Shown here: piece by piece, positions 1 through 64,000 of the stretch
Numbering within the stretch: the first letter of the stretch is position 1
How the letters are laid out: each line of letters starts with the position of its first letter
Assembly: GCA_963716725.1 (NCBI GenBank)
Contig: CAVQUB010000030.1
Location: 49,690 to 113,689, forward strand
Direction of reading: 5' to 3'
DNA from: an uncultured delta proteobacterium
GTDB lineage: Bacteria > Myxococcota_A > Polyangia > Polyangiales > Polyangiaceae
DNA: 64,000 nt
Position numbers and translations under genes: made by a program
Notes under the pieces: generated by a model
What the model was told of the DNA's origin: nothing
The model's input: only the letters and a program-made list of their open reading frames with translations
Databases searched by the model: none

Positions 1-613
1 GCGCGTCGTCGAGGATCAGGCGTCCGACGGCTTTGTCGACGGCGTTGTGCCGACCCACGTCTTCGCGGACCAGCAGCCACTTGCCTTGCGCGTCGGCGAC
101 GCCCGCGGCGTGCAGCGCGCCGGTTCGAGCAAATACCGGCTGTTCCGCTGCGAGCCGAGTCGTGAGCGCGGCGAGCATTGTCCGCGCGAGTTCCGTACTG
201 TCGTCGATGGGGGTGACGCGGTCCATCAGATCGTCGATGCTACGTCGCCCACACACCCCACAGCTCGCGTTGGTGAGCGTACCGCGCCTCGCGAGCTCGA
301 AACGCTCTCCGTCCAGCCGCGTGCCCGGCGCTGCGGTGACTTCGATGGTGTTGCCGAATCCTTCGTCGCCCGCACGACCGCAATGGGCCAGTCCACCGAG
401 ATCGTGCTTGCTCCGGATCAGGCCCTCGCCCAAGAGCAATCCCGCTGTCAGCTCGGCGTCTTGGCCAGGGGTGCGCATGGTGATGGCGAAGGTCTCACCC
501 GCGATGCGGATCTCGAGAGGCTCTTCCACCACCACGAAGTCGTCGGTGGGCTCGGACGCCCCGTCTGCTCGGTGGCGCACGGCACGGTGCTTCGCCACCG
601 CCTTGTCGGTCAT
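1..613 (-). CDS. fdhD: Formate dehydrogenase accessory sulfurtransferase FdhD (runs off the left edge)
   Basis: Not in the ORF track. My translation from ATG 613: MTDKAVAKH...VVVEEPLEIRIAG...TMRTPGQDAELTAGLLLGEG...SCGVCGR...RTGALHAAG...REDVGRHNAVDK. ATGA overlap with the dapE stop. Confidence 0.92.
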   Translation of the reverse strand, partial: MTDKAVAKHRAVRHRADGASEPTDDFVVVEEPLEIRIAGETFAITMRTPGQDAELTAGLLLGEGLIRSKHDLGGLAHCGRAGDEGFGNTIEVTAAPGTRLDGERFELARRGTLTNASCGVCGRRSIDDLMDRVTPIDDSTELARTMLAALTTRLAAEQPVFARTGALHAAGVADAQGKWLLVREDVGRHNAVDKAVGRLILDDA

Positions 614-1671
614 TGGGCCTCGATACGCTCGAGGAAGCGCGCGAGGATGCGCTGACCTTCGACCAAGCCCGAGATCAGCGTCCACTCGTTCTTCTGGTGG
701 GCCTGAGCCTGGACGCCTGGGCCGAAATTCACCGCGGCCACCCCGAGGGCTGCAAAGCGCGCGACGTCGGTCCATGCCTGCTTTGGCTCCACCGAGTGGA
801 CTCCGCTCGCGGCGAGTGCCTCCGCGAGGGGGTGGTGTCGGTGCGGGTGAGCGGCGGGCGACAAATCGATGAACTCGACATCCGCTTCGCCGGCGACCAG
901 CGCGAGCACCTCCGCTTGGACTTGATCCAGTCCGCGATCGGGTCCGAATCGGCGATTGAGGTTGAGCTCGAAGAGGTCCGGGATCACGTTGCGTCCGCGA
1001 CCGCCGCTGGCCAGCGTTGCGCTGGTGACGTGGACCCACTCGAGCTCGTCCACGCGGACGCGCTCCGGCTCCAGGGCGTTCAGGCGAGAAAGCAACGCCG
1101 CGGCTTTCTGGATCGCGTTCTCGCCCTGCCAAGGTCGCGCCGAGTGGGCCGTGCGACCGCGGAAAGACAGCTTGGCGTGCACGGAGCCGCCGCATCCCAG
1201 CTGCAGCTTGTTGTCGCTGGGCTCGAGGGCGATGGCGAAGTCCACGTGTGCGAGCTCGGGATCTTCTGCGAGCACCAGCCCGAGCTCGTTCTCGGCAAAG
1301 GGACCTTCCTCCCGCGCGTAGAAGACCAGAGTGAGGTCCACGCGGTGCCGTTCGGTGCGCTCGGCCAACTCGAGCATCAGCGCGAGCCCGCTCTTCATGT
1401 CCGCCGCCCCCGGACCGTAGAGGCGATCGCCCTCTATCCCCGGCGGGTGCTCGTGCTCGGTGCGCACGACGTCGAGATGCCCCAGCAGGGCCAGCTTCGG
1501 GCCGCCGCTGCCCCGCGTCAGTGGCACCACAATGGAGTCGCCGAAGCGGCGGATGGGCGCCGCCAGCGGCACTCCGGCGAGGCGAGCCACGACAGCGTCG
1601 CACAGCGCGCGCTCCTCCCCGATGAACGACGGGGTTTCACACAACCAGAGCAGCGTTTGGGCGAGCTGCAT
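610..1671 (-). CDS. dapE: Succinyl-diaminopimelate desuccinylase (M20 family)
   Basis: GHLDVV, GAADMKSG, REEG, GRTAHSARPWQGENAI, WTDVARF, AHQKNE motifs; coupled to dapD by TGATG overlap. Confidence 0.9.
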   Translation of the reverse strand: MQLAQTLLWLCETPSFIGEERALCDAVVARLAGVPLAAPIRRFGDSIVVPLTRGSGGPKLALLGHLDVVRTEHEHPPGIEGDRLYGPGAADMKSGLALMLELAERTERHRVDLTLVFYAREEGPFAENELGLVLAEDPELAHVDFAIALEPSDNKLQLGCGGSVHAKLSFRGRTAHSARPWQGENAIQKAAALLSRLNALEPERVRVDELEWVHVTSATLASGGRGRNVIPDLFELNLNRRFGPDRGLDQVQAEVLALVAGEADVEFIDLSPAAHPHRHHPLAEALAASGVHSVEPKQAWTDVARFAALGVAAVNFGPGVQAQAHQKNEWTLISGLVEGQRILARFLERIEAQ

Positions 1672-2495
1672 CAGACGGCAACGTTGAACTCTCGGAGCGC
1701 CGCGTTCAAGCTAGTCTTCTTGTCGGTGCTGTCTTTGCGCTGACCGATGATCAGGGCGCAGGGCACCATGTACTCTCCGGCGGGGAATTTCTTGGGGCGC
1801 ATCCCCGGGATCACGACGCTTCGGGCCGGGACCCGGCCGCGGTGCTCTACGGGTTCGCTGCCGGTCACATCGACGATGGGGGTCGACGCGGTGAGCGTGA
1901 CTCCGGCGCCAACCACCGCTTCGCTCTCGACCAACACGCCCTCCACGACGATGGCGCGGGAGCCGATGAAACAGCCGTCTTCGACGATCACCGGCTGAGC
2001 CCCCGGCGGCTCGAGTACGCCGCCGATGCCCACACCGCCCGACAGGTGGCAGTTCCTCCCGATTTGGGCGCAGGAGCCGACGGTGGCCCAGGTGTCCACC
2101 ATGCTGCCGGCTCCGACCCGGGCACCAATGTTGACGTAGCCGGGCATCACGATGGCTCCGGCTTCGATGAACGCGCCGTAGCGCACGGTGCCCGGCGGGA
2201 CGACGCGCACGCCCGCGGCGGCGAGGCCCTGCTTGAGCGGGATCTTGTCGAAGAACTCGATGGGCCCGGCTCTGAGGCGGCGCATCTCGGCGACGCTGAA
2301 ATAAAGCAGCACGGCTTGCTTCACCCAGGCGTGGGTCTGCCAGCTCCCCGGCCCGAGGGGGGAGGCCACGCGGATCTTGCCTTCGTCCAAGAGCGCGATG
2401 GCCGCATGGACTGCGGCGCGGTGACGCGGCTCCTCGAGGAGAGCGCGGTTCGCGAAGGCTGCTTCGATCAACGGGCGGACGTCGGAGGCTTCCAC
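1671..2495 (-). CDS. dapD: Tetrahydrodipicolinate N-succinyltransferase
   Basis: WVKQAVLLYF, FFDKIPLK, MVDTWATVGSCAQIG, HLSGGVGIGGVLEP, DKKTSLNAALR. Confidence 0.95.
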   Translation of the reverse strand: MEASDVRPLIEAAFANRALLEEPRHRAAVHAAIALLDEGKIRVASPLGPGSWQTHAWVKQAVLLYFSVAEMRRLRAGPIEFFDKIPLKQGLAAAGVRVVPPGTVRYGAFIEAGAIVMPGYVNIGARVGAGSMVDTWATVGSCAQIGRNCHLSGGVGIGGVLEPPGAQPVIVEDGCFIGSRAIVVEGVLVESEAVVGAGVTLTASTPIVDVTGSEPVEHRGRVPARSVVIPGMRPKKFPAGEYMVPCALIIGQRKDSTDKKTSLNAALREFNVAV

Positions 2496-2541
2496 GACTG
2501 GCGTGGATAGCCCGAATCGACCGGGAGCAGAACGAAATCCG

Positions 2542-3348
2542 TCAGGCGGACATCAGCAACGAGACCCGAGGAATGCTCTCGTCCCACTCGAGGCGCGCTG
2601 AACAGCCATCTGCCGCGGCCCGGGCGCAGGCCAGCGTGGGCTCGACGAGGGGGAGGGTCGGCAATGAAACTATCTCTGCCAGCGAATCGCCGACCTCGAT
2701 CACGAGGCAGCTGTCGGAACCGCGCCGCACGATGGGCGTGCTCTGGGTGTGTCGGTGCACGAGGCTCGCGCCGATCCCCAACACCAGACCACACACGCGT
2801 GGGTTGACCGAGACCTCTCCAGACAGTCCCGGTTCGATGCCCACTTTGATCTGAGCACCGTCGCCGTGAGACATGGCTGCGTTGCGCAGGAAGTCCGACA
2901 GTTCGAGGGCCACATGGCTCCCGGACACGGCGTCGTCCAAGAGATCGACCAACGCTCGACCCACCTCGAGCTCCAGGCACAGGCGGGCGACCGACTGCTC
3001 GAGCGCCAGGCGAGCCTTGGCGTTGACAGGTTTTCCCGATGCGCCCACCAGCGTCCGCTCGAGCTCGCGAGTGCGTGGCGCGATCCAGTCGAGCAGCTCG
3101 TCGACCGCCGCGCGACCTCCCGGCAGCCGCTTGGCCACCGCTTCGAGAACGATGCGGATGTTTGCCTCGATCGCGGCGCCGGAGTCACCGACTTCGGGCA
3201 AGACGCCCTCGATGGAGCGGGGCCCGACGCGAACGCTCTGCAGGCCGCGAAGGAGGTTCTTCACGCTCCCGAGGGCGTCACGCAGATTCCCGCGCGCAGC
3301 CGCGAGCCGTTCCCCTTCGGGTGTCGCGTCGGAGGTTCCGCTCGGCAT
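2542..3348 (-). CDS. Hypothetical protein
   Basis: 268-aa ORF with protein-like composition, filling the gap between ndk and dapD on the same strand. Confidence 0.7.
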   Translation of the reverse strand: MPSGTSDATPEGERLAAARGNLRDALGSVKNLLRGLQSVRVGPRSIEGVLPEVGDSGAAIEANIRIVLEAVAKRLPGGRAAVDELLDWIAPRTRELERTLVGASGKPVNAKARLALEQSVARLCLELEVGRALVDLLDDAVSGSHVALELSDFLRNAAMSHGDGAQIKVGIEPGLSGEVSVNPRVCGLVLGIGASLVHRHTQSTPIVRRGSDSCLVIEVGDSLAEIVSLPTLPLVEPTLACARAAADGCSARLEWDESIPRVSLLMSA

Positions 3349-3366
3349 TGGGCGGAATTGTGGGGC

Positions 3367-3786
3367 TCAGAGCAGGTCGTGACCAGGGAAGAAGTAGGCG
3401 CACTCTTTCACGCCATTTTCCTCGGAGTCCGAGCCGTGACAGGCGTTTTCGCCCACGTTCGTTCCGTAGAGTTTGCGAATCGTGCCCTCGGTAGCCTTGG
3501 CCGGGTCCGTCGCACCGATCACGTCTCGGTAGTGTTGGACGGCGTTGTCGCGCTGGAGGGCGACGAGCACGACCGGCCCGCGGGTCATGAATGTGCACAG
3601 CTCGTCGAAGAACGGCCGTTCGCGGTGGACCGCGTAAAAGCCCTCGGCCTGCACGCGCGTGAGGTGGGTCTGGCGCATGGCCACCACCCCGAAACCCTCG
3701 ACCAGCAGTCGCTGGAGGATGTGTCCTTGGACGCGCTTCTCGACGGCGTCGGGCTTGATGATGCAGAGCGTTCGCTGGGTCGCCAT
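3367..3786 (-). CDS. ndk: Nucleoside diphosphate kinase
   Basis: RTLCIIKPDAV, FYAVHRERPFF, IGATDP, GTIRKLYG, ENACHGSDS; GGAG upstream of the start. Confidence 0.97.
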   Translation of the reverse strand: MATQRTLCIIKPDAVEKRVQGHILQRLLVEGFGVVAMRQTHLTRVQAEGFYAVHRERPFFDELCTFMTRGPVVLVALQRDNAVQHYRDVIGATDPAKATEGTIRKLYGTNVGENACHGSDSEENGVKECAYFFPGHDLL

Positions 3787-3921
3787 GGTAACTCCGATGA
3801 TTTTCGCTAGGTTATCCCGCCCGATGGGCGGGCCTCTTACGGCAGGGCCGGGCCCCGATCAACAGAGAACTGCCTGCTGAGCACCCGGTCAGTGGGGGTT
3901 TGTGCGGCTCTTGCCCAGCGA

Positions 3922-5421
3922 TCAACTGGCCGCGCACTGCTGGAGAAAGTGTGAGCGTTCTCGGGAGGTCGTCCAGCGCGTGAGCGTCCGGACCACCTCG
4001 GCATCGTCTTGGAGCAGCTTCTCGAACAGGTAGTCCTGGATGCCCTTGTGCACCTGGCACCAGTCGCTCTCTCGCATGCGCCCGTGCAGCGAGCCCTGGG
4101 TCTCGTAGTTGTGCACCGGACAGATGCCGCAGTAGGCCGCGTAGGTGCAGCTCACGCAGTCGGGTTGAGCGTCGAGGTTGGATGCGGCCAGCATGGCTCT
4201 CACCGTGTCGTGCGTCATCAGCTCGCGGTACTTGGCCTCGCCTGCCGTGCCGAGCATGAAGAGGTCGTCGCCCATCTCGTGCAACATGCGCCCCTCGTCG
4301 CAGGTGAACAGGCTGCCGTCGTAGTTGTAGGCGAGCTGACCGATGCCCGCCCCGCAGGGTGATCGGATGTCCAAGAAGTTCGGATCGTCGTCGGTGAGGA
4401 TCTTGGTCAGAAAGATCGCCGCGTAGCGCTCGAGGATCTCAGAGCCCGCGGCGTTCTTCTCGAGCATGTAGTCGACGGCCTCCCGATAGAAGTCCAGGTA
4501 GCTCCGGCGCGCGTACTCGATCTTGTGCGAGGTCTCGCTGGCGAAACCGAATGGATCCAGGGGTCGCAAGAACAGCGCTCGACAGCCGAGCTCGAGGTAG
4601 GTGTCCACGATCTGCCGCGGATGGTCCAATGCTGCGCGCGTGACCGTGATCAAGGCCTCGACGTGGTACAGGGTCGGGTCGAGACCGAGGTCCACGTAGC
4701 GCTGATTGATCGCGCGGATCCAGTGCGCTGCCTTGTCGAAGGCGCTGCCGCCGGCCAAGATCCGCTGCTTGTCGTGCAGCGCGGGCGGCCCGTCGATGCT
4801 GGTGCAAATCTGCACCTTGTGCCGGACCAGGTAGTCGAGGCGCTCGTCGTCCATGAGCGAGAGGTTCGACACCATGGTGAACTCGAGCTCCTTGCCGTAG
4901 GCGCGGTTCTTTGCCAGCGCGTACTCGATGGCGTGCTGCACCACAGGGAAATTCGCCAGCGGCTCGCCGCCCTGAAACTCCAGAGTGATACGCGGGGCCG
5001 TGGAGCGCAGAGCGAGATCCACACACTTCTCGGCCGTCTCCCGCGACATGTCGGTATCCACACGGTCCATCGGGGCGCGACTGGCGTGGCAATACACGCA
5101 GGTCGCGTTGCAGCGAAGGGTCACCACGAGCACGTGCAGGTTGGGCCCGTAGCGCAAGAAGGACTTCTTGTGCCGCAGGCGCTGGGCCAGCGCGTTCGAA
5201 TCGAGGGAGTCGACCAAGAAGCCCTTGTCGCGCAGACGGCGCTCCAGCTCGGAGCCGCTCTCGAGCTGGCCCTGCATGAGGCCGGCGAACTCCTGCTCGC
5301 TGACGAAGACCCAGTCGCCGAAGTGGGTGGTGAGCAGCACCGCGGCACCAACTTTCCGATGCCGCACCGGCACCAGGTTGTCCGGTCGCTTCGGGCGTGT
5401 CCCCAACTTCGCGAGCTGCAT
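3922..5421 (-). CDS. hxsB: His-Xaa-Ser system radical SAM/SPASM maturase, HxsB family
   Basis: GPNLHVLVVTLRCNATCVYCHASR (CxxxCxxC), LEFQGGEPL, RSPCGAGIGQLAYNYDG, FTCDEGRML, C-terminal CxxCx5Cx2C. ATG 5421 preferred over GTG 5427 because TACGCT lies 7 nt upstream. Confidence 0.85.
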   Translation of the reverse strand: MQLAKLGTRPKRPDNLVPVRHRKVGAAVLLTTHFGDWVFVSEQEFAGLMQGQLESGSELERRLRDKGFLVDSLDSNALAQRLRHKKSFLRYGPNLHVLVVTLRCNATCVYCHASRAPMDRVDTDMSRETAEKCVDLALRSTAPRITLEFQGGEPLANFPVVQHAIEYALAKNRAYGKELEFTMVSNLSLMDDERLDYLVRHKVQICTSIDGPPALHDKQRILAGGSAFDKAAHWIRAINQRYVDLGLDPTLYHVEALITVTRAALDHPRQIVDTYLELGCRALFLRPLDPFGFASETSHKIEYARRSYLDFYREAVDYMLEKNAAGSEILERYAAIFLTKILTDDDPNFLDIRSPCGAGIGQLAYNYDGSLFTCDEGRMLHEMGDDLFMLGTAGEAKYRELMTHDTVRAMLAASNLDAQPDCVSCTYAAYCGICPVHNYETQGSLHGRMRESDWCQVHKGIQDYLFEKLLQDDAEVVRTLTRWTTSRERSHFLQQCAAS

Positions 5422-5452
5422 GGGCACAAGCGTAGCGTGCTAGTGTTCGAAT
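5422..5452. promoter_or_regulatory. Putative bidirectional promoter with back-to-back -10 boxes
   Basis: TACGCT on minus (5429-5434) 7 nt before ATG 5421; TAGTGT on plus (5441-5446) 6 nt before GTG 5453; no Shine-Dalgarno on either side. Confidence 0.55.
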
Positions 5453-6346
5453 GTGAAAGCCGCGCGACGATTGGATCTCAAGCTCGGCTTCGCCTGCAAC
5501 AACCGTTGTCTATTCTGCGCCCAGGGCGAGAAGCGAACGGAGTGCGCCGCGCGTCCCCCCGAGCAGCTCTTGTCCGAGCTCCGCGCGGCTCGACCTGAGG
5601 CCACCGGGCTGGTGCTCACCGGCGGAGAACCCACGCTCTACAAGAAGCTGGTGCCGCTGGTGCGCGCGGCGAGCCAGCTCGGATTCTCGAGTATCCAACT
5701 GCAGACCAACGGGCGCATGCTGGCGTACCCCGACGTGCTCGCGAGGCTGGTCGAGGCTGGCGTGACCGAGATTTCTCCGTCACTCCACGGACCCACCGCA
5801 GAGGTGCACGACGCGCTGACCCGAGCTCCGGGCAGCTTCGACGAGACCACCCGCGGCATCGAGAACGCGGTCACGGCCGGGCTTTCCGTCCTCACCAACA
5901 GCGTGATCACTCGAAGCAACGTCGAACTGCTGGGGGAGACCGTCGAGCTGCTGGCGGGCCTCGGCGTACGCTCGGCGCAGCTCGCCTTCGTGCACCCGGT
6001 GGGGACGGCGCTCGAGGAGTTCGACGAGGTCGTGCCGCGCCTCTCGGCGGTGGTGGAGCCGCTTCGGCGTGCGCGCGGCGTTGCTCTCGAGCACGGTGTC
6101 CGACTGTGCACCGAAGCGATCCCGGTTTGCTTCCTGCGGGGCATGGAGGAGCTCGCAGTGGAGGCGTGCATTCCCCTCACCACCGTCAGCGACCTCGCGG
6201 GTCGGCTCGACTATTCGGCGTGGCGAGTTGCCGAAGGCAAAGCGCACGGCCCGCCCTGCGAAGCCTGCGCGGCGCGTCCAGGCTGCGAGGGGCCTTGGCG
6301 CGAGTATCCGGAGCGACGTGGGTGGAGCGAGATGCAGCCGCTGTGA
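5453..6346 (+). CDS. Radical SAM protein, HxsC-like, with C-terminal Cys cluster
   Basis: LKLGFACNNRCLFCAQG, LTGGEPT, LQTNGRML, SLHGPTAEVHDALT, C-terminal GPPCEACAARPGCEGPWREY. Confidence 0.8.
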   Translation: MKAARRLDLKLGFACNNRCLFCAQGEKRTECAARPPEQLLSELRAARPEATGLVLTGGEPTLYKKLVPLVRAASQLGFSSIQLQTNGRMLAYPDVLARLVEAGVTEISPSLHGPTAEVHDALTRAPGSFDETTRGIENAVTAGLSVLTNSVITRSNVELLGETVELLAGLGVRSAQLAFVHPVGTALEEFDEVVPRLSAVVEPLRRARGVALEHGVRLCTEAIPVCFLRGMEELAVEACIPLTTVSDLAGRLDYSAWRVAEGKAHGPPCEACAARPGCEGPWREYPERRGWSEMQPL

Positions 6347-6359
6347 CCGGGCCGAGCGA

Positions 6360-7253
6360 TCAGAGCATGCTCTTCAGCGTTGTGCCCATGTCGCTCGGCG
6401 TTGGGGCGACCTTCACGCCCGCCGCAATGAGCGCGGCGATCTTGTCTGCCGCGGTGCCCTTGCCGCCGCTGATGATGGCGCCGGCGTGACCCATGCGCTT
6501 GCCCTCGGGTGCGGTGGTGCCCGCAATGAAGCCCGCCACGGGCTTCTTGAAGTGGGCCTTGATGTACTCGGCCGCGTGCTCTTCGGCGGTTCCACCGATC
6601 TCGCCGATCATGATCACACCCTCGGTGTTCGGATCTTCGTTGAACAGCTTGAGAACATCCACGAAGTCGGTGCCGTTCACCGGATCGCCACCGATGCCGA
6701 CGCAGGTGCTCTGGCCGATGCCCAGCGCCGTGAGCTGACCGACGGCCTCGTAGGTGAGGGTGCCCGAACGGCTGACCACGCCGATCTTGCCGGGCTTGTG
6801 GATGTGTCCCGGCATGATGCCGATCTTGCATTCGCCCGGCGTGATCACTCCGGGGCAGTTCGGGCCGACCAGGCGCACGTTTCGGCCTTCGAGCACGCGA
6901 CGTGCGCGGATCATGTCCATCACCGGGATGCCTTCGGTGATGGCGATGACGAGGCGGCAGCCGGCGTCGGCGGCTTCGAGGATCGAGTCCGCGGCTCCGA
7001 GGGCTGGAACGAAGATGCACGACGAGTCGGCGCCGGTCTGCTTCACGGCGTCGGCCATGGTGTCGAAGACCGGGATCTTCACCTTCTTGCCGTCGGGGCC
7101 CTCGGCCTCGAAGGTCTCTCCGCCTCGGCCCGGCGTGCAGCCGGCGACGACCTGGGTGCCGTAGGCGATGCACTGCTTGGCGTGGAAGGAACCGGCCGAG
7201 CCGGTGATGCCCTGGATGACGAGGCGAGTCTGCTTGTTGACGAGGATTGCCAT
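6360..7253 (-). CDS. sucD: Succinyl-CoA ligase alpha subunit
   Basis: [47 protein letters not shown]; start at ATG 7253 inside the longer track ORF. Confidence 0.97.
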
Positions 7254-7270
7254 GGTTCGTGTGCTTTCGC

Positions 7271-8470
<1,200 letters not shown>

Positions 8471-8594
8471 GACAGGTCGAGCGCGTAGATCGGCGCTCGG
8501 CCGGGGGCAAGCGTTGGCTGGAGACGTTCGCGGGCGAGGTGGAACGCTGCCGCCGGAGCCTGCCTGTCGAGCGCTCCGACGCCAGTGGCAGCCT

Positions 8595-10124
8595 TCAGCG
8601 GCAATCTGCGAGGCACGAGACGCTTTTGCTCTTGCAGTCGCCGTTGCAGTAGAGGTTGCACTCGAGCAGGGTGTCGCAGAACTGCACTTTGCCTTCAGCG
8701 AAGGTGTCGTCGCAGACCGCGCCGATCTGCTGATGGGTGGTGCAGCCCGGGATCAGTTTTCCCCGCACCGCGGAGAGGTCGCTCAGGATCTTCGGGTCCA
8801 GGGTTCCCTCGCACTTCTTGCCCTTCCACGACGTGCTCAACTTCTTCCCGAGACAGGCCGCGATGTGACACTCGGTCGGCGAGGTGCCGAAACAGGCGTA
8901 CTCGCAGGCCTCGGTCGGATCCGACAGGCGGCGGGCGTCGTCATTGTCCTTCAAGGCCGCCTCCGTATTGGCGTCGTGGGTTCCGTCGAAGTGCAGGAGT
9001 TCGTGAAACGCGGTCCCCAAGGATTCCGCGTGTGTGGGCGATTCTTTGAACATCTTCGTGTGGAACGCCAGACGGAACTTCTTGTTGTTGTACAGGTTGG
9101 CAAAGCCGCGGTCGTTGAAGGCAATGAAGCCCTGGTCGACATCGGTGCACTCGATCTTCTGCAACTTGTGCGTGAAGATGTTGAGCACTTCGTGCCCCTG
9201 AGCGTTCCGTCCCATCGCAGACAGACACTCGGCGCCCTTGGAAGCGGCGGTTCCGAGCGTCTCCATGAGGCTCTCGCGCTCTGCATCTGAGCAGTCGCGC
9301 GTCTGGGAGTCCTTGGCCGGCTGCTTGCTGTTGAGGTCCTTGACCGGGGGCTTGTCTTTGGGGAATTCGCAGACCGCCTGGCTCACGGGGGCCCAGGTCG
9401 TCGTGACCTCCGGCGCGCCGCCGGTATCGAAGCGCTCGACCTTGATGTCGTAGAACCACTGGTCCGCCGTGAGCGTCACCGTTCGCCGCCACTGCACCCC
9501 ACCCGCAGTCGCGTGCACCTCGGCCACCGACTGTTTCTCGTACGCTGAAGTAGTGCGGTACTCGAAGAACTGGTCGGCATTCATGTCCGCGTAGAAGCTC
9601 TCGCCGGTGGCCGAGGGGACCCAAGCCGAGAGCGCACCGGTGTAGGGCGACAGCTGGGTCGGATCGGTGGTCGTCACGACCGCGTAGGGCGGCGAGACGA
9701 TCCAGACGCTCTTCACGCTCGTTACGTCGCGGTCCACGAACATGCGCGTGCAGCCTGAGGTGGACAGCGGCAGATCCGTTGCACCTTGAGCAAACTTGTC
9801 CCGAGCAGCTCCGAGCAGCTTCGAGTCTACGGGATCGCCGACGTAGTTCACATCCGACGTGATGCAGATCAACGCCAACTCATCGAGCTTCTCCTTGATG
9901 TCCGCTGGCGGCGCCGGGCCTCCGATCGGACCGCCGGCGCTGCCGCCGGTCCCTCCGGCACCGTAGCCGGCCTCGCCACCCACGCCGTAGCCCGCCTCGC
10001 CCCCGAGCCCCGAGTCCGGACCGAGTCCGGAGCCGCCGGAGTTGGAGCTGCCGCAACCTCCCGCCAAGAGCACCGCCGAAGCGCCGCTGGTCACGACCAC
10101 GCCCAAGAAAGCAGAGACCTTCAT
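8595..10124 (-). CDS. Lipoprotein with HExxH metallopeptidase-like motif and Cys-rich C-terminus
   Basis: Signal peptide ending LAGGC, Gly-rich linker, [14 protein letters not shown], Cys-rich tail. Confidence 0.7.
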
Positions 10125-10212
10125 CGCGAGAGGCTAACGCGAGATGGATCCGGCGCGTAGGTCATTTTCGAAGTCGTTCGAGCATGTTCGGCCGACCGTC
10201 CGGCGCCTCATC

Positions 10213-11640
10213 TCAAACGAACGCGCGTGCCACGTTGAACCGCGTCTCTCGCGCCGAGAGCACACGGCGGATCGCGGCCAGCGGGCGACCCTCCGGGCGG
10301 GCGCCGAGATCGAGTTCGGTGGCGGACGAGAGCGGCTGACCGCGCGCATCGGTCACCACCCGCAAGACCGGCTGCGTGGCGGATCGCGGTGACGAGCCGA
10401 TCACCACGGCCCACTCGCCGGAGTCGAGTTCGACCACGCTGCCGGCGGGGATCAGTCCCAGCGTGCGCACCAGGAGCTGGAGCAGGAAGCGATCGGTGGT
10501 GCGGTCCGCGGCCATCGCATCCAGCGCTTCTGCTGGAGAGAGCGCGTCGCGTGCGTCGTGCGGTGCGAGATGGTCGACGAGCTTGCGCACGAACACGAGG
10601 ATCTCGGCTTGAGGTAGGGGCTCTTCGCGGAGCTTCGCGCCGGGGTGGGACACGCGGCTCTCGAGCCAGGTCGTCTCGTAGGCGGTCACGGCTCGCTCCG
10701 CGCTGTGGGGGTTGATGCCGCCTGTCGCGACGCAAACCAACGCGGTGACGGCAGGCACCAATGCTTCGTCGCTGTCCGACAGGCCGCCAAGCGGGCTCGG
10801 TGAACGCGCTTCGAGTCGTCGCCGCCCGCTGTCGGCCAAGAGCGCGGTGGTCGCGAGGCGCACCAGGTGCTGGCGCTCGGTCGTGATCTCGCGCGCCAAG
10901 AGCGCGGCGAGGATCGCGGTCTGTACCGAACGGGCGGCGGTGTCACGGTGCGCGGACGCGAGAGCGGAGATTCCCAGCAAAGCCGGGTTCTTCTCTTCGA
11001 CCAGCATGACCATGCGTTGAGCGAGGCGCTTGACTCGATGCGGGACGAGACGGCGCCCCGCCGAGACGTCGTCGTAGAAGCGGCGCATGGCCACCAGCGC
11101 GGTGGCGTAGAAGCGCACCACGCGCTCGGAGGGCAAGTTGGTGTCGTCTTGCCGGCGCTGCAGCAGCGCGGGCTCCACGGCTCTGAGCGAAACGCCCGGG
11201 ATCTTGGCGTTCACCAGGGCTTGCCGGCGTTCGGGATCGCGCAAGGCCACGGCCAGCGCTTCACCAAAGGCGTACAGTCCCTCGCTCGTGAGGTGGGGCT
11301 CGAAGCTCAGCTCCGAGACGCCCGCTCGTGCCAAGATCTTCCCGAGCTCGGTCGCGGACTCGTACACGCCTCGCGACGCTCGGAGCAGCTGACCGCACAC
11401 GAAGATGGTGTCGTCGGCGAAGGTGACGGTCGCCGCGCTGCCCACTTCGCGGGCGAACGCCGTGAGGGTCTCCAGCGCTCTGGCCATGGACTCCGTCACG
11501 GCGTCGTTGTCCATCTGGTGCACCAAGGCGTTCTTGGCGAGCCGGAAGACGGCCAAGGTGACGTCCGCGCCGCGATCTTGGATCTGCTCCGCCAAGGCGT
11601 TGGGGGCCAGGCTCGGCAAGAGCGGAGCGGCCGCGCTCAA
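10213..11640 (-). CDS. HD-GYP-like domain protein with degenerate HD motif
   Basis: VKRLAQRMV, HRDTAARSVQTAIL, ALLADSG (compare ALLHDIG), LLVRTLGLIPAGSVVELDSGEWAVV. TTG 11640 overlaps the kinase stop (TTGA) with GGAGG upstream. Confidence 0.7.
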   Translation of the reverse strand: MSAAAPLLPSLAPNALAEQIQDRGADVTLAVFRLAKNALVHQMDNDAVTESMARALETLTAFAREVGSAATVTFADDTIFVCGQLLRASRGVYESATELGKILARAGVSELSFEPHLTSEGLYAFGEALAVALRDPERRQALVNAKIPGVSLRAVEPALLQRRQDDTNLPSERVVRFYATALVAMRRFYDDVSAGRRLVPHRVKRLAQRMVMLVEEKNPALLGISALASAHRDTAARSVQTAILAALLAREITTERQHLVRLATTALLADSGRRRLEARSPSPLGGLSDSDEALVPAVTALVCVATGGINPHSAERAVTAYETTWLESRVSHPGAKLREEPLPQAEILVFVRKLVDHLAPHDARDALSPAEALDAMAADRTTDRFLLQLLVRTLGLIPAGSVVELDSGEWAVVIGSSPRSATQPVLRVVTDARGQPLSSATELDLGARPEGRPLAAIRRVLSARETRFNVARAFV

Positions 11641-14570
11641 GAACCCCTCCGGAAAGCCGCTGAGTCCGACGGGTCGGCGACGCCGTTGCTTGGAAGTGGT
11701 GTGGAACTGCTGCGCGGAGCCGCTGGCTGCAGCGAGAGGCGCACGACCGCCAGCTCGCGGGCGGACACGGCGGAGTTTCGCACGCGTTCGCTGTAGCGAA
11801 AGCGCCCGGTGCACGCATCTTCGAGGGCAGCGAGGGAGTCCCGCGAAGACGCGAGCTGCCCCAGTTGCTCGGCGGCGAGCGCGCGGCTGTCCTCATGGGA
11901 CCCCAGCGTGAGCAGCCGCGAGTCCTCGAGGATCTCGACGCAGAGCTCCTCCGCCCGCGCCGGGGCCAGCGCCGCCAGTGAGAAAAGGATCTGCCGGCGC
12001 TCTTCCAGCGGCAGCTTGTCGAAGCCGGCGGATTTGACCCTCATGGCGAGGTACGGACCAGCCGCCCGGATCTGGCGTTCGCGAATGGTTCTGAGGGCCA
12101 CGTTGCGCACCTCCGGCGCCGGGTCCTCGATCAGGGCGCGGAGCTCGAGGCGCAAGCGCTCGCTGCCGGCGTCCGCGTGGGACAAGGCCTCGATGCGGAG
12201 CACCGCGTGAGGGCTCTCGGCCGCGCGCAGCATGGCCTCACGCGCAGCGGGGGTGGCCAGGCGTCCGAGGATGCGGACGAGCGCGAGGCCGGGGTCCAGA
12301 TCCGCTTCGGCGAAGGCAGCTGCCAGGACCTCTTCGTTGTTTTCGGCGGACCGGGTCAGGTAGGCGTGGACCGCATCGCCGAAAGCCGCCGCACTCCCTT
12401 GAACGAAGAGCTCGAGGACAGCGGGAACGAACGAGCCGTCGGCGACGGCCAGCAGCTCCCGCAAGAGACCGACGACGGCGCCATCGGCGTCGGGCGACGA
12501 GGCTTCGGCGAGAAGCGCCCGCAGCGCCTGATCCGAGACCACTTCTCGAGCCAAGCAGCCGCGCAGCGACGCGGCTTCGCCCGGAGCCTCTCGGTCTTCG
12601 AAGGCCGCGAAGAGGGCGCTCACCAGGCGCACCGCTGAGGAGAGGGACGACGTCGCGAGACCGTCCATGGCGGCGCGCAGTGGCACGCTGACCGCGCTCG
12701 CACTGCCAAGCGCTCGGCCGGCGCGGTAGGCATCGGCGAGGACCGGCACGAAGCGGGCGTCGAGCCGCAGCCGATCGCTGAGCTGCGCGCGCACGACCTG
12801 CAGCGTCGCCTCGTCGAGCTCGAGCGCGTGGCGTAGGTCGCCCTCCGAGGCCAGATCGCGCATCTGGAACGACTCCGCCTGGACCAAGGCCGCGCGGTCG
12901 CGGGTCTCGCCGAGCGTGAGCAAATGGCGAAGTCGTTGTTCGCGAGCTGGCGCTGTCTCTTGGGCCGGACCGCCGCGGGCATCTTGCCAGCACTCCTCCA
13001 GTTGAAAGCTCGCGTCGAAGCGCACGAGAGCGCTGACTTCGTTCGCCGCCTTTTCGAACGCGGCGCGACTGGCCTGCTCGCCCTCGCTGAAGGTGTCGAT
13101 GGCCTGATACACGATGTGCTCGAACCCGGCGTCCCAGAGCACCGTCACGAAGTCGTCGTCGGGGGCGAGATCTCGCACCCTGTCCAGCGTGATGATGCGC
13201 AACAGCTCCATCACCTCTTGGTGGCGCACGCCCCGCACGAAGCCCAAGAGGCGAAGGCCGTCGGCGAAGAGCTGGTAGGGCACGCGATCGAAGGGCGCTC
13301 GGGGTTCCCAGACGACGCTGCCCGCGAGCGTGAAGGCGTAGGGTGTGACCCGCCAGACCAAGGCGTCGTCGCTCTGCGCGAGCGCGTGCTCGCAGGCGGA
13401 CAGCGCTCGCTCGAATTGGCGGCCGGTCTCCGGGTGGCTCGCGCCGTATTGCTGGCGAGTGAAGAGCGCGTTCTCCAGCTGTCGAAATGCCTCTGCCAGC
13501 CCGGCCACGTCGCCGGACCCCGTGAAGCGCTCGTCGAAGGCGTCGAGGGCGTCGCCGCCGCTCTCCCTGGGCCTTTCTTGCGCAGGATCGGGGTTGGGTG
13601 GGGGTGCGCCCGCCGAGTCGAGTTCGAGCTTTGGGACGCGCGCGCCGGGAGCGGCCGCGGGGCCCCCGGCCGTCGGCGCCGGCACCGACTCGCGTGGCAG
13701 CTCCGAGAGCACCCGCAGCACGTCGCCGTGCATGGTCGCCGCGTCGTCGAAGCGTTTGCTCCGATCGTAGGCCAGCGCGCGATCGATGCAACGGACCACC
13801 GCTAGCGGCGCGTCGGAATGGCGCGCGAGCGATGGAGCCGGGCGAGAGGCCGCGAGGACCAAGGTCTCGTTGCCGCTCGGCGCTTCGTGCACCACGCGCC
13901 CCGTGATCAAGTTGAACGCAATGGCGCCGATGGCCCAGAGATCCGTCCGCCCGTCCACCTGGGACCATCGGCCCAGCGCCTGTTCGGGCGCCATGAAGGT
14001 CGGCGTCCCCATCAGCAGCCCGGTTCGCGTACGGCTCTGGCCCTCATCCGCCTCGACCAGGCGAGCGATGCCAAAGTCGAGGACCTTGATCTCACCCTCG
14101 CGGGTCAGAAAGATGTTCTCGGGCTTCAGATCGCGATGCACGATGCCGACCGCGTGGGCCTCCTCCATCACGTCGAGCACCCGCTCGACGAGGCGCATGA
14201 CCTCGCCGGCGGGCAGCTTGCCGCCTCGGCGAACCCGAACCTGCTCGAGGGATTCGCCATCGAGTAGCTCCATCACCAAGAAGGGCAGCCCGTCTTCGGT
14301 GCAGGCGTCGTCGTCGATGCGCACGACGCCCGGGTGATGGATCTTGTTGGCGATGTAGGCCTCGCGCAGGAAGCGCTCACGCACCTGGGGCGTCGACGAA
14401 TGCGCGGCGTGGAGCAGCTTCAGCGCGGCCGAGCGCCCGTTCTTGTGGGTTGCCGCGTACACCGCGGCCATGCCGCCGACGCCGAGCAGGCGATCGATGT
14501 CCCACTTGCTCGCGAGTCGGCTTCCGACCCGCGCCTGGCACTCGGCTTCGACGAGCCCCTCGCTCCCCAT
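11637..14570 (-). CDS. Ser/Thr protein kinase fused to a large helical/HEAT-repeat region
   Basis: LGVGGMAAVY, AALK, HRDLKPEN, DFG, GTPTFMAPEQ, DLWAIG; HEAT-like LIEDPAPEVRNVALRTI; no clear TM segment. Confidence 0.9.
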   Translation of the reverse strand: MGSEGLVEAECQARVGSRLASKWDIDRLLGVGGMAAVYAATHKNGRSAALKLLHAAHSSTPQVRERFLREAYIANKIHHPGVVRIDDDACTEDGLPFLVMELLDGESLEQVRVRRGGKLPAGEVMRLVERVLDVMEEAHAVGIVHRDLKPENIFLTREGEIKVLDFGIARLVEADEGQSRTRTGLLMGTPTFMAPEQALGRWSQVDGRTDLWAIGAIAFNLITGRVVHEAPSGNETLVLAASRPAPSLARHSDAPLAVVRCIDRALAYDRSKRFDDAATMHGDVLRVLSELPRESVPAPTAGGPAAAPGARVPKLELDSAGAPPPNPDPAQERPRESGGDALDAFDERFTGSGDVAGLAEAFRQLENALFTRQQYGASHPETGRQFERALSACEHALAQSDDALVWRVTPYAFTLAGSVVWEPRAPFDRVPYQLFADGLRLLGFVRGVRHQEVMELLRIITLDRVRDLAPDDDFVTVLWDAGFEHIVYQAIDTFSEGEQASRAAFEKAANEVSALVRFDASFQLEECWQDARGGPAQETAPAREQRLRHLLTLGETRDRAALVQAESFQMRDLASEGDLRHALELDEATLQVVRAQLSDRLRLDARFVPVLADAYRAGRALGSASAVSVPLRAAMDGLATSSLSSAVRLVSALFAAFEDREAPGEAASLRGCLAREVVSDQALRALLAEASSPDADGAVVGLLRELLAVADGSFVPAVLELFVQGSAAAFGDAVHAYLTRSAENNEEVLAAAFAEADLDPGLALVRILGRLATPAAREAMLRAAESPHAVLRIEALSHADAGSERLRLELRALIEDPAPEVRNVALRTIRERQIRAAGPYLAMRVKSAGFDKLPLEERRQILFSLAALAPARAEELCVEILEDSRLLTLGSHEDSRALAAEQLGQLASSRDSLAALEDACTGRFRYSERVRNSAVSARELAVVRLSLQPAAPRSSSTPLPSNGVADPSDSAAFRRGS

Positions 14571-14632
14571 TCTTCTGCCCCAGCAGCCCCGCGAAGCTAC
14601 GGCGTGGTCCGCTCGACGGCAAGACCCTGGCG

Positions 14633-15136
14633 TCAGGGGCGCGGTTCGGGCTCGGCCCGGGTTTCGGCCCCGATCTCGAGGCGTTCGACCCGGTACCCGT
14701 CTCGATCGCGCAGCATCTGCGCGGATCCCGCGCGCGGAGCGGCGTGCAGATCCCGCACATGGGAGTCGGATACGAGCACTTCGAACGACACGAGCGATCG
14801 CAGGTCGTCGATCCGAGATGTGCGAATCTCGCGCAACGTGATCACCGGGGTGCGGGCGCGAACGAATGCGAGGGTCTTGCCGATGACCTCGGCGCGCCCC
14901 TGGAGCTCTTCGCCACTCGGAAGCAGGACGCTCACCTCCGCGGTGAGCAGGGTCGTCAGCTCGACCGTCAGGCGCGCGCTCCGCGCCTCGGGGGTCTCAC
15001 TCGCCCGGGGAGCCAGCGCTGTTGCGAGGCGGTCGAAGGCGGCGCGGGCGTCTTCAGTAGCGCTCTTGGGCCGCGCCAGCAGGAGCAGCACGCCCACGGC
15101 GACTGCGGCGACAAAGGCCCAACGGCCGCGGGTCAC
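14633..15136 (-). CDS. Membrane-anchored hypothetical protein, possibly NTF2/SnoaL-like
   Basis: N-terminal TM helix; LLTAEVSV..ELQGRAEV..RDGYRVERL pattern; GGAGG upstream. Confidence 0.6.
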   Translation of the reverse strand: MTRGRWAFVAAVAVGVLLLLARPKSATEDARAAFDRLATALAPRASETPEARSARLTVELTTLLTAEVSVLLPSGEELQGRAEVIGKTLAFVRARTPVITLREIRTSRIDDLRSLVSFEVLVSDSHVRDLHAAPRAGSAQMLRDRDGYRVERLEIGAETRAEPEPRP

Positions 15137-15367
15137 GTCGCCCTCCCGGCCGACCTGATCGTCTCGTGGCTCCCAGGCGCTGGCATCGGCTGCGAGCTTA
15201 GATCGGACGTGGCAGCGGCAGCGAGGGTCGCGAGAGCCTGACTCGCGCCGGGAGCCGCAGCGACCTAGTCGCCGTCGGGTCTCATCGTGGAAACGCTGCC
15301 TCGGGCCAGCGCGCGCGAATCCACGAGAGACGTCGGATCGATCAGAAACTTCGGATCGATGATCCGG

Positions 15368-16471
15368 TCATCCGCCGAGAAACCAGCGCACTCGCTCGAT
15401 CTCCGAGTCGAGTTCGCGATGGAACGCGCGATCGCGCGGCGGGCGGCCCGTGACGTAGCCGACATCGACCATGAGCGCGCCATCCCGCTCTGCCAGGTTG
15501 CCCCAGCCGACGACTCGATCGCGAAACAGTAGTGGCAGCGCGTAGTACCCGAGCTTGCGCTTCTTGGCCGGAGTGTAGGCCTCGAATCGGTACGCCCAGC
15601 CCCAGAAGAGCTCGAAACGATGTCGATCCCAGACGACCGGGTCGAAGGGTGCGACGAAGCGGGCCCGTTCGACCGGCGAGTCGGCGACGTCGCGAGGCTC
15701 TTCGCCCTCCGGCCAGTACCAGTCGACGCTTCCGGCCCGGGCACGTGGGAGCGTGGTGCGTGCCCGAGCGAGCGCAGCACGAAGCTCCGTCACGAGCTGC
15801 GGCGCCGAGTGGCGCAATCGGCTGGCGAGCTGCCCGAGCGTCGCGGCGGGCACCGGCGCATACAGCTTCAAGGCCAGCGCGAGCAGCGCCTCGGCCTGTT
15901 GCCGGCGCGTCTCGGCGGAGCAGCGCCCTCGCCAAGGCTTTCGCGCCGCGTACACCCGGATCCCGGCTTCCCGTCGGACCACCCGCAAGAGCCCGCGGTA
16001 GTGCATCCCGTCGAGCAGGTGCGTAGTGGCGTTCGAAGTGCCACCCCAGTAGTTCTGGACCGTGCCGTGCGCGAAGCGCTCGTCGACCTCGCGCGGATGC
16101 GCTTCGCCCCGCTCCCTAACGAACGCGAGCACCCGTGCGGAGAGCCGGCGCGTCGGCGCGTCCCATGTCCGCTGCGGAGTGCGCGGGTGCATCAGCTCCA
16201 GGTGCCGGCGCGGCAAAAACCCGTAGTTGACGAAATGGTCTTCTTCCACGGGAAGCTCCTCGTAGGCGCGATCGAGATCGCCCACGCGGTAGCCTGCCAG
16301 CCGGTGCCGAAGCGTGAGATCCTGCGCCCGAGCCGGCGCGCGGATCGGATCAGCTTGTACGAAACCCAGGCGGTCGATGGCGCGCGCCAAGGTCGTGGAC
16401 TCCACGAAGCTCCTTGCCACCGCGAAGCGCCGGAGGTCTGGCAGGCTCAGAGCTCGTGTTCGAGGCGACAT
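15368..16471 (-). CDS. AlkZ/YcaQ-like (HTH_42) DNA glycosylase
   Basis: FVQADPI (QxD), APFDPVVWDR, FWGWAYRFEAYTPAKKRKLGYYALPLL. Confidence 0.88.
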   Translation of the reverse strand: MSPRTRALSLPDLRRFAVARSFVESTTLARAIDRLGFVQADPIRAPARAQDLTLRHRLAGYRVGDLDRAYEELPVEEDHFVNYGFLPRRHLELMHPRTPQRTWDAPTRRLSARVLAFVRERGEAHPREVDERFAHGTVQNYWGGTSNATTHLLDGMHYRGLLRVVRREAGIRVYAARKPWRGRCSAETRRQQAEALLALALKLYAPVPAATLGQLASRLRHSAPQLVTELRAALARARTTLPRARAGSVDWYWPEGEEPRDVADSPVERARFVAPFDPVVWDRHRFELFWGWAYRFEAYTPAKKRKLGYYALPLLFRDRVVGWGNLAERDGALMVDVGYVTGRPPRDRAFHRELDSEIERVRWFLGG

Positions 16472-16554
16472 GCTGGCGGAAGCGGAACCAAACCGCTCGA
16501 AGGCTACGCCCGCGCGGGGCTAAGGTCGAGGCGGCCCATCGCGCCTGGGTCTGA

Positions 16555-16803
16555 TCCGGTGGAGCGATCGCGCACAAGTACCCCAACAACGGCACAGCGA
16601 CGGGCACGGGCGGCGACGCCAAGGGCACGATCACGATCGTGACGACCGGAACCGTCGCCAATCCGGAGTACGTCTACGTCACCGCGACGAAGACGAGCTG
16701 CAAGCTCGGGCTCAACGGCGCCGACAAGCTGTTCCTCACCGGGCGCACACCGGTGGCGATCAACGTCGCGACGACCGGCGGCGGGTTCGAACTCAGCAAC
16801 TGA
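16555..16803 (+). pseudogene. Start-less gene remnant (Thr/Gly-rich)
   Basis: 83 codons with strong third-position GC bias (SGGAIAHKYPNNGTATGTGGDAKGTITIV...GGGFELSN*), preceded immediately by in-frame TGA at 16552-16554. Confidence 0.5.
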
Positions 16804-16853
16804 GCATCTTCAGCGCCACTCCCGGATAGGCCGCTGGTGAAGGCTCAGTCAGG

Positions 16854-18227
16854 CTAGGCGCCCGCAGCATTCTTGATCGCCGCGGCGACGCTCGCTGGCA
16901 GACCCGAGCCATCCACAGCACGGAGCAGTTCGTTCGTTCGTTCGGGGTTCGCCGCCGACAGCCGCGCAGCGTTGTCCGCAAACCACGCCGCGTCGTTCTG
17001 CACGAGCGCGATGAACAACACCTTGCTGGAGCGTTTGGGGTCGAGTGCGAAGGAGTGCGCGAGCTCGCGCAGCGCCGGGTTGACCGGGAACTCAGATCCG
17101 GAAACCCGCCACACGAGGAACTCGAGCGTCCTCTCGAAGTTCATCACGCCGAGCGGGTTCGGCACGTCGACGAACAGTTCGGGGTGCTGGCCGAGCAAGA
17201 CGTCCGCGTGCATGTGATTGGCGAAGTGCGGCGCGTTGACGAAGAACTGCACCGCGCGCGATCGGATCCTCGCGTCGGGGTGGGTGAGGTGCGCGGCTGC
17301 CGCCGCGACCACGGGCTCTTGGTGCGGCGTGCCCTCGAGGCGGATCGCGAGCCGGGCAGCCCACACTCCATCGCGCTGGTCGCTCTCGCGCAGGTCCGCC
17401 GGCAGCTCGTTCGCCAGCGCTCGCGCGACGACCCCGGCGAGGTTGTCGGCGGTGACGCTCACACCATCGAACACATGCGGCAGCTCGGCGATGGGATGGC
17501 CGACGCAGGTCCACTGCGTCGCGACTTGTACGCCCTCCTTGTCGTCGAGGGGGCGCTCGCCACCCTCGAGGTGATACGCGCAGTGACACACGTAGAGCCG
17601 AAACTGCGTGCTCGGCACGAGCAGGGTGGAAGCGCCGAGGTCCTCGAACAGCGCCCGGGTGTCGATGCCACCGTGCACCTCCCGCGGGATCACGCCGCCG
17701 ACGCTGCGCACCTTCTGATAGCACAGTCCGCACATCAGGTTCGTGCAGCCGAGCTTGGGCAGGATGGGCGCATCGTGATCGCTGGGATCGGACGCGAGCG
17801 TGCGACTGTCGACGACCCAACCATCGTTCGAGCATAGGTTTCTCGTGCAGGCCCCGGGCTTTTTCCACGCGGCAGGCCAGTCATCGATCGCGTAGACCCC
17901 TTGTCCGTCGATGTGCAGCAGGTACATCGCTTCATCGGGGAAGGCACCCAGCCGGATCGTGAGCTCGTGCCCGCCCACGGCGAGTCGATACGGCTCTTCG
18001 TTATCGCCGGTCGATTCCCAGCGCAGCGCTGCGGTCGCGTAGCCCTCGAGGAGCGGCTGCCGAAGTCGATCGAGCAGATTCATGTACGCCGCCCGCTCGA
18101 CTTGCGGGGCGGAGACCATCGCTCCGGTGGCCGGATCGAGCGCGAGGACGTCGGCACCTCCGTCCTTCGCCACGACCTTGATGGGGCGACCATCGATGAC
18201 GAAGTACCAGGGATAGGGACTCGACAT
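16854..18227 (-). CDS. Multi-domain hypothetical protein with Cys clusters
   Basis: 457-aa ORF, GGAGAGG upstream; W-rich module (WESTGD..PY..IRLGAFPDE..DDWPAAW), CxxC/CHC clusters, helical tail. Confidence 0.75.
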   Translation of the reverse strand: MSSPYPWYFVIDGRPIKVVAKDGGADVLALDPATGAMVSAPQVERAAYMNLLDRLRQPLLEGYATAALRWESTGDNEEPYRLAVGGHELTIRLGAFPDEAMYLLHIDGQGVYAIDDWPAAWKKPGACTRNLCSNDGWVVDSRTLASDPSDHDAPILPKLGCTNLMCGLCYQKVRSVGGVIPREVHGGIDTRALFEDLGASTLLVPSTQFRLYVCHCAYHLEGGERPLDDKEGVQVATQWTCVGHPIAELPHVFDGVSVTADNLAGVVARALANELPADLRESDQRDGVWAARLAIRLEGTPHQEPVVAAAAAHLTHPDARIRSRAVQFFVNAPHFANHMHADVLLGQHPELFVDVPNPLGVMNFERTLEFLVWRVSGSEFPVNPALRELAHSFALDPKRSSKVLFIALVQNDAAWFADNAARLSAANPERTNELLRAVDGSGLPASVAAAIKNAAGA

Positions 18228-18556
18228 GCGCAGACTCTACCTCTCCGTGACCTCCGTGCCGATCAGCTCGCGGATGGTCGCGATCTCCCGCGCGCGTGCC
18301 GACCGTGACGCGGTTGCGGGCGCGAGTGTCATCACGGTCTGCCGGGGACGCTGGATGCTGGGCGGACTGAGCCTGCGCACGGTCTACGTCAGCTTCGTGC
18401 GCGGCGAGGTAGCCGCCGTGAAGCTGCTGAATCGGCCGCCCACTCGGCCGACGACGCACCGGCACGCTCGGGGCCAAGGGCGGAAAAAGCGATATTCCTG
18501 CCGAATCCGCCCGAGGCTCCGCAGGCCGCCCGCCCCGCTCTATGATCCTTCGTCGA

Positions 18557-20365
18557 GTGCCCCTTCGCATCGCGCTTCTGTACCCGCCGCCGTGGAAGAT
18601 CACCACGGAGGGCGAAGCTCCGGCTCCGAGCGGGGAAGGGCCGCCAGCGGACCACGCCCCGGGCGATCTCGACTCGGACTTCTTCCAGACGCCTTACGGT
18701 TTGTTCTCCCTCGGAGCGCAGGCGATCCGCGCGGGTCACCGCGTCAAGGTGCTGAATCTCTCCGGGTTCGCTTGGTCGCGGGTCGAAGAGGTGATCCGCG
18801 CTCTTTCTGCCGACGTCTACGGGTTGTCGTGTTGGACCGCGAATCGCCGGGGCGTGGGCTACGTGGCGCGCTTCATCAAAGAGCACCAGCCCGGCGCGAC
18901 CGTGGTGGTCGGTGGCCCGCACGCCACGCCACTGGCGAGCGAAATGCTCGCGCATCACGCCTCCATCGATCTGGTCACGCGGGGCGAGTCGGAGGAGAGC
19001 TTCCACGAGATCCTCGAGCGAGTCGAGGCGAAGCAGCCCCTCGCGGGCATCGCCGGCACGGTGTTCCGATCCGACGGCAAGCCCGAGATCGGTTCTAAGC
19101 GCCCTGCCATCGCGAACTTGGATCTGCTCGAGTCCCCGCACCGGCATTTTGACACGCACATCGTGATGACGTCGCGGGGCTGTCCTTGGCAGTGCACGTT
19201 CTGCGGCGCGGAGACCAGCTGGGGTCGTGGCTACCGCGCGCAGAGCATCGACTACGTCGTCGACGCCTTGGCCAGCGCGCTCGGGCGGGTGCCGGTCCGG
19301 ATGATCCAGATCAAGGACGACACCTTCACGACCAACCAGAAGCGCGTGAAGCAGCTTTGTCAGGCCATCCGCGCCCGAGGCCTGTCGTTGTTGTGGAGCT
19401 GTGACACGCGCGTGGACGTGCTCAGCGAAGAGCTCTTGACCGAGATGCGTCTGGCCGGTTGCCAGCGATTGAGCCTCGGAGTGGAGAGCGGATCCCAGTC
19501 GATCCTCGACGCCATCAACAAGAAGATCAGCGTGCAAGAGATCGTCGACGCCGCCGCGATGGCGAAGCGCGTCGGTATCCGCGTGCGTTTCTACATGATG
19601 CTCGGGAACCGCGGCGAGACCGCCGCGACCTTTCGCGAGAGCCTCGACTTCCTCGAGCGCGCCGCCCCACACGAGTATCTGTTCTCGTGTCTCTCGATCT
19701 ACCCGGGCACTCCGGATTTCGACGCGGCCCAGAGCGCGGGCTGGCTCGATCCAGAAGTCTACTTCAGCGGCGCGTTCCAAGAGCTGAAGACGCCCTTCGA
19801 CGCCACTCCTGAGGACGCGAAGCTGATGAGCGAGTGGTTCGCGCAGAACAAGGGCCTGCGCATCGGGTTCCGGGAGAGCGCCGCCGACTTCCGCGAGATC
19901 CTGGATCGACTTGGGGATCACCACGCCGCTCACCTGGATTTGGCCGGCGCGCTCTACGACGAGGGCGACCTCGACGGGGCCGAGGCGCACGTCCGACGCG
20001 CCCTCGATCTTGCTCATCCGTGCCCGGGGCTCTGCCTCAACATTCTCGGCTGCATCGCCTATCGGCGGGGAGACCTGCCGGCGATGCAGGAGTACTTCCT
20101 CCGGGCAGCGAAGACCGATCCACAGCACGCCGTCTTGATCCAAAATGTGCAGCGGACTCGGACCTGGTTCAAGCAGCGCGGCCCCGAGCGCCAGCTCCCG
20201 CTCGAGCTCGAGGCGCACCATGAGTTCGTGTTGCTCGAGCGAAACACGCAGCCCACGTTGCCTGGGCCGTTGGCGGAGGACTTCGCCGTCTGGAAGGACC
20301 ACGAGCGCGAAGGCCCCGAGCTGGCGACCGGCGGGCGACTGCGGGTGGTCGGGAGCTCGGGCTAG
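18557..20365 (+). CDS. B12-binding radical SAM protein with C-terminal TPR-like region
   Basis: PYGLFSLGA, VVVGGPHAT, VTRGESEE, TSRGCPWQCTFC, DDTFT, LGVESGSQ, YPGTP; GTG 18557 preferred (TATGAT 10 nt upstream), ATG 18542 possible. Confidence 0.88.
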   Translation: MPLRIALLYPPPWKITTEGEAPAPSGEGPPADHAPGDLDSDFFQTPYGLFSLGAQAIRAGHRVKVLNLSGFAWSRVEEVIRALSADVYGLSCWTANRRGVGYVARFIKEHQPGATVVVGGPHATPLASEMLAHHASIDLVTRGESEESFHEILERVEAKQPLAGIAGTVFRSDGKPEIGSKRPAIANLDLLESPHRHFDTHIVMTSRGCPWQCTFCGAETSWGRGYRAQSIDYVVDALASALGRVPVRMIQIKDDTFTTNQKRVKQLCQAIRARGLSLLWSCDTRVDVLSEELLTEMRLAGCQRLSLGVESGSQSILDAINKKISVQEIVDAAAMAKRVGIRVRFYMMLGNRGETAATFRESLDFLERAAPHEYLFSCLSIYPGTPDFDAAQSAGWLDPEVYFSGAFQELKTPFDATPEDAKLMSEWFAQNKGLRIGFRESAADFREILDRLGDHHAAHLDLAGALYDEGDLDGAEAHVRRALDLAHPCPGLCLNILGCIAYRRGDLPAMQEYFLRAAKTDPQHAVLIQNVQRTRTWFKQRGPERQLPLELEAHHEFVLLERNTQPTLPGPLAEDFAVWKDHEREGPELATGGRLRVVGSSG

Positions 20366-20471
20366 GGATCTCGCGGCGGGTCCGACGGCCACGCGGGCCG
20401 GCGCACCCGGGGCCGACGACGGCGCCCGCATGCCGCGGCGGGACGAGTTGCCCGCCCCCGGCCGCGCGGGT

Positions 20472-21020
20472 ATGTCCGTCGCGGGAGAGAGGTGCGATTT
20501 GGATCCCGGCCTGCAAGAAGCGCTGGCTGCGCTCGGACTGACGTCACGGAACTACCGGGTGCTGATGCTCCTGCCTCTGGTCTACGTGGCCTGGGCCGAC
20601 GGCCGCATGGAGGCCGTCGAGATCGAGCGCATCGACGACATTGCGCGAGAGAAGTTCCGCCTCGACAAGCGCGGCGTCGACATCCTCGACGGCTGGCTCG
20701 CCGAGCGCCCCCCACAGAGTTACTTCGATGACGGGCTTCAGAGCCTGTTCCTCCTGGCCCAAACCGAAGACGGTGAGCCGTTGATTCACCCCGAGGAACT
20801 CTCGGATCTATTGCTCCACGCCGAATCCATCGCACGGGCGACCGCCCACGCTCTCGACGCGCCCACTACCGTGACGAAAGAGGAGGAGGCTGCGCTTGCC
20901 GAGATCGCCATGCTGCTCGAAGTCGACAACGGCATCAGCTGGAGGAAGCTGCTCGACGAGCTGGACGCTGGACCGGCGTCGGTCGAGCGCGGGCGCATGC
21001 CGCCATCGCGACGGCTCTGA
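20472..21020 (+). CDS. TerB-like protein
   Basis: LLPLVYVAWADGRMEAVEIERI and VTKEEEAALAEIA; start uncertain. Confidence 0.65.
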   Translation: MSVAGERCDLDPGLQEALAALGLTSRNYRVLMLLPLVYVAWADGRMEAVEIERIDDIAREKFRLDKRGVDILDGWLAERPPQSYFDDGLQSLFLLAQTEDGEPLIHPEELSDLLLHAESIARATAHALDAPTTVTKEEEAALAEIAMLLEVDNGISWRKLLDELDAGPASVERGRMPPSRRL

Positions 21021-21070
21021 AGTTCAGAGGGCGCAGCGTTTGATGCTCGCGCTCTGCCAGAGCTTCGGGC

Positions 21071-22123
21071 CTAGCCGCACAACCCGACTTCTTCGCCTGT
21101 GGCGACCTGGCAGGTCGTTCCGCCGGTGCAATCTGCGCTGACGCCCGCGCGGCAGAACTTGACGCAGGTGAGGCTCGAGCCGCCTGTGGAGTAGCACCCG
21201 CCGCGCCAGGCTTTGCCGTCGCTGCCACAGGGCTCGCCGGCGGTGGAGCCGCTGGAGCAGGTCCCTCCCAGAGCAGCCGAGTCGCCGCTTTCGGCGAAGC
21301 AGAGGCTGTTCACCGCGCAGTGCTGGCCGCTGAGGCAGCTTGGGCTGGTGGACCAGAATGTGCATTGCTTGCGACATACGCTGGCGCTTTGGTCCGTTGC
21401 GCAGAGCAGGCCCTGGGCGCAGTTGGTGTTGATGTTCGAGGACGAGCAGGTTTGACCTTGGCCCGCGCTGCCCGCGGCCCAACAGAACCCTGACGCGCCC
21501 GCGAGACCCGGCTTGCAGGTCGCTCCTCCAGCGCACGGCGTTCCATTGAAGGTGCACTCGGGGTAGCACGCGCCCACCGTCGCATTGTCTTCTTGCGTGA
21601 CACAGGTCTTGCCGGTCGCGCAATCGATGATGTCCGAGCACTGCCCCGCGACGCACTTCGCCGTCGCCGGATCGCACACCATGGTCATCGGGTTGGCGCA
21701 GTCGCTCGCGTCGCTGCAGGTCGTGCCGCCACCTCCGCTCGCACCCGATCCGCCAAAGCCTCCGGTTGCGCCCGAACCCCCGGTTGCGCCCGATCCGCCG
21801 AAGCCCCCGGTTGCACCGGATCCGCCGAAGCCCCCGGTCGCACCGGATCCGCCGAAGCCCCCGGTCGCACCGGATCCGCCGAAGCCTCCGGTGGCGCCCG
21901 ATCCGCCGCCGCCTCCGGTAGCGCCGACTCCGCCGCCGCCTCCGGTAGCGCCGACTCCGCCGCCGCCTCCGGTGGCGCCGACTCCGCCGCCGAAGCCCCC
22001 GGTCGCACCTGCGCCCCCGAACCCCGAGCTGCCGTCGGGTCCCGCGTCGCCCACGCCGCCACCGCCGCCGGTGGATGAGCAGGCAACCAACAGCAATGCG
22101 AAAAACGGAGTTCCGGCTTTCAT
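21071..22123 (-). CDS. Cys-rich lipoprotein with Gly-rich tandem-repeat stalk
   Basis: MKAGTPFFALLLVAC lipobox, GGAGG upstream, (GGSGATGGF)n then Cys-rich domain. Confidence 0.85.
   Translation of the reverse strand: MKAGTPFFALLLVACSSTGGGGGVGDAGPDGSSGFGGAGATGGFGGGVGATGGGGGVGATGGGGGVGATGGGGGSGATGGFGGSGATGGFGGSGATGGFGGSGATGGFGGSGATGGSGATGGFGGSGASGGGGTTCSDASDCANPMTMVCDPATAKCVAGQCSDIIDCATGKTCVTQEDNATVGACYPECTFNGTPCAGGATCKPGLAGASGFCWAAGSAGQGQTCSSSNINTNCAQGLLCATDQSASVCRKQCTFWSTSPSCLSGQHCAVNSLCFAESGDSAALGGTCSSGSTAGEPCGSDGKAWRGGCYSTGGSSLTCVKFCRAGVSADCTGGTTCQVATGEEVGLCG
21740..22010 (-). repeat. 27-bp coding tandem repeats (GATGGFGGS / GATGGGGGV)
   Basis: Repeated ggatccgccgaagcccccggtcgcacc and gccgactccgccgccgcctccggtagc units, about ten 9-aa units. 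Confidence 0.85.
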
Positions 22124-22167
22124 GTGACCTCCTACGAAAAGCACCCCGGAGAGCTTCCTCCCGTCCA

Positions 22168-24627
22168 TCAGCTCTTCACCCTCAGCATCGCCGGATCGTA
22201 GAGCGGCTTCATCGACGCGACGGCGGGGTACAGCTTGCCGGCGATATCCACCTGCCATGTTCCCTGATCGAGGTACGCCGAGGTCACGGGCTCGCCCGCC
22301 TCGATCATCGCCAAGCCCACCGCGCCGCCGAGGGTGTGCCCATACGAAGCAGCGCGGATGTAGCCGACCGGCTTGCCGTTCCGATGCACGATCTCTGCGT
22401 GGTACATCAGCGGCTCCGGATCCTTCACCAAGATTTGCACGATGCGCCGCGTGAGCGGGCCCTGCGCCTTCTTGGCCGCGACCGCGTCTCTGCCCAGGAA
22501 GCCGCCCGGTTTCTCCAGCGCTACGGCAAATCCTAGACCGGCTTCGAGCACCGAGTCGGTGTTGTCGATGTCGTGACCGTAGTCGCGATAGCCCTTCTCC
22601 ATGCGCAGGCTCGCCAGGGCTTTGAGCCCCGCGTGCCGCAAGCCGACCTTGGCGCCGGCCGCGACCAGGCGATCGTAGACATGGGTCGCTTGCTCGGCAG
22701 GAACGTACAGCTCGTAACCCAACTCGCCGAGGTAAGTGATGCGCACGCACAACGCCCGCGCGTAGCCGATGTCGATCTCGCGCGCACAGCGGAAAGGAAA
22801 CGCCGCGTTGGCCAGGTCACAGGTCGTCACCAGCTGCATCAACTCGCGGGAGCGCGGGCCTTGCACGTTGATCTGCGCGTAGGCCGAGGTCACGTCGGTG
22901 ACGAAGGCGTGCGCGTCGTCCGGCATCTGACGCCGCATCCAGCCGAGCACGTGGCGGTGGGCCGTGTCCGAGGCGACGACCCAATAGCGATCGTCGCCCA
23001 GCTTGGTCACGGTGAGATCGGCCTCCAGCGTGCCGCCTTCGTTCAGCCACTGCGTGTAGGTGATCATTCCGGCCGCACCGTCCACGTCATTGGCCGAGAT
23101 GAAGTTCAGGAAGCGTCCCGCGTCCCGGCCTTCGACCCAGAACTTCGCCATGAACGACATGTCCATGAGGATCACGCCTTCCCGCGCCGCGCGGTGCTCG
23201 GCCTCCCAGTGCGGAAACCAGTCCTGTCGTCCCCAGGACAGCGGGCCTGGCGTCGGCTCGGTGCCGGCCGGCGCGTACCAATCAGCGCCTTCCCAGCCGC
23301 TCACGTCTCGGAAGTAGGCGCCTTGGGCCGCGAGCCGGTCATAGATCGCCGACTTCTTCGCGCCGCGCGCCGTCTGCATTGACCGCGTCGGATAGTGGCA
23401 CTGGTAGACCATGCCGAGGGACTCGACGGTTCGGGTTCGGCGGTACTCGGGGTTCGCCTGATAGGTGTGCAGGCGATCGATGTTCATGCCGGTGACGTCC
23501 ACGTCCGGGCGGCCGGTGACGATCCAGTGTGCCAGCACGCGCCCGAGGCCGCCGCCGGTGATGATACCGATGGAGTTGAGCCCCGCCGCGACGAAGTAGT
23601 TTCGGAGCTCCGGGGCCTCGCCGATCACGGGCGACAGATCCGGCGTGAAGCTCTCGGGACCACAGAAAAACTTGCGAACTCCAACCTCGAGGGAAATCGG
23701 CACGCGCTGCATGGCCTTCTCGACGTAAGGACCCATGCGGTCCCAGTCCGGCGTGATCTCACCGAACGAAAAATCTTCGGGCACGCCCTCGACCTTCCAG
23801 GGCGCGCACACCGGCTCGAAGAGGCCGATCATCAGCCCGCCGACCTCTTCGCGATAGTAGCCGTACGACGCCGGATCTTCGATCACGGGCCATGACTTCG
23901 AGAGCCCGGGGACCTTGTCGGTGATGAGGTAGTAGTGCTCCGCGGCCTGGAGCGGCACGTTCACGCCGGATTTGTCGGCGAGCTGCCGACCCCACATGCC
24001 CGCGCAATTCACCACCACCTCGGCCTCGATGTCGCCGAAGGGTGTTCGAACGCCGGTCACAGTGCGGCCACGAGTCGAGAGTCCGGTGACTGCGACGCCT
24101 TCGAGCACCGTCACGCCCTTCAGGCGCGCGCCCTTGGCCAGCGACATGGTCGCGTCCACCGGGTTCACGCGTCCGTCTCCCTGAACGTAGAAGCCCGCGA
24201 GCAGGTCGTCGGTCTTCGCGAGCGGGAACAGTTCCTTGACCTGGGAGGCGGAGATCTCGTGCACGTCCACGCCGCAGTGGCGGTTGAACGCGGCCACGCG
24301 GCGGTACTCCTCCAAGCGATCGCGCTGGGCGGCCAGCTCGATGAAGCCGACGGGCTCGAACCCGGTGGACAGCCCGGTCTCGGCTTCGAGCCGGCTGTAG
24401 AGATCGCGCGTGTACTTGCGCATCTCCGTCGAAGTCTCCGAGGTCGAGCCGAAGGTCACCATGAGGCCGGCGGCGTGCCAGGTGGTGCCCGAGGTCAGTC
24501 GATCGCGCTCGAGCAGCACGATGTCCTTCCAACCCAGGTGAGCCAGGTGATAGGCGACGGAGCAGCCGATCACTCCGCCTCCGATGACGACGACCCGCGC
24601 GTGTTTCGGCAGTACCGGTTCGGACAT
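22168..24627 (-). CDS. GcvT-family FAD-dependent oxidoreductase (sarcosine/dimethylglycine dehydrogenase-like)
   Basis: VVIGGGVIG, TSGTTWHAAG, GPESFTPD, RITYLGELGYELY, LRMEKGYR, PLYDP. Confidence 0.9.
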   Translation of the reverse strand: MSEPVLPKHARVVVIGGGVIGCSVAYHLAHLGWKDIVLLERDRLTSGTTWHAAGLMVTFGSTSETSTEMRKYTRDLYSRLEAETGLSTGFEPVGFIELAAQRDRLEEYRRVAAFNRHCGVDVHEISASQVKELFPLAKTDDLLAGFYVQGDGRVNPVDATMSLAKGARLKGVTVLEGVAVTGLSTRGRTVTGVRTPFGDIEAEVVVNCAGMWGRQLADKSGVNVPLQAAEHYYLITDKVPGLSKSWPVIEDPASYGYYREEVGGLMIGLFEPVCAPWKVEGVPEDFSFGEITPDWDRMGPYVEKAMQRVPISLEVGVRKFFCGPESFTPDLSPVIGEAPELRNYFVAAGLNSIGIITGGGLGRVLAHWIVTGRPDVDVTGMNIDRLHTYQANPEYRRTRTVESLGMVYQCHYPTRSMQTARGAKKSAIYDRLAAQGAYFRDVSGWEGADWYAPAGTEPTPGPLSWGRQDWFPHWEAEHRAAREGVILMDMSFMAKFWVEGRDAGRFLNFISANDVDGAAGMITYTQWLNEGGTLEADLTVTKLGDDRYWVVASDTAHRHVLGWMRRQMPDDAHAFVTDVTSAYAQINVQGPRSRELMQLVTTCDLANAAFPFRCAREIDIGYARALCVRITYLGELGYELYVPAEQATHVYDRLVAAGAKVGLRHAGLKALASLRMEKGYRDYGHDIDNTDSVLEAGLGFAVALEKPGGFLGRDAVAAKKAQGPLTRRIVQILVKDPEPLMYHAEIVHRNGKPVGYIRAASYGHTLGGAVGLAMIEAGEPVTSAYLDQGTWQVDIAGKLYPAVASMKPLYDPAMLRVKS

Positions 24628-24662
24628 GGCGGGCGAGCATATCAAAGTCCGAACAGCACCGG

Positions 24663-25343
24663 TCACCCGGGACGGATCTTCCCCGCGATGTTGGCGAGCC
24701 AGTCGGTGCCTGCGCGCTCGAGGTGGTCGAAGGTTGCGTCGTCACCGTAGGCGACGGCGGTCCACATGGCGCGGGACAGATTCACCAGCCCAGCGATGCG
24801 CGCCGAACGTGTCACATTTCCGAGAGCGACGGCAGCCGCTTCGGTTTGTGCGAGCGACGACATCAGGAGCGCCCGCGGCGCCGATGCCGAGGTCAGCCCG
24901 CACCAGGCTTCCCAGTCGTCTTGATAGGCCTCCGGAGTCGTGGAGCCGAGACCGAGCTTGCTCGCGAGGTTCGAAAGGAAGTGCCACCTGGGGGAGGGGT
25001 CACTCGCATCGTAGTCGTCGCCCGAAGCGAGCCAGATCTCCGTCGCACTCTCGACGGTCTCAGCGTCCAGCTTCGCGGCCGCCGGGGAAGCGTGTTTCGA
25101 GAACGCCTCGATCACGCTTGCACCCGTGCTGCGGGAGCCATCGTTCACGGCTTGGGCGAGCCAGACGCGTGCCGCGCGATCGGGCTCCCACCCGAGCAGG
25201 GCGAGCCACAGCTTGTCGGAGCCCGCCTTGGAGAAGCGCTCTGCTGCGGTCTGCCGCTGGAGCGCGTCTCGGCTGGGAGCCGCCCGGGCGGCGGTGTTGG
25301 GCGAGTGGCCCTGGGCTCGGCGGAGCTTCCTTTTGTTGGACAC
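24663..25343 (-). CDS. Hypothetical protein
   Basis: Protein-like ORF; GTG 25343 preceded by TACAAT 7 nt upstream. Confidence 0.6.
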   Translation of the reverse strand: MSNKRKLRRAQGHSPNTAARAAPSRDALQRQTAAERFSKAGSDKLWLALLGWEPDRAARVWLAQAVNDGSRSTGASVIEAFSKHASPAAAKLDAETVESATEIWLASGDDYDASDPSPRWHFLSNLASKLGLGSTTPEAYQDDWEAWCGLTSASAPRALLMSSLAQTEAAAVALGNVTRSARIAGLVNLSRAMWTAVAYGDDATFDHLERAGTDWLANIAGKIRPG

Positions 25344-25438
25344 GGGGCGGATTGTACATGACGCGGCGCTACTGGTCGTTGATCGCCGGGGCCCGCGCGA
25401 GTAGTCCTGATCGAGCCACGCCTGGCGGGAGGACACCG

Positions 25439-25831
25439 ATGCTCAAGGTCGAAGACATCATGACCCGGAATGTGATGACCGTTTCGCCCACCACCCCGCT
25501 CGATGAATTGGCGTGGGGGCTCACGCAGAAGGGCGTGAGCGGCGCGCCGGTGCAGGACGCAGGCGGGCACCTGCTCGGATTGGTCACCAAGAGCGACCTC
25601 GCCGATCCCAACCGTCCCAACAAGTTGCACGCAGCGACGGTCGAGGACGTGATGAGCCCCTTCGTCTTCGCCATCCCCGCGACCGATTCGGTGCTCGACG
25701 CTGCCAAGCGCATGGTCGATACCGGCAGCCACCGGCTCGTGGTGGTCGACGGCCAAGGGCATGTGGCGGGCATCATCTCGACCATGGACGTCGTGCGCGC
25801 ATTGGTCGACGGCAAGCTTGGCCGGGCATGA
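25439..25831 (+). CDS. Tandem CBS-domain protein
   Basis: KVEDIMTRNV..VSGAPV..GLVTKSDL and VEDVMS..HRLVVVD..GIISTMDV; GGAGG upstream. Confidence 0.9.
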   Translation: MLKVEDIMTRNVMTVSPTTPLDELAWGLTQKGVSGAPVQDAGGHLLGLVTKSDLADPNRPNKLHAATVEDVMSPFVFAIPATDSVLDAAKRMVDTGSHRLVVVDGQGHVAGIISTMDVVRALVDGKLGRA

Positions 25832-26235
25832 GCCCGAAGGACAAAGGCGATCGCGAAGCTATCCTCTCCCGACGTCGGCTCTTCGTCGCGTCGGCGATGG
25901 CGAGCATCGTGGTTGCGGAGCCGGCCTGCGACACCCTGTTCAGACCCTGTCTGGAGCCGGCGATGCGCCCCGACGCGGAGCCGACGATGTGCCTCGCCGT
26001 GCCGCTGAGTCCCCGCGACGCATCGGTGTCGATCGTCACCGACGCCGGATCGGGCGCGGACGCCGCCGCCGAGCCCTGCCTGAGCGTTGCGCGCCCGCCG
26101 CCCGACGCCGGGCGAGACGCAGCGACCGAGCCGCCCCGTCCGTGTCTGGGGCCGTCGCGTCCGAGGCCCTGCCTATCGCCGCCGCCGCCGCCGCCGCAAC
26201 CCTGCCTCAAGCCTTCGGGTGGCGGCTTCCCCTGA
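25828..26235 (+). CDS. Small exported Pro-rich protein with six xCL motifs
   Basis: MSPKDKGDREAILSRRRLFVASAMASIVVAEPAC then RPCL, TMCL, EPCL, RPCL, RPCL, QPCL; ATGA overlap with the CBS gene. Confidence 0.75.
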   Translation: MSPKDKGDREAILSRRRLFVASAMASIVVAEPACDTLFRPCLEPAMRPDAEPTMCLAVPLSPRDASVSIVTDAGSGADAAAEPCLSVARPPPDAGRDAATEPPRPCLGPSRPRPCLSPPPPPPQPCLKPSGGGFP

Positions 26236-27910
26236 TCCGACGACGGAGTCGCGCCAGCGCGAGCAGGCCGAGGCCGATCAGCGCCGCCGACGAGCCGGGA
26301 CGTCCGGGAAGCTGACAGCCACAACCGGAGTCTTCGTCGCTCTCGGCCGCCTTTTTTCCACCACCACCGCTGGCGCCGCCGCTGCTGGCGCCGCCGCTGC
26401 TGGCGCCGCCGCTCCCAGCACCGCCGCCGGCCGATCCGCCGCCGCTGCCGGAGACACCGCCGCCGCCGGACACGCCGCCGCCGCCACCGCTGGAGGAGCC
26501 TCCCACGCCGGGTCCACCGTCCGGGGGCACGACGCTGCCGTCGTGCCACTCGAAGGCGCCGACGTCCACGGCGCTGCCTTGAGGACGTGGAATGCCTTCG
26601 ATGTCGATCTTCGGAGCCTGATCGCTGGAGCCCTGGTTGATGGCGGGCGCGGTGGGGATCAGGTGCAGGTCGTTCTTGGCCGCGCTGACGAAGAACTGCG
26701 CGTAGTCCTTGAGCTCGATGTTGTGATCCTCGGTCACCCCCGCCGCGGCCAGGTTCAGATCGGTGGTCAGGTTGTTGCGCACCAAACAGCCCGTGGGCGC
26801 GGTGCCGTTCTTGTGCGCCCCGATCTGGATCCAGGGGGGGCCAGGCTTCTCCGTGTTCGGATCGATCACGGTGTTGTTCACCACCCGGCTGTTCTTGGCG
26901 CCCAAGAGCGTGATGCCGTGCCAGTGATCGGTGATGATCACGTTGTTCTCGATCACCCAGTCGACGAAGGTGCCGTCGAAGCAGCCGATGCCCTGGAGCG
27001 GGCCGCGGAGCGTCTGGTTGGGGTCTTCGTAGTTGATGATCACGTTGCCGCGCAGCATGACGCCGACCACCTGTCCGGTGCCGACCTTGCCGTCCCCGCC
27101 CACCGACCACGACTGGAAGCCGTCGTCGTGGTTGTCGTTGACGTCGTAGCAGTTCTTGACGGTGTTGTATTGGAAGGTCGTGTAGTCGCCGAGGCCGCGC
27201 AGGCCGTCGCCGGCGAAGGAGTCGACGACGTTCTTCTCGATCAGTGAGTTCTTGGCGGTGACGCTGATGCCGAAGTTCACGTTCTTGATGTCGTTGCCGC
27301 GGATGGTGATCTTGTCGCCCGCGACCTGGAACACGTTGGCCGAGAGCGTGTCCCACTCGCTGGCGGTCCAGGCCGAGACGTCGGCCTTCGATCGGAGCAC
27401 GCAGCTCTCGACCGTGATCTCGCTCACGGGCCCTTGGGAGGCGTGGTTCTCGATGGCGACCATGGTGGCCTTGGCGTAGGTCGGCGCAAAGTCCGGGCTG
27501 ATGGCCAGGCCCACCAGCTTCCAGTTGGAGCTCGACCGCACCAGCACCTTGCTCAACTTCGGCGTGTGCCCGGCCTGGGCGGCGACGGTGATGAGGCCCG
27601 TGTTGTAGTGGCTCGTGATGTCCAGTGAGCCGTGGTAGCCGTCGCGCAGCCAGAGGGTGTCTCCGGCTTTGACCACGCCGCTCGCGTTCTTGGCCACGAG
27701 CTTCGAGGCGCTGGTGTGGGGCACGACGTCCCACCCCTGAGTCTGGACCTTGCCGGTGCTGATCACCTCGTTGATGCTCTTCCACGGTTTGGCCGAGCTG
27801 CCATCGCCGGCCGCGCTGCCGTTGACCGGATCGACGTAGAAGTCGGCGGCGAGGGCGGTGGTGGAAAAGCAAACGATGGCGGCGGAGATGCCCAAGGCGA
27901 CGCTACGCAT
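26207..27910 (-). CDS. Secreted parallel beta-helix protein with MYXO-CTERM
   Basis: Signal peptide, ADFYVDP..GDGSSAKPWKSI, beta-helix repeats, D..G.PRPQGSAVDVGAFE, C-terminal GCGC-TM-RRR. Confidence 0.88.
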   Translation of the reverse strand: MRSVALGISAAIVCFSTTALAADFYVDPVNGSAAGDGSSAKPWKSINEVISTGKVQTQGWDVVPHTSASKLVAKNASGVVKAGDTLWLRDGYHGSLDITSHYNTGLITVAAQAGHTPKLSKVLVRSSSNWKLVGLAISPDFAPTYAKATMVAIENHASQGPVSEITVESCVLRSKADVSAWTASEWDTLSANVFQVAGDKITIRGNDIKNVNFGISVTAKNSLIEKNVVDSFAGDGLRGLGDYTTFQYNTVKNCYDVNDNHDDGFQSWSVGGDGKVGTGQVVGVMLRGNVIINYEDPNQTLRGPLQGIGCFDGTFVDWVIENNVIITDHWHGITLLGAKNSRVVNNTVIDPNTEKPGPPWIQIGAHKNGTAPTGCLVRNNLTTDLNLAAAGVTEDHNIELKDYAQFFVSAAKNDLHLIPTAPAINQGSSDQAPKIDIEGIPRPQGSAVDVGAFEWHDGSVVPPDGGPGVGGSSSGGGGGVSGGGGVSGSGGGSAGGGAGSGGASSGGASSGGASGGGGKKAAESDEDSGCGCQLPGRPGSSAALIGLGLLALARLRRRIRGSRHPKA

Positions 27911-27927
27911 GCCGAGAGAGTACTGGC

Positions 27928-29373
27928 CTAGAGCAGCGGCGACAATACCCGCGCTCCGCCTTCGAAGAGGCGCCGCGAGAGCGGCAGACGAAGGCGGCTG
28001 GCCACCGTGACTTGCTTGGCGTCACTGAGATCCCGCTCGAAGTTCGCGGCCAATTCTTCGGCAATCCGCTTGCTGTAGACCAGGGCGGTGACCTCGAAGT
28101 TCAGGCGAAAGCTGCGGTTGTCGAAGTTCGCCGTTCCGATGCTGCCCATCCAGTCGTCGATCACCAGCGTCTTCGCGTGCAGCATGCGCGTCTGGTACTC
28201 GAAGATCCGTACCCCCGCGCGCAGCAGCGGGTCGTAGTGCGAGCGCGCCGCGGCACTGACGGTGCGCGAATCGCTCTTGTGGGGCACGAGCACGCGCACG
28301 TCCACTCCGCGCAGCGCCGCAGCCTTGAGCGCAAACGACATGGCCTCGTCCGGGATGAAGTACGGCGTGCAGAGCCAGGCCCGCGACGCGGCCATGTTGA
28401 TCGCCGCGAAGAACGCCGCCTTGATGGTCTCGTGCTCCTTGTCGGGGCCCGAATCGAGGATCTGCACCAGGTCGCCCTGGGCGACCGGATCGGTCGCGAA
28501 GAGCGAGGGCTCGCTGGGCGCGGGCTTCTTCGCGTAACACCAGTCTTCGAGGAAGACGAGCTGAAGCTGGGCGACGCAGGGCCCTTCGAGCCGCAGGTGC
28601 GTGTCGCGCCAGGCATCGGGTCGCAGCTGAGTGTTCTCTTCGTCCGTGATGTTGATCCCTCCGGTGAACCCGATACGACCATCGACGACCAAGATCTTGC
28701 GGTGGTTGCGGAAGTTGAGCACTCGCCCCCAGAGCGCTGCGGGTCCGAGCGGGCTGTACACGCCGACCTCAGCGCCGGCTGCCAGTAGCGGGCCAAAGAA
28801 GCTGGAGTCGCGGCGGGCGCGAGCCGAGCCCACGGCGTCGACGAGTACTCGCACTTTCACCCCGGCGCGCGCACGTTCGAGCAGCGCGTCGCGAAACGAC
28901 CGGCCGGTCTCGTCGGGTTCGAAGATGTAGTAGAGCACGTGAACGTGATCGCGGGCGCCGGCGATGGCTTCGAGCATGGACGCGTAGGTCGCCGCGCCGT
29001 CAATCAAGACCTCGGCTCGGGTTGCCCGGGCGAGCGGCGCGCGGTTGACCGCCTCGACCAAGTGCGCGAGCTGGGCGGCGTCACGAAAGGTGCCGGGGTC
29101 GCGGATCGCGAGGGCTTCGGCCGCGAGCGCGGGGTGCAAGATCGCGTTCTTCGCCCGCAGGCGGCGTAGGCGGCGGCGCCGCATGCGGCGCGGGCCGAAG
29201 AAGAAGTAGATCAAGAAGCCGGCACCCGGCAGCGCGACGAGTCCGAAGATCCAGGCCAAGGTCGCGGCTGGACTGCGCTTCTCGAGCAGGATCCAGCCTG
29301 CGAGCAGCGGCACGTAGATCGCTTCGACGATCGTCAGCGCCGTCCAATAGGACGCGAGGTCGCTCGGTAGCAT
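27928..29373 (-). CDS. cls: Cardiolipin synthase
   Basis: Two N-terminal TMs and two HKD motifs (NHRKILVVDG, LHAKTLVIDD), GTANFDNRSFRLNFE. Confidence 0.93.
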   Translation of the reverse strand: MLPSDLASYWTALTIVEAIYVPLLAGWILLEKRSPAATLAWIFGLVALPGAGFLIYFFFGPRRMRRRRLRRLRAKNAILHPALAAEALAIRDPGTFRDAAQLAHLVEAVNRAPLARATRAEVLIDGAATYASMLEAIAGARDHVHVLYYIFEPDETGRSFRDALLERARAGVKVRVLVDAVGSARARRDSSFFGPLLAAGAEVGVYSPLGPAALWGRVLNFRNHRKILVVDGRIGFTGGINITDEENTQLRPDAWRDTHLRLEGPCVAQLQLVFLEDWCYAKKPAPSEPSLFATDPVAQGDLVQILDSGPDKEHETIKAAFFAAINMAASRAWLCTPYFIPDEAMSFALKAAALRGVDVRVLVPHKSDSRTVSAAARSHYDPLLRAGVRIFEYQTRMLHAKTLVIDDWMGSIGTANFDNRSFRLNFEVTALVYSKRIAEELAANFERDLSDAKQVTVASRLRLPLSRRLFEGGARVLSPLL

Positions 29374-29484
29374 CTACTGACGCATCCGTCCGCTGAGCTG
29401 ATCGGTTGCAGGTCGTGCCCAGCGCCTCACGGCCCGCACTATATCGCGTTCGGCGACCTCGGTTCCTGCTAGCTTTTGTGCGAA

Positions 29485-31626
29485 ATGCCTCCGCCAGAGC
29501 TTCGCCACCGCACAGAGAGGCGGGTGACCGCCGGCAGGTTCCATCCGCTTGGCCCGACGCTGCACGCGGACGGCGTGAACTTCGCTCTCTACAGCCGCGA
29601 AGCGACCGACGTCTTCCTCCTGCTCTTTGACGCCGCGGACGGCCCCCCCACCGACGTGATCCGCCTGCCGCGGAGGACGCGCTACGTCTTCCACGGGCTG
29701 GTCCACGGCGTTGGGCCCGGGCAGCTCTACGCGTACAAGGTCCGGGGCGCCTTCGAGCCCGCGCATGGGCTGCGGTTCAACGAGCACAAAGCCTTGCTCG
29801 ACCCCTACGCCAGGGCGTTCACGGGCAAGGTGCAGAGCGTAAACGACGTGCTGTTGGCCTACGATCCCTATTCGCCGTCACGCGACCTCTCGCTCGACAC
29901 TCGCGACTCGACCGACGCGCTGCCCAAGTGTGTCGTCGTGGACGACCGCTTCGACTGGCAAGGAGATGTGCCACCGGACGTGCCCTTCGAGCAGCTGTTG
30001 ATCTACGAGGTGCACCTGGCGGGTTTCACCGCCCACGAGTCTTCGGGCGTGCGCCAACCGGGCACGTACCTGGGCTTCATCGAGAAGATCCCGCACCTGG
30101 TCGAGCTCGGGGTGAACGCCGTCGAGCTCTTGCCCATCCACGAGCACTACGTCGAGAGCTTCTTGGTGAAGCGGGGGCTGACGAACTACTGGGGGTACAA
30201 CACGCTCGGCTACTTCGCGCCCGAGAGCTCCTACGCCTGGGGCAAGGCGCCCGCGGCATCGGTGGTCGAGATGAAGACGCTGGTTCGTGAGCTTCATCGC
30301 GCGAAGATCGAGGTGATCCTCGACGTGGTTTACAATCACACGGCCGAGGGCGACGAACTCGGGCCGACGCTGTCGTTTCGCGGAATCGACAACCGAACCT
30401 ACTACCTGCTCGAAGGGCGAGCGATCGAGCCGCAGCGCCGCTACCTGAACTACAGCGGCTGCGGCAACAGCCTGAATCTGGCGGATCCGGCCGTCATCCG
30501 CCTGGTCATGGACTCGCTCAGGTACTGGGTCGAGGTGATGCACGTGGACGGCTTTCGCTTCGACCTGGCGTCGGTGCTGGGCCGCGAGGAAGGCGCGTTC
30601 CGAGCCGCCGCGTCCTTCTTCGACGCGATTTCGCAGGATCCAGTGCTGTCGAGGATCAAGCTCATCGCCGAACCCTGGGATCTCGGTACCTATCAGGTCG
30701 GCAACTTCCCGGTGGACTGGGCCGAGTGGAACGGGCGCTTCCGGGACACGTTGCGGCGTTTCGCTCGCGGCGACTCGGAGCAGCTTCGGGAGCTGGGGTT
30801 CAGGCTCACCGGATCGCAGGATCTCTATGGCGATGACGGGCGGACCCCTTACAACAGCGTCAACTTCGTCACCTGCCACGATGGGTTCACGCTCTGGGAT
30901 CTCGTCTCCTACGACCACAAACACAACGCGGCGAACGGCGAGGACAACCGCGATGGCTGCAACGACAATCACTCGTGGAACTGCGGCATCGAAGGCGAAA
31001 CCGACGATCCGCGGGTGAACGCCCTTCGCGGGCAGATCGCCAAGAATCACGTCTGTCGCCTGCTGTTTTCTGCGGGGACCCCCATGTTGCTCGGCGGCGA
31101 CGAATTTTTGCGAACCCAGCGGGGCAACAACAACGCTTATTGTCAGAACAACGACATCTCGTGGATCGACTGGTCGCTGCGCGACGAGAACGCCGCTTTC
31201 TTCCGCTTCGTGCAGAAGGCGATTCAATTCAAGCGCAAATACCCGGTGCTGGCCCGGAGCAGCCACTTCTCGGGGCGCGACCAGAACATGAATCAGGAGC
31301 CCGACATCCGGTGGTATGGCCAGAATTTGGACGAGCCAGCGTGGTCCGATCCGGAGAGCCGTCTGGTCGCCTATCAGCTCGATGGTACCGAGGCGCAGCT
31401 GCGCGCCGGCGACTACTTTCTGTTCGTGATCCTGAACGCGGATGCCCAGATGCGGGGCGTGAAGCTCCCCCAAGTCGAGGCGTACCGTTGGCACCGCGTG
31501 GTGGACACTAGCCTGCCGGAGGGTGCCGACTTCGTCGACGACGGGCAGGAGGTCTTGCTGGTTCCGCAAGGCGAGTACCTCGTCTCGGCCCGCAGCACCG
31601 TGATCTTGCTCGGCTCATCGCGCTGA
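29485..31626 (+). CDS. glgX: Glycogen debranching enzyme (GH13)
   Basis: GVNFALYS, NYWGYNT, DVVYNHT, DGFRFDLAS, IAEPWD, CHDGFTLWDLVSY, GNNNAYCQ. Confidence 0.95.
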   Translation: MPPPELRHRTERRVTAGRFHPLGPTLHADGVNFALYSREATDVFLLLFDAADGPPTDVIRLPRRTRYVFHGLVHGVGPGQLYAYKVRGAFEPAHGLRFNEHKALLDPYARAFTGKVQSVNDVLLAYDPYSPSRDLSLDTRDSTDALPKCVVVDDRFDWQGDVPPDVPFEQLLIYEVHLAGFTAHESSGVRQPGTYLGFIEKIPHLVELGVNAVELLPIHEHYVESFLVKRGLTNYWGYNTLGYFAPESSYAWGKAPAASVVEMKTLVRELHRAKIEVILDVVYNHTAEGDELGPTLSFRGIDNRTYYLLEGRAIEPQRRYLNYSGCGNSLNLADPAVIRLVMDSLRYWVEVMHVDGFRFDLASVLGREEGAFRAAASFFDAISQDPVLSRIKLIAEPWDLGTYQVGNFPVDWAEWNGRFRDTLRRFARGDSEQLRELGFRLTGSQDLYGDDGRTPYNSVNFVTCHDGFTLWDLVSYDHKHNAANGEDNRDGCNDNHSWNCGIEGETDDPRVNALRGQIAKNHVCRLLFSAGTPMLLGGDEFLRTQRGNNNAYCQNNDISWIDWSLRDENAAFFRFVQKAIQFKRKYPVLARSSHFSGRDQNMNQEPDIRWYGQNLDEPAWSDPESRLVAYQLDGTEAQLRAGDYFLFVILNADAQMRGVKLPQVEAYRWHRVVDTSLPEGADFVDDGQEVLLVPQGEYLVSARSTVILLGSSR

Positions 31627-31666
31627 AGGCTGGCAGCGGCGCGGAAGTCGTGGTGGAATGGCCCCT

Positions 31667-32008
31667 ATGAAGCGCGCTTTCTCGTTCGTGGTCCTTGGCT
31701 CGTGTGTCGCGGTCGCCCTCGCTTGCTCGAAGAAATCCGATCCGCCGCCACAGGAGCCACAACCCTACTACCAGCAGCAGCCCCAGCCGTACCCGCAGCA
31801 GCAACCCCAGCCGTATCCGACCGCGCAGCCCCAGCCGTATCCGACCGCGCAGCCCCAGCCCGCGCCCACCGCCGCTCCGGCGGCGACGGGATCGGCCGGC
31901 ACGCCGACGGCGATCCCCGGGGTGACCAAGAACGCCGACGGCACGTGCGCCATCATGGTGCCGGGTGGTACCGCGCCGATGGTGATGCCCTGCCCGCCAG
32001 GGATCTGA
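31667..32008 (+). CDS. Small Gln/Pro-rich lipoprotein
   Basis: Lipobox VALAC, QPQPYP repeats, small two-Cys C-terminal module. Confidence 0.8.
   Translation: MKRAFSFVVLGSCVAVALACSKKSDPPPQEPQPYYQQQPQPYPQQQPQPYPTAQPQPYPTAQPQPAPTAAPAATGSAGTPTAIPGVTKNADGTCAIMVPGGTAPMVMPCPPGI
31772..31861 (+). repeat. 24-bp coding tandem repeat (QPQPYPxx)
   Basis: cagccccagccgtatccgaccgcg and variants, about 3.5 copies. Confidence 0.8.
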
Positions 32009-32009
32009 T

Positions 32010-33239
32010 TCACCCCCGGAGCACGTCGGCGAGTCTCTCGACGGCGTGCACGGCGGTGTCGGTGGGAACGCCGGCGAAACACAGGCGCATGAAGCCGGGC
32101 TCGCCGATGTGGCAGGCCGAGCCCGGCGTCAGGTTCACGTTTGCCAAGTCGAGCAGGCGTCGCCAGAGCGCTGCTTCGCGCTCCCAAGTGGGAGCCGAGA
32201 GGAACTGGCGCAGGTCGAGCAATAGAAAGAAGCCCGCGTCCGAGGGCAGGTAGGGCACGCCCTTGTCGGTGAGGGCAGCGGTGACGCGTCGATATGCTTC
32301 GCCGAGGCGAGCCCGCATGGTCGTGACGTAGCGGTCGACCCAGGCGTCGTCGGAGATCATCTGCCCCAACACGAACTGGGTGTGACCGGAGCAGCACGCC
32401 CAGTAAGCGAGTCCGTCGATGGCCTGGAGCACCGCGGCGTTCTCGCTGACCAAGACCCCGGCGCGCAGGCCGCTGGCGGCAAAGTCCTTCGAGAACGCCC
32501 AGACCAAGTGCAGGCGTTGGCCAAGGGTGGGGACGAGGCGGGCAGCGCTGGTGAAGGGCAGCGAGCCGAAGACGGAGAGCGCGTACACCTCGTCCATCAC
32601 CAGATGCACCCCCGCGCTCGCGGCCCACTCCATCACTTGGCTGATCTCGGCTGGGGTGTACACGCGGCCCATGGGGTTGTCCGGAGACGTGAAGAGCAGC
32701 GCCCGGACCTTGCAGCCTGCGTTTGCGACGGCGCGGTCGAGCAAGGTCGGTGACAAGCGAAAACCATCGCTCGCGGAGCTGTGGACCGGAACGATGCGCA
32801 GCTCGTCCCGGGTCTCGAGATCCGGCCAGAAGCCCGCGTAGCTCGGGGTCGGGACCAGAACGCCATCTCCCGAGTCGGCGATGACGTGGAACAAGAGCTC
32901 CAGCACGCTGCCCGCTCCGTTGAGCACCGCGATTTGATCGGGTCGGACCTGGCGCCCCAGGAAGCTGCGCCCCATGAAGTGGGCGACCCTTTCGCGGAAG
33001 TCGAGGGATCCGGTCATCGCGTCGTAGCCGAGGACGCGCGGCGGGATCTCCCGAGCCTTGCCGAGCTCGGGGGAGAGCAGGTCGTGGACCAAGGTGTTCT
33101 CTGCGACGCAGAGCGGGATGTAGCCGTCGGGTCGGCTCGGATCGTGGCTCGCCGCCAAACGCGAGAAGTGCTCGCGCAGATATTCGGCCGCCGGCGGGCT
33201 CTCGACGAGGTGCCGGCCGCGGCGAGAGAGGTCGGACAT
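32010..33239 (-). CDS. PLP-dependent aminotransferase class I/II, ACC-synthase-like
   Basis: GYIPLCVAENTL, PTPSYAGF, TSPDNPMG, DEVYALSVF, WAFSKDFAASGLRAG (PLP Lys), LTPGSACHIGEPGFMRLCFA. Confidence 0.85.
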   Translation of the reverse strand: MSDLSRRGRHLVESPPAAEYLREHFSRLAASHDPSRPDGYIPLCVAENTLVHDLLSPELGKAREIPPRVLGYDAMTGSLDFRERVAHFMGRSFLGRQVRPDQIAVLNGAGSVLELLFHVIADSGDGVLVPTPSYAGFWPDLETRDELRIVPVHSSASDGFRLSPTLLDRAVANAGCKVRALLFTSPDNPMGRVYTPAEISQVMEWAASAGVHLVMDEVYALSVFGSLPFTSAARLVPTLGQRLHLVWAFSKDFAASGLRAGVLVSENAAVLQAIDGLAYWACCSGHTQFVLGQMISDDAWVDRYVTTMRARLGEAYRRVTAALTDKGVPYLPSDAGFFLLLDLRQFLSAPTWEREAALWRRLLDLANVNLTPGSACHIGEPGFMRLCFAGVPTDTAVHAVERLADVLRG

Positions 33240-33282
33240 GAGCGGAGAATAGAACAACGATTCGGACTATGCTCGCGGAGCG

Positions 33283-33765
33283 ATGTCGAATCGATTCGCC
33301 TTGCTGGCGATTGCAGGCGCCATGTTTGCTTGTGGGGCTGCTCCGCCGCCGGCGTCGGCCCCCACGAGTTCGCCGCCGGCTCCGGCTTCGGCGGGCGAGC
33401 GATGCCTCGCGGAAGCGAGCGCGCCCCGCACACCGCGCAAAGATGCACCCGAGAAGATCACCGTGGCTCATGTGCTGGTGCGCCACCGGGAGCTGAAGCG
33501 TGCCGAGGGTGCGACCCGCACGCGCGCTGAGGCGTGTTTGCATGCGCAGAAGGCTCGCGAGAAGCTGCTCGCCGGTGCGGACTTTTCCGAGGTTGTCGCC
33601 GAATACTCGGACAGCGGCGATGCGACTGGCGGCAAGCTCGGCAGCGTGTCGAAGTCCGACCTCGACGAGACCTTCGCGAGCGCGGCGTTTGCCCTCGACG
33701 TTGGCGAGCTCGGTCACGTCGTGGAGACGCCCCGGGGCTTTCACGTGATCGCGCGCAGCGAGTGA
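33283..33765 (+). CDS. Parvulin/PpiC-type peptidyl-prolyl isomerase lipoprotein
   Basis: Lipobox MFAC, VAHVLVRH, FSEVVAEYSD, GGKLG, VVETPRGFHVI. Confidence 0.92.
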   Translation: MSNRFALLAIAGAMFACGAAPPPASAPTSSPPAPASAGERCLAEASAPRTPRKDAPEKITVAHVLVRHRELKRAEGATRTRAEACLHAQKAREKLLAGADFSEVVAEYSDSGDATGGKLGSVSKSDLDETFASAAFALDVGELGHVVETPRGFHVIARSE

Positions 33766-33772
33766 GCGGAGT

Positions 33773-36700
33773 TCAGAGCGCCGGCGGGAACAGCTTCGTG
33801 TCGATCTTGGGCTTGGTGAGCGAAGCGCTGACGGCCTTCCACGCGCCGCCGCCTTGTGAGAGCTCCAGGTCGCGATCCACGAGCGGGTCGTTGCAGCGGA
33901 GGATCATGGCTTCGATGGGCAGGTCCTGCGTCGGGAAGGTGGCGCTTGGGGCGTCGGCGGTCAGATCCGCCGTGGCGTGGCCGTGCACTTCGAGGAAGAG
34001 ATCGTTGGCGTTGGCGCTGCCCACCGCGGGGCCGAGCCAGGCCCAGAGCCCGTCGCCGACGGCGTCGTCCTTCTCGCGCAGGGAGATGGAGCCCGCCGGG
34101 TGATTGAGGGTGCCCAGGTAGAGCACGACGAAGTTGAATTGATCCGAGAGTTCGGTACCGCCGAGCTGATCCAAGCCCGGCACGTTGGTGATGGCGAACT
34201 GGTTGAGCCCCGTGGGATCCGTCCACTTGGTCGGCGCGGCTCCCGCCACGATGTCTTCGCCCAGGTGGGCTTCGCTGGACTTGCCCCGGGCAAACTCCCA
34301 GATCACGGCGCGGTTCGGCGCGGTCAGGCTGCTGGCTTCGCAATAAGCGTTGGCCATGGCGCCGGTCGACGAGAACGCCCGCACGATGGCGGTCAGCCCG
34401 GTCGCCGGCGCGGGCCAGGGCCCTTCGTCGAAGACCTCGGCCTTGCCGTCCTTGGTCACTCGCAGTTGTTTGGGAGGACCAGCCAGGAGCTCGACCGTGG
34501 ACGATTCTTTCTTTCCATTCTCGATGTCCGACGGCCAACCGCCTGGGACCGTGATCGTGGTGTTGACCGTCTTGCCGTCGGTCTGCACTTGCATGATGCG
34601 AAGCTGACGTTTGCGGGCCGGGCCATAGGGGTTGCGCGTCTCTGCCCAGAACAAGTTGAGGGCGTCGAACTCGAGTTGATAGGCGCGCTGCTTGCCAGCC
34701 CGCGTTTGCTTGCCATGCCAGACGGTCTTGCCGAGCGCGGCCAGAAGCTCCGCCGCGGGGCTGCCTCCACTGCCTCCGCTGCCTCCGCTGCCTCCGCTGC
34801 CGCCTCCCGTGCCGGCGAGCCCGCCGGATCCACTCGCGCCGCCCGTGCCGCCCGTGCCGCCCGAGACCACGCCGCCGCTCCCGGCGACCGCGCCTCCGCT
34901 GCCGCCAGGGCTGCCGCCGCTGCCTCCGCTGCCCCCAGCACCGCCGCCCGCCGCGCTGCTGCCGCCGTCATCTGCGCTGCACCCGGGGAGCACCAGCAAG
35001 AGAGCGAGGGCCGCGGCCCCGCGATTGCGTCGTCGGCGAGCCATCACCAGCGCGGCGAGGGCGAGCAAGGAGAGATGAGAGCCGGTGCTGCGTGCGGGGC
35101 CCGGCACCCGACAACCACAGCCACCGTCGTCGCCGCTGCTCGACGGTCCAGTCGATGAGATGCCGCCGCCCGTCGATGCCCCGCCGTTGCCCCCGCTGCC
35201 GGTTCCTCCCGAGCCGGCGCCGCCGACACCGACTGGAGGGTCCGGCAGCCCTTGGATGGTCAGGCCAGTGCATTCCACCGACGGCGTTCCGGGCAGCGGG
35301 GGGTGTGCCCGGCTCAGACTGCCGCGATGCGCCGAGTCGCTCACCAGATCTTCGAGGGCCGTGAGCTTGCAGACGCCGGCGCTGGGCGCTGGCGTGAACG
35401 CGAAGAGCGACCCGTCGTGGCACTCGACCGGAGCGTCGTCGTTCACCTGGGCCGACAGTACGGTCCCGGCCTTCCACAGGCTCATCAGTCCCTTCACGTC
35501 GAGGCCCAAGGGAAAGATGGCCTGACGCAGGTATTCGCAGACTCCCGCCTGCATCCAACTCGGTGTGTGTGAGGCGTCGAAGCTCGCCGGACCCACCAGT
35601 GGATCGGTGCCGGCAGGCAGCACGGAGCGGTGATCGGCGATGGCCGTCGCCGCGATGTTGAACGAGTGGCCGTAGAGCCCGCTGTCGAAGAGCTGATCGA
35701 GGAAGGTTCCGCTCTGTCCCACGGGCGCCGCCTGGGCGAGCCGCTGCAAGTACTCGGGCCGAATCTGGGCATACTGCGCCTTGTACTCGTCCACCAGATC
35801 CTGGACGTACTTGCTCGCTTCGTCGATGACGTAGGTCTTGATCGCGTCCTTGATGGGGGTCACGACCGGATCGAGCAATGCCGCGATCAAGCTCGGAATG
35901 GAGATATTCACGCCGACGACCTGGAGCGCGCTCTGGAGATCTTGGAGCCACTGCGGGGCCACCGCCGTGGTCAGCGCCTGGTAGTCGATGGTGGTCAGAT
36001 CATCGGCCCACTTGTTGAGGGGCTGAAATAGCTGAACGACCTTCGACTTCTCCAGGGAGAGCCCGTCGCTGCCCGGGATGAGGGGGGTGTTCAGCTCGTT
36101 GGACAGGCTCTCGACCACTTGCAGGTAAGCCGGCGTGAACTTGAACAGGTCGTCGTGAAGCTTGTCGCTGATCTTGTCGAAAGCCGAGGGCAGCGGCTGG
36201 TTGGCTGCGTCGAAGCGGGGAGCGAGCAGAGCGACGTACACCTTGTACTTCCCGTACAGGCTGGCGCAACTCGCTGAGCAGGCCGTCGTGTCGTCGTTGG
36301 TGCCGAGTTTGCCGTCGGCGCCCGGCTTCACGCCCAGCGTCTTTCCATCCGCAGTGCCTGCGTTTTGCAGGTCGGCGATGCTCTTCTCGATCAGTGTCCG
36401 GATGCCTTTTCGCTCGTCGTCCAAGAAGCGCAGGTAGCGGGGGGTCAGCGCCAACGACTCGGCCGTTGCGAGCTTCGCCTGGGGGATGAGCAGCGTCAGC
36501 AGCGCGCCAGGGTTCGATGCCTTGGTGGACTCGAATTTCTCGAGGGCGGTTCCGGCCATGACCTTCCAGAGCGGGCTCTGCTCGTTGAAGTAGGCGCGCT
36601 CGACGAAGCTCTTGGGGATGGAGTGGGCGAGCTCGGTGTTCGTGAACGACTCTGGCGACAGGTTGAATGCCCCCTCTTGCACCATGTTCTCGGCGATGAT

Positions 36701-37198
36701 GTGCCGGACCACGTTACTCCAGGTCTGCTGGCGCCCGCTGGTGACCGGCGCCAAGGTGAACGTCTCCCCGGTCATCCAGTTGACGTAGTGGTGGGCAACG
36801 GCGTCCGTCGACCCGTGCAAGAAACAACCGAGCGCGTAGGCGCGCTCCCCAGGCAAGATCGCCTCCTTGTACAAAAGCTCGCACTGCTCGTAGGGGCGCT
36901 GCCCGATGGCGTGGGAGGGGTCGGTCATGCCGGGGAAGGCCATGTTGTCCGGGCCCACTGCCCCCGCGCGGAACTCGAGGGGGTGATTGGTCAAAGCGTC
37001 TACGTCCTCTGCCTTCAGCACCACAGTGTGATTGCCGAAGCGAAGTGGAACGCCGGCGCCGCCGTGCTGGATCAGCGATTTACGCACGTCGTTGGCCAGC
37101 TTGATGTGGAAGCGGGTGGTGAACGCCGGCGCGCTCCGCGCCGCTGACAAGGTCGCGCACAGCGCCAGCGCCCCCAACCCGACGGCGAGCCTTCGCAT
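33773..37198 (-). CDS. Zn-dependent phospholipase C-like domain, internal MYXO-CTERM and second lipoprotein domain in one ORF
   Basis: Signal peptide then FTTRFH, GAVGPD, LHGSTDAVAHH, HIIAE; internal GGCGCRV..LLALAALVMARRRR followed by GAAALALLLVLPGC, Gly-rich linker and a globular domain. Confidence 0.8.
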   Translation of the reverse strand: MRRLAVGLGALALCATLSAARSAPAFTTRFHIKLANDVRKSLIQHGGAGVPLRFGNHTVVLKAEDVDALTNHPLEFRAGAVGPDNMAFPGMTDPSHAIGQRPYEQCELLYKEAILPGERAYALGCFLHGSTDAVAHHYVNWMTGETFTLAPVTSGRQQTWSNVVRHIIAENMVQEGAFNLSPESFTNTELAHSIPKSFVERAYFNEQSPLWKVMAGTALEKFESTKASNPGALLTLLIPQAKLATAESLALTPRYLRFLDDERKGIRTLIEKSIADLQNAGTADGKTLGVKPGADGKLGTNDDTTACSASCASLYGKYKVYVALLAPRFDAANQPLPSAFDKISDKLHDDLFKFTPAYLQVVESLSNELNTPLIPGSDGLSLEKSKVVQLFQPLNKWADDLTTIDYQALTTAVAPQWLQDLQSALQVVGVNISIPSLIAALLDPVVTPIKDAIKTYVIDEASKYVQDLVDEYKAQYAQIRPEYLQRLAQAAPVGQSGTFLDQLFDSGLYGHSFNIAATAIADHRSVLPAGTDPLVGPASFDASHTPSWMQAGVCEYLRQAIFPLGLDVKGLMSLWKAGTVLSAQVNDDAPVECHDGSLFAFTPAPSAGVCKLTALEDLVSDSAHRGSLSRAHPPLPGTPSVECTGLTIQGLPDPPVGVGGAGSGGTGSGGNGGASTGGGISSTGPSSSGDDGGCGCRVPGPARSTGSHLSLLALAALVMARRRRNRGAAALALLLVLPGCSADDGGSSAAGGGAGGSGGSGGSPGGSGGAVAGSGGVVSGGTGGTGGASGSGGLAGTGGGSGGSGGSGGSGGSPAAELLAALGKTVWHGKQTRAGKQRAYQLEFDALNLFWAETRNPYGPARKRQLRIMQVQTDGKTVNTTITVPGGWPSDIENGKKESSTVELLAGPPKQLRVTKDGKAEVFDEGPWPAPATGLTAIVRAFSSTGAMANAYCEASSLTAPNRAVIWEFARGKSSEAHLGEDIVAGAAPTKWTDPTGLNQFAITNVPGLDQLGGTELSDQFNFVVLYLGTLNHPAGSISLREKDDAVGDGLWAWLGPAVGSANANDLFLEVHGHATADLTADAPSATFPTQDLPIEAMILRCNDPLVDRDLELSQGGGAWKAVSASLTKPKIDTKLFPPAL

Positions 37199-37260
37199 TC
37201 GACGAGTATACACCCCTTCGGAGCCGGCCCCCCCGCTGCCGTTCGTGGTATTCGGCGGAC

Positions 37261-39030
37261 ATGACCGTGCTGGTGCTCAACGCAGGCTCGTCGTCCCTGA
37301 AGGCTCAGTTGCTCGATCCAGAGTCAGGCGCCCTGGTCGAGAAGACCATGGTCGAGCGCATCGGCGAAGCCGGGCGCACGCACGAGCTGGCCGTGACGGA
37401 GGTGCTCGAGCACCTGAAGGGACCCGCCCTCCGCGCCGTTGGCCATCGGGTCGTGCACGGGGGCGCGGACTTCACCAGCGCCGTCGTGATCGACGACGCC
37501 GTCGAGGCCGCCATCGAGCGCTGCATTCCCCTGGCTCCGCTCCACAATCCGGCCAACCTCGCCGGCATTCGCGCCGCGCGCCGGGCGCTGCCCGGGGTGC
37601 CCCACGTGGCGGTGTTCGACACGGCGTTTCACGCGCGCATGCCGCGCCGAGCCTCGACCTATGCCATCGATCAGGAGGTCGCGCTTCAGAACGGTATCCG
37701 CCGCTTCGGCTTCCACGGGACCTCCCACGCCTATGTGGCGGATCTCGCCGCTCAGACCCTGGGGCGGCCGCTGTCCGAGCTGCGGGTGATCAGCCTGCAC
37801 CTCGGCAACGGAGCCAGCGCCTGCGCCGTCGAGCACGGACATTCGACGGAGACCAGCATGGGCATGACGCCGCTCGAGGGGCTGGTGATGGGGACCCGCT
37901 CGGGTGATATCGACGCTGGAGCGGTGCTCATGCTCGTCCGCGCCGGCTGGGACGCCGAGCGGCTCGATCGGCTGCTCAACCAGGAGAGCGGTCTCAAGGG
38001 GTTGTCGGGCGTGGGCAACGACCTCAGAGACATCGAGGCGCGGGCCGAGGCCGGCGACGATCGCTGCCGGCTGGCCATCACGGTCTTCTCGCACCGCGTG
38101 CGCAAGTACATCGGGGCCTATGCTGCGGCCATGGGCGGCCTCGACGCGGTGGTATTCACGGCGGGCATCGGCGAGAACGCCGCGACGATGCGGCGGCGCG
38201 TCCTGCAGCGCTTCGATTTTCTCGGCATCGTCTTCGACGAAGACAAGAACGCCGATGCTCGCGTGACCGCACAGTCGCCGGTCGCGTTCGTGACGGCGGA
38301 GCACTCGCGTGTGGCCGCCCTGGTGGTCAAGACCAACGAAGAGCTGTCCATCGCCCGGCAGGCCGTCGCCGTGGTCCGGGAGCGCGAGCGCGCGGCGCCG
38401 GCGACGCCGATCCCCATCGCCATCAGCGCCCGGCACCTGCACCTGACAGCCGAGACCTTCGCGGCGCTGTTCGGCGCGGACGCCACGCCGACCCACTACC
38501 GGGACATTTCCCAGCCGGGCCAGTTCGCCTGCAAGGAGCTGGTGAACATCATCGGGCCGCGCGGTCGGATCGACGGCGTACGGCTCCTCGGCCCGCTGCG
38601 ACGGTCGAACCAAGTCGAGGTCTCACGGACCGACGAGTTCAAGCTCGGGGTCGATGCGCCGATCCGCGATTCGGGCAAGACCGAAGGCTCCGCGCCCATC
38701 GTGATCGAGGGGCCCAAGGGCAGCGTCAACCTCGCGGAGGGCCTGATCTGCGCCAAGCGGCACATCCACATGGCGCCGGCAGATGCCGAACGCTTTGCTG
38801 TGCGCGACGGCGACGAGGTGGAGGTGGCGATCACCAACGGGCCACGCGACCTGGTCTTTGGCGACGTGCTCGTGCGAGTGAGCCCCAAGTACAAGCTCGA
38901 GATGCACATCGACACCGACGAGGGCAACGCGGCAGAGCTGAACCCGGACGCGGTCGGCGAGCTCACGTACACGGACGTCCTCGGCGCCCAGGCCGTGCTG
39001 AGCACCCGACGCGTGCGACTGCCGGGTTGA
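37261..39030 (+). CDS. ackA: Acetate kinase fused to PduL-type phosphotransacylase
   Basis: AckA: VLNAGSSSLK, GHRVVHGG, APLHNP, FDTAFH, GFHGTSH, HLGNGAS, TNEE. PduL from about 38404: ISARHLHL, QVEVSRTD, AKRHIHM, EMHIDTDEGNA. Confidence 0.93.
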   Translation: MTVLVLNAGSSSLKAQLLDPESGALVEKTMVERIGEAGRTHELAVTEVLEHLKGPALRAVGHRVVHGGADFTSAVVIDDAVEAAIERCIPLAPLHNPANLAGIRAARRALPGVPHVAVFDTAFHARMPRRASTYAIDQEVALQNGIRRFGFHGTSHAYVADLAAQTLGRPLSELRVISLHLGNGASACAVEHGHSTETSMGMTPLEGLVMGTRSGDIDAGAVLMLVRAGWDAERLDRLLNQESGLKGLSGVGNDLRDIEARAEAGDDRCRLAITVFSHRVRKYIGAYAAAMGGLDAVVFTAGIGENAATMRRRVLQRFDFLGIVFDEDKNADARVTAQSPVAFVTAEHSRVAALVVKTNEELSIARQAVAVVRERERAAPATPIPIAISARHLHLTAETFAALFGADATPTHYRDISQPGQFACKELVNIIGPRGRIDGVRLLGPLRRSNQVEVSRTDEFKLGVDAPIRDSGKTEGSAPIVIEGPKGSVNLAEGLICAKRHIHMAPADAERFAVRDGDEVEVAITNGPRDLVFGDVLVRVSPKYKLEMHIDTDEGNAAELNPDAVGELTYTDVLGAQAVLSTRRVRLPG

Positions 39031-39075
39031 AGGTTCCGGCAGCCGCAGCCCGGGGTTCAGCGGCGAAGGGCGGGT

Positions 39076-40017
39076 TCAGCCCGCCGACTTCTTGACGACG
39101 TCGACGACGCCTTGAACGCTGGCCGCGCTCTTGGCGAGCATGCCCTTCTCTTCGTCGTTCAGCGGGATCTCGAGGATCTTCTCCACGCCGCCGGCGCCGA
39201 TCACCACCGGCACGCCCATGTAGAGATCCTTGTAGCCATACTCGCCGTTCAAGTAGGCGGCGCAGGGCAAGAGGCGCTTCTGGTCGCCCAGGTACGCCTC
39301 GGCCATGGCGATGGCGGCTGCGGCCGGCGCGTAGTAGGCGCTGGTCCCCATCAGGCCGACGATCTCGCCGCCACCCTTGCGAGTGCGGTCGATAATCGAG
39401 GCCAGCTTGTCTTTGGCGATCAGCTGGGGCACGGGCACTCCGCTGATGGTGCAATGCGAGAGCACCGGCACCATGTCGTCGCCGTGGCCTCCAAGGACCA
39501 TGGCGCGGATGTCTTTGATGCTCGCGTTCATCTCACGCGCCAAGAACAGCGTGAATCGCGCGCTGTCGAGTACGCCGGCCATTCCGGCGACCTTCTCGGC
39601 GGCGAAGCCCGTGCGGCGCTTGAATTCGTAGACCATCGCGTCGAGCGGGTTCGAGATCACGATCACGAACGCGTTGGGGCAGTGTTTCTTGGCGTTGTCG
39701 GCCACGTCCCGGATGATCGGCAGGTTGACGCCCACCAGGTCGTCACGGCTCTGCCCGGGCTTGCGAGGGATGCCCGCGGTGATGATCATGACGTCGGCGC
39801 CGGCGCAGTCTTCCCACTTGCCGGTGCCCACGACGCGGACGTCGCCGCCATTCATCGACGAACTCTGCTCGAGATCCAGGGCCTTGCCCTTGGCAAAGCT
39901 CTCTTTGGCCGGGATGTCGAAGAGCACGACGTCGCCGAGTTGTTTCGTGACGCACAGGTTGGCGAGTTCGCCGCCGATGTTGCCTGCGCCGATGAGCGCA
40001 ATCTTCTTCCTTGCCAT
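39076..40017 (-). CDS. mdh: Malate dehydrogenase (LDH-like)
   Basis: KIALIGAGNIG, TAGIPRKPGQSRDDL, SNPLDAM, AGVLDSARF, VLGGHGDDMVP. Confidence 0.96.
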   Translation of the reverse strand: MARKKIALIGAGNIGGELANLCVTKQLGDVVLFDIPAKESFAKGKALDLEQSSSMNGGDVRVVGTGKWEDCAGADVMIITAGIPRKPGQSRDDLVGVNLPIIRDVADNAKKHCPNAFVIVISNPLDAMVYEFKRRTGFAAEKVAGMAGVLDSARFTLFLAREMNASIKDIRAMVLGGHGDDMVPVLSHCTISGVPVPQLIAKDKLASIIDRTRKGGGEIVGLMGTSAYYAPAAAAIAMAEAYLGDQKRLLPCAAYLNGEYGYKDLYMGVPVVIGAGGVEKILEIPLNDEEKGMLAKSAASVQGVVDVVKKSAG

Positions 40018-40164
40018 GTGACGTGACCTTTCTAGTTGACGAGTGGCGGCTCCCACCCCCGGCGAGCGCGGCGCGGCAGACTTAGCTCGACGCTTCGCCG
40101 GCCGCAATCGCGGCAGAACGCGCCAGCTTTGCGTGACATTGCCGAGACGGGTACTCTTTCGTGG

Positions 40165-41799
40165 ATGCGGCGCTGCTCGGCGATCTTTGCCTGCCTGATC
40201 GCGGCCTTCACCGCAGCTCTGGCGTGCAGCATCGAGCAGACCGGCGCGAGCCGACCCGACGCCGGCACTGCCAGCGGCGGCAGCGACGGCGGCCAGGTCA
40301 TCAGCACCGGGACCTGCTTCCCGGGCGCCAAGGCCTGCCCGGACACCACGGGCGAGTTGGTGTGCGAGGACGCGAACGACCCGGCGAGCGGGTGCAAGGG
40401 CTCGACCGCGTGCGCGCCCTGCGTGCTGCCCCACGCCCAGGCCAAGTGTTCCGACCCGCTGGGCTGCGACATTGGCGCTTGCGATTCAGGGTGGAACGAC
40501 TGCAATACCGACCCCAGCGACGGCTGCGAGACGAGTCTGCAGAACGATCCACTGAACTGTGGCGCATGCGGCACGGATTGCTCGGCGGGACCGATCCCCG
40601 GCGCCGTGTGCATCGAGGGCGCCTGCGTCGAGAACCCCTGCTCCCCTCCCACCACGGGCAACTGCGACAAGAACCCGGCAAACGGCTGCGAGGTCGATCT
40701 GACCTCGGACCTGAACAACTGCTCGTTCTGCGGCAACAACTGCGTGCTGCCTCACGCGACGAGCAAATGCGAAGCGGAGCCGAGCGGTTCTCCCGTCGCG
40801 CGCTGCGCGGTGGACAAGTGCGACGCGGGTTGGTTCGACTGCGACGGCAAGGCCGCGAATGGCTGCGAGAGCAGCGCGAGCACGGATCCCTCGAGCTGCG
40901 GCGGCTGCGGCAAGAAGTGCAACTCGACCAACGGTACCGCCGGCTGCGTCAACGGCGTGTGCGACCTGCTCTGCAACACGGGATTTGGCAACTGCGACAA
41001 TGACAAGGACAACGGCTGCGAGACGGATCTGAGCGCGCACGTCTCCCACTGTGGCGCCTGCGGGAACGCCTGCTCGGCGACGAATGGAACGCCGACCTGC
41101 GTGGGCGGCAAGTGCGCCACGGGTGGCTGCACCGCGGGATGGGCCGACTGCGACGCGGTGCCCGGCTGCGAGACGGACACAAACACCGATCCCAAGCACT
41201 GCGGCGCTTGCGGCAAGAACTGCCCAGGGACGGCCAACGGCTTTGCGACCTGCGCGGCTGGTGCCTGCGGGCTCGGTTGTTCGGCGGGATTCTCGACCTG
41301 CGGGACGGGGACCACGTGTTTCGACACCACCACCGATGCCACCCACTGCGGAGCCAGCTGCACCGCCTGTCCGGGACCGGCCAGCGGCAGTGGTGCCGCG
41401 GCGTGTCAGGGTGGCAGTTGCAGCATCACGTGCGCCAGCGGCCTCACCAAATGCGGCACGCGCTGCGTCGACCTTCAGACGACTGCCGACAGCTGCGGAG
41501 TCTGCGGCAAGGTGTGCACGGCGGCCCTCGGTGGGACCGCCAGCTGCGTCGCCGGTCAATGTGTCGCATCGTGTCCGACCAATGTCGCGGTGTGCAACGA
41601 CCAGTGTGTGGACGTCTATACGAACTCGAGCCACTGCGGCCAGTGCAACAAGAAGTGCGGGACGAACCAGAAGTGCGAGAGTGGGAGCTGCGCGTGCCAG
41701 TGGTCCTCGGCGAAGAACTGCGGCACTTACTGCGCGCTTTGCTGCAAGAACCAGGACTGCGGCGGCAACAGCAAGTGCTACTTCGGGCTTTGCGTGTAG
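40165..41799 (+). CDS. Cys-rich repeat lipoprotein
   Basis: Lipobox ALAC; repeated (GW)xDCDxxxxNGCExxLxxDxxxCGxCGxxC units. Confidence 0.88.
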   Translation: MRRCSAIFACLIAAFTAALACSIEQTGASRPDAGTASGGSDGGQVISTGTCFPGAKACPDTTGELVCEDANDPASGCKGSTACAPCVLPHAQAKCSDPLGCDIGACDSGWNDCNTDPSDGCETSLQNDPLNCGACGTDCSAGPIPGAVCIEGACVENPCSPPTTGNCDKNPANGCEVDLTSDLNNCSFCGNNCVLPHATSKCEAEPSGSPVARCAVDKCDAGWFDCDGKAANGCESSASTDPSSCGGCGKKCNSTNGTAGCVNGVCDLLCNTGFGNCDNDKDNGCETDLSAHVSHCGACGNACSATNGTPTCVGGKCATGGCTAGWADCDAVPGCETDTNTDPKHCGACGKNCPGTANGFATCAAGACGLGCSAGFSTCGTGTTCFDTTTDATHCGASCTACPGPASGSGAAACQGGSCSITCASGLTKCGTRCVDLQTTADSCGVCGKVCTAALGGTASCVAGQCVASCPTNVAVCNDQCVDVYTNSSHCGQCNKKCGTNQKCESGSCACQWSSAKNCGTYCALCCKNQDCGGNSKCYFGLCV

Positions 41800-41808
41800 C
41801 CGCGGCGT

Positions 41809-43095
41809 TCAGCGCCGGTACGTCGCAGGGTCGATCCCGAAGCGCTTGAAGGACTCGTAGACGGTGGCCCGGCGCATGCCAAGGGCGCTGGCGACGTGGG
41901 TGACGTTGCCGGCGTGCTGGGTCAAAGCGTCGCGCAGTCGGGCTTCCTCGGACCCGGGGCTCTCGGCCGCGGTCCCCCCGCGGCTGCCGATCAGGATGTC
42001 CTCAGCGTCGATGCGCAGCGACTGGCGCGCCTCGACCCGGGCCGTCGCGGCGGCGATGACGTTGCGGAGCTCGCGCACGTTGCCGGGCCAGCCGTGCAGC
42101 ATCAGCTTCTCGATGGCGCGGGCGGTGAAACACTGATCGGAGCGAATGAAGCGCTGGGCGAGCGGCGCGATGTCCTCGCGGCGCGCGCAGAGCGGGGGGA
42201 GCGACACGCGCCCGGTTGCGATGCGGTGAAACAGATCGGCTCGGAACTCGCCTTGCTCGATCATGCGATCGAGATCGCGGTTGGTCGCCGCGATCACCCG
42301 CACGTCGACCCGGGTCGGCTGGTCTTCACCGACCGCGCGGACCTCGCCGGTCTCGAGCACGCGCAGGAGCTTGGCCTGGGCCGCCAGCGGCAGGTCGCCG
42401 ATCTCGTCCAGGAAGAGCGTACCGCCATCAGCGGTCCGGAACAGGCCCCTGCGGGGGCCGGCGGACGAAGAAAACGCTCCGCGCGAGTGGCCGAAGAGCT
42501 CGGACTCGACGAGCTCGCTGGGCAGGGCCGCGCAGTTGATCGCGCACAGCTCGCCCCGGCGACTGCTGCCGCGGTGGATGGCCTGCGCCACCAGCTCCTT
42601 GCCAGTGCCAGTCTCGCCCTCGACCAGCACCGGGACGCGGCTCGGACCGACCACGGCGATCACCTGCCTCGTCTCGTCGAGAGAGGGCCCGCCGACCAGC
42701 AGCGGGTCGTCGTTCGCTTCGCGCAGGTACGGATGCACGTTGGCCACGACGATGAGCACGGTGCGGCCCACCCGGACGATCGAGCCGACCTTGGCAAGGG
42801 CACCGGCTGAGCTCAGCGGCGCGCCGTCCAAGAACGTGCCGTTGCGGCTGTCGAGATCGGTCACCAACACGCCGGCGCCTCCCGGCAGGAACTCGGCGTG
42901 ACAGCGCGAGGCCTTGCCGTCGTCCACTGAAAGCTCGAGGGCGGGCTCGCGGCCGATCCGCACTCGCGCCTCGACCGCGACCGCACGGAGGGCCGGCACG
43001 CCTTCGCTGAATGCAACGACGACCCCAACCGCGGGTCTAGCATTGGAGAGCTCGGGCAAGTCGAGCGCCGTGTGAGTGTCGGTCCGTTCGCTCAT
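41809..43095 (-). CDS. FHA-domain sigma54-type enhancer-binding protein
   Basis: FHA (IGRE..SRCHA..DLDSRNGTF), GETGTGKE, ESELFGH, FLDEIG, AATNRDL, WPGNVREL, Fis-type HTH. Confidence 0.92.
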   Translation of the reverse strand: MSERTDTHTALDLPELSNARPAVGVVVAFSEGVPALRAVAVEARVRIGREPALELSVDDGKASRCHAEFLPGGAGVLVTDLDSRNGTFLDGAPLSSAGALAKVGSIVRVGRTVLIVVANVHPYLREANDDPLLVGGPSLDETRQVIAVVGPSRVPVLVEGETGTGKELVAQAIHRGSSRRGELCAINCAALPSELVESELFGHSRGAFSSSAGPRRGLFRTADGGTLFLDEIGDLPLAAQAKLLRVLETGEVRAVGEDQPTRVDVRVIAATNRDLDRMIEQGEFRADLFHRIATGRVSLPPLCARREDIAPLAQRFIRSDQCFTARAIEKLMLHGWPGNVRELRNVIAAATARVEARQSLRIDAEDILIGSRGGTAAESPGSEEARLRDALTQHAGNVTHVASALGMRRATVYESFKRFGIDPATYRR

Positions 43096-43106
43096 TCGCT
43101 GTCCGA

Positions 43107-43129
43107 GTGTACGGACAGTGTTCGTACAC
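43107..43129. promoter_or_regulatory. Inverted repeat, candidate activator-binding site
   Basis: GTGTACG-N9-CGTACAC about 100 bp upstream of the sigma54 promoter, overlapping the TACACT box of the activator gene. Confidence 0.55.
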
Positions 43130-43227
43130 CAAAACCTCCAGGAAAACCGGGCATTGCTCCGCCCTGGGCGCGAAGCGGGCGGACGGCTGTCCGCCAGAAA
43201 GCTCGGAAAACCTCCGGTCACGGGCGA

Positions 43228-43243
43228 TGGCACGCCGGTTGCT
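43228..43243 (+). promoter_or_regulatory. Sigma54 -24/-12 promoter
   Basis: TGGCAC-GCCGG-TTGCT matches TGGCAC-N5-TTGC, 35 nt before ATG 43279 which has GGAGG. Confidence 0.8.
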
Positions 43244-43278
43244 CTTGGTGAGTCACCCGCTCGCCTTGGAGGAAACAG

Positions 43279-44610
43279 ATGATCGCTCGCGTCTTCTCGT
43301 TCGCTACCCTCGCTGTGTTGTCAGGCCTCGCGCTCGCCGTGGGTTGCGCCGCTGCCAGCTCCGGCGACGGGGTCGCGACCAACGAGAGCAGTACGATGTC
43401 GCCGCTGAACGACAGCTGCACGCCGGGCGCCAGCGCCGCATGCACCGTTCCGGATGCGGAGGGCTGCGGGGCCGGCGAGCGATACTGTAACTCCCAGGGC
43501 AAGTGGGGCGCCTGCCAGCCCGCACTGCCCGCCGAGGAGCAGTGCGGCGACGGAGTGGACAACGACTGCGACGGCGTGATCGACAACGCCTGCCTGCAGG
43601 GCGGCGGAGGCGAAGGAGGCAGCGCGTCGGACGGCGGTGGGGGCTACGGCGGCGGGGGACCGTGTCCTCCGAATCAGGTGGTTTCGTGCACCACCGAGTG
43701 CGGCTCGACTGGCGACACCTTCTGCCGACCGGACGGCAAACCCGAGAAGTGCGCGCCTCCCGAGGAGCTGTGTGGCAACGGGAAGGACGATGACTGCGAC
43801 GGCGTGGCCGACGAAGACTGCGGCGACACCTTCGATTGCAGCGATCTCGAGCCGCACAACTGCAACGGCAATCTCGGCTACGGCGACAAATGCAGCGTGA
43901 AAGACAACGTCAACGGCTGCGCCTGGGACTGGTTCCAGGCGTGGTGTCACCGTCGGGACGAAGCCAACAGCGGCCCGCAAAACTGGGACGACGCCGTCAA
44001 GAAGTGGGTCGAGTCCAAATGTGACGGCAAGGTCAGCATGAGCGGAAACACGTTCCAGTGCACCGACTCCAAGGGGAGGACATGGAAGTGCTCGACTCCC
44101 CTGGTGTTGTCTTTCGACGGAGCACCGGCGGACTTCGCGCCCGCGGCGGGCAGCTTCGACCTGGATCGCTCCGAGGCCAGCATCCAGAGCGATTGGCCCA
44201 CGGCCCGGACGCCTTGGCTCGCCCTGGACCGCAACGGCAACGGTCGCGTCGACGATGGCGGCGAGCTCTTCGGCTCCGGTACCACGCTCTTGGACGGGAC
44301 TCGGGCCGACAACGGCTTCTTCGCTCTGCGGGAGCTCGATGCCAACCGCGACGGCGCCATCACGGCGGACGACCCAGCCTACGCTTCGCTCGTGCTCTGG
44401 GCGGACTCGAATCGCGACCGTGAGTCGCAGCCGACCGAACTCGCGTCGCTCGCGTCTAGGGGTGTTCACCGCATCGAACTCGGCTACCGACAGCAACCGC
44501 GCTGCGACGCCCGTGGTAACTGCGAGATCGAGCGCTCCGTGATGGTGTTCGAGGAGCGAGGAGCTCCTCGCATGGGCCAGGTCGTCGACCTGCACTTGAT
44601 GCAACGTTGA
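43279..44610 (+). CDS. Cys/Asp-rich lipoprotein with putative Ca-binding motifs
   Basis: Lipobox AVGC; two E.CG.G.D.DCDG..D motifs; C-terminal TPLVLSFDG..WLALDRNGNGRVDDGGELFG..LDANRDGAI domain. Confidence 0.85.
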   Translation: MIARVFSFATLAVLSGLALAVGCAAASSGDGVATNESSTMSPLNDSCTPGASAACTVPDAEGCGAGERYCNSQGKWGACQPALPAEEQCGDGVDNDCDGVIDNACLQGGGGEGGSASDGGGGYGGGGPCPPNQVVSCTTECGSTGDTFCRPDGKPEKCAPPEELCGNGKDDDCDGVADEDCGDTFDCSDLEPHNCNGNLGYGDKCSVKDNVNGCAWDWFQAWCHRRDEANSGPQNWDDAVKKWVESKCDGKVSMSGNTFQCTDSKGRTWKCSTPLVLSFDGAPADFAPAAGSFDLDRSEASIQSDWPTARTPWLALDRNGNGRVDDGGELFGSGTTLLDGTRADNGFFALRELDANRDGAITADDPAYASLVLWADSNRDRESQPTELASLASRGVHRIELGYRQQPRCDARGNCEIERSVMVFEERGAPRMGQVVDLHLMQR

Positions 44611-44631
44611 CGGCCGTCGCGTTCGGCTGAC

Positions 44632-45132
44632 CTACCGCACGAGGGTTGCGAGCTCGGTGCTCGCTTCGTCGATACTGAAGGACAGCGCCGCCGGATCTCC
44701 CGTACGCAGCCCGCGCGCGGGCACCGAACAGAGCGCCGGCTCTTGGAGCGCTTCGAGCCGCGCAAAAGCGTCCGGCGGACCGCTGTGGTGACCGTTCGCG
44801 TCGAGGAGCGACACGCCGAGGTCGATGGGCAGCTCCGGAGTCGGACCGCCGCGCTTGAGCAACAGAGTGAGCTGCAAGGTCGGTCCCGCTCGGCGAACCG
44901 TCACGTCGAGGGCGCGCACCAGGCGGTCCAGTCGCTCCTGGCGGTTGGCGCCCGCCAAGGGCGTGCCGACGATGGCGGGGTTCTCCACCGGCTCGGGCCA
45001 AGTCGGATCCGAGTCCTCGGGCTCACGCACCACCGACTTTCCGCACGCGGCGCAGGTGTCCCGCTTCAGGTCCAAACGCTGACCGCAGCCCACGCAAACG
45101 ACGCTGGGTGGAGGGAGTGCCCCGTGACTCAC
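44632..45132 (-). CDS. Hypothetical protein with N-terminal zinc ribbon
   Basis: CVGCG-x8-CAACG near the N-terminus; TAGGGT 9 nt before GTG. Confidence 0.6.
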   Translation of the reverse strand: MSHGALPPPSVVCVGCGQRLDLKRDTCAACGKSVVREPEDSDPTWPEPVENPAIVGTPLAGANRQERLDRLVRALDVTVRRAGPTLQLTLLLKRGGPTPELPIDLGVSLLDANGHHSGPPDAFARLEALQEPALCSVPARGLRTGDPAALSFSIDEASTELATLVR

Positions 45133-45265
45133 GTGCCGGGGACCCTAGAGCAACTTCAGACGCGATGGAACCGTGGCAGCCCAGGAGCCCAGCGCCGGTG
45201 AGGCGCCGGAACTCCCGAACAATCTCTGGGAGCCGGTGTGCGCGAAGGTGCGCGACGCCGCTCGC

Positions 45266-45367
45266 TCACATGTGCTCGATCATCGCGCCGGCGAACTCCG
45301 AGCACTTCACTTCCTTCGCGCCTTCCAGTAGGCGCGCGAAGTCGTAGGTGACCGTCTTGGCGCCGAA
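45266..45367 (-). pseudogene. icd: Orphan 3' fragment of NADP-isocitrate dehydrogenase
   Basis: Reads [33 protein letters not shown], matching the Icd C-terminal pattern KTVTYDF.RL..GAK..KCSEF; in-frame TGA immediately upstream (45368-45370), no ATG/GTG start before the terminal Met residues except one internal Val. Confidence 0.85.
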
Positions 45368-45460
45368 TCAGCCGGTCGGTCGCGGCAAGAACGCTGACCC
45401 CGAGCCGATCCGAATCGGCTCATCGAGCGACGAACGGGGCAGGAGGCGCGCATGGCAGCG

Positions 45461-47638
45461 ATGGCTGAACGGTATGGGTGTGCACGGCGTGCGGGGTCGG
45501 TGGCAGCGGCGGGGCTCGCCCTGGTGGGGGTCTCCGGCTGTCTCGACCGGCCTCTTTCCACCACCGAGCCCCAGACCAGCAACGTCGTCGTGAGACAGCT
45601 CGCGCAGCAGCCGCCGAGCAAGATCGACGTGCTGTTCATGATCGACAATTCGCAGTCGATGGCCGACAAACAGGCGCTGCTCGCCGGCGCCGTGCCGGCG
45701 TTGGTGCGCCGGCTCGTGGCGCCGCGCTGCGTGGATGAAAAGGGCAATTCGCTCGGCAGCAGCCACCCATGCCCAGCGGGTGAGCCCGAGTTCCGGCCGG
45801 TCGACGACATTCACGTGGGAGTGCTGAGCTCGAGCTTGGGCGGGCACGGATCTGCGATCTGCACTCCGAGCTGGAGCGAGTGGCACCCGTCGCAGGATCA
45901 GTCGGCGCGCTTGCTCGCGCCGCACCTCGAATGGAGCCCCGCCCAGAGCTCCGACGACCCGAGCGCGTTCATCGGCAGCTTCGCCAGTCAGGTGCACGCC
46001 GCAGGCGACGACGGATGCGGCTACGAGGCATCGCTCGAGTCCTGGTATCGGTTCTTGATCGATCCAGAGCCGCCGGCGAAGATCAGCGTCAAAGATGGCG
46101 TCACCGTCGCCGAGGGTGTCGACGAGGTGCTCATGGCGCAGCGCAGGGACTTCCTGCGCCCCGACTCTTTGCTCCTGATTGTCATGCTGAGTGACGAAAA
46201 CGACTGCTCCATCGTCGACCACGGCCAGTCCTGGTACGTGGCCCAGCAAGAACTCGACCTGTACCGTGGGACGCAGACCTGCGCGACCGATCCCCACAGC
46301 CCGTGCTGCCGTTCCTGCGGTTCGAGCGAGAGCGCACCGCCCGAGGGCTGCACTCCGCTCGCCGCCGACGAAAGCTGCAAGCTCGGACTGCACGATTCGT
46401 CGACCGACAGCCGCAACCTCAGGTGCTGGGACCAGAAGCGCAGGTTCGGCTTGGACTTCCTGCACCCCGTGCAGCGCTACATCGACGGGCTCACGAAGCT
46501 CACGGTCACCACGCGTTCCGGGCAGATCGTGCCAAATCCACTGTTTTCGGCGGCGCCGGGCCTGCGCGCCCGGAGTCCGGAGCAGGTGCTCCTGGCCGGC
46601 ATCGTCGGCGTGCCGTGGCACGACATCGCGACCGCGGAGAGCCTGGCGCAGCCCTCGACCATCCGTTACCTGTCTTCCAGCGAGCTGGCGCAGTCCAATC
46701 GCTGGCCCTGGCTGGTGCCGACGGCGGGAGCGCCCCCCATGGACCCGTTGATGCGCGAATCAGTGGCGCCGCGCAGCGGCGCGCACCCCGCCACGGGCGT
46801 CGAGTTGGTCGCTCAGGGCAGCAGCGCCTGGCATCCAGTGAACGGAAAGGAGTGGAGCACCGGCGGCGAAGATCTGCAGTACGCTTGTGTCTATCCGCTG
46901 GAGCAACCTCGGGACTGCGCGAGTGCGTCCGGTGACTGTGACTGCAAGGACGTCGCGCCGGCCGATCAGAACCCGCTTTGCCGAAAACCTGGGACGACGG
47001 AGTACGGGACGACGCAATACTTCGCCAAGGCGTATCCGGGCACGCGACAACTCGAAGTGCTCCGCGGGGTGGGCGAGAGCTCGATTGTCGCGTCGATCTG
47101 TCCCAAGTTCGCCAGCGGAGACCCGGCCTCACCGTCCTACGGATACAGCCCCGCGATCGAGTCCATCGTCGAGCGTCTCCGCGACAAGCTGCTCGTCGAG
47201 TGCATGCCGCGCCCGCTCTCCATCGCGGAGGACGGCAGCGTGCAGTGCAAAGTAGTCGAAGCGCTTCCGGCGTCGGCTTGCGCTTGTGATCCTGGCAAGA
47301 ACCGCCACCCCGTCGCGAGCACCCTCGCGGCTGCGGCACGCCGCGAACTCCGGAGCATCGAAGAGTGCGGGCCCGCCTCGCCGGGGCAGACGCCCTGCGA
47401 AGCACTCTGCCTGTGCGAGATCGGCCCGGCGACGGATCTGGCGTCGTGCCAAGCGGACGCCAAGCCCCAAGGCATGGGTTGGTGCTACGTGGAGGCTGAA
47501 CGAAACATCGGCGATCCCGCGTTGGTTGCTGGCTGTCCGTCCACGAGCCGCCAGGTCGTGCGCTTCGCCGGCGACGAGACCCCGGCACCTGGGGCCAATG
47601 TGGTCGTGGCGTGTCTTGGAGCGGCGCTCGACGAGTGA
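45461..47638 (+). CDS. Cys-rich lipoprotein with vWA-like N-terminal domain
   Basis: Lipobox VSGC, KIDVLFMIDNSQSM (DxSxS), GCGYEASLESWYRFL, LSDENDCS; start 45452 or 45461. Confidence 0.85.
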   Translation: MAERYGCARRAGSVAAAGLALVGVSGCLDRPLSTTEPQTSNVVVRQLAQQPPSKIDVLFMIDNSQSMADKQALLAGAVPALVRRLVAPRCVDEKGNSLGSSHPCPAGEPEFRPVDDIHVGVLSSSLGGHGSAICTPSWSEWHPSQDQSARLLAPHLEWSPAQSSDDPSAFIGSFASQVHAAGDDGCGYEASLESWYRFLIDPEPPAKISVKDGVTVAEGVDEVLMAQRRDFLRPDSLLLIVMLSDENDCSIVDHGQSWYVAQQELDLYRGTQTCATDPHSPCCRSCGSSESAPPEGCTPLAADESCKLGLHDSSTDSRNLRCWDQKRRFGLDFLHPVQRYIDGLTKLTVTTRSGQIVPNPLFSAAPGLRARSPEQVLLAGIVGVPWHDIATAESLAQPSTIRYLSSSELAQSNRWPWLVPTAGAPPMDPLMRESVAPRSGAHPATGVELVAQGSSAWHPVNGKEWSTGGEDLQYACVYPLEQPRDCASASGDCDCKDVAPADQNPLCRKPGTTEYGTTQYFAKAYPGTRQLEVLRGVGESSIVASICPKFASGDPASPSYGYSPAIESIVERLRDKLLVECMPRPLSIAEDGSVQCKVVEALPASACACDPGKNRHPVASTLAAAARRELRSIEECGPASPGQTPCEALCLCEIGPATDLASCQADAKPQGMGWCYVEAERNIGDPALVAGCPSTSRQVVRFAGDETPAPGANVVVACLGAALDE

Positions 47639-47666
47639 GGTTGACGTCTCGCGAGCGCTCGTGACA

Positions 47667-48176
47667 ATGACCTGCGTGATGGCCGGCCGCTGCGTGGTGT
47701 CGCTGACCTCGACGTTGGCGCTTTCTTGCGGCGCTCAGCCACCGGCACCGGCACCGGCACCGGTACACGTGCCCGCCGCGCCGCTTTCCACGCCGACGGA
47801 ACCAGGCGGGGCCACGCCCGCCGGCGAAGCCCGAGTGGTGCTGCGCGGCAGCTGCGGCAAGAGCTGCGACGGGGTCGCGAGTGAGGCGCTCACCGGGGCC
47901 GTGGTTCGACGCGCACGCCACGCCCGCGACTGTTACGAGCGGGAGCTGCGCAAGAACCCCAAGACCGCGGGCAAGCTGTTGGTCACGATGTCCATCGCCG
48001 ACGACGGCGCGCCCTGCGCCACGGTGGTCACGTCTTCGACCATGGACGTCTCGACGGACTTCGAGGGTTGCTTGATTCGGATCTTCGAGAGTGGCTATCC
48101 CGCCCCCTCGGGCGGGTGCGTCCAGGTCGTGCTGCCCTTCAATTTCGTGCCGGCCGCGACGTTACCGAAGCCTTGA
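47667..48176 (+). CDS. Lipoprotein with AgmX/PglI (TonB-C-like) C-terminal domain
   Basis: LALSC, Pro-rich linker, RDCYERELRKNPKTAGKLLV..YPAPSGGCVQVVLPFNF; start 47667 or 47679. Confidence 0.75.
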   Translation: MTCVMAGRCVVSLTSTLALSCGAQPPAPAPAPVHVPAAPLSTPTEPGGATPAGEARVVLRGSCGKSCDGVASEALTGAVVRRARHARDCYERELRKNPKTAGKLLVTMSIADDGAPCATVVTSSTMDVSTDFEGCLIRIFESGYPAPSGGCVQVVLPFNFVPAATLPKP

Positions 48177-48183
48177 GCAGCCT

Positions 48184-48861
48184 TCACAGCCAAGCGAAGG
48201 CCTCCAACAGCACGCGCCGCCCGTCGTGCGCGACCTGCCCGCCATGCGCCAGCGTGATCTTGTCGATGTCCCAGGCCGCGATGCGATCCACTTGGCGACG
48301 TCCGAGGCGATAGTCCCGGACCGCGACGCGCTCGAGGTAACCCTTGCCTGGGCCGGTGTTGGCCATGAGCCGGGCGACGGCGCGGGTCATGCGCGACGGG
48401 TGCTGCGAGAGGTTCAGGAGCGCGTCCGCGCAGACCAAGGTGCGGCTCTTTGGATGAAAGAAGACGATCTCGTTCTCGAAACGTGCAGTGAACGCGGCTT
48501 GCTCGACATCTGCCTTCCAGACCTCCGCCGGCGTGTCACCCAGCACCCCGTTCCAAACCAGGTCGGAGCGCTTCCGTTCGAGCCCCGGGCACGCCCAGAC
48601 CGAAGCCTCGGGGTAGGCCTGCATCCACTGCCCCACGTAGAGGTGGTGGAAGAGGCTGGGCGCGACCACGGCCCGCACCGGCCCGAGCGCGTCCACCTCA
48701 CGTCGCAGCTCCGGGTCGATCGCAACTGGACAGTGGACGAACAAACCCCCGTCGCCGAGGCGGACGATTGTCATCCGTGTTCCGGTCTCGAGGCCCCAGA
48801 ACTTCTGGGGGCGCGATACGGTCCAGAGATCCTCGGCGAAGGGCTCGAGCTGAGCGGTCAC
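48184..48861 (-). CDS. DUF4336-like protein (metallo-hydrolase fold)
   Basis: GTRMTIVRL, LGPVRAVVAPSLFHHLY, EIVFFHPKSRTLVCAD, ITLAHG. Confidence 0.8.
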   Translation of the reverse strand: MTAQLEPFAEDLWTVSRPQKFWGLETGTRMTIVRLGDGGLFVHCPVAIDPELRREVDALGPVRAVVAPSLFHHLYVGQWMQAYPEASVWACPGLERKRSDLVWNGVLGDTPAEVWKADVEQAAFTARFENEIVFFHPKSRTLVCADALLNLSQHPSRMTRAVARLMANTGPGKGYLERVAVRDYRLGRRQVDRIAAWDIDKITLAHGGQVAHDGRRVLLEAFAWL

Positions 48862-48914
48862 GGCGTTGCAAGATAGCGCGACCAGGACCCGACCGGTGTA
48901 TCGTCGGCGCCGTC

Positions 48915-49550
48915 ATGCGTGCCGCCCTGTGGTCGGGTCTGATCATGGCCCTTTCGTGCGGAGGCGCGCCGTTGCCACCCGAGCCAGCCCCCGAGGCTCC
49001 GGCGACGGCTCGCAGACGCGCCGACTTGGTGGATGACTGCGCGCCGGTCGCTGGCCAGCCCCCGCCTGCGCCGCTCGAGAAGAAGTACAGCGGAGTGGCC
49101 GCGAAGGCTCGCTGCCAGCGCGAGGTGTTCACCATCATGGGCGGCGTGAAGCACTTCCTCGGAGTCGAGTGCTCGTTCTGTCACGACGAGCGTGACTACG
49201 CGAAGATGACCCACCGGAAATACGTCGCCAACTGGATGGCCCGCGAGCTGATCCCATCGCTGGAAAAGGCTAAAGGCGGCGACGTCTGGTGCAACGACTG
49301 CCACATGGTGGATGGCAGAGGCACCGCCAAGATCCTGGGTCAGCCTCGCGACAGACGCTGGGCCGCGGAGTGGATGACGACTCATTTGGTCGAAGACCTT
49401 CGGGCGTCGGATCATCGCCCGCTCCGCTGCAGGTCGTGCCACCAAGGCAACCCCGGGACCCGCGAGTTCCAGAAGAAGATCATCCTGACCGACCGCCTGC
49501 CGGTGAAGCCTGCGGTCGAGCCTGCGGATGCCTCAGCGCCGGTCGACTGA
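48915..49550 (+). CDS. Triheme cytochrome c lipoprotein
   Basis: Lipobox ALSC; CSFCH, CNDCH, CRSCH, each with an upstream Met. Confidence 0.85.
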   Translation: MRAALWSGLIMALSCGGAPLPPEPAPEAPATARRRADLVDDCAPVAGQPPPAPLEKKYSGVAAKARCQREVFTIMGGVKHFLGVECSFCHDERDYAKMTHRKYVANWMARELIPSLEKAKGGDVWCNDCHMVDGRGTAKILGQPRDRRWAAEWMTTHLVEDLRASDHRPLRCRSCHQGNPGTREFQKKIILTDRLPVKPAVEPADASAPVD

Positions 49551-49552
49551 TC

Positions 49553-50164
49553 TCAGGTGCACGAGGTGTAACACGACGAGTTCGACGGGCAGGCGTCGCA
49601 GGCGTGCCAGTCGCAGGTGGTCTTGCTGCAGTACTGCCACTTCTTGGCGCCGCAGCACTGCCACTCGCTGCCATTGTTCCAGAGACACTTGGACGTCGAC
49701 GCCTTGCCACAGGTACCGAAGGTGCAACTCGAGCTGCAGGTCTTCTCGGCGCAGGGATCGGCGCAACCGGTCGTGCTCTTCTCGCCCGGGTTGCACTCTT
49801 TCTGATCTTCGCAGACCGGATCACCCCAGGTCCCGGTCGCTTTGCAGGTCCGCCGGGAGGTTCCGCACTTTTGGCAGGTCCCGACCGTCTGCTGGGCGCC
49901 GGGCGTGCACCCGGTGGAGGTACCCCCGCTCCCCGCGGCTCCGCCGCCGCCGGTCGCGCCCGCGCTTCCGCCCGAGCCTGCCGCGGCGTCCGAGCCCGCC
50001 GACCCAGCGGCTCCCGCCGCACCGGCGGCTCCCGCGGCTCCGCCGCCGCCCGAGGTGCCGCCCCCCGAAAGCGTCTCGTTGGTCGCGATGTAGTTGTCGT
50101 CGGAGCAACCGTACGCGATGCCAATCCAAACCATCGTGACCAGCGAAACCAATCCGGCTCTCAT
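49553..50164 (-). CDS. Cys-rich lipoprotein (paralog of the upstream gene)
   Basis: Lipobox AYGC, Gly/Ala linker, WQCCGAKKWQYC. Confidence 0.85.
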   Translation of the reverse strand: MRAGLVSLVTMVWIGIAYGCSDDNYIATNETLSGGGTSGGGGAAGAAGAAGAAGSAGSDAAAGSGGSAGATGGGGAAGSGGTSTGCTPGAQQTVGTCQKCGTSRRTCKATGTWGDPVCEDQKECNPGEKSTTGCADPCAEKTCSSSCTFGTCGKASTSKCLWNNGSEWQCCGAKKWQYCSKTTCDWHACDACPSNSSCYTSCT

Positions 50165-50179
50165 TGCATCACATCCACA

Positions 50180-51067
50180 TCAGCAGCCGCAGCCCGAGCA
50201 GGCTTGGCAGGGAAACCATTGGCAGCTCGAGCCGCAGAACTGCCACTTGCCAGCCCCGCAGCACTGCCAGCTGGTGCCGGCCTTGTACTCGCACTGATTG
50301 CCCGCCTTGAGGGCGCACTTGGTCGGCCACTGGCAGCTCGAGTTGCAGACCTGATGCGAACAGCTGTCGCAGCTGCCCTGTTTGGTCTGACCCGGCGCGC
50401 ATTCGCCGGTGCCGCCGCAGGTTCCCCACGAGCAGGTGCTGGTGCAGGTCTGGGTGCCGCAGTTCCCACAGTCCTTCTTCGCTCCGGGGGAGCACACGCC
50501 CTGGCCCGTGCACGCGCTCCAGCTGGGCCAAGTGCAGTCCGCCTGGCAGGTGCGCGCCTGAGTTCCACAGTCGGTGCAGGGCTGGCTCGCAGGATCGCCG
50601 GGGTTGCAGTCCTTCTGACCGCCGCAGGTCGGAGCATCCCACTGCCCGCTTGGATTGCACTTGCGCGATGCCGTGCCGCACTTCTCGCAGCTGCCCAGGT
50701 TCTGTACGGAACCCGGGGAGCACGAGCCGCCGCCGCCGGATCCGCCGCTGGGCGCTCCACCCGACGCGGCGCCTCCGCTGGCCGCTCCGCCCGATGACGT
50801 TCCGCCGCTCGGCGCTCCACCCGACGACGCACCGCCACTCGACGTTCCGCCTGAGCTGCTGCCGGCAGCGCCACTCTGGCCGGCAGCGCCAGCGCTGCCG
50901 CCCTGGACCCAGCCCCCACCGGTGCCGATGCCGGCGTAGCCGCCCGAACCCGCGGAGCCGTCTGGCGTGTCATCCTCGGGATCTTCCGCCTCTGCGCCCA
51001 CGGCGCAGGCGATCGCAGTCGCTGCGAGGCCGACCACAATGGCTGCTTTGCGCAAGAGCGGAAGCAC
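50180..51067 (-). CDS. Cys-rich lipoprotein
   Basis: Lipobox AIAC, GGxSS repeats, C.PG..CG.CG..TC..W repeats, WQCCGAGKWQFC. Confidence 0.85.
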   Translation of the reverse strand: MLPLLRKAAIVVGLAATAIACAVGAEAEDPEDDTPDGSAGSGGYAGIGTGGGWVQGGSAGAAGQSGAAGSSSGGTSSGGASSGGAPSGGTSSGGAASGGAASGGAPSGGSGGGGSCSPGSVQNLGSCEKCGTASRKCNPSGQWDAPTCGGQKDCNPGDPASQPCTDCGTQARTCQADCTWPSWSACTGQGVCSPGAKKDCGNCGTQTCTSTCSWGTCGGTGECAPGQTKQGSCDSCSHQVCNSSCQWPTKCALKAGNQCEYKAGTSWQCCGAGKWQFCGSSCQWFPCQACSGCGC

Positions 51068-51111
51068 AACCGGAGTTTAACCGGAATCGCCACCGGAGTC
51101 CCGGTTCGTCT

Positions 51112-52926
51112 TCAGTCGCCGCGAACCGGCGGCGCTGCCTGGGAGTGGGTCCGGGTGTCCATGAAGCCCTCTGCGCGGTCGAACGCCTGGGGCAGATCGT
51201 CACACATCACGACGCCAGTGGCTTTTTCCAGCTCCGCGCCATCGATCAGAGTCCGCGGTTGGGGCTGCGCGCCGACGATCAGCGCCAAGGCGTTTCTGGA
51301 GCGCAGCCGAAGTAGCGCGCTCTCGAGGTTGACGATGCCCGTCGCGTCGATCGCCGGCACGTTCGACACGTCGAAAATCACGACCTTGGACTCGCGGCCG
51401 ATCTCTCCGAAGGTTTGCATGGCCTTCTGCGCCGCCCCGAAGAACAGCGGGCCGTCGATGCGGTACAGCGTGACTCCGTTTGGCACTTCGACGCCCGCGT
51501 ACTGACCTCCGGCGCTCACGAGCTTCGCGTCGGATACCTCAGCCATGCGACGCATGAACAGGATCGCCGCGAGCATCACCCCGACGGTCACCGACACCAC
51601 CATGTCGAATACGACCGTCAGCCCGAAGCAGGTGGCCAGCACGGCGACGTCGCTCTTGGGGGCGATTCGCACCATGTGGATGACGTGTCGCGCTTCGCTC
51701 ATGTTCCAGGCGATGACCAGCAGCAGCGCTGCGAGGGATGCCATCGGCAAGTGCCCGAGGAGTGGCGCCAGCGCGAGCACGGCCGCGAGCACAAACAGGG
51801 AATGCACCACGCTGGCGATGGGCGAGCGCCCTCCGTAGCGGACATTGGTGGCGGTCCGAGCGATAGCTCCGGTGGCCGCAAAACCTCCGAAGAAGGGCAC
51901 GACCAGGTTCCCGATCCCCTGCGCCACGAGCTCGACGTCGGGGTCGTGGCGGGTGCCCGACATGCCGTCGGCGACGACGGCAGAGAGCAACGACTCGATG
52001 GCGCCCAGCATCGCGATGGCGAAGGCGGGGCCGGACAGCTCGCGGACCAATGACAACGAGAGCCCGAGGCCCTGGCCGCTCGGGCCCGGGATCTCCCAGG
52101 GCAAGATCGGCAGCGGGAGCGCCCGAGGTATGCCCGCGCGCGTCACCCCATCGGCCACATAAGTGAAGCGGCTCGCGATGGTGTCCACATGAAATCCCAG
52201 GTTCGAGTGCGCCAGCGCGTAGGCTGCGCCTGCGCCCACGGCCAACGCAACCAGAGGAGCGGGTACTTTCTGCGTCAGCTTCGGCCAGAGCACGAGTAGC
52301 GCCAAAGTCAGAGCCCCGATCAGCAGTTCTTGCCAGCGCAAGCTGGGAATGGCGCGCGCCAACGCCACCACACGTTCGGGCGTGTGCTCTGGCATGCTCC
52401 GAACCGTCAGACCGAAGAAATCCTTGAGCTGCAGGAGCGCGATGACCACGGCGATGCCCGCCGTGAATCCGCTCACCACCGGGTAGGGCACGAACTGCAT
52501 CAACCGCCCGAAGCGTGCGATGCCCATGACGATCAACAGCACCCCGGCGAGGGTGGTCGCGAGCAGGAGGCCGCCGAGCCCGTAGCGAGCCGAGATCGGG
52601 GTGAGCAGCACCACGAATGCGGCGGTTGGCCCCGAGACTTGGACCGGCGAGCCGCCGAGCAACGCGATCAGCGCGCCGCCGATGATGGCGGTGTAGAGCC
52701 CATTTTGCGGGGGCGCGCCGCTGGCGACGGCCAGCGCCATACTCAGGGGCAAGGCGACGACGCCCACCACGAGGCCCGCCAGCACGTCGGAACGAAGGTC
52801 CGCCTTGGTGTATCCGCGCCGTAGGCGCTCTCGCAGCGCCCACCCCAAGCGTAAAGGTGTGGCGAGCGGGATGGAGGACGCGACCTGCGCGACGCGGCGA
52901 AGTGGCATGTCGGGCCAGGAGCGCAT
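51112..52926 (-). CDS. SulP/SLC26 anion permease with STAS domain (DauA-like)
   Basis: DVLAGLVVGVVALPLSMALA, VSGPTAAF, GAIESLLSA, ATGAIARTATN, YRIDGPLFFGAA; AGGAG upstream. Confidence 0.92.
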   Translation of the reverse strand: MRSWPDMPLRRVAQVASSIPLATPLRLGWALRERLRRGYTKADLRSDVLAGLVVGVVALPLSMALAVASGAPPQNGLYTAIIGGALIALLGGSPVQVSGPTAAFVVLLTPISARYGLGGLLLATTLAGVLLIVMGIARFGRLMQFVPYPVVSGFTAGIAVVIALLQLKDFFGLTVRSMPEHTPERVVALARAIPSLRWQELLIGALTLALLVLWPKLTQKVPAPLVALAVGAGAAYALAHSNLGFHVDTIASRFTYVADGVTRAGIPRALPLPILPWEIPGPSGQGLGLSLSLVRELSGPAFAIAMLGAIESLLSAVVADGMSGTRHDPDVELVAQGIGNLVVPFFGGFAATGAIARTATNVRYGGRSPIASVVHSLFVLAAVLALAPLLGHLPMASLAALLLVIAWNMSEARHVIHMVRIAPKSDVAVLATCFGLTVVFDMVVSVTVGVMLAAILFMRRMAEVSDAKLVSAGGQYAGVEVPNGVTLYRIDGPLFFGAAQKAMQTFGEIGRESKVVIFDVSNVPAIDATGIVNLESALLRLRSRNALALIVGAQPQPRTLIDGAELEKATGVVMCDDLPQAFDRAEGFMDTRTHSQAAPPVRGD

Positions 52927-52984
52927 GCGCTCCTGTTTGGACCAGGTTCAATACGCCTACCCGAGCGGCATGGCAACCACGGCC

Positions 52985-53638
52985 TCACACGGGCTGGCAC
53001 CCCAGGTACTTCCCTCCGCCGCAGATGCAGTCGCATCCGGGCTTGCCCGGACACTCGTAGTCGCACTCGCAGATGCAGCTGTCGGTCACGGCCTTGCAGT
53101 CGACGCGGTCGAAGCACTCGCAGGGGCTGAGCTTCTCGCAGGGCATCGGCGCGCAGTTGGCTGACTGAACGTTCCACACGCCGCCGCTGCACTCTGCCAT
53201 GGTCTGAGGAGTGTCGTCGGCGCACAGACCGTAAGTGCAGGTGTCGTAGCCGCCGCTGCAGGGGTCGGAGTCACACGAGCTGCCCGCCTGCGGCGGTGTC
53301 GACGGGCAGGGGAGGGGCGGTGGGTGTGCGCAGCCGGGGATCATTCCCACCCACTCTCCATTCATGCACTCCGCGACCCAGGGGCCGCAGCAGTCACCCT
53401 GGTCGTACGTGCACGTCGTGCCCTTCGGCAGGGTGCAGTTCGTGCCGAAGTTGGGGAACGACGGCGGGCATTTCGCGTCGTTGCCTCCCGCGCCTCCGGA
53501 GCCGCTCGCGTTACCGGATCCTCCCGATCCGCCGGCGTTGCCGGAGCCGCCGCTCCCGGTCAGATCGGCGCTGGTCGAGCCGCCGCAAGCTGCAATGGAG
53601 AACACGGCGATGGTTGCTGCGAACATTGCACGGAACAT
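52985..53638 (-). CDS. Cys-rich lipoprotein
   Basis: Lipobox IAAC, Gly linker, two CP..P..G..C..CTY..C..G.W modules. Confidence 0.85.
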   Translation of the reverse strand: MFRAMFAATIAVFSIAACGGSTSADLTGSGGSGNAGGSGGSGNASGSGGAGGNDAKCPPSFPNFGTNCTLPKGTTCTYDQGDCCGPWVAECMNGEWVGMIPGCAHPPPLPCPSTPPQAGSSCDSDPCSGGYDTCTYGLCADDTPQTMAECSGGVWNVQSANCAPMPCEKLSPCECFDRVDCKAVTDSCICECDYECPGKPGCDCICGGGKYLGCQPV

Positions 53639-53725
53639 GGGGGCTCCAGTTCGGCACAGGCTGTGCCAGAGGCTGACCGAGTGATCCGGCGCGGACTGGG
53701 TTTCCTCGCCTTTTCGGTCCATCTC

Positions 53726-53741
53726 AGCAATGCGCGTGCCA
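53726..53741 (-). promoter_or_regulatory. Sigma54 -24/-12 promoter
   Basis: Minus strand TGGCAC-GCGCA-TTGCT, about 87 nt upstream of ATG 53638. Confidence 0.7.
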
Positions 53742-53847
53742 CGAGCGAGGCGAGCGCAAGTGCGCTCGTTTTCCGTCTCGGCGTGGCGTGCTAAGTGCCG
53801 CACCGCTCGCAAGCGCCGCGTGGCGTCGCGCGAGCAGACAGGGCGCG

Positions 53848-54856
53848 ATGAGACTGAATCGAAACTGGTGGATCGTCTTGGGCCCGGTGACGGTGCTCGC
53901 GGCCTGTGCGGCGACGCGCGAATCCGAGCCCGTCGAGCAAGAGAATCTCGCGGGTCGAAGCCGCGACGGTGCTCGCAGAGCGCTTCGAGCGGACCATTGC
54001 CTGGGGCCACGGCCCGAGCGAGCTCCGCCGCTCGGAAAAAGTCGCGCAGAGCGTCGTTTACGGCCCCAACGCCGTCGCGCTGGCCGCCGACGGCCGGACA
54101 CTGGTGCTCGACCGACTCGCCGGACGCGTGGTGTCCGTCGACGCCGCGTCACCGCTGCGCACCGTCGCGTCCGTCGCGGTGGACTCGGAGGATCTCGCGG
54201 CGGGCAGCGACGGCACGTGGCTCGCGTTCAGCCCGGTACGAGCCGAGGCCGCGGTCTTCGACGCGCAGGGCAAGAGCGTCGGGACCATCGCTGTCCCGCG
54301 AACGCTCCGCGACGCGGTCGGCTTCGACTTTGGACCGTCGCGACGGATCCGGGTGCGGACCGGCTTGCAGGAGGTCATCGAGATCGGTAGCCCGGCGGCG
54401 CCGCTGGCGCTCGACGTGGTCATGCAGAGCAAGCGCGAAGGCGCGCTTCAACTCGCCGACGGACGCGGCGTCGCGGTGCAGGCGACGAAGGCCGGGGTCT
54501 CCCTGCTCTTGCTGTCCCAGCCCGCAGGCGACGACACCCGCAGCGAGACGCAGAAGGTCATCGCACTGCCAGGAGCCGCCGCGGCCGGGCGGGTCGTCGG
54601 CGCCCACGCCAACGTGGTGTGCGTGCGCACCGAGTCGGTCAGTTCGAAGCCGGCCATCTCCGTCGGCCGCCGCGCGGTTTGTGTGAACGTCGATTCGAGC
54701 GCGGTCGTGTTCGACGAAGCGTTGCCGGCACCGGGGCTCTACGTCCCCCGCACCGACGTCGCGTTCAACGCGGGCCGCCTCGCCTACATTCGACCCACCG
54801 ACCAGGGCCTCACCGTGACCAGCGTCCAGGTGGTGGGAAAGGCGGTGACGCCATGA
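53848..54856 (+). pseudogene. Frameshifted lipoprotein, beta-propeller-like (pseudogene or sequencing error)
   Basis: MRLNRNWWIVLGPVTVLAAC in one frame, body (GPNAVALAADGRTLVLDRLAGRV...) in the next; removing one A at 53944-53945 joins them. Confidence 0.7.
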
Positions 54857-56448
54857 GCCGCCGCCTCTTCACCGCAGCCGTCTTGGGTCTCGGGCTCGCC
54901 GCGGCGACCAGCGCGTCGGCCGTCACCCGCACCGAGGTGCTGATCAAGGCCAAGGCCTTTGCGTACCACCCGTGGACCGCGACCAGCGCCAACACGACGG
55001 CGTCGTGCAAGGCGGCGTACAAGAGCATCTATTCGCCCGGAGACTTCATGGGTCTGCCCTACGACTGGGGCGGGTACATGTCCCTGTTCCAGTTCGATCA
55101 GCAGATCGCCCAGGGTTACGGCGCGGGCTCGTATCCGGAGGACGGCATCTTGAGCTGTACCTCGGGCGTCGACTGCTCGGGCTTCGTCAGCCAGATCTGG
55201 AGCGCGGGGCACACCACGACCTCCGGCGTGGACCAGATCTCCTCGACCATCAGCAAGGCTCAGATGCTGACCGGCGACATCTTCAACGACGCCGGCAACC
55301 ACATGGCCATGTTCAGCCACCTGCTTGGCAGTGGCGAGCCCGCGCTCTACGAGTCGGTGTTTTACAACGTGCACTACAGCATGCCGGGTTGGTCGTGGCT
55401 GAATGGCTACATTCCCCGCCGCTACGCGAACATCACGGGCACCACGGCGGACGACCCCTCGGGCACCACCCAGAAGCCCATCGCCATCACCAGCTTTCCT
55501 TTCGTCGACTCGCGCAACACGGCGCAGTCGTCCAGCGACGTGCTCGACGGCTGCGGGGCCGACCCCAGCACGTCGGAGTCGGGTCCCGAGTACATCTATC
55601 AGATCACGCTCACCCAGCCGGGAACGCTCACGGTGAGCGTTCAGGACGACGTGGGCGTCGACATCGACGTTCACCTCTACACGTCCATGAACACCAACGA
55701 CTGTGTGGCGCGTCACGACACCAGCTTCAGCAAGAACGTCGACTGTGGCACCTACTACGTGGTCGCCGACACGTTCTCGAAGTCGGGAACAGCGCTCAGC
55801 GGGGCCTACACGCTCACGGTCAACTTCACGCCGAGCAGTGGACAGGCCTGCGGGGCCGGGCCGAAGAAGTACGGTTTCAAGGGCGGCCCCGGCTCGGCCT
55901 GCGCCTACCCGGGAAACAAGAACTTGCCGTTCTGCAACCCGAACCTCGGCGTCGACACCTGCCTCTACACCTCGACCTCGAGCTTCTGCAGCGCCCCCTG
56001 CGTCAGCGCGGCCGACTGCGGCAGCTTCCCCGGCGGTTGCTGCAGCGACATCGGTAATGGACAGAAGTACTGCCTCGCCGCGTCCATGTGCGGCGCGCAG
56101 AAGCCCGACTCGGGCGTGGCGCCAAAGCCCGACGCCGGCGGCGATCCGGCGGACGCGAGCGCCGGCGGGGCGAGCGGCGCAGGTGGCGGCGCGGGAGCTG
56201 GCTTCGGCGGCGTAGCGGGCAGCGCGGGCAGCGCGGGCAGCGCGTCCGGCGGCTCACCGAACGTTGGAGGCGGGACGTCGAGCGGAGGTGGCCCCGTCGG
56301 CTCCGGCGGTGGTCTGGCGGCGGGCCCGGGCTCGGGCAGCGACTCGGGGTGCAGCGCCACAGGACGCGCAGCAGGGCGTTCGTGGTGGCTGCTCGCCGCA
56401 GCGATGGTCCTCGCGCTGAGGCGTCGCGGCGGGAACTCGCAACGCTGA
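54853..56448 (+). CDS. Secreted NlpC/P60-like hydrolase with PPC-like domain and MYXO-CTERM
   Basis: Signal peptide, GLPYDWGG, GVDCSGFVS, GDIF..GNHMAMF; DIDVHLY..GTYYVVAD; C-terminal SGCSA..WWLLAAAMVLALRRR; ATGA overlap with the upstream gene. Confidence 0.82.
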   Translation: MSRRLFTAAVLGLGLAAATSASAVTRTEVLIKAKAFAYHPWTATSANTTASCKAAYKSIYSPGDFMGLPYDWGGYMSLFQFDQQIAQGYGAGSYPEDGILSCTSGVDCSGFVSQIWSAGHTTTSGVDQISSTISKAQMLTGDIFNDAGNHMAMFSHLLGSGEPALYESVFYNVHYSMPGWSWLNGYIPRRYANITGTTADDPSGTTQKPIAITSFPFVDSRNTAQSSSDVLDGCGADPSTSESGPEYIYQITLTQPGTLTVSVQDDVGVDIDVHLYTSMNTNDCVARHDTSFSKNVDCGTYYVVADTFSKSGTALSGAYTLTVNFTPSSGQACGAGPKKYGFKGGPGSACAYPGNKNLPFCNPNLGVDTCLYTSTSSFCSAPCVSAADCGSFPGGCCSDIGNGQKYCLAASMCGAQKPDSGVAPKPDAGGDPADASAGGASGAGGGAGAGFGGVAGSAGSAGSASGGSPNVGGGTSSGGGPVGSGGGLAAGPGSGSDSGCSATGRAAGRSWWLLAAAMVLALRRRGGNSQR

Positions 56449-56455
56449 GCGCGCG

Positions 56456-57694
56456 TCAGCTCGCGTAGTGGATCTTCAACGTCCGGAGAATGGTCGCGAT
56501 CAGCTCCTCGACCTTCTCCGTGCGCTCGTGGCGGACGATCACGTAGCCGTCCCCCTCATAGCCATCGTTGCGTGGGGCACCGATGGTCGGCAGCTTCGCC
56601 TCCACGATCCACTCGCCCACCGCCTCGTGGGTCTCGCGCACGCCGGACACACCTACGACCCGTCCCCGGCCCAGGCCGCGCAGATAGGCGCAGCCTGCGG
56701 CATATTTGCGGTTCCAAGGCGCGTCCAGCTCTCCGTCGACGACCGCGCGGGCCCAGGCCCGATACACGTCGATGTCGTGCACCACGCCGGTCATGTGCAG
56801 GAGCTGGGCGCCGGGCGGGCGGGCCGCGATCTCGCCGATGGCCAGCGACCCATCGGCTCGTTCGAACCACTCCATATGGCTCATGCCATCCTCGAGTCCA
56901 AGGGCCTTGACCGCGGCGAATCCCAGCTCTCGTGCCCGCTCGGCGCGCGGCGTGTCGACCTCTCGCGGCAGCACCACTGCCCACTGGATCCACGGAGTTT
57001 CGAGGACCTCGAGGCAACCGGGCAGGTAGTCCGAGATGGAGAACACTCGCGGCTCTCCTCCGACGGTGATGGTCTCGAAGCTGTGCTCGCTGCCCCGCAG
57101 CATCTCTTCGGCGAGCACCGGAGAGATGCGGTTCACACCGAGCCCCCGGATCGCACGCAGCAGCTCCGCCGTAGTGGACACGCGGAACGTCGCCTTCGCG
57201 CCCATGCCTGCTGGCGGCTTCAGGATCATCGGGAACCCGACTTGCTCGGCGAAGGCGGCGGCCTGGGTCTCGGACGTGAGCAGCCGGTGCTGCGCGACGG
57301 GCAACCCTGCGGCACCCAGCGCCTCCTTCATCCGCGCCTTCTCGCGGAACAACTCGGCGGTCTCGACCGACGTCCCGGCCACGCCGTAGCGTGCGCGGGC
57401 TTGCGCGAGCGTCACCATCATCAACTCCAAGATGCCGACGATCCGGTAGGGCGCCCCGTGCCTTCTGCGGAGCACTTCGACGCCGTCGAGCACGTCCTCG
57501 AGACTCCCAGGCTCGGTCACGCGGACCAGATCGTGGTAGACCCCGGCGTCCTCACCCGTCGGAGGGGTGTGAACCACACCCAACAGGCGCACGTCGTCCA
57601 GCGACGAGACCGCTCGGACGAAGCGCATGGTCGCATCGGAGGGAAAGGGCGCGACGAAGATTACGTTGCGGGCCAAGCACTCAGGGTCGGGCAT
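56456..57694 (-). CDS. ATP-grasp domain protein
   Basis: FREKARMKEAL, VGFPMILKPPAGMGA, LAEE..GSEHS, SHMEWF, GEIAARPPG. Confidence 0.88.
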   Translation of the reverse strand: MPDPECLARNVIFVAPFPSDATMRFVRAVSSLDDVRLLGVVHTPPTGEDAGVYHDLVRVTEPGSLEDVLDGVEVLRRRHGAPYRIVGILELMMVTLAQARARYGVAGTSVETAELFREKARMKEALGAAGLPVAQHRLLTSETQAAAFAEQVGFPMILKPPAGMGAKATFRVSTTAELLRAIRGLGVNRISPVLAEEMLRGSEHSFETITVGGEPRVFSISDYLPGCLEVLETPWIQWAVVLPREVDTPRAERARELGFAAVKALGLEDGMSHMEWFERADGSLAIGEIAARPPGAQLLHMTGVVHDIDVYRAWARAVVDGELDAPWNRKYAAGCAYLRGLGRGRVVGVSGVRETHEAVGEWIVEAKLPTIGAPRNDGYEGDGYVIVRHERTEKVEELIATILRTLKIHYAS

Positions 57695-57739
57695 GGGCGG
57701 GCACGCGTCAACCCGCTCGATGCGTAGTGCGAAGCCGGC

Positions 57740-59104
57740 TCACAGCAGTACGGTGGTCGCCAGACTCAGGGTCAAGAAGAACCCGCACATGTCGGTGACC
57801 GTCGTGAGCAGGGGGCTCGAAGCCAGGGCGGGATCGACGCCGAGCCGCTTGAGGAAGAGCGGTACCGTGCTGCCGATAGTCACCGCGACCACGCTGTTGA
57901 TGGCCATCGCAGCTCCGACCACGACGCCAATCATCGGCCATTCGCCTCCGCGCATGAGCCAGGCGATGACGCCAATCAGGGAGCCGAGCACCACGCCGTT
58001 GACGACCCCGACGCCGACTTCTTTGCCGAGGGTGTGCATGACGTCGCGGGGCTTGAGCAGTCCCAAGCTCAGCTCGCGAATGCTGACGGCGACCGCCTGG
58101 TTGCCCGCGCACCCGCTCATGTCGCTCAGCATGGGGAGAAAGATCGCCAACGCGGTCACTGCCGCGATGGTCGGCTCGTAGAAGGCGACGATGGACGCGG
58201 CGAGCAAGTTGAGCAGGATGTTGGGGCACAAGAACGCCAAACGACGCACGATGCGCGTCGTGGTGGGCATGGTTCTGAGCTCGTCGCCGCCGATGATGCC
58301 GCCGAACTGAAGCAGCGCCCGGTCGGCCTTCTCCGCGTGCGCACGCTCCACGGCGGCTCGACGTACGACGCCGACCAGGACGCCGGCCGCGTCCACCACC
58401 GGGGCGGCGAAGAAGGAGTGGTGATCGAAGAAGTGCTCCACCTGATCCAGCGTGTCACTCACCACGACCCGCGCCGGGTTCGGGATCAGAATGCTGGCCA
58501 GCTGACGGTCGCCGGGGGTCATCACCAGGTCGCGCAGGCGGATCACGCCCGCCAGGACGCCATCGTCGTCGGTGACGTATACGTACTGCACGTCGTACGT
58601 GGAGTACTCTTTCGCGTTTGCTTGGAGCTCCGCCAGGAGGTTCGCGACGGTCTCGCTCCGGCGCCGTGAGAGGTACTCGGTGATCATGAGGCCGCCAGCG
58701 CTTTCGGGCGCGTGGGCCACGAGGCGCCGCACATCCGCGGCCTCGGCGGGGTCCATGCGTTCGAGGATCGCCTCGGCGTCCTTCCGATCGAGCTCGGTCA
58801 GGATGTCCGCCTGATCGTCGGAGTCCATCACGTCGACGATGGCGGCCGCGGCCTCGGGAGGCAGCACGCTGATCAAGTCCGCGGCGTGCTCGTCGAGTAG
58901 GTGCTCGAAGAGGGTCGCGGCGAGATGTGCGTGGCCTTGGGCGAGGGTCGAGAGCAGCGTGGTGCGCAGCTCGGTGTCGAGTCGGTTCACGACGTAGCCC
59001 AAGTCGTCGGGAGGCAGCGCGTCGAGGTGGGCAGCCAGCGCGTCAGGGTCGCGTGCCTCGATCACGCGCTCCAGCTCTTTGGCGGCGTCTTCATTCGTGG
59101 CCAT
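57740..59104 (-). CDS. mgtE: Magnesium transporter MgtE
   Basis: MDSDDQADIL, SAGGLM, CBS pair, FLPMLSDMSGCAGNQA, GVDPALASSPLLTTVTD; GGAGG upstream. Confidence 0.94.
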   Translation of the reverse strand: MATNEDAAKELERVIEARDPDALAAHLDALPPDDLGYVVNRLDTELRTTLLSTLAQGHAHLAATLFEHLLDEHAADLISVLPPEAAAAIVDVMDSDDQADILTELDRKDAEAILERMDPAEAADVRRLVAHAPESAGGLMITEYLSRRRSETVANLLAELQANAKEYSTYDVQYVYVTDDDGVLAGVIRLRDLVMTPGDRQLASILIPNPARVVVSDTLDQVEHFFDHHSFFAAPVVDAAGVLVGVVRRAAVERAHAEKADRALLQFGGIIGGDELRTMPTTTRIVRRLAFLCPNILLNLLAASIVAFYEPTIAAVTALAIFLPMLSDMSGCAGNQAVAVSIRELSLGLLKPRDVMHTLGKEVGVGVVNGVVLGSLIGVIAWLMRGGEWPMIGVVVGAAMAINSVVAVTIGSTVPLFLKRLGVDPALASSPLLTTVTDMCGFFLTLSLATTVLL

Positions 59105-59121
59105 GGACCGTGCCTCCGGGT

Positions 59122-59538
59122 TCAGGGTTTCTTCTGTACGTGACCGGCGCCATGGATGCGCTGCCGGAGCTCGTCGCTGACCGGCGTCTTCTTGCCCACC
59201 CGATAGTCGAACACGACAATGACGCTCTCGCCTCTGGCGACCACGGCCCCGTTCTGCGCCTCGCTCACGATCTCGTAGCTCAGTGTGATCGAGGTCGTGC
59301 CGACCCGGGTCGCGCTCACCGACACCGAGACCCGATCCGGATAGACCAGGGGGGCGATGAAGTCGATGGATTGACGAGCGAGGATCGCGCCGACGCCATC
59401 GTCGCCGAGCAGGCCGACGCGCTCGAAGTAGGCGATGCGTGCTTGCTCGAGCCAGCGCGAATACACCGCGTTGTTGACGTGCGCGAGCGAATCCATGTCG
59501 CCCCAGAAAACAGCGAGCTCGATGCGTGCCGAGACCAT
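59122..59538 (-). CDS. Acyl-CoA thioesterase (4HBT/YbgC hotdog fold)
   Basis: WGDMDSLAHVNNAVYSRWLEQAR, IDFIAPLVYPD. Confidence 0.9.
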   Translation of the reverse strand: MVSARIELAVFWGDMDSLAHVNNAVYSRWLEQARIAYFERVGLLGDDGVGAILARQSIDFIAPLVYPDRVSVSVSATRVGTTSITLSYEIVSEAQNGAVVARGESVIVVFDYRVGKKTPVSDELRQRIHGAGHVQKKP

Positions 59539-59707
59539 GGTCGGCGAGCGTGGCGGAGGCGGGCGACGACCACAAGTCGAGGCCGTCTCGACCCAGAGGC
59601 CGGGCCGCCCGGGAGCTGCCCGGCTTCGCCCTGGCACCTACGCAGTGCTGCTCTGCGCCGTGCTCTTCGAGCAGGTGGACCTGCTCATTCGCGTTGGAGC
59701 CCGGCGC

Positions 59708-62495
59708 TCAGTTCTGGTTTCGGCAGCAGAGGGCGCCGGCGGTCGTGTTTCCGGAGCAGCCACCGAAGTGCTCGGCGGGCGTGGGCTGCCCAGACCGCAG
59801 CCGCTCCAGTTGCAGGCGTTGCCCTCCGGGTCGATGGACATGCCCCGCCGCGTCGGGGAGGCAGACGCGCATCGGGGTGGAGGCGCCGCAATCAGTTCCG
59901 GTCGACACCGACACCGAGCAGGAGCTGGGCGTGCCGTTGTACTTCAGCGCGTCGTTCGTCCAGTAATGGTGGGACGGGATCTGCCCGCCACGCTTCGCGA
60001 CCCACTGGGCCGCGGTGCACACGTAGCTGCCGGTGGGGCAGAGCGCCGCGCGCTGATCGAAGGTGACCTTGCCGGCGCAGCCGATCATGCCGTCTCCGAA
60101 GGCCTGCTCGACCGAGCCGTCGGCGCAGGTTTGGGTCGGGCAGCAGAGGACGCCGGCCGTCGCGTCGTCGCAGCCGCCCATGTGGTCGTTCTCGAGCTTG
60201 GTGCCGAACCCGCAGCCGTAGTTGTGTGCAGGAGTTGCCCTGCGCATCGACGCTGACACCCGTCTTGGCGTCCTTGCAGACGTGCGCCGGCGCGGTCTTG
60301 CACGAGTTAGAGGCGGTCTTGGTCGTCACCAAGCAGGAATAGTTGGGGCCGTCGTCGTACTGCAGTGCGTCGTTGGTCCAGTAGTGGTGGCTGGGGGCCG
60401 CCGCGCCACGGAGCTTGTTCCACTGAGTCGCGGTGCAGACCTGATAGCCCGCCGAGCAGTAGCTACTTCGGACGGCGTAGGAGATGTGGTTGGCGCAGCC
60501 GACCATTCCGCCCTGGAAGCCGTCCGCGACCGCGCTCTTGTAGCAGGCTGGATAGCAGACGGTGTGGGCCTGGCCGGTGCCAGCACCGGTGCAGGTCGCG
60601 TTGCACGTTCCGCAGTTGTCCACCATGCCATCGTCGCAGGTCTCGGTGTCGGGGCACAGCGTTCCGTCGCCACAGTACGAGCCGCTACCGACCGCGGTGC
60701 AGGTGGCGTTGCAGGCACCGCAGGCCGTGGCGAAGCCGTCGTCGCATTTCTCGGTCTCGGGACACACCGTGCCGTCGCCGCATTTGGAGCCAGTGCCAGT
60801 GGCAGTGCAATTGGCATTGCAGGGGCCGCAATTGTTGGTGCCGCCATCGTCGCATTTCTCGGTGTCGGGGCAGAGCACGCCGTCGCCGCAGAGGGAGCTG
60901 GTGCCCGGACCGGTGCAGGTGGCGTTGCACACGCCGCAGGCGGTGGTGAAGCCGTCGTCGCACTTCTCGGTCTCGGGGCACAGCGTGCCGTCGCCGCACT
61001 TCGACCCCGTGCCGGGGCCGGTGCAGGTCGAGTTGCAGGGGCCGCAGTTGCTGGTGCCGCCGTCGTCGCAGGTTTCGAGGGCGTCGATGACCCCGTTGCC
61101 GCAGATGCAACTCACGCCCGTGCCCGGCCCGCTGCAGTTGGAGTTGCAGGCGCCACAGTCGTTGGTCTGGCCGTCGTCGCACTTCTCGGTGTCCGGGCAG
61201 ACGACGTTGTCGCCGCAGGTCGAGCCTGTACCCGTGGCGGTGCAGGTGGCGTTGCAGGCGCCACAGGCAGAGGTGAAGCCGTCATCGCACTTCTCGGTGT
61301 CGGCACACACCGCGCCGTCGCCGCACTTCGACCCCGTGCCGGTTCCCGAGCAGGTGGCGTTGCAGGCGCCGCAGGCGGAGGTGAAGCCGTCGTCGCACTT
61401 CTCGGTGTCGGGACACACGGCTCCGTCGCCGCAGGTCGAGCCGGTGCCCGGTCCGGTGCAGCTGGCGTTGCAGGGCCCGCAGGGATTGGTGCCGCTGTCG
61501 TCGCAGGTCTCGGTGTCGGGACACAGCGCTCCGTCGCCGCAGATCGAGCCGGTGCCCGGTCCGGTGCAGGTGGCGTTGCACGAACCGCAGGCGGAGGTGA
61601 ATCCGTCGTCGCATTTCTCGGCTTCGGGGCAGACCTTGCCGTCGCCGCAGGTCGAGCCCGTGCCCGGTCCGGTGCAGGTGGCGTTGCAGGGCCCGCAGTC
61701 GTTGCTGCCGCCATCGTCGCAGGTTTCGCCCGAGTCGATCTTGCCGTTGCCGCAGACGCAGCTCCCGCCTGTGCCCGCCGCCGTGCAGGTGGCGTTGCAG
61801 GCGCCGCAGTCGTTGGTCTGGCCGTCGTCGCACTTCTCGGTGTCCGCGCATACGACGTTGTCGCCGCAAATGGAGCCGGTACCCGGCCCGGTGCAGGTGG
61901 CGTTGCAAGCGCCGCAGTCGGTTTTGAAGCCGTCGTCGCACTTCTCTGTCTCGGGGCACACCTGCCCGTCGCCGCAGAGCGATCCCGTCCCGGGCCCGCT
62001 GCAGTCCTGGTTGCAAGCGCCGCAGTCGCTGGTGCCGCTGTCGTCGCACTTCTCCGTGTCCGGACAAACGAAGCCGTCGCCGCAGAGCGATCCCGTCCCG
62101 GGCCCGCTACAGTCTTTGTTGCAGGGACCACAGTCGTTGGTCCCGCCGTCGTCGCAGGCTTCGCCGCTGTCGATCACCGCGTTGCCGCACGGCGCGCCGC
62201 CGCCGGTGCCTCCGGTCGAACCGCCGCTGCCCGCTGCGCCGCCGCTGCCGGCCGCTCCGCCGGCGCCCGCCGCGCCGCCGATCGAACCACCGCTGCCGGC
62301 CGCTCCGCCGGTGCCCGCCGCGCCCCCGGTCGTGCCCCCGCTGCCACCGACCGAAGCGTCGCCGCCGGCCGTGCCGCCGGTGCCGCCGGTGCCCGACTCG
62401 TACTCGCGATCTCCGCTGCAACCCGGCGTGGCAGCGCTGGCCAGGCTCACCACGCCACCGAAGAAGACCAACGTGAACGTTTTCTTGAGGCTCAT
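59708..62495 (-). pseudogene. Cys-rich repeat lipoprotein with duplicated C-terminal domain, broken by three indels (likely sequencing error)
   Basis: MSLKKTF..ATPGC, Gly linker, 15 Cys repeats, two SHHYWTNDAL-containing domains spread over three frames; shifts near 60225, 59845 and 59784. Confidence 0.75.
60565..62190 (-). repeat. About 108-bp (36-aa) tandem Cys-rich repeats, 15 copies
   Basis: Consensus CGDGxVCPDTEKCDDGxTxxCGxCNATCTGPGTGSx; 15 CDD cores counted. Confidence 0.9.
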
Positions 62496-62664
62496 GGGCG
62501 TCCTTGCAGGGTGTCGCCGGTCGAAGCAGCAGACCGACGGTCGGTAGCCGGAACCCCACCCCACACGACGGTGTTGCGACGGTCTGGCTCCCGAGGCCGA
62601 ACGAAACTTGTACCACGAATCGCGGCGACCTCACGCCCTGCGTGACGCGAGCGGCCGGTCCGCC

Positions 62665-63724
62665 TCGAAATCGGCCCACCACGCCCGCGCTCTTGTACCC
62701 AATCCAGGGAGTGACCCGGAGCGCCGGGGCGCGGGCGCTCTGGCTCTTGGGGGCCAGCAGCAGCAGCGTCACGCCGGTCGCGACACCCAAGCCGCCGATG
62801 ACGAAGCCGGCGACTGACAGCGTCGAGGCGCTCTTTGCGTCCTCGTCCAACGACTCGATCTCGGACTTCTTGTCCTCGGGGCACTTGGCGCCGGGCAAGG
62901 TGCACAGGTCGTCGGCTTCTCCACGCTTGCTGGACGCTGACAGCGCGAAGTAAGTGCCGCCGATGAGCCCGACGGCGCCGACGCCCAGCGCCACGTAGCC
63001 GCCGATCCGCATCCCGTTGGGGCTTGCACCGGCGTCAGGCGGCGGGGTCTCGCCGCCGGGGTGCTGCTCTGGGGTCTGGTCGGGGCCCGTCACGGGAGGT
63101 GCACCCGCCGCACCCGGCTTGGCGACTAAGGTGAGCGCGACGATTTCTTTGGCGCTCTCTTTCACGCTGACCGTGACGACATCTGATTCCATGCCCTTCG
63201 CGAAGGCCTGGAACTTGTGGTCGCCCGGGATCGACCGGCCGCCGGACGCCAACCAGCGCGCTGGGGATCTGCGCGCCGTTCATGGTCACGGTGACCGGTG
63301 CGTCTCCAGCGCCTTGTACGTTCACGGTCACGTAAGGGAGGCGGGGTTCGAGCACCGCGAGCTCGGCTTCAGCAGCCTGCTTGGCCTCGGTGAACGCGGC
63401 GGGCGCGTCGTCCGCCAGCTGCATCCGCTTGACTTGTAGGTAGTTCTCCCGGGCCTTGACCAACTGCCCGAGCTTCTCCTGGGCCCGGGCGATGTAGAGC
63501 AGATGAGGGGGAGCCTTCACCAGGGCCTGTGCCCGCGAGAAGAGGTCGACGGCGTCCGCCCAGCGCCCCTCGTTGAACGCCTTTGCGCCGTCTCTGGCCG
63601 CCGTGCGCGCTCCGGCGCGCTCTTCGTCGGACTGCGCCCAGGAGCGACTCGGTACCGAGAGCATCACCAGCAGCAGGGTTGCGGCGGCGAAGGGTCTCCG
63701 CATGCTTCGATTCGTGGTCGACAT
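62665..63724 (-). pseudogene. TPR plus PEGA-like exported protein, frameshifted (likely sequencing error)
   Basis: Signal peptide, TPR-like FNEGRWADAVDLF, RPVDPG joined to DHKFQAFAKG by removing one base at 63224-63226; Gly-rich hairpin ending GVVGRF, followed by CGA where a stop is expected. Confidence 0.72.
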
Positions 63725-63822
63725 GGTGGCGTAGCCTAGCTCAGACCCCGGGTGTCCGGATACCAGCGGACGCCGGGGAAAAATCCGCGGATCCATCCCC
63801 TCCGTTCCGCTACGCTGTGGGG

Positions 63823-64000
63823 GTGACCGACAGCGGACACCGAAGCCCCAAGGCGCAGGACGACAGCCCGCCGACGCTCGTGATGCGGCCCTCCGAGCGC
63901 CCCCAGCTCCCGGCGGATCCCACGAACCTGATGACGGCCTACGCGCCGCCCAGCGAAGATCTGCTGGAGCTCGCTCGCTACGAGTCGCCCGATTCTGGAT
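63823..64000 (+). CDS. 5' end of a hypothetical protein (runs off the right edge)
   Basis: Open frame from GTG 63823 (MTDSGHRSPKAQDDSPPTLVMRPSERP...), TACGCT 6 nt upstream. Confidence 0.5.
   Translation, partial: MTDSGHRSPKAQDDSPPTLVMRPSERPQLPADPTNLMTAYAPPSEDLLELARYESPDSG

Follow-up and report, generated by a model that had tools for sequence, protein, structure and literature searches.

Results

A gene with an internal junction between two domains

The gene lies on the reverse strand of the window, which is the whole 64,000-nucleotide stretch of DNA that was analysed, and its features are collected in Table 1. The coordinates of the first-pass annotation all agreed with the sequence; the position at which it placed the end of the gene, 37198, is an ATG at codon 6 of an open reading frame that itself reaches to a GTG. 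The closest homologues are 1134–1156 aa long and are 71–80% identical in the N half. The mature N end, which would follow a putative export signal, is conserved (family consensus AxAFSTRxHI). As judged from its sequence features, this one gene encodes both an enzyme-like protein and a protein that resembles sugar-binding ones. The two are connected through a predicted membrane hairpin, in which an internal sorting tag of the C-terminal type is followed by a lipoprotein signal, with a Gly/Ser-rich linker on either side of the hairpin region.

Table 1. Features of the gene and its product (positions are those of the window)
Feature	Position	Strand	Residues	Description
Whole ORF	33773..37213	(-)		GTG start; 1146 aa + stop, open throughout
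N-terminal export signal, putative	37132..37213	(-)	1-27	ends in ...SAARSAPA, before F
N domain	35234..37131	(-)	28-660	all-alpha; AF2 mean pLDDT 89.6
Gly/Ser-rich linker 1	35126..35233	(-)	661-696
Internal MYXO-CTERM	35027..35128	(-)	696-729	GGCGC motif, helix HLSLLALAALVMA, then RRRR
Internal lipoprotein-type signal	34979..35038	(-)		n-region RRRRNR, h-region GAAALALLLVLPG, lipobox L-P-G-C
Gly/Ser-rich linker 2	34772..34978	(-)	746-814
C domain	33776..34771	(-)	815-1146	beta-rich, partly PA14-like; AF2 mean pLDDT 94.6, pTM 0.91

The N domain is distantly similar to zinc-dependent phospholipase C

The first-pass annotation placed a Zn-phospholipase-C-like domain in the N half of the protein. 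In the window protein itself the similarity was weak, as the N domain matched the PF00882 profile (Zn_dep_PLPC) with an E value of 0.0057 and a score of 17 bits, which falls short of the gathering threshold of 26.8 bits, and the whole protein gave no match to Pfam at E ≤ 1. The same profile was found at E ≤ 0.01 in 47 of 55 relatives (best 2.5e-7), and the weak profile matches cover residues ~57–188. The Atlas search of the N domain returned PF00882 clusters as 29 of the 30 named matches, and several homologues are named zinc-dependent phospholipase C in the NCBI annotation. The residues H101, H133, D137, H141, H142, H171 and E175 were invariant in 37 sequences, and this His/Asp/Glu set may correspond to the known zinc ligands of PF00882. 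The profile matches are consistent with the first ~200 aa of the N domain being distantly Zn-phospholipase-C-like. In contrast to the zinc-dependent phospholipases C of PF00882, the weak match of the window protein sits inside a 630-aa all-alpha protein. Sequence searches of the PDB with a whole-family profile and with one built from residues 1–200 returned nothing significant (best E 0.16 and 0.39, both unrelated), and Foldseek gave no match of the whole N-domain model to the PDB at E ≤ 0.001.

The C domain is PA14-like in part

The globular domain of about 330 aa that had been noticed after the second linker is 332 aa long and was predicted by AF2 with high confidence (Table 1). The comparison of this model with the PDB using Foldseek identified the PA14 domains of yeast adhesins and of a bacterial RTX adhesin with a probability of 1.00. 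The E values were from 3.7e-6 to 1e-4, and the TM scores normalised to the target were 0.45–0.65 for many PA14 structures, while those normalised to the query were 0.35–0.41, as the match spans part of the domain. These structural matches suggest that the C domain has the PA14 beta-barrel fold in part, with sugar binding as its putative function. It is PA14-like, resembling in fold the carbohydrate-binding domains of the yeast Flo/Epa adhesins and of the Marinomonas RTX adhesin, but it differs from them in having no sequence-level family match and in the partial coverage of the fold. Pfam gave no family at E ≤ 0.1 for the C domain of the window, and among 53 C-domain relatives none matched a PA14 model and only stray matches were obtained (E ≥ 0.028); the Atlas search with the C domain gave nothing usable.

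The C domain matched 75 representative clusters of 1.84 billion. At E ≤ 1e-75 there were 34 full-length matches. Of these, 18 were in proteins of 1010–1193 aa, 10 were stand-alone proteins of 338–447 aa, and the other six were in proteins of 584–927 aa, in which the junction was still visible. By this count, the C domain is all but confined to the setting of this gene.

The junction combines a MYXO-CTERM tag with a lipoprotein-type signal

The NCBIfam MYXO-CTERM profile TIGR03901, for which the curated cut-off is 20 bits, matched residues 696–729 of the whole protein with 26.4 bits, and the junction segment alone with 30 bits. The match spans profile positions 1–33 of 34 and stops exactly at the RRRR sequence (R729, base 35027), and the tripartite MYXO-CTERM build, which consists of the Cys motif, the hydrophobic helix and the Arg-rich end, is present. 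Unlike a standard MYXO-CTERM, this tag is not at the protein C-terminus, because 417 residues follow R729. The claim of a full MYXO-CTERM in the middle of the protein and with no stop is thus borne out by the profile match and by the 1146 open codons. In 45 junction segments, which were those of the window and of 44 fused loci, the profile reached at least the curated score in 33 and E ≤ 0.01 in 35. C699 and C701 of the GGCGC motif are at least 90% conserved. Two further MYXO-CTERMs in the window had been described as terminal. One was confirmed by TIGR03901 at residues 527–558 of the 567 encoded by ORF 26207..27910 (-), with 26.1 bits; the other, in ORF 54619..56448 (+), is a Cys–hydrophobic–RRR tail by pattern only, and the TIGR03901 search of this ORF gave no match at E ≤ 0.001.

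Directly after the tag comes NRGAAALALLLVLPGC, in which Cys745 is encoded by bases 34981–34979, and then the 332-aa domain. The Arg cluster RRRRNR is common to the MYXO-CTERM tag and to the lipoprotein signal, for which it would be the n-region, and the uncharged h-region that follows is 13 aa long in the window and has a median length of 14 aa in the relatives; an h-region of ~7–22 uncharged residues is expected of a lipoprotein signal. The sequence MARRRRNRGAAALALLLVLPGC was present as had been described for a lipoprotein signal that starts at ATG 35044, with a Pro at position −2 of the lipobox as an atypical feature. The strict lipobox pattern is [LVI][ASTVI][GAS]C, and the L-P-G-C of the window lies outside it. 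A relaxed pattern was found in 41 of the 45 junction segments, with a median of 17 residues from the basic cluster to the lipobox-like Cys, and 22 of these 41 have the strict form. When compared with the lipoprotein signals recognized by Lgt and LspA, that of the window has the positive n-region, the uncharged h-region and the small residue before Cys, but it is located 720 residues into the protein. The 10 split relatives described below use theirs as an ordinary N-terminal signal, and the Cys which is residue 745 in the window is N-terminal in them. Another profile, NF058595 (lipo-invert putative C-terminal anchoring domain, invert_tail), gave weak matches to the helix through the lipobox in 12 of the 45 segments, all with 16–24 bits and under the 37-bit cut-off, and none in the window at E ≤ 0.01; a literature search for NF058595, lipo-invert or invert_tail found no describing paper.

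The first-pass annotation also considered internal initiation at ATG 35044 (bases 35044–35042, M724). In such a case the C half would be made mainly from its own start as an ordinary lipoprotein, and the upstream read-through would be incidental. The sequence MARRRRNRG...PGC, read from this ATG, does look like a complete lipoprotein signal. On the other hand, there is no stop codon, hence the ribosomes that translate the N half must run on into the C half. Of the three closest relatives, L001 and L003 lack a Met at the position of M724, and in L002 a Met is located one residue earlier. When 39 fused junctions were scanned from 8 codons before the Arg cluster to 6 codons before the lipobox, an in-frame ATG, GTG or TTG was absent from 13 of them, ATG was present in only six, and a Shine-Dalgarno-like motif accompanied a candidate start in only one. 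Such a motif is also missing at 6 of the 10 true starts of the split loci, and therefore its absence at the window junction is not telling. Overall, ATG 35044 does not mark a route that the family has conserved, and we regard internal initiation as a very improbable source of the C half.

The fused and split forms of the gene in related species

The gene was compared among 80 species-level loci, of which 50 were fused at the junction, 10 were two-gene pairs, six had the first gene only and 14 were unclassifiable. Among the clades that contain fused forms are those labelled Nannocystaceae, Sandaracinaceae and Polyangiaceae. Among 120 homologues listed, the internal tag with a lipobox was recognized by pattern match in 91 and on reading in six more, and in the relatives it is conserved down to ~37–45% identity. 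When both strands of the window and the 80 loci (991,221 bases) were scanned for the pattern, there were 42 matches, all at the family locus. Because the junction is kept down to this identity and the scan matches are confined to the family locus, it is more than a chance resemblance.

These data also bear on whether the two genes were joined in this genome only, through a mistake of sequencing or assembly or through the recent loss of a stop codon. Split forms are found in fairly close relatives (L004, L007 and L010), and in three split loci (L017, L044 and L050) a single in-frame stop and a spacer make up the difference from the fused state, but the fusion is present in 50 of 80 independent loci, in 97 of the 120 homologues listed, in all three nearest relatives (74–82% identity) and in Paraliomyxa miuraensis SMH-27-4 (L025), which is a cultured isolate. 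This leaves such an accident with a negligible probability. The possibility that no other genome has the fusion is ruled out by the same 50 loci, and a sequencing or assembly artefact is refuted by the comparative data.

Homologues of each half also occur as separate genes with the signals at their own termini, both in the 10 split loci and as stand-alone C-half lipoproteins. In the split loci the N gene stops 0–11 residues past the Arg cluster, and the C gene opens with an ordinary M-K/R...AC/GC lipoprotein signal. The mature start of the C half is alike in split and fused forms, usually C-G/S-x-D-D. Because the signals and the mature start coincide, the same two mature products would be expected in both states. 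At least four changes between the fused and split states were counted on a tree of 60 rows, and therefore the two states seem functionally interchangeable.

The junction could also belong to an unprocessed bitopic protein, in which the hairpin would anchor both periplasmic domains in the inner membrane and the tag and lipobox would be look-alikes that stay uncut. This would agree with the atypical LPGC lipobox of the window, with the 19 of 41 junction lipoboxes that fail the strict pattern, and with the 10 of 45 junctions that are missing a TIGR03901 match at E ≤ 0.01. Such a protein is, however, harder to reconcile with the fused forms, which keep the Cys sites of both signals (C699/C701, and the lipobox Cys in 41 of 45 segments), and with the split relatives, which bear the same signals at true termini as standard substrates. 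The repeated interconversion would likewise be hard to understand if one state left the protein tethered in the inner membrane, while the other sent two proteins to the outer membrane or the surface. We consider the unprocessed protein unlikely, though to be taken seriously.

Both halves are co-encoded, either fused or adjacent, in 60 of the 66 classifiable loci, and the C domain is virtually absent elsewhere, which could suggest that, once the precursor is processed, the C-half lipoprotein serves as an inhibitor or chaperone on the periplasmic face, where it would shield the membranes of the producer from the phospholipase-like N domain in transit, instead of being a lectin partner at the surface. 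An analogy is offered by other systems, in which phospholipase effectors come together with lipoproteins that confer immunity. Self-protection of this kind is distinctly improbable in our judgement, as the fold match of the C domain is to sugar-binding PA14 domains and not to known inhibitors, and the N gene is present without a C half in six loci; therefore, the C half is not obligatory.

In three relatives (L066, P0152 and P0159) the second hydrophobic segment is missing and only one is present, and the hairpin model does not account for them. An all-against-all BLAST of the flanking ORFs of the 80 loci and the window found, as conserved neighbours, only the gene itself and antisense shadow ORFs. 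One flanking cluster, present in 16 loci, consists of Ser/Thr kinases. No other families with the same junction were found in the 991 kb of flanks, and a search of the protein collection with the junction region gave six matches at E ≤ 10, one of which (P0205) has the internal layout. This protein is an unrelated FG-GAP protein that carries the same internal junction, which hints at a general way of fusing neighbouring envelope genes in Myxococcota.

Discussion

The tripartite MYXO-CTERM, with its invariant Cys motif, hydrophobic helix and Arg-rich end, and the MrtX- and Cys-dependent cleavage of this tag have been described (Guo, Haft and Wall, mBio 2025, PMC11980579), and the same work expressed TraA in E. 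coli with and without MrtX. In the parts of that paper on which we draw, an internal MYXO-CTERM with a proposed origin by gene fusion is reported for MXAN_5598, an adhesin joined to an outer-membrane beta-barrel/OmpA part, its processing is proposed, and work is cited on sorting tags that are able to act in mid-protein (PMC11980579). Hence, to call the arrangement in the window an undescribed system, as the first-pass annotation did, goes too far. Like MXAN_5598 as presented in those parts, the window protein has an internal tripartite tag, which exceeds the TIGR03901 cut-off, and it is proposed to have arisen by the fusion of genes. In contrast to MXAN_5598 as it appears there, the tag of the window protein adjoins a lipoprotein signal, with one Arg loop serving both, so that a second, lipid-dependent cleavage is predicted, and its layout, far from being a single rare case, is the one that most members of a family in many species have. 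The words "internal", "fusion" and "polyprotein" do not occur in the preprint of Haft (10.1101/2023.06.07.544157). Our literature search found no report of a MYXO-CTERM directly adjoining a lipoprotein signal, nor of this protein family, and no paper on an internal or second lipobox, an internal lipoprotein signal or internal cleavage by signal peptidase II. Abdul Halim et al. reportedly described, in J Bacteriol in 2017, an ArtA-processed substrate of Haloferax with a non-terminal tripartite tag. This offers a precedent for the recognition of a C-terminal-type tag in mid-protein, but the tag belongs to an archaeon, is of the PGF-CTERM type and is processed by another enzyme.

The first-pass annotation proposed a hairpin that is processed on both sides. 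The sequences show a genuine junction that is conserved and has two-helix anatomy, and split homologues exist; the topology, both cleavages, where the two products end up and whether they act as partners are what we infer. The precursor is probably cut into two anchored proteins. Two-sided processing is the most economical reading, because the junction is conserved, has the anatomy of a hairpin, and joins halves that also exist as separate genes with terminal signals. The N-terminal signal would export the 630-aa N domain, until the MYXO-CTERM helix halts the transfer with the RRRR sequence left in the cytoplasm. The next hydrophobic segment would then take the Arg cluster as its positive n-region and re-insert as a lipoprotein signal, which would lead to the export of linker 2 and the PA14-like C domain. 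After modification of the Cys, the myxosortase (MrtX) would cleave on the GCGC side, and the C-terminally lipid-anchored N domain would continue by type II secretion to the cell surface. On the other side, Lgt and LspA would act at Cys745 and free the N-terminally lipidated C domain, while a hairpin peptide of ~40 residues would remain. We find it fairly likely that a Sec-inserted precursor forms such a two-helix hairpin with one Arg loop, and that the action of myxosortase on one side and of Lgt/LspA on the other gives two anchored proteins.

Ordinary lipoproteins travel via Lol, while MYXO-CTERM products are proposed to reach the surface via type II secretion. Because these routes differ, the outer membrane may carry one product on each of its faces, and this makes the suggestion that they are an enzyme and its partner less convincing. 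A conserved "hairpin polyprotein", on the two legs of which myxosortase and Lgt/LspA would act, and which would deliver two differently lipidated products in a 1:1 ratio to type II secretion and to Lol, is a broader proposal, and we make it tentatively, being almost evenly divided and leaning slightly towards doubt.

If the precursor is cut as proposed, this family would provide a natural and widespread example of a lipoprotein signal that works hundreds of residues into a protein, of a myxosortase that acts on a non-terminal tag, and of two lipid-anchored envelope proteins that come from one gene. The fused and split versions of the pair in related species are natural controls, and hence the question of MYXO-CTERM recognition and lipidation is directly testable. 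For annotation, tools that expect sorting tags nowhere but at the termini would label such genes "hypothetical" or misplace them.

The fused gene and its junction

The first-pass annotation had described an internal MYXO-CTERM without a stop, followed by a lipobox and a C-terminal domain. This anatomy was borne out, and all its coordinates for the ORF and the junction were confirmed (table below). The internal tag matched TIGR03901, the NCBIfam model of MYXO-CTERM, with 26.4 bits in the whole protein and 30 bits in the junction segment (curated cut-off 20 bits); the match covers nearly the full profile, and its last residues are exactly RRRR. Behind them the frame runs on as NRGAAALALLLVLPGC; past Cys745 lie another Gly/Ser-rich linker and then a domain of 332 aa. 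The lipobox is L-P-G-C, in which the Pro at −2 is unusual. Two further, terminal MYXO-CTERMs had been claimed in the window. One was recognized by TIGR03901, which shows that this genome uses the MYXO-CTERM sorting system, while the other rests on pattern and had no NCBIfam match at E<=0.001. Neither gene adjoining the fused gene is conserved beside it in other loci, and no conserved neighbour beyond the two halves was found in the flanks of the loci.

Features of the window discussed in the text
Feature	Position	Strand	Length	Description
Fused gene	33773..37213	−	1146 codons	open frame without stop
N domain	residues 28-660			predicted all-alpha; first ~200 residues distantly Zn-phospholipase-C-like
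Internal MYXO-CTERM	residues 696-729			TIGR03901
Candidate internal start	35044			ATG
Lipobox Cys745	34981-34979			
Upstream ORF	37261..39030	+	589 aa	looks like acetate kinase with extra C-terminal domain (translation reading only)
Downstream ORF	33283..33765	+	160 aa	lipoprotein-like, PpiC-type rotamase region (translation reading only)
Anchor Q ORF	26207..27910	−	567 aa	choice-of-anchor Q domain; terminal MYXO-CTERM at 527-558 (TIGR03901, 26.1 bits)
Second tagged ORF	54619..56448	+	609 aa	ends in GCSATGRAAGRSWWLLAAAMVLALRRRGGNSQR; MYXO-CTERM-like by pattern

The N domain is predicted to be all-alpha (pLDDT 89.6), and comparison of its model with the PDB gave no significant fold match. Over its first ~200 residues it appears to be a distant relative of the Zn-dependent phospholipases C (PF00882). 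The earlier description of this part as Zn-PLC-like finds support in the relatives, 47 of 55 of which match PF00882 at E<=0.01 (best E 2.5e-7), whereas the window protein itself scores 17 bits, under the gathering score of 26.8. PF00882 clusters also make up 29 of the 30 named Atlas matches, and this part contains invariant His, Asp and Glu residues. The C domain, predicted very confidently (pLDDT 94.6), matched none of the sequence families, while its modelled fold resembles sugar-binding PA14 domains. It is essentially confined to this gene context, with matches in 75 of 1.84 billion representative clusters.

Conservation of the fused junction

With the N half (residues 1-729) as query, 187 homologues were obtained, 120 of which were listed. 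Among those listed, 97 have the Cys motif, helix and Arg cluster internally, then a lipobox that is followed by more than 150 residues (91 by pattern match, 6 with the identical element set by reading); one is truncated past the lipobox, 17 end close behind the Arg cluster and 5 are fragments. With each species represented by one genome, 80 loci were obtained. Almost all come from metagenome-assembled Polyangia that carry the labels Polyangiaceae, Nannocystaceae or Sandaracinaceae; one comes from an isolate, Paraliomyxa miuraensis SMH-27-4. Locus states were called with profile HMMs of both domains on stop-to-stop ORFs. The halves are fused at the junction in 50/80 loci (48 together with L037 and L075, which are frameshifted farther on in the linker); 10/80 have two separate genes, 6/80 have only the N gene, with a terminal tag and a downstream flank that lacks the C domain, and 14/80 cannot be classified because the contig ends. 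As judged from these sequences, the fusion is neither an artefact nor private to the window genome.

In the junction segments, the TIGR03901 cut-off was reached in 33/45 and a lipobox-like Cys was found behind the tag in 41/45. Among the four without a lipobox match, L043 and L067 show both elements on reading, L028 has LQPGC, and L066 is without the second hydrophobic segment. In L066 (about 7936-8229) and the proteins P0152 and P0159, a single hydrophobic segment behind the GCGC motif ends in a lipobox-like Cys and K/R (e.g., ...LLALVSC-KRS), and the second helix is missing ahead of the C domain; their topology is left unexplained by a hairpin model. Frameshifts in the N domain, C domain or Gly-rich linker of otherwise fused genes (loci L041, L049, L037 and L075) probably reflect misassembly of GC-rich, low-complexity sequence, or else gene decay. 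Four loci labelled Proteobacteria or Rhodobacterales (L065, L066, L076 and L055) were placed inside this Myxococcota family, and their bin labels may be wrong.

Split forms

The halves also occur as separate genes, and these forms offer the most telling comparison. At the 10 split loci, 0-11 residues separate the Arg cluster from the end of the upstream gene product, and the downstream gene opens with a textbook lipoprotein signal (e.g., MKRLCVLAVSVLLAAC), behind which the mature start is of the same kind as in fused forms. Free-standing C-half proteins (338-447 aa) from the protein collections likewise begin with a lipoprotein signal. For three split loci, the only difference from the fused state is one in-frame stop and a spacer of ~20 codons. 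In an N-domain tree built by maximum likelihood with a quick search (76 rows), all large clades contain fused forms, and the split forms require at least four state changes among 60 rows. The four fused genes of the window clade have a split trio as their sister group (support 99). Parsimony favours neither direction of change here, as two splits cost no more than one split with one re-fusion. Distant relatives L078-L080 (29-34% identity) have the N gene alone.

The C half could also be made from an internal start, as the first-pass annotation had proposed for the window ATG. Comparison of the junctions indicates that such a start is not how the family generally makes the C half: close relatives L001 and L003 lack a Met at that position, an ATG is present in only 6 of 39 fused junctions, and 13 of the 39 have no in-frame ATG, GTG or TTG where the start would have to lie.

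Relation to known signals and possible processing

The junction had been put forward as an undescribed system. This did not hold for the internal tag, since PMC11980579 already reports internal MYXO-CTERM motifs "in rare cases", with a fusion origin, and cites other sorting tags that act mid-protein. In the literature searched, we found no precedent for a sorting tag that borders immediately on a lipoprotein signal and shares a loop with it, no paper on an internal lipobox, and no report of this protein family. NF058595 (NCBIfam "lipo-invert putative C-terminal anchoring domain") matched 12/45 junction segments below threshold (e.g., those of L022 and L064; 16-24 bits against a cut-off of 37) and left the window junction unmatched. 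No published description of it was found, so something similar may have come to a curator's notice before.

The junction also occurs in P0205 from the protein collection, an unrelated 1475-aa protein with FG-GAP repeats, represented by one sequence on one contig (TIGR03901 at 700-733, 21.7 bits, then ...RRRRSRWATPAGILAAVGC), with a second GCGC-plus-hydrophobic stretch near its C-terminus (1430-1457). The tag and lipobox in this protein hint that the junction is a reusable means of joining envelope genes.

The anatomy of the junction is that of a predicted two-helix hairpin, in which the MYXO-CTERM helix would cross the membrane inwards and the h-region of the lipoprotein signal outwards, joined by one common cytoplasmic Arg-rich loop (median 6 residues, basic cluster included). 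According to PMC11980579, cleavage of MYXO-CTERM by the myxosortase MrtX depends on Cys, the products reach the surface via the type II system, and processing of an internal tag has been proposed for MXAN_5598. Given that split and fused forms interconvert and that fused forms keep both Cys positions, the simplest reading, which goes beyond the sequence anatomy and which we consider somewhat favoured, is that the fused precursor would be cut on both legs of the hairpin, yielding the two lipid-anchored proteins that separate genes encode in the split forms.
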